This document shows positions 1 through 34,941 of a stretch of 34,941 bases of DNA, in pieces. Positions within the stretch are counted from its first letter, which is position 1. Each line of letters starts with the position of its first letter. The notes below the pieces were generated by a model. It saw only the letters and a program-made list of their open reading frames with translations, did no database searches and was not told the DNA's origin. The translations under genes and the position numbers were made by a program. The DNA is from an uncultured Bacilli bacterium (GTDB lineage Bacteria; Bacillota_I; Bacilli_A; RF39; UBA660), in contig CALVWG010000039.1 of assembly GCA_944364655.1 (NCBI GenBank), forward strand, positions 1 to 34,941, in the 5' to 3' direction.

Positions 1-129
1 AAAACAGAAAAAAGTAAATAATACTTTCCCCTTATACTAATTTTCGTTAGAAATTAGGTACAATAATTTTATAACACATTTTTCGCATGCTCAAAATGTG
101 CAATAAAATGCTAAACATTATATCATATA

Positions 130-159
130 ATTTTAACATTTACAAGCTGTAAATGTCAA
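130..159 (-). promoter_or_regulatory. Leftward sigma-A-type promoter formed across the inverted-repeat junction
   Basis: Minus strand reads TTGACA (159-154), 18-bp spacer, TGt-TAAAAT (extended -10, 135-130). Confidence 0.55.
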
Positions 160-214
160 AAACCTACATAATCTTTTTGTCAAAAACCAGCAAAAAAACT
201 TGACATTTACAGCT
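131..214. repeat. Three copies of a TGTAAATGTYAA inverted-repeat unit (IS-end-like junction plus a 64-bp mini-element)
   Basis: TTTTAACATTTACA (131-144), 3-bp spacer AGC, TGTAAATGTCAAAA (148-161), third copy TTGACATTTACA (200-211). Positions 145-159 and 200-214 form a perfect 15-bp inverted repeat. Confidence 0.65.
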
Positions 215-437
215 ATGGTACATTCATGATTTTTCTATTGATTATGATAATAACTTTATGGAAAGAGCTTTACGGATGATAAAAAGTAAAACAAAAGTAT
301 CTGGTGGTTTTAGAAGTCATAATGGTGGAATAAGATTTGGCAATATTATGAGCATAATTAAAATATCTAAGCTTAGAAAATTAAACCCTTTTGAATCAAT
401 TGTTTATATTATGGAAGGTAAAACTTTATTTGCATAA
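213..437 (+). pseudogene. C-terminal remnant of an IS66-family transposase (TnpC)
   Basis: Manual translation LWYIHDFSIDYDNNFMERALRMIKSKTKVSGGFRSHNGGIRFGNIMSIIKISKLRKLNPF... matches the IS66 NNxAERxLRxxKxKxKVSGxFRS motif. It has no start and is cut off at the repeat at 200-214. Confidence 0.8.
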
Positions 438-494
438 CCTAAAAAGGCATCTCAAAAATGCCTTGTTTAATCGTGCCTATGGCTGAGTAGTATC
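213..494 (+). mobile_element. Right-end remnant of an IS66-family element
   Basis: Transposase tail, hairpin AAGGCAT-ctcaaaa-ATGCCTT (444-464), then GGCTGAGTAGTATC (481-494), resembling the ...CTGAGTAGTTAC right terminus of IS66-family elements. Confidence 0.6.
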
Positions 495-532
495 AGTTAG
501 TATAGATTATGATTAAAATTTCTTCAAAAGTA

Positions 533-561
533 TTGCATTTTATCAATAAATAGTGTATATT
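533..561 (+). promoter_or_regulatory. Sigma-A-type promoter upstream of repeat 1 and the abi gene
   Basis: TTGCAT (533-538), 17-bp spacer, TATATT (556-561). Confidence 0.6.
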
Positions 562-573
562 ATTTATCGAGAT

Positions 574-613
574 GTGCCTAGGAAACTTTTGAAGCCCTAG
601 GTCTTTTTCATTT
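574..613 (+). ncRNA. Putative AbiF-type RNA antitoxin / leader hairpin, copy 1
   Basis: GTGCCTAGGAAACTTTTGAAGCCCTAGGTCTTTTTCATTT: CCTAGG/CCTAGG stem, inner CTT/AAG stem and U-tract, immediately before RBS AAGGAGG (616-622). Direct repeat of 1549-1588. Confidence 0.65.
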
Positions 614-627
614 ATAAGGAGGTAAAA

Positions 628-1515
628 ATGGCTAAAAAATTTAAATCAACAAATGAATTAATTGAAATATTAAATTCAAAAGGTGTAACAAGAAAAGATG
701 AAAATAATGTTAGATATTTAATTGAAAAGTATTCCTATTATTCAATAGTAAACTCCTATAAATGGATATTTAAAATAGGAAAAAATTACAAAGATAATGC
801 TTCATTTGAAGAAATATTTGCAATGTATAAGTTTGATAAAAACTTAAAGATAATAATGCTTAAATATATTCTTGAAATAGAAGCAGTAATAAAAACTAAA
901 ATTGCTAATTTATTTGCTGAAAAGTATGGATTAGAAAACTATTTAGATATTAATAATTTTGATTTAAAAGATGATAATTCCAACTTAGAACATATAGAAA
1001 AATTAATTGAAGAAATCAAAAATGAGATTGATAAAGGAAATGGTAAGCATGATGCAATAACTCATTATATGAGTAAATATGGATTTGTTCCACCTTGGGT
1101 AGTTACTAAAATTTTATCTCTTGGAACAATTAGTAAATTTTATGGTTTAATGAAACAGCAAGATAGACAAGAAATAAGTAAACAATTTCATATAAATGAT
1201 AGAATATTAAAAAATATTCTTGGTAATTTAACATCAGTTCGTAATATAGCAGCTCATGATGATAGATTATACACTTATAGAAGCACATTCTATATTAGAT
1301 TAGACAAAACTAAAAAATCACCTGAAAAAGCATTACATACAAATATGTATATAATAATTAAATCTTTAGAATTGTTATTAGAAAATGATCAAGCAATAGA
1401 AATGAGAAGTTTAATTACAAAAGAATTAGATAATTTAAAGAATAATTTAACTTCGATTACTATTGATGAAGTATTAAAAGTAATGGGATTTGATAAAGAC
1501 TATTACATTGTATAA
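628..1515 (+). CDS. Abi family (Abi_2, AbiD/AbiF-like) HEPN ribonuclease toxin
   Basis: Family motifs SYYSIVNSYK, FEEIFAMYKFDKNL, EIE..IKT, HY..KYGFVPPWV, LSLGTISKFY and HEPN RNIAAH (1240-1257). Strong RBS. Confidence 0.9.
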   Translation: MAKKFKSTNELIEILNSKGVTRKDENNVRYLIEKYSYYSIVNSYKWIFKIGKNYKDNASFEEIFAMYKFDKNLKIIMLKYILEIEAVIKTKIANLFAEKYGLENYLDINNFDLKDDNSNLEHIEKLIEEIKNEIDKGNGKHDAITHYMSKYGFVPPWVVTKILSLGTISKFYGLMKQQDRQEISKQFHINDRILKNILGNLTSVRNIAAHDDRLYTYRSTFYIRLDKTKKSPEKALHTNMYIIIKSLELLLENDQAIEMRSLITKELDNLKNNLTSITIDEVLKVMGFDKDYYIV

Positions 1516-1537
1516 ATTTTAATTCATAGCATATAAT
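1508..1537 (+). promoter_or_regulatory. Sigma-A-type promoter overlapping the abi stop codon, positioned to drive repeat 2
   Basis: TTGTAT (1508-1513), 18-bp spacer, TATAAT (1532-1537). Confidence 0.55.
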
Positions 1538-1548
1538 AATGTTGAAAA

Positions 1549-1588
1549 GTGCCTAGGAAACTTTAGAAGCCTTGGGTCTTTTTCATTT
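1549..1588 (+). ncRNA. Putative AbiF-type RNA antitoxin hairpin, copy 2
   Basis: GTGCCTAGGAAACTTTAGAAGCCTTGGGTCTTTTTCATTT, 37/40 identical to 574-613. Both stem changes give G-U pairs and the third change is in the loop. Confidence 0.65.
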
Positions 1589-1934
1589 TCTTCAAAATAA
1601 TTTATCAAATTAGTAGGTATCATAGTATAATGATTATAGAATTAAATTGTTTATTTATTTGTTTTGATGGTTTCGGATTATATTAACTATCGCACCATAT
1701 TGATAATAACTCGAACTTTTATAGTCTGAGTTTTAATATATTTAAATTTACAATCAATATTATCTAAATAATTTATATTAAAATACACAATAAAAAGTAA
1801 AAAATTTTAACTTTAAAATTATAAATTAATTAAAATACCAACAATTTTGTAAATATAAAATTTCTGTTAAATTACAAAAACTTTTCTATAAAAAATAATA
1901 AATATGATAAAATTAAAAAGTAAGGAGAAGATAT

Positions 1935-2567
1935 ATGAAAAAATATCGTTGTAAAATATGTGGTTTCATTTATAATGAAGCCAAAGAAAAAGTGAAGTTT
2001 GAAGATCTTCCAGAAGATTGGACTTGCCCTTTATGTGGTGCTCCAAAAGAAATGTTTGAAGAAATTATAGAAGAAACATCTCAAAAATCTCAAGAGCAAA
2101 ATGAACAAGGAAATGATACGGATGATTTAAGAATTTTATCTAATTATGAAAAAGCTTTTATTTGTTCAAACTTAGCTAAAGCTTGTGAAAAAGAATATAA
2201 GGAAGAAGAAAAAATTTTGTTTGAAAATCTTGCCAAAAATTTTTTGAGTACTGAAAAAGAACGTTCAAGTGATTTGAAAAGCTTACAATCAAAAATAGAA
2301 GAAGACATTAAATTATTTGAAGAAGCTATGCAAGTTGCCGATGAATTTAACGATCGAGGCGCAAAAAGAGTAATAAATTGGGCATCTAAAACTGCAAATA
2401 TTATGAAAATGTTAGTTGAAAATTATCGTCAAAAAGGATTGGATTATATTACAAATAATAAAATTTGGGTTTGTGACATATGCGGCTTTGTTTACATTGG
2501 CGATGAACCACCAAAAGTTTGTCCTATTTGTAAAGTACCAAGTCTTAAAATATTGGAGGTGATCTAA
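1935..2567 (+). CDS. Rubredoxin / rubrerythrin-like protein with two Fe(Cys)4 domains
   Basis: N-terminal CKICG...FEDLPEDWTCPLCGAPK rubredoxin, helical middle, C-terminal CDICGFVY.GDEPPKVCPIC. RBS AAGGAG. Confidence 0.85.
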   Translation: MKKYRCKICGFIYNEAKEKVKFEDLPEDWTCPLCGAPKEMFEEIIEETSQKSQEQNEQGNDTDDLRILSNYEKAFICSNLAKACEKEYKEEEKILFENLAKNFLSTEKERSSDLKSLQSKIEEDIKLFEEAMQVADEFNDRGAKRVINWASKTANIMKMLVENYRQKGLDYITNNKIWVCDICGFVYIGDEPPKVCPICKVPSLKILEVI

Positions 2568-3059
2568 ATGGGAAAAGTATATGCCCATCGAGATTTAAAA
2601 ATTTGTACTAAAGATTGTCTATGTCTTTTTGTATGTCCAACAGGCGCAATTAATAATGAAACTGGTCAAAAAAATCAAAAAAAATGTATTGGTTGTGGAG
2701 CTTGTGCCGCTGCTTGTCCAGCTCATGCTATTTCATTAATACCTGTAAAAATGCCACCTCAACAGTCAAAAAATTCTAAAGTGATTGAAGCTTTACAAAA
2801 AATAGTAAAAAACAAAATTGAAGAACTATGGCAAATTCAATATCTTTTAAATAAAAGCTCATCTGCTGATGAAAAAAAATTCTTAAAAGCGTTATATCAT
2901 TCTAATAAAGTTGTCTTAGAAGATATAATGCGTGAAAAAGGTTACATGCTTCCTGAAAGCAAAAATACTCAAATTTTTTTACAAGATATATTAAAAAATA
3001 GCGCCGAAAATAAAGATATAATAGAAAAATTGTTAGCTTTAATTGAACCAAATGAATAA
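2568..3059 (+). CDS. 4Fe-4S ferredoxin-domain protein
   Basis: CTKDCLCLFVCP and CIGCGACAAACP motifs. RBS GGAGG, abuts the upstream gene. Confidence 0.85.
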   Translation: MGKVYAHRDLKICTKDCLCLFVCPTGAINNETGQKNQKKCIGCGACAAACPAHAISLIPVKMPPQQSKNSKVIEALQKIVKNKIEELWQIQYLLNKSSSADEKKFLKALYHSNKVVLEDIMREKGYMLPESKNTQIFLQDILKNSAENKDIIEKLLALIEPNE

Positions 3060-3309
3060 ATTCTTTTTATTTAAATACTATATAATTTATAACAGAATAA
3101 TATAAATAATAAAAAAAACAAAAATTTATTGAATTAAAATGACATTAATATAATATTTTCAATATTTTTGAAATTAACTATATAACATGTCATTTTTTTC
3201 ATTGTTAATTTTTATAACCATAGTTTTATTTGATTTAATTTAGCTATTATATGCTTTTATGACTCTATTTATTACTATTTGTTGAAATTTTTAAGTTTTT
3301 CTAGATGGC

Positions 3310-3654
3310 TCATTTTTTCTTTTGCTTTTTTAATACATAAGGTTTATTATTTTTTTCGCTTGGTTTGACTAAAGAAATACTTGAATATTCTCCAGCAAAA
3401 ATTCTGAATAAAGCACTACTAATACAATCATCAAATACTGTTTTTAAACTTCTAGCACCACTTTGCTTTAAAATTGCAAGATCTGCTATATATTCAATAA
3501 ATTCATCATTAAAATCAAAATTTACATTTAGTATACCAAATAATTTTTTATATAATCGGCTAAAATCTGATTCTTTTAATATTTTAATTATGCCTTTTTT
3601 TGATAATGGATTCATAGGTATTATTTTAGAAAATCGGCCTATTAATTCTAACAT
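3310..3654 (-). pseudogene. C-terminal fragment of a ClpX-like AAA+ ATPase
   Basis: ELIGRF..I..MNPLS...IIKIL and IADLAILKQSGARSLKTVF match the ClpX C-terminal small domain. The Walker A/B region is absent. Confidence 0.7.
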
Positions 3655-3844
3655 AATTATGAGTTAAATATTTTTTTATTGCGAAAGATGTATCAAAATG
3701 TTAATATATTAAACCGTGAAATTAATTTTGTCTTAGTGCTTGATTATGAAATCAGATTTAAAAAATGCGTTTTAGAATAAAATTAGAAGATATAATTGGG
3801 TAATAAGTAACTAATAAATAATACAAAGAAAAAATATTAAATAT

Positions 3845-4297
3845 TTGAGTTTTATGATAAAGGAAGTGAAGATTGTGTTATGCATAGATAACAAATATAT
3901 CGATGTTATTAAACAAACAATATTTGTTGGAAATTATATAAAAAATAAAAATAAAGGTTACAATGCTAATATTCAATTAGAGTTTATTAATTGTAAGACT
4001 AAAGAAAAAGGGTATATAAATTTAGATGTTGGATTTGAAAAAGAGGATAATATTACCAATTTTTTAAATAAAGAATATATTGGGACGCCTTTTAAAGATG
4101 ACATATTTATAGAAGTGTTTGATACAGAAAAATTTATAGATACAGACATAGAAAGTAAAATTGTAGTTTCGCTAAAAGAAATAAAAGCTAATAAAGTACA
4201 TGTTATTTTTGAAGTAAATGATGAATTAATAAAAATAAAATTTGATGGATTTTTGAACTTTGATTTTACGAGAACAAAAGAAACTTTTAAATCTTAA
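3845..4297 (+). CDS. Hypothetical protein (true start may be GTG near 3875)
   Basis: 150-codon ORF with host-like composition and AAGGAAG RBS near 3860. No recognisable motif. Confidence 0.65.
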   Translation: MSFMIKEVKIVLCIDNKYIDVIKQTIFVGNYIKNKNKGYNANIQLEFINCKTKEKGYINLDVGFEKEDNITNFLNKEYIGTPFKDDIFIEVFDTEKFIDTDIESKIVVSLKEIKANKVHVIFEVNDELIKIKFDGFLNFDFTRTKETFKS

Positions 4298-4363
4298 ATT
4301 TGTTAAAGTATAAAATAATTTAAAAAATACATATAATAAAAATCTAAAAAAAGAGGTGCTTTT

Positions 4364-5317
4364 ATGGCAAATAATTTGTTTAAAAAAAATTGTGAACAAT
4401 TTTATTACAGTACATATAAAAGTTTAGAAAATGTTTTAAAAAAAGATATCAACCAAATCAAAGAATTATATGGCAATTTTTTAAGCAATTATACCAAGCT
4501 AAATAAAATATTTGATTTGAATAATCCCATAGAAATATATACAATGTTTAATTATTTATTATATAAAGGATATTTATCTGAAAATAAAAAATTTGAATTT
4601 TCTGGTAAACAGACTAGTGATATACGAGGTTTGCTTGGCATAGAAATTATAACTGGAAGAGGAGTTTGTAGACATATTTCTGGCATGCTTACTGATATTT
4701 TAAATGAATATGGCATTGAATCAAGTCAGCTAGCCGTATACCAAAAATTTTATAGAATTAATGTTGTTCTTCTAGAGCATCCAAAATATACTAAAGAAGA
4801 ATTAATTGATTGGGTTAAAATGCATGTTGTCGATAAAAAAACTAGTGAATCATTAATAAATTTAATCGATGAATTAATTGATAAGAAAAATCAAAGCATA
4901 GAAATCTTTTCTAAAATGATTGATGATAATAATGTTCTAAAAAGAAAATTTGGAAATCATGTAATATCATTTGCTTTTAAAGACAATAAAAGTTATTTTT
5001 TAGATCCAACGCAAACTAGAATTTATCGAATGAATAAATACTATAATTTATATGATTGCAGATATGAAGATACACAAATACATTTAAAATCATCTATATT
5101 ACTTAACGATTTAAAAAGATACTTACAATTGAAAAAAAACTTATCAATGCCATACATAACAATTACACCAGAAGAAGAACAAACGTTGGTGCAAGAAACT
5201 TTAATCAAATGCAAAAATAATATGGATGTATTTGAACATTTTTATAATAATAATTGTGAATTATACGATAATATTTTAGGTAAAATGCTATGTCTAAAAA
5301 CTAATAAAATTTTTTAA
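4364..5317 (+). CDS. Transglutaminase/papain-like Cys-His-Asp protein
   Basis: GRGVCRH (C102), GNHVI (H199), YFLDPT (D214). RBS AGAGGTG. Confidence 0.7.
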   Translation: MANNLFKKNCEQFYYSTYKSLENVLKKDINQIKELYGNFLSNYTKLNKIFDLNNPIEIYTMFNYLLYKGYLSENKKFEFSGKQTSDIRGLLGIEIITGRGVCRHISGMLTDILNEYGIESSQLAVYQKFYRINVVLLEHPKYTKEELIDWVKMHVVDKKTSESLINLIDELIDKKNQSIEIFSKMIDDNNVLKRKFGNHVISFAFKDNKSYFLDPTQTRIYRMNKYYNLYDCRYEDTQIHLKSSILLNDLKRYLQLKKNLSMPYITITPEEEQTLVQETLIKCKNNMDVFEHFYNNNCELYDNILGKMLCLKTNKIF

Positions 5318-5398
5318 ATTAATTAATTAATATATATAAAAAAACAAATACACATTATATTTTCTTAATTAATAATAATATTTAGAAAGAGGGTAATT

Positions 5399-6112
5399 AT
5401 GATTAAAAACATTAATTTTTTAAATTCTTTTAAATCTCCAGAATTATTATCAGCAGAAGAAACTTACAATCTATTTCAAAAAGTGAAATCAGGTGATAAA
5501 GAAGCTAAAAAAAAATTAGCAGAACATAATTTAGGATTAGTTTTCTACGAAGTAAGTCATAAATTTAAAACGGTTAATTATGATAAAGATGATATTATTT
5601 CTATTGGCGTAGTAGGGTTAATGAAAGCCATTAGTACATATAATGTTGAAAAAAAAGTTTATTTTCCATATTATGCTATTAAATGTATTGATAATGAAAT
5701 CTTACTTTTTTTGAGAAAATTAAAAAAAATTTCAACAATTAGCAGTTTAAATACTGCTTTGAGCACTGATGAAAAAGGAAATAAATTAACAATTGAAGAT
5801 ACATTAATTAATAAAATTAATATAGAAGAAGAATATTGTGTATCGGAAACTTATAGAATTATTAACCAGATTTTAAACGGTTTATCAAAAAGAGATAGAG
5901 AAATAATTAAACTTAGATTTGGCTTTTATAATGGAAGAGTCTACACCCAAGAAGAAATTGCTAAAAAAATTTCTGTTTCTCAATCATATGTTTCAAGACT
6001 ATTAATTGTAAATGTAAAAAAAATAGGTTTATTGTTACAAAAAGAAGGAGTCATAGAATTACGAAATAAAAAAAATCAAATTCAAAAATCTAATAAAAAA
6101 AGTATTAGTTAA
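5399..6112 (+). CDS. Sporulation-type sigma-70 factor (SigE/SigK-like)
   Basis: LAEHNLGLV, DDIISIGVVGLMKAI, YAIKCIDNEILLFLRK, LSKRDREIIKLRFG and TQEEIAKKISVSQSYVSRL. Confidence 0.85.
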   Translation: MIKNINFLNSFKSPELLSAEETYNLFQKVKSGDKEAKKKLAEHNLGLVFYEVSHKFKTVNYDKDDIISIGVVGLMKAISTYNVEKKVYFPYYAIKCIDNEILLFLRKLKKISTISSLNTALSTDEKGNKLTIEDTLINKINIEEEYCVSETYRIINQILNGLSKRDREIIKLRFGFYNGRVYTQEEIAKKISVSQSYVSRLLIVNVKKIGLLLQKEGVIELRNKKNQIQKSNKKSIS

Positions 6113-6277
6113 TATTTCTAAAGTTGTCAAAAATTATTTCATTTATATTTGATTATATTCATATTATTAAACCCTATAGATAGAACATTATATAAAATCA
6201 AGACGTTTTTACAGATTAATACTTAAGACATTATTGTAGAATAATCATAAAATTTAAATTAAAAAAAAGATCATTTT

Positions 6278-6306
6278 TTGACAATCATCAAAATATTTGA
6301 TACAAT
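6278..6306 (+). promoter_or_regulatory. Sigma-A promoter
   Basis: TTGACA, 17-bp spacer, TGa-TACAAT (extended -10). Confidence 0.7.
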
Positions 6307-6333
6307 TATATCTTCTCATAAGGGGGAATATAT

Positions 6334-6930
6334 ATGAATAAGTTATATGCATTATGTGTTTTAAGAGATAATAAAAATCCTTATTGTATTCCAATGCCAC
6401 TAGAAGAAATTGATAAAATTTTTATTGAATATCGAAATGATAAAAGTGAAATATTAAAAAAAATTAATGAATTTGATTCAGTTATGACTGAAACTGATCC
6501 AAATAAATTAGAAATTAGAACTTTAATAAATGGTAAATGGAAATATGATAAAGATTTAAATATTATTAATGATCCAGAAATTTTTACTTTTTCTATTGAA
6601 GATTTATTTTCAAAATTAAATAAAAAAAATGGGTACATTAAGGATATGAAAAATCATTTTCAAAAATATTTGAAATATGATACAACATCAAGAAGATTTA
6701 AAAAAGTTATTTTAAAAGGAACTTTTGTTGAAGATTTTGCTACTTTAGCATATGATGAACAAAGACTAATTAGATTGTATATTATAAATAAAATTGATAT
6801 AAAAAAATATTTAAATAGCAAGTTAAGTCCAAAAGATGAAAATAATAAAATAGAAGTTTTAGAAATTCCTGATGATGAAATAAAACTTACAAGAAAAATT
6901 TTACCAAATAACGATTCGAAAGCTGCATAA
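6334..6930 (+). CDS. Hypothetical protein
   Basis: 198-aa ORF with its own promoter and RBS AAGGGGG. No recognisable motif. Confidence 0.75.
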   Translation: MNKLYALCVLRDNKNPYCIPMPLEEIDKIFIEYRNDKSEILKKINEFDSVMTETDPNKLEIRTLINGKWKYDKDLNIINDPEIFTFSIEDLFSKLNKKNGYIKDMKNHFQKYLKYDTTSRRFKKVILKGTFVEDFATLAYDEQRLIRLYIINKIDIKKYLNSKLSPKDENNKIEVLEIPDDEIKLTRKILPNNDSKAA

Positions 6931-6973
6931 GCTTTTTTTAATTTTTTTTGCATATACTTTTTTAGGTGGTTCT

Positions 6974-7213
6974 ATGCATATATATAAGACCATAAAAAAT
7001 TTCTTGCTCGATCAAAACTATTTTATAGATTTATGGCAGGATAATATTCATATATATGGCTTTACAAAAATAGAAGTATTACAGGAAACTAAGGCAATTT
7101 TTAATATTGAAGATTTTAAGTTAGAAATCATAGGAACAAATTTTCGAGTTTTAAAATTAACTAACAAAGAAATATTATTACAAGGTAGTATTTTAGAGAT
7201 GAGGAAAATATGA
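6974..7213 (+). CDS. yqfC: YabP/YqfC family sporulation protein
   Basis: 79 aa with the LEIIGTNFRVLKLTNKEILLQGSI pattern, directly upstream of yqfD. Confidence 0.75.
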   Translation: MHIYKTIKNFLLDQNYFIDLWQDNIHIYGFTKIEVLQETKAIFNIEDFKLEIIGTNFRVLKLTNKEILLQGSILEMRKI

Positions 7214-8346
7214 ATTATGATTATTCATGGGTAGTAGTTAAAACAAATTCTCGGGAACGTTTCTTTTTGAAATGCCAAGAATTAAATATTTTTATTTTTG
7301 ATTTAATTTATTTAAATGATAAACTAAAAATAAAAATATTAAACAAAGATTTAAAAAAATTAAAAAAGATTTGGTTTATTAAAATAGAAAAAATTGAACA
7401 ACTAGGTCTTAATTATTGGAAAAATAAATGGCAAAAATATCATATTTTTATAATTGCTCTTATATTAGGACTAATACTTTTATTTTGTTTATCCCACATT
7501 ATGCTATCTGTTTCGGTAATTCATTCTAATCAAAATATTAGATTTATAGTAACCGAAGCTTTAAAAGAAAGAGGAATTAAAGAAAATACATGGCGTAAAA
7601 GCTATGACGAAATAGAAAGAATAAAACAAGAAATTCTAGATTTATACCCAGAAGATTTAGAATGGTTAGAAATTGAAGTCAAAGGTTTAAAATATATTGT
7701 AAGAGTTGAAGAAAGAAAGATCGAATCAGAAAAACAAACTCCAGAAGCATGTAATATAGTTGCTACAAAAGATGGCATAATAAAAGATATGTTATATAGT
7801 CAAGGAGAGGCATTATATAAGCGAAATGATTCTGTTAAAAAAGGTGACATTTTAATAAGTGGCACAATAAAAAAAGATGAAGAGACTAAAAATTATGTCT
7901 GTGCTACAGGAAGCGTTTTTGCCGAAGTTTGGTATAGCGTCAAAGCGAGCGTTCCACTAAGTTATGAAACTAAAGAAAAAACAGGTAAAGTAAGATGGAA
8001 TATTCGTTTAAAAAATAATGGCTACAATGATTTTTTATTTAAAAGTCGCTTAGAAAACTATGTTGAAGAAGACAAAAATTTGTTCACATTATTTAAAACA
8101 GATATAATTTTTGCTAAACAATTTGAAACAATAAATAAAACCGTTACTATGAGCGAAGAAGAAGCCCAAAATAAAGCTTTAGATCTTGCTTTAGAAAAAA
8201 TATCCGCCACTTTAGAAGAAAAAGAAAAAATAATTGATAAAAAAGTTTTGAAAAAAGAAGTAAATAATAGTACAATGAATATAGAAGTTTTTGTCTCAGT
8301 TTTAGAACAAATTGGAACAAGGCAAGAATTTAGTATAGTAGAATAG
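7210..8346 (+). CDS. yqfD: Sporulation protein YqfD (stage IV)
   Basis: One TM segment, LEWLEIEVKG, CNIVATKDGII, VKKGDILISG, ATGSVFAEVWY. Confidence 0.9.
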   Translation: MNYDYSWVVVKTNSRERFFLKCQELNIFIFDLIYLNDKLKIKILNKDLKKLKKIWFIKIEKIEQLGLNYWKNKWQKYHIFIIALILGLILLFCLSHIMLSVSVIHSNQNIRFIVTEALKERGIKENTWRKSYDEIERIKQEILDLYPEDLEWLEIEVKGLKYIVRVEERKIESEKQTPEACNIVATKDGIIKDMLYSQGEALYKRNDSVKKGDILISGTIKKDEETKNYVCATGSVFAEVWYSVKASVPLSYETKEKTGKVRWNIRLKNNGYNDFLFKSRLENYVEEDKNLFTLFKTDIIFAKQFETINKTVTMSEEEAQNKALDLALEKISATLEEKEKIIDKKVLKKEVNNSTMNIEVFVSVLEQIGTRQEFSIVE

Positions 8347-8362
8347 AAGTGGTGGGCTAATT

Positions 8363-8980
8363 ATGGAAATAAAAATGGTTACGGATGCTTTAGCTGATAT
8401 ATGGCCAATGATGACAATATTTTTAGTTGTTATAATATCAGTTAGGTTAATGTATATACATAACAGTAGTGAAAAATTTGTTTTTTACAAAGAATTTTTT
8501 AACATTCTTTTTGTCATTTATGCTTTACTGTTATTTTCCCTTTTAACTAAATCTGAATTAAATGTTAATAGTGGCTATAATTTGGTACCGTTTACCGAAA
8601 TAACTCGTTATAAATTTGGAACAACTGGCTTTAATTTGAATGTCATTGGTAACATTTTAATTTTTGTTCCATTTGGTTATTTTATTTCCACATATATTAG
8701 AGCTAAAAAAATAAGTCACATTTTTTTAGTTACTTTTATAACAAGTTTAACTGTTGAATTTGTTCAACATTACATAGGACGAAGTTTTGACGTTGATGAT
8801 ATTTTATTAAATATAGTTGGCTCAATAATTGGCTTTTTGTTATATGTTGGCTTTGAAGCTATTAAAAAACATTTGCCAAGTGTTTTAAAAAGTGATTTAA
8901 TTTATAACATTTTGTGTTTGCTTTTATGCGCTATTGTTATAATATATTATCTAAGTGTTTTTGGTATCAAATTGTTTTAG
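8363..8980 (+). CDS. VanZ family membrane protein
   Basis: YNLVPF, NVIGNILIFVPFG, VEFVQ...GRSFDVDDILLNIVG. Confidence 0.9.
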   Translation: MEIKMVTDALADIWPMMTIFLVVIISVRLMYIHNSSEKFVFYKEFFNILFVIYALLLFSLLTKSELNVNSGYNLVPFTEITRYKFGTTGFNLNVIGNILIFVPFGYFISTYIRAKKISHIFLVTFITSLTVEFVQHYIGRSFDVDDILLNIVGSIIGFLLYVGFEAIKKHLPSVLKSDLIYNILCLLLCAIVIIYYLSVFGIKLF

Positions 8981-8989
8981 GGGGATTTT

Positions 8990-9430
8990 ATGAATTATCA
9001 AATTAATGATTTATTTGGTTATAAAAAAGATTACAGTTTTTTAGATAGTGTTATTGCTAGGACATTAACAAAAGAAAATGCAGCTGGTTCTATTTTTTCA
9101 ATTATTTTTGTTGATGAAGCAAAAATTCAAGAAATTAATAAAGCTTATCGAAATATTGATCGTGTAACTGATGTTATTAGTTTTGCCTTAGAAGATCAAA
9201 AAGATGATTTTCAACTAGAAGAAAGAGTTTTAGGTGATATATTTATCTGTATTCCAAGAATGCAAGAACAAGCCGTTAGTTATGACCATAGTGAAAAAAG
9301 AGAACTTGCTTTTTTAGTTGTTCATGGATTACTTCACTTATTAGGATATGATCATCAAACTAAAATAGATGAAGAAAAAATGTTTGGCTTACAAAAGGAG
9401 ATTTTAGATGAAGAAGGAATTAAGAGATAA
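8990..9430 (+). CDS. ybeY: rRNA maturation RNase YbeY
   Basis: TDVISF, LGDIFIC, HGLLHLLGYDH. Confidence 0.97.
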   Translation: MNYQINDLFGYKKDYSFLDSVIARTLTKENAAGSIFSIIFVDEAKIQEINKAYRNIDRVTDVISFALEDQKDDFQLEERVLGDIFICIPRMQEQAVSYDHSEKRELAFLVVHGLLHLLGYDHQTKIDEEKMFGLQKEILDEEGIKR

Positions 9431-9788
9431 GGATAATGTTTTTGTGCATTTTTATAATAGTTGTAAATATTCTTTAGCTGGATTATTTACTTCTATTAAA
9501 ACTGAAAGAAGTTTGCATCTTCTTCTTCTTTCAATTGCCTTTGTTATAGTAATGTGTATAATATTAGAAGTTGATGCTAGAGATATTATAACAATTAGTA
9601 TGCTAGCCATATTTTTATTAGCAATGGAATTAATGAATACAGCTATAGAACATACTGTTGACATGGTAACAAAGGAATTTCATCCTTTAGCCAAAAAAGC
9701 CAAAGATTGTGGTTCAGCAGCTTCATTCGTTATTGCTGTCTTAGCAATTATAATTGTCATTTATATATTTTTAAGTTATATACTATAA
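9408..9788 (+). CDS. dgkA: Diacylglycerol/undecaprenol kinase
   Basis: ELMNTAIEHTVD...HPLAKKAKDCGSAA; ybeY-dgkA-era synteny. Confidence 0.93.
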   Translation: MKKELRDKDNVFVHFYNSCKYSLAGLFTSIKTERSLHLLLLSIAFVIVMCIILEVDARDIITISMLAIFLLAMELMNTAIEHTVDMVTKEFHPLAKKAKDCGSAASFVIAVLAIIIVIYIFLSYIL

Positions 9789-9799
9789 GGAGTGGTTTT

Positions 9800-10690
9800 A
9801 TGCGGAGTGGTTTTGTAAGTATAGTCGGGCGACCTAATGTTGGAAAAAGTACCCTTTTAAATAGCATTTTAGATTATAAAATCGCTATAACTTCCAATAA
9901 AGCTCAGACAACAAGAAATATAATTCAAGGAATTTATAATGAAGAAGACACACAAATTATTTTTTTGGATACACCAGGAATTCATAAACCGGAAAGCAAA
10001 TTAGGAAAAATTTTAAATAAAGAAAGCTATTCAGTTATGAAAGATGTTGATGTTATCTTATTTGTAGTCGACGCCAAAAGTGGGATTGGTAAAGGCGATA
10101 AAATGATTTTAGAATCTTTAAAGAAAACTAACAGTCCAGTATTTTTAATTTTAAATAAAATTGATCAAATGAGTGAACAAGAAATATTTTATGCTATTAG
10201 TATTTATAAAGATATTTTTCCTTTTGCTGAGATTGTTCCAGTTAGTGCTTTAAAAAAAGATAATATTGTACATTTAATCAATGTTATTAAAAAATATCTT
10301 ACAGATAATGTTTTATACTTTGATACAGACATGATTACAACTAATTCATTAGCTTTTATGGCAAGTGAACTAGTAAGAGAAAAACTTCTTAATAAAACAA
10401 TTGAAGAAGTACCCCATAGCTTAACTTGTTATACAACAAAATTTGAAGAAAAAGAAAATATTGTTAATATAAATGTTGATATTATAGTTGATCGTGATTC
10501 TATCAAAAAAATAGTTATTGGTAAAGGCGGTCAAAGATTAAAAGAAGTAGGTATGGAAGCAAGAGTAGAATTAGAAAAAATGTTAAACAAAAAAGTATTT
10601 CTAGAATTATATGTTAAAACATTAAAAAATTGGCGGGAAAAAGTCAGCTTTTTAAAAGAATTAGGCTTTGATGAATTAAATTTAAAATAA
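9800..10690 (+). CDS. era: GTPase Era (start corrected to ATG 9800)
   Basis: MRSGFVSIVGRPNVGKSTL, QTTR, DTPG, NKID and KH-domain VIGKGG. RBS AAGGAG at 9787. Confidence 0.98.
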   Translation: MRSGFVSIVGRPNVGKSTLLNSILDYKIAITSNKAQTTRNIIQGIYNEEDTQIIFLDTPGIHKPESKLGKILNKESYSVMKDVDVILFVVDAKSGIGKGDKMILESLKKTNSPVFLILNKIDQMSEQEIFYAISIYKDIFPFAEIVPVSALKKDNIVHLINVIKKYLTDNVLYFDTDMITTNSLAFMASELVREKLLNKTIEEVPHSLTCYTTKFEEKENIVNINVDIIVDRDSIKKIVIGKGGQRLKEVGMEARVELEKMLNKKVFLELYVKTLKNWREKVSFLKELGFDELNLK

Positions 10691-10746
10691 ATTGAATAAA
10701 AATTTTCTTTTACTCCCAAGATAATAATAGAAAGAGAGTGAAAGAA

Positions 10747-10833
10747 ATGGATAAAAAAGAAGCTTGGAAAAAATTTAAAGAAACAGGAAAGATTGAATAT
10801 TACTTAAAATACAAAGGAAAAGATGTGGAATAA
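10747..10833 (+). CDS. yqzL: YqzL-like small protein (28 aa, not in the ORF track)
   Basis: MDKKEAWKKFKETGKIEYYLKYKGKDVE with the W..F..TG.I..YL.YK motif, in the usual era-yqzL-recO position, with an RBS. Confidence 0.8.
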   Translation: MDKKEAWKKFKETGKIEYYLKYKGKDVE

Positions 10834-10835
10834 TA

Positions 10836-11564
10836 ATGATTACAAAAGTGACGGGTTTTATAGTTAGCAGTGTAAATTTTAAAGAGTCGTCACTTATTAT
10901 GCAGATTTTAACCAAAGAATATGGCCTAATAAGTGTAATAGGAAAAGGAGTTAAATCTCTAAAAAGCCCTTTAAGAGCTTTGACTATGCCTTACACTTAT
11001 GGCTATTTTTATTTGTATTACAAAGAAAATAAAATATCGACATTAAAAGATGTTGATATTATTAATCCGTTATTAAATATCCATGAAGATATAGTTTTGT
11101 TAAGTTATTTAAATTATTTTAGCAATTTAATTACTCAAGTTTACAAAGAAAGTGAAAATAAAAAATTATTTGATTTACTAGTTGCTACCGCCATAAAATT
11201 AAATGATGGTTTTGATCCAGAAGTTTTAGCTAATATTTTAGAAGTTAAATGTTTGCCATTTTTAGGAGTAGGCTTAACCCTTGATTGTTGTATTAACTGT
11301 GGCAGCCAAAAAAATATTGTTACAATTGATGGTGATAAAGGTGGTTTAATTTGTAAAGATTGCTATCAAAATGAACCAATTGTTAAATTAGATACTATTA
11401 AACTTTTAAGAATGTTTATGTATGTTGATATAAATAGAATATCAAAATTAAATATAAAAAAAGAAAATAAAAAAGAAATAAATATGTTTTTAACTTTGTA
11501 TTATAATAGATATACTGGCATATATTTAAATAGTAAAGATTTTTTAAAAAAGTTAAATTTATAA
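10836..11564 (+). CDS. recO: DNA repair protein RecO
   Basis: N-terminal OB fold (ESSLIMQILTKEYG...KGVKS..S) and zinc finger CCINCG...GGLICKDC. Synteny with era. Confidence 0.95.
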   Translation: MITKVTGFIVSSVNFKESSLIMQILTKEYGLISVIGKGVKSLKSPLRALTMPYTYGYFYLYYKENKISTLKDVDIINPLLNIHEDIVLLSYLNYFSNLITQVYKESENKKLFDLLVATAIKLNDGFDPEVLANILEVKCLPFLGVGLTLDCCINCGSQKNIVTIDGDKGGLICKDCYQNEPIVKLDTIKLLRMFMYVDINRISKLNIKKENKKEINMFLTLYYNRYTGIYLNSKDFLKKLNL

Positions 11565-11571
11565 TTTAAAT

Positions 11572-11600
11572 TTGACAAATTAAAATCTTTTTTCTATAAT
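11572..11600 (+). promoter_or_regulatory. Consensus sigma-A promoter of the ileS leader
   Basis: TTGACA, 17-bp spacer, TATAAT. Confidence 0.85.
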
Positions 11601-11606
11601 TAAGGC

Positions 11607-11805
11607 ATGCAAAAACATTAAGACACGTTTATATCTAGTCTTTTTTGTAGAGAGCCTATGGTTGGTGAAAATAGGCAAAAAGCATTTATAAATATCACTT
11701 AAGAAATTGTTTTTCGGAAGTCACTAACGATATCTAGTGAATTAAGTTAAAATTAAGGATGGTACCGTCTAATATAGACTCCTTTGGTATCATCCTTTTT
11801 TATTT
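11607..11805 (+). promoter_or_regulatory. T-box riboswitch (Ile)
   Basis: AGAGA-GCCTAT-GGTTGGTGAA-ATAGGC stem I apex, specifier ATC (11694-11696), T-box AAGGATGGTACCGTC with antiterminator GAC-TCCTT, terminator GGATGGTACC/GGTATCATCC plus U-tract. Confidence 0.92.
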
Positions 11806-11823
11806 TAGAAAGGAAATGGAAAA

Positions 11824-14800
11824 ATGAAAGATTTTAAAGCTTTAGATAAAAGAGCATCTTATGAAGTTGAACAAGACATTTTAAACTCTTGGGGTGGCGT
11901 ACAAGGGATTTATGAAAAATCAATTGCTAAACATTTAAATGATCCAAAATTTGTTTTTTATGATGGTCCAGCTACAGCAAATGGACATCCTGGTTTACAC
12001 CATATGATGGCTAAATTTTTAAAAGATACTTTTTGTAAATATCAAACAATGAAAGGACATCTTGTTTACCGAAAAATTGGTTGGGATACACATGGCTTGC
12101 CAGTAGAATTACAAGTTGAAAAAGAGTTAGGTTTTCATAACAAAAATGATATCGAAGCATATGGTATTTTAGAATTTAACCAAAAATGTCGGGAAAGTGT
12201 TTGGAAAAATGAAGAAAGTTTTTCTAGACTTACTAATAAAATGGGACAATTTATTGATTTAAAAAATCCATATATTACTTATGACAATAATTATATTGAA
12301 ACTGAATGGTGGATTTTAAAGAAATTTTTTGATGAAGGTTATTTTTATGAAGGAAGTAAAATATTACCATATTGTCCTCGTTGCGGAACAGGTCTTGCTA
12401 GTCATGAAGTTGCTCAAGGATATAAAGAAGTTAGTGTTGATACAGTTATTGTTCCAATGAAATTAAAGAATAAAGATGCTTATTTCTTAGTATGGACAAC
12501 AACTCCATGGACTTTAATTTCGAATGTGGCTGTTTGCGTTAATCCTAATGAAGAATATGTGTTATGTGAATCAAAAGGTTTAAAGCTTATTTTAGCTAGT
12601 AAATTAGCTAGTAATGTTCTAGGTGAAGATTATAAAGTATTAGAAACGTATCAAGGAAAAGATTTAGAATATGAAGAATATGAACAATTAATACCAGAAT
12701 TAAAAGTAACTGGTAAAGCTTTCTTTGTTTGTTGCGATGATTATGTTACTATGGATAGTGGAACAGGTATTGTTCATTTAGCTCCAGCGTTTGGTGAAGA
12801 TGATGCCAAAGTTGGTAAAAAATATAATTTGCCTTATGTAAATCCAGTTGGTGACGATGGAAAATACTTAGAAGGTCCTTGGAAAGGAATGCTTGTTTTT
12901 GATGCTGATTTAGAAGTTATTAAATATTTAAAAAGTAATGATAAATTATTTAAAAAGCAAAAAATAACTCATAACTATCCACACTGTTGGCGTTGTAATA
13001 CTCCATTAATTTACTACTCAAAACCAAGCTTTTATATCGAAACTACTAAATTTAAAGATAAAATTATTGCCGCTAATAAGACAGTTAATTGGTATCCAGC
13101 TTATGTTGGGGAAAAACGCTTTGGTAATTGGTTAGAAGAATTAAAAGACTGGGCAATAAGTCGTAACCGTTATTGGGGAACACCACTTCCTTTATGGAGA
13201 TGTGAATGTGGATATGATCATATGGTAGGTTCTCGAGAAGAACTTTCAAAAATGGCTACAACGAAAGTTGATTCCAAGACAGTCGAGTTACATCGTCCTT
13301 TTGTTGATGAAATAAAATTAAAATGCCCTAAATGTGGCAAAGAAATGACACGGGTTAATGATGTCATTGATTGTTGGTTTGATTCAGGATCTATGCCTTT
13401 TGCCCAATATCATTATCCTTTTGAAAAAGATAGTTTATTTGAATCACAATTTCCAGCTGATTACATCTGTGAAGGAATTGATCAAACAAGAGGTTGGTTT
13501 TATACATTATTAGTAATATCAACTTTTGTTAAAGGAGGTGCCCCTTATAAAAATGTACTAGTTAATGATTTAGTTTTAGATGCTGAAGGCAAGAAGATGA
13601 GTAAAAGTAAAGGTAACATTGTTGAACCGTTTACAACTATGGAAAAATATGGTGCTGATACAGTTCGCTTTTATCTTGCTTACGTTTCACCAGTTTGGAC
13701 ACCTTTAAAATTTAGTGAAGAAGGTTTAAAAGAAGTTTATTCTAAATTTTTAAACCCTTTAAAAAATACATACAGCTTCTTTCAAATGTATGCTAATGCC
13801 GATCATATCGATATTGATAATTGTCAAGTTCCTTATCAAGAAAGAGAAGAAATTGATCGTTGGCTTCTTTCTAAATATAACGGACTTGTTAAAAATGTCA
13901 ATGACGCTTTTAAAGAATACGATTTAAACAAAGCTGCAAGATATATTGCTAATTTTGTTTCCGAAGATTTATCAAATTGGTATATTAGACGCAATCGAAA
14001 AAGATTTTGGGATAGTGAAATGACTATTTCTAAAAAAAGTGTTTATATAACAACCTATGAAGTATTAGTAGGTATTTCAAAATTAATTGCCCCAATCACA
14101 CCATTTATCTCAGAAGAAATTTATCGAAATTTAACAGGTGAAGAAAGTGTTCATTTAGCAAGTTATCCAGAAGTAGATGAAAAACTTATTGATTTATCTT
14201 TAGAAGAAAAAATGGATTTAGTAAGAGAAATAATTCGTTTAGGAAGAAATGGTCGTGAAGAAGCTAAAATAAAGGTTCGTGAACCTCTTCTTGAAGTATA
14301 TTTAGATGGCAAAGTTGAAAATAAAATTGCCGATTTAGTTCCATTAATAATAGAAGAATTAAATGTTAAAAAAGTAGAATTTATAACGGATTTAACAAAA
14401 TACATGAATTTTACTGTAAAACCAAATTTTAAAGAAGTTGGTAAAACTTTTGGACCAAAAATCAAAAAATTTCAAGAAATACTAGAAAATTTGCCTGAAA
14501 CTGATAAAGTATGGTTAGAAAAAGGACAAGAAATTATCATTAATATGGATAATGAAGAAATAAAAGTAACACCTAATATGGTAGATGTAAGAGTTGAGGC
14601 AAAAGTCGGATTTAATGTTTCAATGGAAGGAAATCTCTTTGTTATTTTAAATACTGAAAGAACCGAAGAACTTATTTTAGAAGGTATGGCAAGAGAATTG
14701 GTAAGTAAAGTCCAAAATATGCGTAAAGCAAAAGATTTAGAAATTACTGATCGAATTATTTTGTATTATAAAGGTACTGAAACTTTTAAAAAATCATTAG

Positions 14801-14922
14801 AAATGTTTAAAAATTATATTCAAGAAGAAACTTTAGCTACAGAAATTTTAGAAAAAGATGATTTAAAAGAAACTTTTGATATTAATGGTGAAGAAGTATT
14901 CATTGATTTAGAAAAAAAATAA
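11824..14922 (+). CDS. ileS: Isoleucine--tRNA ligase, type 2 (IleRS2)
   Basis: FYDGPATANG, GWDTHGLPVE, WTTTPWTL, GTGIVHLAP, DWAISRNRYWG, EGIDQTRGWF, KMSKS. The long C-terminus lacks the IleRS1 zinc finger. Ile T-box upstream. Confidence 0.98.
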   Translation: MKDFKALDKRASYEVEQDILNSWGGVQGIYEKSIAKHLNDPKFVFYDGPATANGHPGLHHMMAKFLKDTFCKYQTMKGHLVYRKIGWDTHGLPVELQVEKELGFHNKNDIEAYGILEFNQKCRESVWKNEESFSRLTNKMGQFIDLKNPYITYDNNYIETEWWILKKFFDEGYFYEGSKILPYCPRCGTGLASHEVAQGYKEVSVDTVIVPMKLKNKDAYFLVWTTTPWTLISNVAVCVNPNEEYVLCESKGLKLILASKLASNVLGEDYKVLETYQGKDLEYEEYEQLIPELKVTGKAFFVCCDDYVTMDSGTGIVHLAPAFGEDDAKVGKKYNLPYVNPVGDDGKYLEGPWKGMLVFDADLEVIKYLKSNDKLFKKQKITHNYPHCWRCNTPLIYYSKPSFYIETTKFKDKIIAANKTVNWYPAYVGEKRFGNWLEELKDWAISRNRYWGTPLPLWRCECGYDHMVGSREELSKMATTKVDSKTVELHRPFVDEIKLKCPKCGKEMTRVNDVIDCWFDSGSMPFAQYHYPFEKDSLFESQFPADYICEGIDQTRGWFYTLLVISTFVKGGAPYKNVLVNDLVLDAEGKKMSKSKGNIVEPFTTMEKYGADTVRFYLAYVSPVWTPLKFSEEGLKEVYSKFLNPLKNTYSFFQMYANADHIDIDNCQVPYQEREEIDRWLLSKYNGLVKNVNDAFKEYDLNKAARYIANFVSEDLSNWYIRRNRKRFWDSEMTISKKSVYITTYEVLVGISKLIAPITPFISEEIYRNLTGEESVHLASYPEVDEKLIDLSLEEKMDLVREIIRLGRNGREEAKIKVREPLLEVYLDGKVENKIADLVPLIIEELNVKKVEFITDLTKYMNFTVKPNFKEVGKTFGPKIKKFQEILENLPETDKVWLEKGQEIIINMDNEEIKVTPNMVDVRVEAKVGFNVSMEGNLFVILNTERTEELILEGMARELVSKVQNMRKAKDLEITDRIILYYKGTETFKKSLEMFKNYIQEETLATEILEKDDLKETFDINGEEVFIDLEKK

Positions 14923-14925
14923 ATT

Positions 14926-14960
14926 AAAATGCTTAATTTGAATAATTGAGCATTTTTTTT
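14926..14960 (+). terminator. Rho-independent terminator after ileS
   Basis: AATGCTTAATT-tgaat-AATTGAGCATT followed by a T run. Confidence 0.8.
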
Positions 14961-15098
14961 GTTTAAAAGAAATTAAAATCTCAAAAATTACTTTTAATAC
15001 AATTTAATAAGTATAATTAAAATAAACTTTTTACCAAAAAATAAATTTATAAAAATTATCGACAATTTTAAATATAACGAGTAAAATGATTATAGGAG

Positions 15099-16409
15099 TT
15101 GAGAAGAGTGAAAAAGAAAAATGTTATTATTATAATATGTATAGTGCTTTTTGTTATATTTATTGGTATAGGTAGCACTTTATTTTTACTTACAAAAAAT
15201 AAAACCAGTAATGAAACAATAAATGAAGTAAAAAAACCAACTATAAAAGAAAAAGTAGAAGTAGAGATAAATTCTTCTGTTTTAAAAATTTCTGATTTCT
15301 TTTCTAGTAATGTAGATTTTAAAAATGTAACTATATTTTATTATTTAAATGATGAGGAAATAACTTTTACAAACTTTTATGATAAACTAGGAGAATTCAA
15401 AGTACTAATTAAAGCTGAAGATAATGAATATCAAACACTTTTAAAGGTTATTGATACTACTGCTCCAGAGTTAGAAGTACAAGATGTAACTATAGTTAAA
15501 AATTCTGGTTATGACATTTCAAAATTTGTAGTTAGTTGCAAAGATAACAGTGAGGAAGATTGTATTTTAAAATATTCTGATAATGCCATGGCAAATTATC
15601 AAGAAGTAGGAGAATATACTGTATCCATTGTTGCAAAAGATGCTTCTGAAAATGTAGTTCAAAAAGATGCTAAATTAACTATAACAAAAGAAATTTCTAA
15701 TCAAAATCCACCTACTTCAAATAATGGATCATCTAATCAAAGCTCTTCAAATAATCAAAATATATCATCAAATTCTAATTCAACGTCAAATAATAATAGT
15801 AATAATCCAAATAATAATACCTATATAAATTATTATACGAAAGATAGAACTGAAAAAGAAGATTTCAAATATGGAGTCAAACTTGTTAAAGAAATAACGG
15901 ATTATTACAGAGTAAAACAAGATAATAGTGTAGAAACTTATGATTCAAAAGTAACACGAACTTATTATGATTTTTCAGGATATAATGGAACAGCTAGTAC
16001 TTTAACATCTGAAGCTCGTACTAATTCCGTAACTTACAGTGCAATGGCTAATGAAATAGTATCTTTAGTAAATAATTTACGAACAAGCCTTGGCAAAACA
16101 AAACTTTCCCTAGATTCTAATTTAACTACTATGGCAATGATTAGAGCAATGGAGTTAAGTTATGGTAATACCTTTAGTCATACTAGACCTAATGGAAATA
16201 TTTGCTTTTCACTAGGAAGTGAATTTAATTATCCTTTTTATGCTGAAAATATTGCAGCAGGTCAAACAAGCGCATCTAATGTTTTTAATTCGTGGAAAAA
16301 TTCTTCTGGACATTATCAAAATATGATTAATAGTGACTATAAAAAAATTGGTATAGGAGTTAATTATTTTGATGGGAAGTATTATTGGGTTCAAATTTTT
16401 AGTTATTAG
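15099..16409 (+). CDS. Membrane-anchored CAP/SCP-domain protein with Ig-like repeats
   Basis: N-terminal TM, VIDTTAPEL and GEYTVSIVAKDASEN Ig-like motifs, Asn/Ser linker, CAP motifs FSHTRPNG, AENIAAG, WKNSSGHYQNM, YWVQIF. Confidence 0.9.
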   Translation: MRRVKKKNVIIIICIVLFVIFIGIGSTLFLLTKNKTSNETINEVKKPTIKEKVEVEINSSVLKISDFFSSNVDFKNVTIFYYLNDEEITFTNFYDKLGEFKVLIKAEDNEYQTLLKVIDTTAPELEVQDVTIVKNSGYDISKFVVSCKDNSEEDCILKYSDNAMANYQEVGEYTVSIVAKDASENVVQKDAKLTITKEISNQNPPTSNNGSSNQSSSNNQNISSNSNSTSNNNSNNPNNNTYINYYTKDRTEKEDFKYGVKLVKEITDYYRVKQDNSVETYDSKVTRTYYDFSGYNGTASTLTSEARTNSVTYSAMANEIVSLVNNLRTSLGKTKLSLDSNLTTMAMIRAMELSYGNTFSHTRPNGNICFSLGSEFNYPFYAENIAAGQTSASNVFNSWKNSSGHYQNMINSDYKKIGIGVNYFDGKYYWVQIFSY

Positions 16410-16515
16410 AAAAAATATAATTTTATAAGAAATAAATTGAAACATAAGAAAAAAAAGGTATAATAGTAAGAAAGGAGGACTGTAGTACATATATAAGAAA
16501 AAAGTATTTAAAATT

Positions 16516-17136
16516 ATGAAAAATAAAAAAAGTAAGCTAATAACGATTGCAACTGATGAAGAATATTTAAGGCAAAAATCTGCTTTTGTTGATGTAAAAA
16601 AAGATAGTAACTTAATTGAAGAATTAAATACATTAAGAGATTATTGTAAAAAAAATGATGTATTAGCTATGGCTGCTGTTCAATTGAAAATTCCCAAAAG
16701 ATTAATTTATTTAAAAAACGCGAATTTAGAAATAGTAAATAAAATTCAAAAAGATTCTATTAGTGAAAATGAAAGAAAATATGATGAGGCTCGTTTTTTA
16801 ATAAATCCCGTTATTATAAAAAAAGAGGGTTTAACAGATTATTGGGAAAACTGTGCAAGTTGTTTGGATTATTGTGGCCGTGTTTTAAGGCCTTATAGAA
16901 TTGAAGTAGAATTTGATGATCTTGATGGTTGTAAAAAGCATGAAATTTTTGAAGGATTTGCATCAACTGTATTATCTCATGAAATTGATCATTTGGATGG
17001 TATTTTGCATATGGACATTGCTGAAGAAATAAAAGAAATGCCACTTGAAGAAAGAAAATTATGGCGTCAAACTCATGGTTATAAGATTTATTCTAAAACA
17101 GGAAATTATAATTTATTAAAAAAAAACTTTGGCTAA
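16516..17136 (+). CDS. def: Peptide deformylase (atypical motifs)
   Basis: AMAAVQ, LINPVI, ENCAS, HEIDHLDGIL. Confidence 0.85.
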   Translation: MKNKKSKLITIATDEEYLRQKSAFVDVKKDSNLIEELNTLRDYCKKNDVLAMAAVQLKIPKRLIYLKNANLEIVNKIQKDSISENERKYDEARFLINPVIIKKEGLTDYWENCASCLDYCGRVLRPYRIEVEFDDLDGCKKHEIFEGFASTVLSHEIDHLDGILHMDIAEEIKEMPLEERKLWRQTHGYKIYSKTGNYNLLKKNFG

Positions 17137-17178
17137 CAAAATATTAAAATAATTAAATAGAGAAATGGAGGAATATTT

Positions 17179-17721
17179 ATGATTTATTGGGCAATGTGGT
17201 TAGTGGTTGTTGTATTACTGGCAATAATCGAAGCATCCACAGTTAATTTAGTTTCAATTTGGTTTGTAATAAGTGGGTTAGTTGCATTAATAGTGTCTTT
17301 ATTTACTGATTTATTCTATTTACAATTTGGAATATTTGTCGTTTTAGGCACACTTTTATTAATTTTAACTAAACCAATGATTAAAAAAATTAATGCAAAT
17401 AAAGAAACTAAATTAAATTTAGAAAGAATAATAGGAATGGAAGGAATAGTTACTAGCGAGATAAATAAAAATGTTATTGGTGAAGTAAAAGTTGATGGTA
17501 AACTTTGGAGTGCTATTTCTAATACTAAAATTCCTGTTAATGCGATTATTAAAGCTAAAGAAATTGATGGAGTTAAGTTAGTTGTTGAAAAAGTTAAAGA
17601 AGAAAATGCAAACACTGAAAAGAAAAAAACAACTTCCACAAAGAAAAAAACGACTTCATCAAAGAAAAAAAGTCCAGCTAAGAAAAATAATTCGAAAAAA
17701 GTTGTTAAGAAAGAGAGTTGA
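17179..17721 (+). CDS. NfeD family protein with Lys-rich C-terminal tail
   Basis: TM helices and OB-domain IGMEGIVT...GEVKVDGKLWSA. Paired with the SPFH gene. Confidence 0.9.
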   Translation: MIYWAMWLVVVVLLAIIEASTVNLVSIWFVISGLVALIVSLFTDLFYLQFGIFVVLGTLLLILTKPMIKKINANKETKLNLERIIGMEGIVTSEINKNVIGEVKVDGKLWSAISNTKIPVNAIIKAKEIDGVKLVVEKVKEENANTEKKKTTSTKKKTTSSKKKSPAKKNNSKKVVKKES

Positions 17722-17726
17722 TTTTG

Positions 17727-18653
17727 ATGGAATTATTAATTGCTATTTTAGTTATTGTTGTTATTATAATTTTACCTTGTGTTAAAATTGTTCCCCAATC
17801 TAAAGCTTATGTTATTGAAAGATTAGGTTCATTTTTAACTATTTGGCATAATGGCTTACATTTTAAATTACCATTTATTGACCGAATTAGTAATGTTGTT
17901 GTTTTAAAAGAAATGGTTAGAGATTTTGATCCTCAACCAGTAATTACTAAAGATAATGTTACAATGCAAATTGATACAGTTGTTTATTTTCAAATAACTG
18001 ATCCTAAACTATATACTTATGGAGTAGAGTATCCTATTAGTGCAATTGAATCATTAACTGCGACAACCTTAAGAAATATAATTGGAGAACTAGAATTAGA
18101 TCAAACTCTTACTTCAAGAGATATTATTAATAGCAAAATGCGTTCAATCTTAGATGAAGCAACCGATCCTTGGGGAATTAAAGTAAACAGAGTAGAAGTA
18201 AAAAACATTTTACCGCCTCGTGATATTCAAGATGCTATGGAAAAACAAATGCGCGCTGAAAGAGAAAGAAGAGAAAAAATCTTACAAGCCGAAGGAGAAA
18301 AAAAGTCTTCAATTTTAATTGCTGAAGGTGAAAAAGAAAGTGCAATTTTAAGAGCAGAAGCTGATAAAGAAGCTAGAATTAAAAGAGCCGAAGGTGAAGC
18401 TGATGCCTTATTAAAAATTAAAAATGCTGAAGCAGAAGGAATTCGATTATTAAAAGAAGCTAAAGCTGATGAAGCTGTTTTACAATTAAAATCTTATGAA
18501 ACGTTAAGTAAAATGGCTGATGGTCACGCAACAAAGATTTTGGTACCAGCTAATTTACAAAATATTGCTACTTTTGGGACAGTCTTAAAAGAAACAATTG
18601 GCATAGAAGATAAACCAAAACATCCTAAAATAGAGAAAGGTCCAAGAGAATAA
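17727..18653 (+). CDS. SPFH/band-7 (stomatin-like) protein
   Basis: VIERLG, QPVITKDNV, TTLRNIIG, WGIKVNRVE, AMEKQMRAERERR. Confidence 0.95.
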   Translation: MELLIAILVIVVIIILPCVKIVPQSKAYVIERLGSFLTIWHNGLHFKLPFIDRISNVVVLKEMVRDFDPQPVITKDNVTMQIDTVVYFQITDPKLYTYGVEYPISAIESLTATTLRNIIGELELDQTLTSRDIINSKMRSILDEATDPWGIKVNRVEVKNILPPRDIQDAMEKQMRAERERREKILQAEGEKKSSILIAEGEKESAILRAEADKEARIKRAEGEADALLKIKNAEAEGIRLLKEAKADEAVLQLKSYETLSKMADGHATKILVPANLQNIATFGTVLKETIGIEDKPKHPKIEKGPRE

Positions 18654-18671
18654 TTTCTCTTTTTTTCTTTA

Positions 18672-19379
18672 ATGAATTATATTTATGATTTGAGCGAAGC
18701 CGAAATAGATATTGTTTTAAATTCTTATAATAATATTATTTCAAAAACAACAGATTTCTTAAAAAGATTAGAAAATGAATCTATTTTTGAAGAATTCTTT
18801 TCAATTGTTTTTCTTCTTTTTGATGGCTTTTTAAGTAGTACTCATAATATTAAAAGAGATAATAATTATCATTTTGTTTCTTTTTCTAATAGCCCATATT
18901 ATTTATATCCATTAAATGGCATTGGGGTATGTCGTCATATAAATGAAATTTTGTATTTGCTGTTTACAAAACTTGGTTATAATTGTCAAAATGTTTTAAT
19001 TAATTTAAGTGAAAATAAAAGTGAAAAAAAGAAATCCAATAATCATATTATAACTTTAGTAGACTATCAAAATAGTTCTTTTGCTTTTGATTTAACAAAT
19101 TGGAATGTTTTAGCGGTCAATGATCTTTTAATTTTAAGTTGGAGAAAAGAATTACATTATTATTTTTCAAATATAGAGAAATTTAAAACCATCAAAGAAA
19201 ATAATTTGTCTTTTTTAACTAAAAGTTACAATAGTATTTTTATTAAATTAAAAAAACATATTTTAGAATTAGAACAATTTTATTTAGAAATTTTTAAAGA
19301 ATTACAAGCCATTGCCAAAATAATTGATAAATATGAAACTTATCAAAAGTTAAATATAAAAAATGTTTATAATTATTAA
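18672..19379 (+). CDS. Transglutaminase/papain-like Cys-His-Asp protein (paralog of 4364-5317)
   Basis: GIGVCRH (C87), NNHII (H125), FAFDLTN (D140). Confidence 0.65.
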   Translation: MNYIYDLSEAEIDIVLNSYNNIISKTTDFLKRLENESIFEEFFSIVFLLFDGFLSSTHNIKRDNNYHFVSFSNSPYYLYPLNGIGVCRHINEILYLLFTKLGYNCQNVLINLSENKSEKKKSNNHIITLVDYQNSSFAFDLTNWNVLAVNDLLILSWRKELHYYFSNIEKFKTIKENNLSFLTKSYNSIFIKLKKHILELEQFYLEIFKELQAIAKIIDKYETYQKLNIKNVYNY

Positions 19380-19392
19380 AGGAAGTGATAAA

Positions 19393-19866
19393 ATGCAAAT
19401 TTTTCATGAATTTCCACCGTTATATGATAGAAATTCTAAAATATTAATTTTAGGTTCAATTCCAAGCGTTAAATCAAGAGAAGTTGGCTTTTACTATATG
19501 CACCCTAAAAATCGATTTTGGAAAGTTTTAGAAAATATTTTTGAAGAAAAAATAACTAATAAAAAAGAATTTTGTTTAAAACATGGCATAGCTTTATGGG
19601 ATACTTGTGCTAGTTGTGAAATAAAATTTTCTTCAGACAGCTCAATTAAAAATGTTGTTCCAAATGATTTATCGACTATTTTAAGTGCTGCAAATATCAC
19701 ACAAATATTTACGACTGGCAAAAAAGCTCATCAAATATACCAAAAATATTTATATCCAAAATTTAAAATAAATGATATTTGCTTATCAAGTACATCACCA
19801 GCTAATGCCAAAAAAAGCTTAGAAGATTTAGTAAATGAGTACAAAATAATTTTAAAATATTTATAA
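19393..19866 (+). CDS. DNA-deoxyinosine glycosylase (UDG family 6, HDG-like)
   Basis: ILILGSIPSVKS, FYYMHPKNRFW, GIALWD, SSTSPANA. Start corrected to ATG 19393. Confidence 0.88.
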   Translation: MQIFHEFPPLYDRNSKILILGSIPSVKSREVGFYYMHPKNRFWKVLENIFEEKITNKKEFCLKHGIALWDTCASCEIKFSSDSSIKNVVPNDLSTILSAANITQIFTTGKKAHQIYQKYLYPKFKINDICLSSTSPANAKKSLEDLVNEYKIILKYL

Positions 19867-19907
19867 TTAGTAAAAAGTATTACTTAAAAGGCTGGTATAA
19901 CATATAC

Positions 19908-19937
19908 TTGCAATTTTAATGTAGTATGTGTTATAAT
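19908..19937 (+). promoter_or_regulatory. Sigma-A promoter for rplS
   Basis: TTGCAA, 18-bp spacer, TGt-TATAAT. Confidence 0.7.
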
Positions 19938-19954
19938 CAATATGCTTTTAAAAA

Positions 19955-19995
19955 GTGATGTATTATCCGCTTACTTTTGGTAATGATGATATGTA
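19955..19995 (+). promoter_or_regulatory. Putative L19 ribosomal protein leader
   Basis: Hairpin with internal CCGCT (TATTAT-CCGCT-TAC...GTA-ATGATGATA) in the rplS 5' UTR, resembling the Firmicute L19 leader. Confidence 0.5.
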
Positions 19996-20018
19996 AAAAA
20001 GTTAGAAAGGAATTGAAA

Positions 20019-20381
20019 ATGGCAAATTTAGTTGACAAAATTAATGCAAAACATATTCGTAAAGATATTCCTGAAATTCGTGTTGGGGATACAGTTAGAG
20101 TTGATGTTTGGGTAAAAGAAGGTAAAAAAGAACGTATCCAAGCTTTTGAAGGCTTAGTAGTAGCTAAAAAAGGTGGAAGTGTTTCTGAAACTATTTCTGT
20201 ACGTAAAAAATCTGGCGGAATTGGTGTTACACGTATTTTCCCAGTTAATACACCAACAATTGATAAAATAACTGTTGTTAGAAAAGGCTTAGTTCGTCGT
20301 GCTAAACTTAACTTTATTAAAGGAATGCGTAAAGAATATAAAGTTAAAGAAAGAAACGATTCTAATAAAGCAGCAGCTTAA
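20019..20381 (+). CDS. rplS: 50S ribosomal protein L19 (start corrected to ATG 20019)
   Basis: VGDTVRV, KERIQAFEG, VRRAKL. RBS GAAAGGA. Confidence 0.98.
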   Translation: MANLVDKINAKHIRKDIPEIRVGDTVRVDVWVKEGKKERIQAFEGLVVAKKGGSVSETISVRKKSGGIGVTRIFPVNTPTIDKITVVRKGLVRRAKLNFIKGMRKEYKVKERNDSNKAAA

Positions 20382-20382
20382 T

Positions 20383-20415
20383 AAAAACAAAGTGTTAAAA
20401 TGCACTTTGTTTTTT
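20383..20415 (+). terminator. Rho-independent terminator after rplS
   Basis: AAAAACAAAGTG-ttaaaatg-CACTTTGTTTTT. Confidence 0.8.
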
Positions 20416-20461
20416 AATTTCTAAATAGTAAAATAAATAAAATCATGATACAATTAAATAG

Positions 20462-20962
20462 GTGATTAGATTGAAATTTTTAAAAGAACTTATTCCATAT
20501 ATAGTAATATTAATTATTGTTATTTTAATTAGAAGCTTTTTAATAACGCCGATTAAAGTAAATGGTCAAAGTATGTATGATACTTTAACTGGTGATGAAA
20601 TAATGCTTTTATATAAAATAGGTGAAATTAAACGCTATGATATGGTGGTAGCGGATTTAATTGTAGATGGAAAAAAAGATGATACTTTAATAAAAAGAGT
20701 ATATGGTCTACCTGACGAAACAATCAAATGTGAAAATGGAAATATTTATATAAATGATCATAAAATAGATGATCCTTATGCAACTAATGAAACTGAGGAC
20801 TTTGAAGCAGTAACACTTGGAGAAGATGAATATTTTTTGTTAGGAGATAACAGAACAATTTCAATGGATAGTAGAATAATTGGCCCAGTTCATCGAAAAG
20901 ACATTGAAGGTCATACCAACTTAATAATTTGGCCTTTTAATAAATTTGGAGTAATAGAATAA
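20462..20962 (+). CDS. lepB: Signal peptidase I
   Basis: TM, VNGQSMYDTL (Ser), LIKRVYGLP (Lys), GDNRTISMDSR. rplS-lepB synteny. Confidence 0.95.
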   Translation: MIRLKFLKELIPYIVILIIVILIRSFLITPIKVNGQSMYDTLTGDEIMLLYKIGEIKRYDMVVADLIVDGKKDDTLIKRVYGLPDETIKCENGNIYINDHKIDDPYATNETEDFEAVTLGEDEYFLLGDNRTISMDSRIIGPVHRKDIEGHTNLIIWPFNKFGVIE

Positions 20963-21042
20963 AAAATAGATTATAAGAAAATCTTAAGAATTTAGATGGT
21001 TTAAAATATATATTTTTGCCAAAATGTAATTGGAGTGATGTT

Positions 21043-22014
21043 ATGGCATTATTTGAAAAATTTACAGACACAATTTTTTTAAAAAATGATAGTAATTTAG
21101 AAAACATTATAACAACTTTACAAACAATTTATGAAAAAAATCCATCAAATTATTTAATTGAAAAAGATTTAGCTCTTTTTAAAAGAGGCTATAATGGTGA
21201 AAAAGAAATAGAATATGAATTAAAAAATGCTAATATTGGGATGTTTGTTTTAAAAGATATTAATTTGCAGTATGAAGATTTAACTGCACAAATAGATTAT
21301 GTAGTTGTAACAACTGGAAAAGTTTACTTAATAGAATGCAAAAATATGGTTGGAAATATAAGAGTTAATGAACGAGGAGACTTTATAAGAGAAATATTTG
21401 ATAAAAAAGAAGGAATTTATTCACCTTTAAGACAAGCTGAAAGACATGTTGAGATATTAAAAAAAATATGGCTTTCTAGAAGCAATTTTATTAAGAAATT
21501 TTTTGCTGAAGAAAAATTTGATTATTGGTATGTACCCTTAGTTGTTTTTGCCGATTCTAAAAGTATTTTAAATACAAAATATGCTCCAAAATATATTTTA
21601 AATAAAGTTGTTAAATCAGATCAATTAGTTAATTACATTAAAAATGATTTAAAAAAAATAGACAAAAGTTTATTAAGTGGTAAAAAAAAGACAGAAGAGA
21701 TAGCTAAATCAATTTTAGCGTTACATACACCAATACAATATAATTTTAAAAAATATGAAACCATAAACAATAGTTTTTCTACAATTAGAAACAAATTAAT
21801 AGAATTTAGAAAAAACAAATCAAAAGAAAAAAATATTCCACTTTATTATATTTTTAGCAATGAAGAATTAGATAAAATAATTAAAACTATGCCAAAATCA
21901 ATAAATGAATTAGAACATCAAAATATATTGTCAAATATTAAATTAAGATGCCATGGCAAAGAAATAATCGATATTATTAATCAGAATTTAGGAGATTTAA
22001 ATGAATCTGAATGA
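21043..22014 (+). CDS. NERD nuclease-domain protein with C-terminal HRDC domain
   Basis: GYNGE, AQIDYVVV...YLIECKN, SPLRQAERH; HRDC LIEFR...EKNIPLYYIFSNEEL. Confidence 0.85.
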   Translation: MALFEKFTDTIFLKNDSNLENIITTLQTIYEKNPSNYLIEKDLALFKRGYNGEKEIEYELKNANIGMFVLKDINLQYEDLTAQIDYVVVTTGKVYLIECKNMVGNIRVNERGDFIREIFDKKEGIYSPLRQAERHVEILKKIWLSRSNFIKKFFAEEKFDYWYVPLVVFADSKSILNTKYAPKYILNKVVKSDQLVNYIKNDLKKIDKSLLSGKKKTEEIAKSILALHTPIQYNFKKYETINNSFSTIRNKLIEFRKNKSKEKNIPLYYIFSNEELDKIIKTMPKSINELEHQNILSNIKLRCHGKEIIDIINQNLGDLNESE

Positions 22015-22651
22015 ATTAAAAAAGAAATACGATACTTTACAAAATAAATTTGGCGATAAAAATTTAAATGCTATTTATTTTGGCGGCTGTGAAAATAACC
22101 CTGATTTTTGTTTTGTTTTTGTAAATCCAACTGGTCGAAGCATTGCCGCTGATAAAAATTGGCAAGGAATAAAAGCGCCTTGGCTAGGCATTAAAAACGT
22201 TTGGAATTTATTTTATGATCTTGGCTTTTTAAGTGAAAATATTTATAAAAAAATAAAAGAAACAAAATCATCTTCTTGGACAGTAAATCTGGCTAACCAA
22301 ATATATGAAGAATTAAATAAAAATAAGGTTTTTATTACTAATTTAGCTAAGTGTACGCAGATTGACGCAAGACCATTAAAAGATGAAATATATCAAAAAT
22401 ATTCGCCACTTTTTTTAGAAGAAATAAAAATAGTAAATCCTAAAATAATAATTTTATTTGGCAATCAAGTAAGTAGAGTTGTTTTAAATCAAAAAATTGC
22501 CGTTTCAAAATGTCGTAAACAATTTTTTAAAAAAGAATATAAAAATAAAACTTATAAATTTTATCCCGTCTATTATCCAGTAGGCAATGGAGGATTTAAC
22601 TATAAAAAAGTAATTGAAGATCTTAATTGGATTATTAAAGAAGAAAAATAA
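22001..22651 (+). CDS. Uracil-DNA glycosylase superfamily protein
   Basis: FVFVNPT, FITNLAKC, EEIKIVNPKIIILFG, YYPVG. Confidence 0.75.
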   Translation: MNLNELKKKYDTLQNKFGDKNLNAIYFGGCENNPDFCFVFVNPTGRSIAADKNWQGIKAPWLGIKNVWNLFYDLGFLSENIYKKIKETKSSSWTVNLANQIYEELNKNKVFITNLAKCTQIDARPLKDEIYQKYSPLFLEEIKIVNPKIIILFGNQVSRVVLNQKIAVSKCRKQFFKKEYKNKTYKFYPVYYPVGNGGFNYKKVIEDLNWIIKEEK

Positions 22652-22713
22652 CCTGTTTTTTAAAAAAATTATTTTGATTTTCTAAAATTATACTAATTAT
22701 AAGAGGTGAAAGT

Positions 22714-25092
22714 ATGATATTTTTAAAAATGACTCCTTTAGAAATAATTGATTATGCAAGGAAAAGTGAAGCAAATGATATTATTGATGCACTTAAAAGT
22801 GATATATCAGAAGAATTATTTAAATTGATTTTTTTTAATATAAAAGATGAAATTAAAGATAAGTTATTAGATGATGATTTAATTCTTTCTAAAATAATTT
22901 TAATGGTTAAAAATAATTCAAAAACCAAAGTATTAAAAAATTTTAGTAATAGTTTTATTTTACAATTATTATCCAAAGTTAATGAAAAAGATTTAGCTTT
23001 AATAGTAAATGCTTTACCGGAAGATAAATTGCAAAATATTATTGATTTTATAAATAAAATTTTAGAAAATAAAGAATCAAATTGTAATAAAGATGCTTTA
23101 TGTAAATTAAAAGAAAAATTAATTATGCTAAATTATAATTATGATTTATATATAAAATACGGTTTAAAAATGAAAACTGTTGTTGATGAAAATGTTTTAA
23201 TTATAGAAGGAAAATATAAATTTCCATACGATTTTTTATTAAAAATTAATGACAAAAGAATAAATAAACTTTTAGAAATTGCCAAATTAACAAATCCTGG
23301 AGAAAGTGATGCAATTATCTTTTTTTCAATAATAAAAATGTATTTAATATTTGGCTATGATAATGTATATAAAATTCTGCAAAACAAATTCACTTATAGA
23401 ACAGAAGCATCAATTATTAGATACGCAGAAGCAAATTTTGTGGATTTACGAAGACAATTTAGATTAGAAAATCAAGCATTATTTTATAGTTATGATTTAG
23501 CAACTAAAGCTTTTGAAGCACTAAAGAATAAAGACCTTGATTTCTTTAGACCTTATGTAAGAGAACAAGATGAGCAGTCATTTAAAAATTTTATCCAAAA
23601 TTTAGAAATAATTTTTCAAAAATTTTCAACTAACAAAAATGAAAAAATTCTTAGAAATATTTTTGAACAATTATTTAAAACTGAAATTATTGAAAGAGAA
23701 AAAAATTTAAAGGAAAGATATATAAAAAATATGCTTCAAAAATATAATTTAAATGCTAAGAGAAATCCAATTGGAATTGCAGAATTATATAGAATATTTG
23801 CAAATGTAAATATAAGTAGATTTAAACTGGATGATAGTGGAAAAATTATATTAGATAAAACTTTAAATCGTTTTTTACTCGGTAATGCTAAAACAGACAA
23901 TGATGCATTACTAAGATTAGTTTTTAACAAAGATGCTTTTGGATTGAATACTACTTTAGATGATGTTATAAATGATTTTTCTAAAATTAGCTACATGATT
24001 TATCATAACAAAAACTTATCTTTGAATTCAATTTTAGATGTAATAGATGTTTGTAAAGCTAAATCGTTTAATCTTCTACCAAATGAAAAAGGTATGACTT
24101 TAGATACTGTTTCTGAAATAATGAAATCGTTAAAGCATTGTACAGAAAGTAAAGAAGAATTGTTTAGAAGAGCTAGAAAACTTTATGTTGAAAGTCAAAG
24201 CAAAGTAGCTTCTTCAATTCCTTTAATTAATGGAATTTCAAAAAGTGATATTAAATATAATGTTATAAATTTTGATAATGCAGAATTGTTAACTTTAGGA
24301 ATTAATGCTGGTTGCTGCCTTAAAGTTGGTGGAAAAGGTGAAGAATTTTTAAATTATTTAATGAAAAGTCCACACGGTTATATTATAACTTTACAAGACG
24401 AAAATAATAATATATTTATTTGTCCTTTTATTCGAAATGGCAATGGCGTTTTTGGAAATGGATTAGATCCCGCACCTTATGATAGAAACTTAAGTGACAG
24501 ATTATTAGAAACCTTAAAAGAAATTGGTCAAAATATGATTTCAAAAAGTTATGATGATGAAAAAATAGAATTTGTGACAATAACTGATTTACATCTTGAA
24601 GAATTTTTAAAAGAAAAGAATCTTCCACGGTTTAAAGTTGATAAATATCTACCCCTTGACGCAGTTTTCTATTCAGATTACCATAAAAAGGATAAAATAA
24701 ATTATATTGTTGCGGCAATTTCATCAAATGTAGTACACAAAAGCTACGAACCAAAAAAATTATTTTATGAAGAACGCAAAGAGCCTTTCATTTTCGATTC
24801 TAGTAATAATGATAAAGAAAGAATTGAACAACTAATAAATTCAATAAATTATTCTTCTATTTCATTTCAGCATGATTTAACAGAAACGCAAAAAAATAGA
24901 CAAAGAAGAAACTATAAATATTTAAACGTTGCTGATTTTAATTTTATAATTGGAAATAAAGATTGGTTTATTGGAATAAAAGATTTTGAAACTATAAGTG
25001 TAGTTTTACCATATGATTTTAGAGCTAGAAATGAATATTTTAAGGCTCTAGAAGATATTAAAGAAAAATACAGTGAGCCAATGAGGAGGTAA
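22714..25092 (+). CDS. Large hypothetical protein (792 aa)
   Basis: Long ORF with RBS AAGAGGTG. Helical N-half; conserved-looking block LTLGINAGCCLKVGGKG...SPHG...RNGNGVFGN. Confidence 0.85.
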   Translation: MIFLKMTPLEIIDYARKSEANDIIDALKSDISEELFKLIFFNIKDEIKDKLLDDDLILSKIILMVKNNSKTKVLKNFSNSFILQLLSKVNEKDLALIVNALPEDKLQNIIDFINKILENKESNCNKDALCKLKEKLIMLNYNYDLYIKYGLKMKTVVDENVLIIEGKYKFPYDFLLKINDKRINKLLEIAKLTNPGESDAIIFFSIIKMYLIFGYDNVYKILQNKFTYRTEASIIRYAEANFVDLRRQFRLENQALFYSYDLATKAFEALKNKDLDFFRPYVREQDEQSFKNFIQNLEIIFQKFSTNKNEKILRNIFEQLFKTEIIEREKNLKERYIKNMLQKYNLNAKRNPIGIAELYRIFANVNISRFKLDDSGKIILDKTLNRFLLGNAKTDNDALLRLVFNKDAFGLNTTLDDVINDFSKISYMIYHNKNLSLNSILDVIDVCKAKSFNLLPNEKGMTLDTVSEIMKSLKHCTESKEELFRRARKLYVESQSKVASSIPLINGISKSDIKYNVINFDNAELLTLGINAGCCLKVGGKGEEFLNYLMKSPHGYIITLQDENNNIFICPFIRNGNGVFGNGLDPAPYDRNLSDRLLETLKEIGQNMISKSYDDEKIEFVTITDLHLEEFLKEKNLPRFKVDKYLPLDAVFYSDYHKKDKINYIVAAISSNVVHKSYEPKKLFYEERKEPFIFDSSNNDKERIEQLINSINYSSISFQHDLTETQKNRQRRNYKYLNVADFNFIIGNKDWFIGIKDFETISVVLPYDFRARNEYFKALEDIKEKYSEPMRR

Positions 25093-25093
25093 T

Positions 25094-25291
25094 ATGGAAC
25101 TAATAGGTATTATCAAAGAATTAATAAATAATTCTTATGGATTTATAGAAGCAGATAAAGTTATGTACTATTTTGACAGATCTGATTTGATTTATAATTT
25201 TGAATTACATGTGGGCTTAAAAGTTATTTTTAAACCAATGATTATTAATAAAATAAATAAGGCAATTTTAATAGAAAAGATAAATGGTTAG
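25094..25291 (+). CDS. Small cold-shock-like OB-fold protein
   Basis: GIIK...SYGFIE...YYFDRSDL...LHVGLKVIF resembles the CSD RNP1/RNP2 motifs. RBS GAGGAGG. Confidence 0.65.
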   Translation: MELIGIIKELINNSYGFIEADKVMYYFDRSDLIYNFELHVGLKVIFKPMIINKINKAILIEKING

Positions 25292-25604
25292 AATAATGCA
25301 AGAAAAAGTTTATGAAATAGTTAAACAAATACCATATGGTAAAGTATCAACTTATTCGCAAATAGCTGAAAAATTAGGTAACAAAAAATTAGCAAGGGTA
25401 GTTGGCAATATTCTTCATAATAATCCTGATGAAAAAAATATTTTTTGTTATAAAATTGTAAATAGTAAAGGATATCTTGCTAAAAACTATGCTTTTGGCG
25501 GAATTGAAAAACAAAAAAGAAGACTAGAAAGCGAAAACATAAAAGTAGTAAATAATAAAGTTGATTTGAAAATTTATTTATGGGAAAATGATGAGTGTAG
25601 GTGA
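25284..25604 (+). CDS. MGMT/Ada-like (Atl/Ogt) DNA alkyl-repair family protein with altered active-site motif
   Basis: VKQIPYGKVSTYSQIA, ARVVG, FCYKIVN (in place of PCHRVVN), QKRRLESE. Confidence 0.85.
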   Translation: MVRIMQEKVYEIVKQIPYGKVSTYSQIAEKLGNKKLARVVGNILHNNPDEKNIFCYKIVNSKGYLAKNYAFGGIEKQKRRLESENIKVVNNKVDLKIYLWENDECR

Positions 25605-25610
25605 ATAAAA

Positions 25611-26697
25611 ATGTTTGAATTAAAAAGTAAAACTTTAACAGAATATTATGGAAAAGTACCAAGAAACTACGATTTAAAATTTTTACATTATCAGATTGAC
25701 TTAGCGAATTTAAATCCTTTAGAATTAGAATTTTTAAGTAAAGATTTGGATAAAATTTTTGAACATATTGGCAAAAAATATTTTAAAATATACTTTTCAA
25801 ATTTAACAACATTAAAAAATGTCATGAAAAATACAGCAATTATCTCAAAATATCAAAAATTTATTTATGTAAAAATAAGAAGTGAAGGCGAATTTTTAGA
25901 ATTAAAAAATGATATAAAATGCTTAAATGTAAAAATAATTGTTGAATTAAAAGATTTAAATATTTTTTTAAACCATATTGATATTCCGTATGAATTAATT
26001 GTGCAAATAAATACAGTTAAAGAACTTCCACATCAAGCTTTAGAAAATTTAAGAAAAAGGTTTGATATTAAACAAATTTTAGTTGGGCAAATATGTTATT
26101 TATCCAATTATTTCTTACCTTTTCTTAAAAAAATGGCAAATGAATTTAATATTAATCCCAGCGATTATTTAGAAATAGAAAAAAACGTTTTAATATCTAA
26201 TGATTTTTATAGTATAGATGATTATAAAAGAGTATTAAAAGAATTAAAAAAGTTAATTTTAGAAACAACAGATAAAAATAGTGAATATAAAAATTTTCAA
26301 ATAGTATATGAAAAAAATTGCTAAAGAAATCTCTTATAATTGGGCTGGTTTAGAAAATGATACTTTAGAAAATCAAAATTTAATTGGTGGGTTATTTAGT
26401 AAAACCTGTGTTTGTGAAGGGTTTACTAAAATTTTACAACAAGCTTTAAGTTTAATTAATATTTCTTCTATTGTTGTAGGGGGAAACAGCCCAAAAGAAG
26501 ATGGTGGTCATTTATGGAATCAAGTAAAGATAGAAGGCAATTGGTATAATACTGATATAAGTAAAGATTCTTTATTAGTTCACAATCAAAAAGATTTTGA
26601 GAACTGTTTGGTAAGTGATCAATTTGCCTTTTTTACTAATTACCCCATAGCTAATGAGTGTCCAAATTCCTATGAAAATAATTTGAAATTAAAATAG
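25611..26697 (+). pseudogene. Transglutaminase-like protein split by a one-base frameshift in an A7 tract
   Basis: ORFs 25611-26324 and 26308-26697 join as ...FQIVYEKIAKEISYN... if one A of 26311-26317 is removed. The C-terminal part has CVCEGF, GHLWNQVKIEGNWYNTD. Confidence 0.75.
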
Positions 26698-26779
26698 ATT
26701 AAATATCTATTTTTTTAATTGCATTTGATAAATTGATTTGTTAGAATAATTTAGAAACAAAAGTGGGGGGAGTTAATTT

Positions 26780-29665
26780 ATGAAAAAATATTTAGAAAAA
26801 TTTATTAAATTGTTTTTAGTGCTTTTAATAACATTGCAAATATATCTACCAGTTTATTTAGTTGATGCAGTAGAATTTCCAGAAGTAATTAAAGTGCCAG
26901 AAGTTAGCAAAGGAAATTTAAACGCTGAAGGAAAATATGAAATTTTATTAACGGATATAAATCCAACAGGTTACAGTGCTGATACATATTTAAAAAATGT
27001 AAATCTTAATAATGAACCATTACAAATAATAAATGGTAATGATTTTGAAACCCAACAAAACGGCATTTTTACGAAAGCTAATTCGAGTTTTTTCTACACA
27101 GATGTACAAGAACAGGGTTATGAATTTTTTGAAGCTTATGTTGGCTTAGACAAAAGTTCATTAAATACAGATGCTTCAATTACTTTTTATATTTATTTAG
27201 ATGGCGTTTTGGCATATGAAAGTAAAGAAATAAAAAGTGGAAGCAAAATAGAACATATTTATTTGGATATTAGTAAATCAAAAGTTATTCAATTAGTTGT
27301 TAAAAACAATAATAATTCAAAATATAATTACGGTGTTTGGGGAAATGCTAAGTTTATTAAAAGTGCCGCATCACCTTATTTAAAAGTAGCTGATTTAGAA
27401 TTTAATTTACCAGCACAAGTTACAGAAAGTAATATTTTAGAATATGTAAAAGCTTACAGTGTATCTGGCAAAAATTTACATGATGATATAGTTTATAAAA
27501 CAGATTACAAAGAAGGGCTTACTGGAAATTTTACAGTTACTTATACGGTTACAGATGAATTTGGCAATAAAAGAACTAGAACAGTTAGTATGATTGTAAC
27601 CGGAGAAGATTATAGCCACGAATTATCCTTAGATAGATTAAAAAAGCCTTGGGCATCTTACTTATATCATGGTAGAAATACTCTTAGTATTGAAGGTCAA
27701 AAAGCTTGGGATGTTATCCTAAAAGAAGTTTTAGATTTTAAAGCAAACAAATGGAAGCAAGTTAATAGATGGGGAACAGATTGCTATCTAATAGATATTG
27801 ATTTACAAGCTTTAAATATTTTTGTTTCAAAAGAAGAATTAACTAATTTAGTTTACATGTTTCAAGATGATGAACCTCGTTCATTTATTCTTCCTGATTG
27901 GGATACAGTTTTAACAATGAACAATGGATTAGTTTCTCATGTAAATATATATGCTCGTAAAAATTTAGCTGATAATCAAGATTATTGGTTAGAAAAAATA
28001 GAAGCTAACACTGTCAATATGCTATCTGAAAGTAAAGAAGATATGAATGAGGCTCAAAGAGTATACTACGTTTTAAAAAAATATGCTGGCTGGATTCAGT
28101 ACACAAGTGGCCAACAATTACATGAAGCATTAGGCTTAGGTCATTCTGTCTGTGGCGGTAATGCAAGAGGTACAGTTTTCTTAACCGAAAGATTAGGCGT
28201 AAAAAGTGTTTTTGGTCGAAGTGGCCCTCATGCTTGGACTTATACAAAATTATATAATTATGATGCTTGGTTTAAAAATGATTTATTAGCAGGACCAGCT
28301 ATTTTGGTAGATGCTAATTCTAGCAAACATAACATGCTTGTCGGAGGCAATTATTTAAATAGACATTATGAATGGTTTTCTTTTAGTGATAAAGATTATC
28401 CAAGAGAAAAATTTAAATATCCTTCAGTTTGGCTTACTTTAGATAATTCAAATATTTTAGTTCTTCCTAAAAACAAACCTTACAATTTACTTGATAACGT
28501 TGTTGATTTTGGAAGTATTTATGAAGACAATTTAGTCAAAGAAGATATAAATATTACAATAACAAAACTTGACGAATTTGGTAATGTTGTAACTTCTAAT
28601 TGGGAAGGACTTAAAGAATCATCTGATGGTTCTGATTTAAAAGCAGGGGATTATATAGTAACTTATACATTAATTTCAAATAAATTAGAGGCAACAGCTA
28701 CCAAAAAAGTCCGAGTTACAAGTGGTGAAGAAGATTTTTTGAAGTTAAAAGATTCTATTAATAAAGAAGGTAACATTAAAGAAAATGAATTAGTTGGTTT
28801 ATGGAATGGTACAGAAGAAAAATGGTATCAAGATGCAATTGAAACATATGAAAATGCTAGTATTTCATTTGATTTAAGTAAGGACGATTATCGTTATTTG
28901 AATTTTGATTTTGGTATTAAAAATAGTGTTCGTGAAAATACAAGTTATGGTTTTTATGGCAAAGTTATGATAGAAGTAGTAATTGATGATAAAGTAATTT
29001 ATACAAGTTCTATTTTAGGATGGAAAGATCATTACGAAACTATAACTTTGCAAATTCCTGAAAATTCAGCAAATTTAAAACTAAATGTTTTAGCTAAAGG
29101 AGACGGTAATAATCACGCGGCAATTGGTAATTTAGCATTAATTGTTGATGATGGAAGTGTTGAAGAAATTATTGAAGAAGAACCAGAAAAGCCAGTAGAA
29201 CCGCCTGTAGAGGAAAATCCAGACATTCCAGAAAATCCATCAATTGAAGAAAAACCAGAAGTTCCAGAAAATCCGACTATTGATAGTCCTTCTGAAAATA
29301 CCAATGAAGATAAACAAGAAGAACAATCAAATGAAATAGATCAATTACCAGAAACAAATAATTCCCCTTTAGAAAATTCAGATAATAATCTTGAAAATGA
29401 AGTAGAAAATAATGAAAACAATTCTGCAAATAATGCAAACGATAATCAAAACCAAGAAAAAGACGAAAATATATCAGAAGAAGATGAAACAGTTAATAGT
29501 TCTAATAATAATCAATTTGATTCTTCTTCATCAACTGAAGTAAAAAAAGATCTTCAAAATAATTTTTATAATAATATTTTCACAATTATAATTATTGGAA
29601 TCGCTGTTGTAAGCGCACTATTGATAATAATTATTTTAAGAAGAAAAAAGAGTAGCAATTACTAA
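26780..29665 (+). CDS. Surface protein: NPCBM + Ig-like + transglutaminase-like core + Ig-like + NPCBM + acidic stalk + C-terminal TM anchor
   Basis: Signal peptide; NPCBM motifs FEAYVGLD...WGNAKF and FDFGIK...NNHAAIGN; VTYTVTDEFGN Ig-like; triad C458 (SVCGG), H484 (HAW), D501; PE/N-rich stalk; TM followed by RRKK. Confidence 0.85.
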   Translation: MKKYLEKFIKLFLVLLITLQIYLPVYLVDAVEFPEVIKVPEVSKGNLNAEGKYEILLTDINPTGYSADTYLKNVNLNNEPLQIINGNDFETQQNGIFTKANSSFFYTDVQEQGYEFFEAYVGLDKSSLNTDASITFYIYLDGVLAYESKEIKSGSKIEHIYLDISKSKVIQLVVKNNNNSKYNYGVWGNAKFIKSAASPYLKVADLEFNLPAQVTESNILEYVKAYSVSGKNLHDDIVYKTDYKEGLTGNFTVTYTVTDEFGNKRTRTVSMIVTGEDYSHELSLDRLKKPWASYLYHGRNTLSIEGQKAWDVILKEVLDFKANKWKQVNRWGTDCYLIDIDLQALNIFVSKEELTNLVYMFQDDEPRSFILPDWDTVLTMNNGLVSHVNIYARKNLADNQDYWLEKIEANTVNMLSESKEDMNEAQRVYYVLKKYAGWIQYTSGQQLHEALGLGHSVCGGNARGTVFLTERLGVKSVFGRSGPHAWTYTKLYNYDAWFKNDLLAGPAILVDANSSKHNMLVGGNYLNRHYEWFSFSDKDYPREKFKYPSVWLTLDNSNILVLPKNKPYNLLDNVVDFGSIYEDNLVKEDINITITKLDEFGNVVTSNWEGLKESSDGSDLKAGDYIVTYTLISNKLEATATKKVRVTSGEEDFLKLKDSINKEGNIKENELVGLWNGTEEKWYQDAIETYENASISFDLSKDDYRYLNFDFGIKNSVRENTSYGFYGKVMIEVVIDDKVIYTSSILGWKDHYETITLQIPENSANLKLNVLAKGDGNNHAAIGNLALIVDDGSVEEIIEEEPEKPVEPPVEENPDIPENPSIEEKPEVPENPTIDSPSENTNEDKQEEQSNEIDQLPETNNSPLENSDNNLENEVENNENNSANNANDNQNQEKDENISEEDETVNSSNNNQFDSSSSTEVKKDLQNNFYNNIFTIIIIGIAVVSALLIIIILRRKKSSNY

Positions 29666-29683
29666 TTAATATGCTACTTTTTT
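29649..29683 (+). terminator. Rho-independent terminator
   Basis: AGTAGCA...TGCTACT followed by a T run, overlapping the stop of the surface protein gene. Confidence 0.6.
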
Positions 29684-29735
29684 ATTAAATAAATTTACTT
29701 AGATAAGAGAATTGCTTTTTATCTTAATTAAAGTC

Positions 29736-29766
29736 TTGACTTAAAGTCCACTTTAACATATATAAT
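29736..29766 (+). promoter_or_regulatory. MerR-type promoter/operator
   Basis: TTGACT, 19-bp spacer, TATAAT, with palindrome TTAAAGT-cc-ACTTTAA (29741-29756) in the spacer. Confidence 0.85.
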
Positions 29767-29788
29767 AATTATATTAGGAGGTATAATA

Positions 29789-30238
29789 GTGGTGTATAAA
29801 ATTAAAGAAGTAGCTAAAATGTTAGGTGTTAGCACAGCAACTTTAAGATATTACGAACAAGAAGGAATCTTGCCAAACATAAAAAGAGTAAATGGCATTA
29901 GAGTTTTTAATGATGAAGACTTTAAATGGCTAAGAGTTTTGAATTGTATGAAAAAAATTAATATGCCCATAAAAAAAATTAAAGAATATATTGATTTAGC
30001 AATGATGGGAGATTCTACTTTAAAAGAAAGATATCATTTAATATTAGAACAAAAAGAATTTATAAAAGCTGAAATAGCCAAATTAAATAATTGTTTAAAA
30101 GAATTTGAATATAAAGAATGGTATTATAAAACAGCCATCAAAGCTGGTACAGAAGCTGCCGTTAAGAATATGCCAAAAAGTTCTCCTACGTTGGAAATAG
30201 ATGAAATTCCAGTTAAAATTAAAAGAAAGGATTTATAA
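29789..30238 (+). CDS. MerR family transcriptional regulator (AdhR-like)
   Basis: YKIKEVAKMLGVSTATLRYYEQEGIL...GIRVF, CMKKINMPIKKIKEY, GDSTLKER. Confidence 0.93.
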   Translation: MVYKIKEVAKMLGVSTATLRYYEQEGILPNIKRVNGIRVFNDEDFKWLRVLNCMKKINMPIKKIKEYIDLAMMGDSTLKERYHLILEQKEFIKAEIAKLNNCLKEFEYKEWYYKTAIKAGTEAAVKNMPKSSPTLEIDEIPVKIKRKDL

Positions 30239-30239
30239 T

Positions 30240-31229
30240 ATGTTTGAAAATTTAAAATTAGTTGATAAATGGGATAAAACTTTCCCTAAAAGTGAAAAAG
30301 TTAATCATTGTAAAATTACATTTCATAATAGATATGGAATAGAGTTGGTTGCAGATATGTATACACCAAAAAATTATAATGGAAAATTGCCAGCTTTAGC
30401 TATAAGTGGGCCATTCGGAGCTGTAAAAGAACAATGCTTGGGACTGTATGCCCAAACAATGGCAGAAAAAGGATTTTTAACAATTGCTTTTGATCCATCT
30501 TTCACCGGTGAAAGTGGAGGAAATCCAAGAGATATGGCTAGTCCTGATATAAATACTGAAGACTTTCAAGCAGGAGTAGATTATTTAGTAAACCAAAGTA
30601 ATGTTGATCCAGAAAAAATAGGAATAATTGGTATCTGTGGATGGGGAGGCTTGGCTTTAAATGCTGCTGCAATCGATACTAGAATCAAGGCTACAGTTAC
30701 AGTGACGATGTATGATATGTCTAGAGTAAACGCTAATGGTTATTTTGATGCCGAAAATAATGAAGAAGCAAGATACGAAAAAAAGAAGATTTTAAATAAT
30801 CAAAGAACAAAAGATTATCAAAATAATTATTATGAAAAAGCTGGCGGTTGTTTAGAACTACCAATAATGATAGATGTTCCATTTTATGTTAAAGACTACA
30901 GTGAATATTATAAAAAAAGAGGTTATCATGAAAGAAGTGTAAATTCTAATTCAGGCTGGAATAAAATTGGTTGTATGTCTTTTATGGATCAACCGATACT
31001 AAGTTACAGTAATGAAATCAGAAGTGCTGTTTTAATGATTCATGGAGAAAAAGCCCATTCTCTTTATTTTAGTCAGGATGCTTATAATAATATGGTAACT
31101 AATTCTAAATATAAAGATAATAAAAAATTGCTAATTATACCAAATGCCGTTCATACTGATTTGTATGATAATTTAAATTTTATTCCATTTGATGAAATCG
31201 AAAACTTTTTTAAAACATATTTAAAATAA
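30240..31229 (+). CDS. Alpha/beta hydrolase (YcjY/FrsA-like, Cys nucleophile)
   Basis: GPFGAVKEQ, AFDPSFTGESGG, GICGWGG, HGEKAHS, HTDLYD. Start corrected to ATG 30240. Confidence 0.9.
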   Translation: MFENLKLVDKWDKTFPKSEKVNHCKITFHNRYGIELVADMYTPKNYNGKLPALAISGPFGAVKEQCLGLYAQTMAEKGFLTIAFDPSFTGESGGNPRDMASPDINTEDFQAGVDYLVNQSNVDPEKIGIIGICGWGGLALNAAAIDTRIKATVTVTMYDMSRVNANGYFDAENNEEARYEKKKILNNQRTKDYQNNYYEKAGGCLELPIMIDVPFYVKDYSEYYKKRGYHERSVNSNSGWNKIGCMSFMDQPILSYSNEIRSAVLMIHGEKAHSLYFSQDAYNNMVTNSKYKDNKKLLIIPNAVHTDLYDNLNFIPFDEIENFFKTYLK

Positions 31230-31241
31230 TGTGGTGTCAAA

Positions 31242-31769
31242 ATGCAAAAGAAAGTTATAAAAAACATAATAATTATTATACTAATTCTTTTTATTATATT
31301 AGTTGCGTTTTATATTTTTATGAAAAAATATTTTGAAATAAATAAACAAAAGAATGCTAATTATCAAGAAAATATTAATGAAATAGTAAATGATAAAAAG
31401 AAAGGTGAGGAAATGAATTTGTATATTAAAATAGGAGATAAAAGTTTAAAAGTATTATTAGAAAATAATTCTTCTGCAGCAGCATTGCAAGAAAAATTAA
31501 AGCAAAATGATATTACTGTTTTAATGGAAGATTATGCTAATTTTGAAAAAGTTGGCGAACTAGGGTTTACACTGCCAAGAAATGATAAATATATCAAAAC
31601 AGAGCCTGGCGATATAATCTTATATCAAGGAAATTTATTAACTATTTATTATGATACAAATAGTTGGACTTTTACAAAATTAGGAAAAATAGAAAATATT
31701 ACTCAAGAAGAGTTAAAAAGTATATTAGGTAGTGCTAATGTTGAAGTTACTTTATCGCTTAATAATTAA
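31242..31769 (+). CDS. Cyclophilin-like fold protein with N-terminal membrane anchor
   Basis: LENNSSAAAL, MEDYANFEKVG.L...LP, GDIILYQGN...IYY...WTFTKLGKI. Confidence 0.85.
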   Translation: MQKKVIKNIIIIILILFIILVAFYIFMKKYFEINKQKNANYQENINEIVNDKKKGEEMNLYIKIGDKSLKVLLENNSSAAALQEKLKQNDITVLMEDYANFEKVGELGFTLPRNDKYIKTEPGDIILYQGNLLTIYYDTNSWTFTKLGKIENITQEELKSILGSANVEVTLSLNN

Positions 31770-31808
31770 TCAAAAATTTATATAATAAATTATTAAAAAA
31801 TATTATGA

Positions 31809-31886
31809 TTTATAAACTAGCTTTTAAGCTGCTTTTTCTTTTATTTAAAAAGGATGATATAACAAAATAGATTTATGCAAGGGAGT
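31809..31886 (+). repeat. 78-bp terminator-promoter-RBS module, copy A
   Basis: 66/78 identical, ungapped, to 33344-33421. Confidence 0.8.
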
Positions 31887-32058
31887 ACTTATGTGGCAAA
31901 TAAAATTTAAAGCTTTAGTGATGCAAGCTACAGTAAATCTGCTAGTGTAGGAAATGAAATTAAAATAAATTATAAGTTATTATAAAATACAAAAATGAAT
32001 TGTTAAAAATAAAGAAGTTTATGATATAATTTTAATAGATAAGAAGTGTGGTATTTAT

Positions 32059-32676
32059 ATGAAATGTTTAGGTAGTTGTACAATAGAAACTGATAGATTA
32101 ATTTTAAAAGCTCAAACTATGGATGAACAATATTATTTATGGAAAGTATTAATGATTCCAGAAGTTAACAAATATTTTTTAACTGTACCCCAAAGATTTA
32201 GAGAAAAATTATTGGATTGGAATCTACAAAAAGAATATTATGAAAAAGATATGGAACATGCTAACGATAAAAATGTATTTAGATGGAGCATATTTTTAAA
32301 ACAAACTGGTGAATGTATTGGACGTCTATCTTGTCATGAGAGAAATGTAGAAGATGATTCTATTACTGATCCAAGTATAAGAGGCGTTGGATGGTTAATA
32401 GATCCAAAATATCAAGGACAAGGATATGCTACTGAAGCTGCTAAAGCAATGATAGATTACATGTTTTTAAAATGTGGAATTAAAGAAATTATTACAGGAG
32501 CAGCTATTGTAAACAAACCTTCTTGGAAGATAATGGAAAAATTAGGCTTTGAAAGGGCAAATAGAACTCGTATGGTACAGTATACTTTTGTTGATGGATT
32601 AGTAGAAACTTTTGAATATATTCTTACAAAAGAAAAATATTTAGAATTTAATGAATCCAAAAATATAAAAAAATAA
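32059..32676 (+). CDS. GNAT family N-acetyltransferase (RimJ/RimL-like)
   Basis: IETDRLILK, VGWLIDPKYQGQGYATEAA, NKPSWKIMEKLGF. TGaTATAAT promoter at 32022-32030. Confidence 0.92.
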   Translation: MKCLGSCTIETDRLILKAQTMDEQYYLWKVLMIPEVNKYFLTVPQRFREKLLDWNLQKEYYEKDMEHANDKNVFRWSIFLKQTGECIGRLSCHERNVEDDSITDPSIRGVGWLIDPKYQGQGYATEAAKAMIDYMFLKCGIKEIITGAAIVNKPSWKIMEKLGFERANRTRMVQYTFVDGLVETFEYILTKEKYLEFNESKNIKK

Positions 32677-32873
32677 ATAAAAATTAATAAGAAAGCGATA
32701 AAGAGAAACAAAAATAAAAGTAATTTAATTAATAAAACCATTTTTGACTATTTGATAACGGTTTATTTAAGTCTCTGTAAAATACATATAAATAAAAAAC
32801 TTGTGAGTTTTGAAAAATAAAATTAGATTCAATTACAAAAATAAGTAGTAGTTTGTTAAATGGAGGAATGATT

Positions 32874-33329
32874 ATGAAAAAAATAATTTTAACTATTTTA
32901 GTGTGTGTGGCTATGATTTTAAGCTTAACAGGATGTGAAACTAATAAAAATGAATTTAATGTTGGAAGCAAATCTCCTATTGAAATTAAAGAAAAAGGAG
33001 TAACGTTATCTGTTAAAGAAAATACACTAACCAAAAAAGGCGCTACATTAATTCTAAAAAATGGTAGTAATGTAGATGTTCAATATGGTGACTCTTATAA
33101 AATAGAAATTAAAAAAGATGGAGAATGGCACGAAATAAACGTAGAATTAAATTTTAACTCACCAGCATAGGTATTAAAGTCAAACAAATCAGAAGAAATT
33201 AAAATTAAATGGGAAAACGATTATGGCAAACTAGCATCAGGAAATTATAGAATTATAAAAGATATTTATGTAGAAACAGCTGATGAAACATTTGAAACTT
33301 TTTATGTGTCAGCTGAATTTGCCATATAA
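32874..33329 (+). pseudogene. Ig-like-domain lipoprotein interrupted by an in-frame TAG (33168-33170)
   Basis: Lipobox LTGC. The frame continues 52 sense codons past the TAG as VLKSNKSEEIKIKWENDYGKLASGNYRIIKD...VSAEFAI*, completing the domain. Confidence 0.8.
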
Positions 33330-33343
33330 ATAATAAACATTAT

Positions 33344-33421
33344 TTTATAAAGTAGCCTTTAGTCTACTTTTTCTTTTAATTAAAAAGTATGATATAATAA
33401 AATGGATTTATTTAAGGAAGT
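33344..33421 (+). repeat. 78-bp terminator-promoter-RBS module, copy B
   Basis: AAAGTAG...CTACTTT-TTCTTTT hairpin, TGaTATAAT, AAGGAAG. Repeat of 31809-31886. Confidence 0.8.
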
Positions 33422-33534
33422 GACTAAAATGAACGAAAATAAAAATAATGTGGTTAATAAAACCGGTATCAAGTAGTTGATACCGATTTATTTAACCCCT
33501 CCTATATATTTTATTCAGAAAGAAGGCGAAACTT

Positions 33535-34230
33535 ATGAGTCAAGAAATAAATAATATTAATAAAACCTTGCAAATTACGACACATGATTTTTTAATATAT
33601 AGAGATTCTAATAATAATGTTAAAGTTAGTGTAATGTTAATAAATAATGATATATGGCTTACCCAAAATCTAATTGCAGAATTGTTTGGTGTAGGAAGAA
33701 GTACAATTACTGAACATATCAATAATATTTTAAATAGTGGAGAACTCGATGAAAAAAACACCGTCGGAAAAACCGACGTTAATAATTCTAAAAAGCCTGT
33801 AAAGATATATAACCTTGATATGATTATTGCCGTTGGTTATCGTGTAAATTCGAAAAAAGCAACTAACTTTAGAATTTGGGCAACAAAAATTTTAAAAGAG
33901 TATATGATTAAAGGCTTTGTTATGGATGATGAAAGATTAAAAAATCCTGAGTTTGTCTTTGGTGAAGATTATTTTGATGAACTTTTAGAACGTATCAGAA
34001 ATATTCGCTCTAGTGAGAGAAGATTTTATCAAAAAATTACAGATATATACTCTTCTTGCAGTATAGATTATGATAAAAATTCAGATATAACTAAAGAGTT
34101 TTTTAAAACAGTTCAAAATAAGTTACATTATGCAATAACCGGTAACACTGCTGCTGAAATTATATATGATAGAGCAGATGCAAATAAAGAAAATATGGGG
34201 TTAACGAATTGGCTAAATTGTACCAAATGA
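33535..34230 (+). pseudogene. Virulence RhuM family protein, C-terminally truncated
   Basis: IWLTQ..IAELFGV, YNLDMIIAVGYRVNS..AT.FR.WAT, DYFDELLERIR.IRSSERRFYQKITDIY, MGLTNW. The family normally continues roughly 100 aa beyond LTNW. Confidence 0.8.
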
Positions 34231-34438
34231 CACGAAATAATAAAATAGTAGAATTGCTTTGTTTTAAAGGAAAAATCAATGACAGAAAAATGTATATAGA
34301 TTTTTTAAACGAACAAGAAAAAGAAGTTGATTTTAAAATAGTAGTATCAATTATAAAAATATAATGTCCTCAATTAGATATTACAATAAAAGATATAGCA
34401 AAATATTATTAATAAAAATTAGTTTTGAAATAGCGAAA

Positions 34439-34941
34439 GGGGATGTTAGAAAATAGATAATCTATTTTCTATACATCTTCTTTTCTTTTGGCTTTACACC
34501 AGGAATAACTTCTTTTTGTAAACCAAATGGCCTATCCCAATAACTTTTTTTGATTAACTTTGGATTATCTAAGAGTTTAAATAATTTTCGTATATTAACG
34601 CCTAAACATTCTAACATAAATTCACACTCAACGCTATCCATGCCACGCCTTCTAAACCTTGTATAATTCATATTTTGTTTAATTTGTCCATACGTTCCCT
34701 CAACTTGTATACTTCTATTTATTCTAATTTCAATTCCATCTGGACTTAATAAGTTTTTTCTTGCCTCATCTTTATAAGTTTCATATTTAACACTTAATTC
34801 AGCCTTTCTAAAATCTTGACTTTTGTCTTTCAAGTATTCCTTGCATTTATAAGAATATTTACAATTATCGCATCCTTCAAAAATATAAAATTTTGAATCT
34901 TTATATCTCGGATGAGTTTTAGTGAAAATATACTTTCCCAC
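34439..34941 (-). mobile_element. IS1182-family insertion sequence, right part (runs off the window)
   Basis: Transposase C-terminus and terminal hairpin/IR GGGGATGTTAGAAAATAGAT-a-ATCTATTTTCTA-t-ACATC (34439-34476). Confidence 0.75.
34462..34941 (-). CDS. IS1182-family transposase, C-terminal part (partial)
   Basis: CDNCKYSYKC and RSIQVEGTYGQIKQNMNYTRFRRRG...EFMLECLGVNIRK (DDE_Tnp_1_6-like). Confidence 0.88.
   Translation of the reverse strand: MGKYIFTKTHPRYKDSKFYIFEGCDNCKYSYKCKEYLKDKSQDFRKAELSVKYETYKDEARKNLLSPDGIEIRINRSIQVEGTYGQIKQNMNYTRFRRRGMDSVECEFMLECLGVNIRKLFKLLDNPKLIKKSYWDRPFGLQKEVIPGVKPKEKKMYRK

What the first reader, a model, noticed from the sequence alone, without database searches (positions are those of the whole stretch)
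533..1588. AbiF/HEPN toxin bracketed by two independently promoted, structurally conserved RNA repeats
Seen in the sequence: a 40-bp direct repeat lies directly before (574-613) and directly after (1549-1588) an Abi_2 HEPN gene with an intact RNIAAH motif. The copies differ at 3 positions. One is in the apical loop and two are on the 3' stem strand (C>T, A>G), turning G-C and U-A pairs into G-U wobbles, which suggests selection on RNA structure rather than on a DNA site. Each copy has its own -35/-10 at a similar distance (533-561 and 1508-1537). Established: AbiF proteins are HEPN RNase toxins neutralised by a small structured cis RNA (abiF RNA motif, type III TA-like) and have been proposed as ancestors of Cas13 and its crRNA repeat; lactococcal abiD1 is controlled by a 5' leader hairpin. 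Inference: a repeat-toxin-repeat layout with a separately transcribed downstream copy could supply excess antitoxin in trans, or be a two-repeat proto-array in which the toxin gene occupies the spacer position. The repeat length is close to that of type VI CRISPR repeats.
Basis: partly seen in the sequence, partly recalled or inferred. Interest (0 to 1): 0.85.

Follow-up and report, generated by a model that had tools for sequence, protein, structure and literature searches.

The report
AbiF toxin flanked by antitoxin-like hairpins
A phage-defence toxin gene of the AbiD/AbiF type sits between two copies of a small conserved RNA hairpin that most likely keeps the toxin in check, and the same hairpin also turns up alone in bacterial genomes and inside phage tRNA gene clusters.

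Summary
Window 571-605 and 1546-1580 are two copies of a 35-nt hairpin (repeat 569-613 / 1544-1588). They bracket an Abi_2/AbiD-F HEPN gene (628-1515, RNIAAH intact) and are the only two copies in this genome.

The layout hairpin-gene-hairpin recurs in 55 distinct loci whose proteins are about 46-98% identical to the window's. The outer stem covaries (6 of 7 pairs change on both sides) and the loop is nearly invariant. G.U pairs outnumber A.C 67 to 6, so the sense-strand RNA is what folds.

The upstream copy lies in the toxin's leader: promoter, hairpin, U-tract, SD. The downstream copy has a TATAAT box 8 nt ahead and, in most lineages, its own terminator.

The Rfam abiF model (RF03085) does not match it, so this is a different RNA motif. 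The best reading is a type III-like AbiF toxin-RNA antitoxin module with a duplicated, split antitoxin gene (inferred, not shown).

Precise presence/absence alleles show that recombination between the repeats removes the toxin and leaves a solo sRNA gene. The "proto-CRISPR array" reading is not supported.

The same hairpin occurs singly in phage genomes that lack Abi_2, often within tRNA arrays. It may be an antitoxin mimic.

The parts
533..561 (+). Promoter-like site of the upstream unit: -35 TTGCAT (533-538), 17-nt spacer, -10 TATATT (556-561).
   Evidence: Sequence. Not listed by the consensus scan. In relatives the same position holds TTGACA-17-TATAxT, about 9 nt before the hairpin.
571..605 (+). 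Hairpin copy 1 (leader copy): outer stem 576-582 / 596-602, AAA, inner CUU/AAG around UUG, bulged C. The repeat extends over 569-613.
   Evidence: R1 covariance model 59.5 bits; repeat; covariation.
604..622 (+). U-rich tract (CTTTTTCATTT) directly after the hairpin, then Shine-Dalgarno AGGAGG (617-622). Possible attenuator/terminator between the RNA and the toxin.
   Evidence: Sequence. At least 7 T in the 10 nt after the stem in 53 of 55 upstream copies. Not called by the terminator scan, whose loop limit is 8 nt.
628..1515 (+). Abi_2 / AbiD-AbiF HEPN toxin gene, 295 aa. Rx4H motif RNIAAH at nt 1240-1257.
   Evidence: PF07751 E 3.5e-45; PADLOC AbiD 5.4e-56; PDB 8vz6_A E 1.2e-17, with RNIAAH aligned to RNSCCH.
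1508..1537 (+). Promoter-like site of the downstream unit: weak -35 TTGTAT (1508-1513, overlaps the stop codon 1513-1515), -10 TATAAT (1532-1537).
   Evidence: Sequence. A TAnnnT hexamer ends 7-9 nt before the hairpin in 55 of 55 downstream copies, and is exact TATAAT in 48 of 55. The -35 matches at most 3 of 6 in 54 of 55.
1546..1580 (+). Hairpin copy 2 (downstream copy), with two G.U wobbles. The repeat extends over 1544-1588, including the same CTTTTTCATTT tail.
   Evidence: R1 57.6 bits.
1589..1730 (+). Conserved ~110-nt element that travels with the module in the window's lineage: promoter-like TTATCA-18-TATAAT (1602-1631), a conserved 12-bp hairpin, then a terminator-like hairpin that varies in sequence. 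Function unknown.
   Evidence: It is also kept next to the solo hairpins L103 and L114.

Best explanation
This is a type III-like toxin-antitoxin / abortive-infection module of the AbiD/AbiF (Abi_2, HEPN RNase) family. Its RNA partner is a 35-nt hairpin family not in Rfam: a 7-bp covarying stem, then the invariant loop AAA-CUU-UNG-AAG-C, with conserved flanking G4, U5 and C33.

The RNA is encoded twice.
- Unit 1 is the toxin's own leader: promoter, transcription start about 2 nt before the hairpin, hairpin, U-tract that probably stops most transcripts, SD, abi.
- Unit 2 starts right after the stop codon: a TATAAT box 8 nt ahead of a second hairpin, followed by a terminator.

The hairpin RNA most likely binds the AbiF dimer, one hairpin per monomer as in PbAbiF, and blocks the HEPN site. 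Unit 1 would couple toxin synthesis to antitoxin in cis. Unit 2 would supply antitoxin independently of toxin transcription. Loss of the labile RNA supply, for example on phage takeover, would free the RNase.

Because the antitoxin copies are direct repeats around the toxin, recombination between them deletes the toxin and leaves a working promoter-hairpin-terminator gene. This explains the many solo copies.

Shown: the repeat, covariation, strand asymmetry, conserved layout, presence/absence alleles, and homology to PbAbiF. Inferred: transcription starts and ends, binding, neutralisation, toxicity.
For: 1. Layout. All 28 of 28 close-homologue loci with a whole gene carry both hairpins.
- In the genus, 8 paired loci were found, counting the window's own.
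- In the family sample, 11 of 29 fetched loci are pairs around a full-length Abi_2.
- In a motif-seeded metagenome sample, 19 of 27 loci with a full-length hairpin are pairs 951-980 nt apart, and all 19 have Abi_2 between them.
- Together these make 55 distinct paired loci.

2. RNA structure.
- A2: 99.5% of cells paired, 4 pairs with changes on both sides, 0 of 500 shuffles reach the covariation score.
- A4 (family loci; 11 of its 43 rows come from genomes that also supplied model rows): 98.6% paired, 6 of 7 outer-stem pairs with double changes, 36 such cells against 10.9 in shuffles.
- 107 distinct hairpins: 676 Watson-Crick, 67 G.U and 6 A.C cells under a symmetric filter.

3. Coupling to the protein.
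- Positions 33-35 (CTT, CAT, CAA or CGT) are identical in the two copies of a locus in 54 of 55 loci, while they differ between lineages.
- The other Abi_2 paralogue type has no hairpin: 0 hits in 26 loci.

4. Specificity.
- Only 2 copies in the own genome.
- 0 hits in 137 class genomes and 148 phylum genomes outside the family.

5. Units.
- Canonical TTGACA-17-TATAxT lies upstream of unit 1 in the non-window lineages.
- TATAAT lies at a fixed distance before unit 2.
- A separate GC-rich terminator follows unit 2 in the non-window lineages.

6. Alleles.
- L204 equals L230 minus exactly the 974 bp between the repeats, with flanks 95-96% identical over 225 nt and 5.4 kb.
- The L103 hairpin is an up/down chimera with L036's upstream flank.

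7. Precedent. The AbiF-ncRNA type III TA and the PbAbiF dimer with two RNAs are described in passages of PMC12373285, PMC12737573 and PMC13064643. The window protein matches 8vz6_A at E 1.2e-17.
Against: - No experimental or RNA-seq evidence for either small RNA. Only Logan contigs could be laid, and they cannot show ends or strand.
- The Rfam abiF model does not recognise the hairpin, so homology to the proven antitoxin RNA is not shown.
- Folding energy is not better than shuffles.
- The downstream unit has no recognisable -35 (at most 3 of 6 in 54 of 55 loci) and no TG extension. It could instead be made from read-through abi mRNA.
- Matching tails of the two copies could come from gene conversion rather than from one protein reading both.
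- Many loci are close kin, so counts overstate independence. The A4 alignment was fitted to the model's structure.
- Hairpins also occur away from Abi_2 (solo copies and phage copies), which leaves room for a partner other than AbiF.
Confidence: 0.68

Rival explanations
1. The hairpins are only transcription signals. The upstream copy is an attenuator and the downstream copy is the gene's terminator, with no role as an antitoxin.
For: - Both window copies are followed by CTTTTTCATTT.
- 53 of 55 upstream copies are followed by a U-rich tract.
- RCd22 and ToxIN also place a terminator between the RNA and the toxin (section 6 of 10.1101/2025.04.15.648962).
Against: - A terminator does not need a loop that is invariant across lineages about 50% identical in protein and across phages.
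- In the non-window lineages the downstream hairpin lacks a U-tract and is followed by a separate GC-rich terminator.
- Only 34 of 55 downstream copies are U-rich.
- The loop is 13 nt with an internal loop, which is poor for a terminator and was not called by the scan.
- In phages the hairpin sits between tRNA genes.
Confidence: 0.1
2. The repeats are DNA-level recombination sites (att- or attC-like ends) of a small mobile cassette, and the hairpin matters as DNA.
For: - The ~1.1-1.2 kb module lies in different genomic contexts in 29 loci; homology to the window ends at about 491-526 and 1588-1780.
- Precise presence/absence occurs at the repeats.
- Chimeric solo copy L103.
Against: - Strand-specific G.U over A.C, 67 to 6.
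- No recombinase in or beside the module: housekeeping genes follow in the window, and the 59-aa ORF upstream has no Pfam hit.
- Promoter and terminator features surround each copy.
- Plain homologous recombination between 45-90 bp direct repeats explains the alleles.
Confidence: 0.07
3. Proto-array: one transcript hairpin-abi-hairpin is cut by AbiF itself at both hairpins, as in pre-crRNA processing. The toxin ORF occupies the spacer position.
For: - AbiF is reported to process its ncRNA (passage in PMC12737573).
- The downstream unit lacks a -35, so read-through transcription is plausible.
- In the non-window lineages the only terminator lies after the second hairpin.
Against: - There are never more than two units around one gene.
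- TATAAT is exact in 48 of 55 downstream units at a fixed 8 nt, which is best explained as a promoter.
- Solo units stand with a full promoter and terminator.
- There are no variable short spacers and no adaptation genes.
- The duplication looks like the relic of a tandem gene copy: L049/L100 keep the start of a second abi after the downstream unit.
Confidence: 0.07
4. The hairpin is a free-standing functional RNA with a partner other than AbiF, such as a host RNase or a tRNA-related factor. The Abi_2 gene has merely recruited it.
For: - 24 full-length hairpins in viral contigs have no Abi_2 nearby.
- 0 of 10 whole viral records hold PF07751.
- 14 solo copies in the genus and 13 loci without Abi_2 in the family sample.
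- The loop can be drawn as a 7-nt UU-UNG-AA anticodon-like loop (my reading, speculative).
Against: - In bacteria every non-solo copy is next to this one Abi_2 subfamily or to its remnants.
- Solo copies are explained by repeat-mediated deletion.
- The bacterial range equals the range of that subfamily: family f1 only among the genomes searched.
- Tail nucleotides track protein lineages.
Confidence: 0.08

Closest known systems
PbAbiF-AbiFr (Prevotellaceae AbiF with its ncRNA; PDB 8VZ6; Zilberzwige-Tal et al., Cell 2025 - not held in the library, known to me only through passages in PMC12373285, PMC12737573 and PMC13064643)
   Same: Homologous HEPN protein (E 1.2e-17, Rx4H aligned). A small structured cis-encoded RNA sits next to the gene. 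The dimer takes two RNA molecules, which fits two hairpin genes.
   Different: The RNA here is not recognised by the Rfam abiF model. It is encoded on both sides of the gene instead of upstream only. I could not see the paper or its supplements, which may list other ncRNA types or layouts.
AbiF_Cd-RCd22 of C. difficile prophage phi027 (Saunier et al. 2025; section 6 and passages read)
   Same: Promoter, structured RNA, terminator, then abiF. Two hairpin motifs are needed. It acts in cis and in trans. Short transcripts dominate.
   Different: RCd22 carries two RF03085 motifs in tandem on one ~100-nt RNA upstream (33 and 35 nt, 19 nt apart). Here there is one motif per unit, the units are split to either side of the gene, and the sequence family differs. 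RF03085 consensus: CCCGCCAAGCC...GCUCAAAUCGGCGGG, with a 6-nt 3' internal loop. Here: GCCUAGG-AAA-CUU-UNG-AAG-C-CCUAGGU.
ToxIN / AbiQ type III TA
   Same: An RNase toxin held by a cis-encoded repeated RNA, with a terminator setting the RNA:toxin ratio.
   Different: The toxin fold is unrelated. ToxI is a tandem array upstream that is cut by the toxin. Here there are two separately signalled single units flanking the gene.
Phage pseudo-ToxI antitoxin mimic (Blower et al. 2012, PMC3475682; search listing and start of abstract seen)
   Same: A phage genome carries a copy of the host antitoxin RNA without the toxin. This matches the hairpins found in Abi_2-free phage records.
   Different: No experiment here. 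The phage copies are single and often sit in tRNA arrays rather than being tandem repeats.
Type VI CRISPR repeat / crRNA
   Same: A ~35-nt hairpin RNA bound by a HEPN protein of common ancestry (as reported in the reviews).
   Different: No array, no short variable spacers, no cas1/cas2. The repeats are a whole gene apart and each has its own transcription signals.

Membership tests
Abi_2 / AbiD-AbiF HEPN proteins (PF07751) | Profile match above the curated cut-off | tested here: met
   155 bits against a cut-off of 25.6, E 3.5e-45. PADLOC AbiD 188 bits.
Abi_2 / AbiD-AbiF HEPN proteins (PF07751) | Intact HEPN Rx4-6H catalytic motif | tested here: met
   RNIAAH (R205..H210) aligns with RNSCCH of 8vz6_A. 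R210/H215 of PbAbiF are reported as essential (passage in PMC12373285).
AbiF-type type III toxin-antitoxin system | A conserved structured ncRNA encoded in cis next to the toxin gene | tested here: met
   55 distinct loci with a covarying hairpin on both sides of the gene. Absent from the other Abi_2 paralogue.
AbiF-type type III toxin-antitoxin system | The RNA binds the protein and neutralises its toxicity | not testable with these tools
   No RNA-protein predictor or experiment was available. Indirect only: the tail nucleotides of both copies match within a locus in 54 of 55 loci.
AbiF-type type III toxin-antitoxin system | The small RNA is expressed as a discrete transcript | tested here: inconclusive
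   Only contigs of runs could be laid. One RNA-library contig covers 495-678, but DNA carry-over cannot be excluded.
Rfam abiF RNA (RF03085) | Covariance-model score at or above the gathering score of 37 bits | tested here: not met
   No hit at gathering in the window. No abiF hit at E<=10 in 440-1940 or in the whole genome. Positive control phiC2: 37.6 bits.
Rfam abiF RNA (RF03085) | Consensus architecture: 6-bp outer stem, 1-nt 5' bulge, 3-bp inner stem, 6-nt 3' internal loop CAAAUC | tested here: not met
   Here: 7-bp stem, 3-nt 5' internal loop AAA, 3-bp inner stem, 1-nt 3' bulge. The asymmetry is mirrored and the sequence is unrelated.
CRISPR array (type VI) | Several near-identical repeats separated by short variable spacers, usually with cas genes | tested here: not met
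   Two repeats 975 nt apart with a gene between them. At most three units per locus were seen.
Intrinsic (Rho-independent) terminator | GC-rich stem with a short loop, directly followed by a U-tract | tested here: inconclusive
   A U-tract follows both window copies and 53 of 55 upstream copies, but only 34 of 55 downstream copies. The loop is 13 nt and the scan did not call it. Non-window downstream copies have a separate terminator.
Phage-encoded antitoxin RNA mimic (pseudo-ToxI kind) | A phage carries a homologue of the host antitoxin RNA without the toxin | tested here: met
   24 full-length hairpin hits in viral contigs, none with Abi_2 in the locus. 0 of 10 whole viral records have PF07751, and 7 of them are at least 90% complete.
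Phage-encoded antitoxin RNA mimic (pseudo-ToxI kind) | The phage RNA neutralises the host toxin and lets the phage escape | not testable with these tools
   Needs co-expression and plaque assays.

The most novel reading that the evidence does not exclude
The hairpin is the cognate antitoxin of one AbiD/F subfamily, and large low-GC phages have captured it. They place a single copy inside their tRNA gene arrays, so that tRNA processing releases it as a stable small RNA that disarms the host's AbiF. This would be an RNA anti-defence decoy riding in a tRNA cluster.

On the host side, the flanking two-gene antitoxin layout arose by tandem duplication of promoter-hairpin-abi. It gives the toxin a built-in safe exit: recombination between the antitoxin repeats removes the toxin and leaves orphan antitoxin genes. 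These orphans may in turn protect against incoming AbiF-bearing elements.
Probability: 0.35. Interest if true: 0.8.

Novelty: new variant of a known kind. Interest (0 to 1): 0.62.

Why it matters
AbiF-ncRNA modules were recognised only in 2025 as type III toxin-antitoxins and as the likely root of Cas13. The published RNA partners lie upstream and, where named, are of the RF03085 type.

This locus adds three things:
- a second, unrelated-looking hairpin family for the same protein fold;
- a conserved split layout with one antitoxin unit on each side of the toxin;
- clear natural alleles showing how such a toxin is lost without killing the cell.

If the phage copies are decoys, they would be a natural RNA inhibitor of a Cas13-ancestor nuclease and a new kind of cargo in phage tRNA arrays. 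Both ideas can be tested directly with small constructs.

Tried and rejected
- RNA evidence. The look-up of sequencing runs offered only runs kept as Logan contigs. I laid X14 and X16 (RNA) and X1 and X3 (probably DNA). X14 has a 186-nt contig over 495-678 and X16 a 494-nt contig over 997-1489. Contigs show no ends, strand or level, and DNA may be present, so I draw nothing from this. Parts without cover mean nothing.
- Rfam. Nothing at gathering in the window. Only three chance-level snoRNA-type hits at E 1-10 in 440-1940. RF03085 found 0 hits in 151 class genomes, and its controls were silent too, so that search says little. Six phage loci gave only tRNAs.
- The tandem hairpins before the second Abi_2 of L036 are not RF03085 either.
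- Folding energy against shuffles is not significant.
- The promoter and terminator consensus scans did not pick up the proposed sites.
- tblastn of the phage collection found no close homologue; the best was 31% identity. The search for related loci on viral contigs found no relative of the window protein.
- Generic MITE or terminator reading: rejected. There are only 2 copies in the genome and none outside the family among the genomes searched.
- Zilberzwige-Tal et al. 2025 is not held and supplements are closed. Their catalogue of AbiF ncRNAs might already contain this motif or layout.
- Literature searches for a flanking layout or a phage-borne AbiF hairpin found none in the library. That covers only the library searched.
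- I did not run structure prediction, complex prediction, the search for homologous proteins or the search of protein representatives. A solved homologue exists and no tool here models RNA-protein binding.
Full report
**The feature in the window.** The window starts at a contig end. After a 59-aa ORF with no Pfam hit (258-437) and a hairpin at 444-464, the order is:
- a promoter-like site at 533-561;
- a hairpin at 571-605;
- a U-rich tract and SD AGGAGG (617-622);
- a 295-aa ORF at 628-1515;
- a second promoter-like site at 1508-1537;
- a second hairpin at 1546-1580 with the same tail.

The 40-mer repeat occurs twice, against 0.00 expected. It occurs nowhere else in the 1.19-Mb assembly. Two of them create G.U pairs on the 3' arm.

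The ORF is Abi_2 and PADLOC AbiD. It aligns with the solved PbAbiF (8vz6_A, E 1.2e-17), with RNIAAH on the catalytic RNSCCH. Housekeeping genes follow: rubredoxin/rubrerythrin-like, ferredoxin, sigma factor, YqfD, Era-like GTPase, RecO and Ile-tRNA ligase-like.

**What single-sequence tests do not show.**
- Folding energies are ordinary (z -0.33 and -1.11).
- The promoter scan did not list the two sites, and promoter-like matches are at chance level in this 25% GC DNA (24 found, 23.9 expected).
- The terminator scan did not call the hairpins.
- Rfam has no match at gathering.
- The abiF model RF03085 gives nothing at E<=10 in the region or the genome. It does detect its known site before abiF of phage phiC2 (37.6 bits).
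- The RF03085 consensus is CCCGCC-A-AGC...GCU-CAAAUC-GGCGGG. It differs from this hairpin (GCCUAGG-AAA-CUU-UNG-AAG-C-CCUAGGU) in sequence and in the side of the internal loop.

**Comparative evidence.** Three homologues of 48-51% identity in the same genus already show hairpin-gene-hairpin with different, compensating stems and the same loop.

A protein-seeded scan of species genomes gave 32 loci at 76-98% identity. They come from MAGs titled mostly 'uncultured Bacilli', with one 'Clostridium sp. CAG:417'. All 28 loci with a whole gene have both hairpins. The other four are cut or are fragments.

I built a covariance model, R1, from 21 copies.
- In the genus it hits 23 of 47 genomes.
- In a one-genome-per-genus sample of the family it hits 34 of 150.
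- Outside the family it hits 0 of 137 class genomes and 0 of 148 phylum genomes. The two draws overlap, and these searches used strict filters.
- An exact loop pattern in metagenome contigs gave 120 stretches, of which 80 were handed over. Twenty-seven have a full-length hairpin. Nineteen of those are pairs 951-980 nt apart, each with an Abi_2 match between the copies.

Pooling all sets gives 55 distinct paired loci, with ORFs of 188-304 aa between the copies; four are shorter than 250 aa. One further pair (L225) is a chance match and was dropped.

**Structure.**
- On 22 copies, 99.5% of stem cells pair and four of seven outer pairs change on both sides.
- On 43 family-level copies, 98.6% pair and six of seven outer pairs show double changes. 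No shuffle of 500 reaches the score, and slid registers collapse to at most 57% paired. These 43 copies were aligned to the model, which leans towards its structure, and 11 of the 43 rows come from genomes that also supplied model rows.
- Across 107 distinct hairpins chosen by a filter that treats G.U and A.C alike, there are 67 G.U and 6 A.C cells. The sense strand therefore folds as RNA.
- Loop positions 13-19 and 21-25, and flanking G4, U5 and C33, are conserved at 92-100%; A13, U17, G21, A22 and A23 are invariant. Position 20 is U, A or C.

**The two units.**
- Upstream units in the non-window lineages carry TTGACA-17-TATAxT about 9 nt before the hairpin. The window type has TTGCAT-17-TATATT.
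- The upstream hairpin is followed by a U-rich tract in 53 of 55 loci, then the SD and ATG.
- Downstream units begin at the stop codon. A TAnnnT hexamer ends 8 nt before the hairpin in 53 of 55 loci (7-9 nt in all 55). It is exact TATAAT in 48 of 55. The -35 is poor, at most 3 of 6 in 54 of 55.
- A conserved GA precedes both hairpins, at the place expected for a start.
- In the non-window lineages the downstream hairpin has no U-tract and is followed within about 5-45 nt by a separate GC-rich terminator.
- In the window's lineage the downstream hairpin keeps the upstream-type tail.
- Up and down copies keep distinct 5' flanks in the window type (GAUG versus AAAG). Yet positions 33-35 are identical within a locus in 54 of 55 loci and differ among lineages: CTT 33, CAT 9, CAA 6, CGT 6.
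- In L049/L100 the downstream unit is still followed by a decayed SD and the first codons of a second abi. This points to a tandem duplication of promoter-hairpin-abi as the origin of the downstream unit (inference).

**Turnover.**
- Homology between the window and 29 related loci ends at about 491-526 on the left and 1588-1780 on the right. No flanking gene is shared.
- L204 is the same locus as L230 without exactly the 974 bp between the repeats. Flanks are 95% identical over 225 nt and 96.5% over 5.4 kb.
- L103 shares 480 nt of upstream flank with L036 and the downstream element with L061. Its hairpin is a chimera of the up and down types.
- Solo hairpins are common. There are 14 in 21 genus loci examined; 2 more sit next to Abi_2 fragments and 1 is a partial, chance-like hit. 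Thirteen of 29 family loci have no Abi_2 match, and 3 have N-terminal remnants.
- Many solo copies have a full promoter and a terminator, so they still look like working small genes.

**The other paralogue.** The genome's second Abi_2 (contig C97, 32% identity) and 25 loci of that type have no hairpin. The RNA therefore goes with one subfamily, not with Abi_2 in general.

**Phages.** Two exact loop patterns in viral contigs gave 28 and 40 stretches.
- Fourteen stretches of the first scan are full-length hairpins. From the second scan there are ten full-length hairpins plus one cut by the end of its locus. Their stems are new and compensating, for example ACCCCGG/CCGGGGU and CACCAGG/CCUGGUG. 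Most keep G4, U5 and C33. The remaining stretches match the loop only, as chance would.
- None has an Abi_2 match in its locus.
- 0 of 10 whole viral records have PF07751. Seven are at least 90% complete and three have terminal repeats.
- Five near-complete records have exactly one copy each.
- Of 17 loci scanned for tRNAs, 9 have the hairpin within 170 nt of a tRNA gene. In L275/L314 it sits between tRNA-Pro and tRNA-Thr, and in L127/L137 it begins 5-8 nt after tRNA-Thr.
- Another group places it between an Ig-domain protein gene and a tail assembly chaperone gene (Phage_TAC_17).
- Most tRNA-linked loci have 26-29% GC, like the window's 25%.
- A review reports that a phage cos-site hairpin inhibits lactococcal AbiF (passage in PMC13064643). 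Phage pseudo-ToxI is the classic RNA antitoxin mimic (PMC3475682; search listing and start of abstract seen).
- I therefore rate a decoy role as plausible but untested.

**Verdict.** The best explanation is an AbiF-type type III toxin-antitoxin with a new RNA motif and a split, duplicated antitoxin (confidence about 0.68). It is not a member of Rfam abiF and it is not a CRISPR-like array. Nothing about expression, binding or toxicity is shown. The original AbiF paper and all supplements were out of reach.

Noticed in passing
L127, L137, L131, L132, L147, L275, L314, L277, L310 (viral contigs); also L164 and L205 (metagenome): The same hairpin family occurs once per phage genome, in records without any Abi_2. 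It often lies inside or beside tRNA gene arrays: between tRNA-Pro and tRNA-Thr in L275/L314, and 5-8 nt after tRNA-Thr in L127/L137. It may be an RNA antitoxin mimic.
   Followed up: partly
window 1589-1730: A conserved ~110-nt element follows the downstream hairpin. It has a promoter-like TTATCA-18-TATAAT (1602-1631), a conserved 12-bp hairpin, and then a terminator-like hairpin whose sequence varies but still pairs. It stays with solo hairpins L103/L114. There is no Rfam match and the function is unknown.
   Followed up: partly
L036 4340-5442: About 1.1 kb after the module lies a second, diverged Abi_2 gene (309 aa, RNICCH). Two tandem hairpins of yet another type precede it, both starting GUGAGCAC and ending in a U-tract. 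RF03085 does not match them. A third, degenerate solo unit lies at 5823-5856.
   Followed up: partly
G000 contig C97 (L004 1411-2337): A second Abi_2 paralogue (308 aa, 32% identity) has a short leader and no hairpin. It sits directly before a 374-aa ORF that looks like a trypsin-like protease by eye; Pfam was not run on that ORF. A protein match at 30-37% identity is present in 35 of 36 other genomes of the genus; that most of these are this paralogue type is my reading. The 25 further loci fetched for that match have no hairpin.
   Followed up: partly
L111 (G291:C4), G265:C51:418-535, G219:C15:1515-2640: Two or three hairpin units lie close together (289, 83 and 139 nt apart). In L111 they are of different tail types, each with its own promoter and terminator. 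These look like small clusters of orphan hairpin genes. The G265 and G219 places were not fetched.
   Followed up: no
window 1-470: At the contig edge there is a perfect 15-nt inverted repeat (145-159 / 200-214), a 59-aa ORF (258-437) with no Pfam hit, and a terminator-like hairpin at 444-464. This may be a remnant of a mobile element, which would explain the assembly break.
   Followed up: no
L049 / L100, just after the downstream hairpin: The downstream unit is followed by a decayed SD and the first codons of another abi copy. This suggests the flanking layout arose from a tandem duplication of promoter-hairpin-abi.
   Followed up: partly
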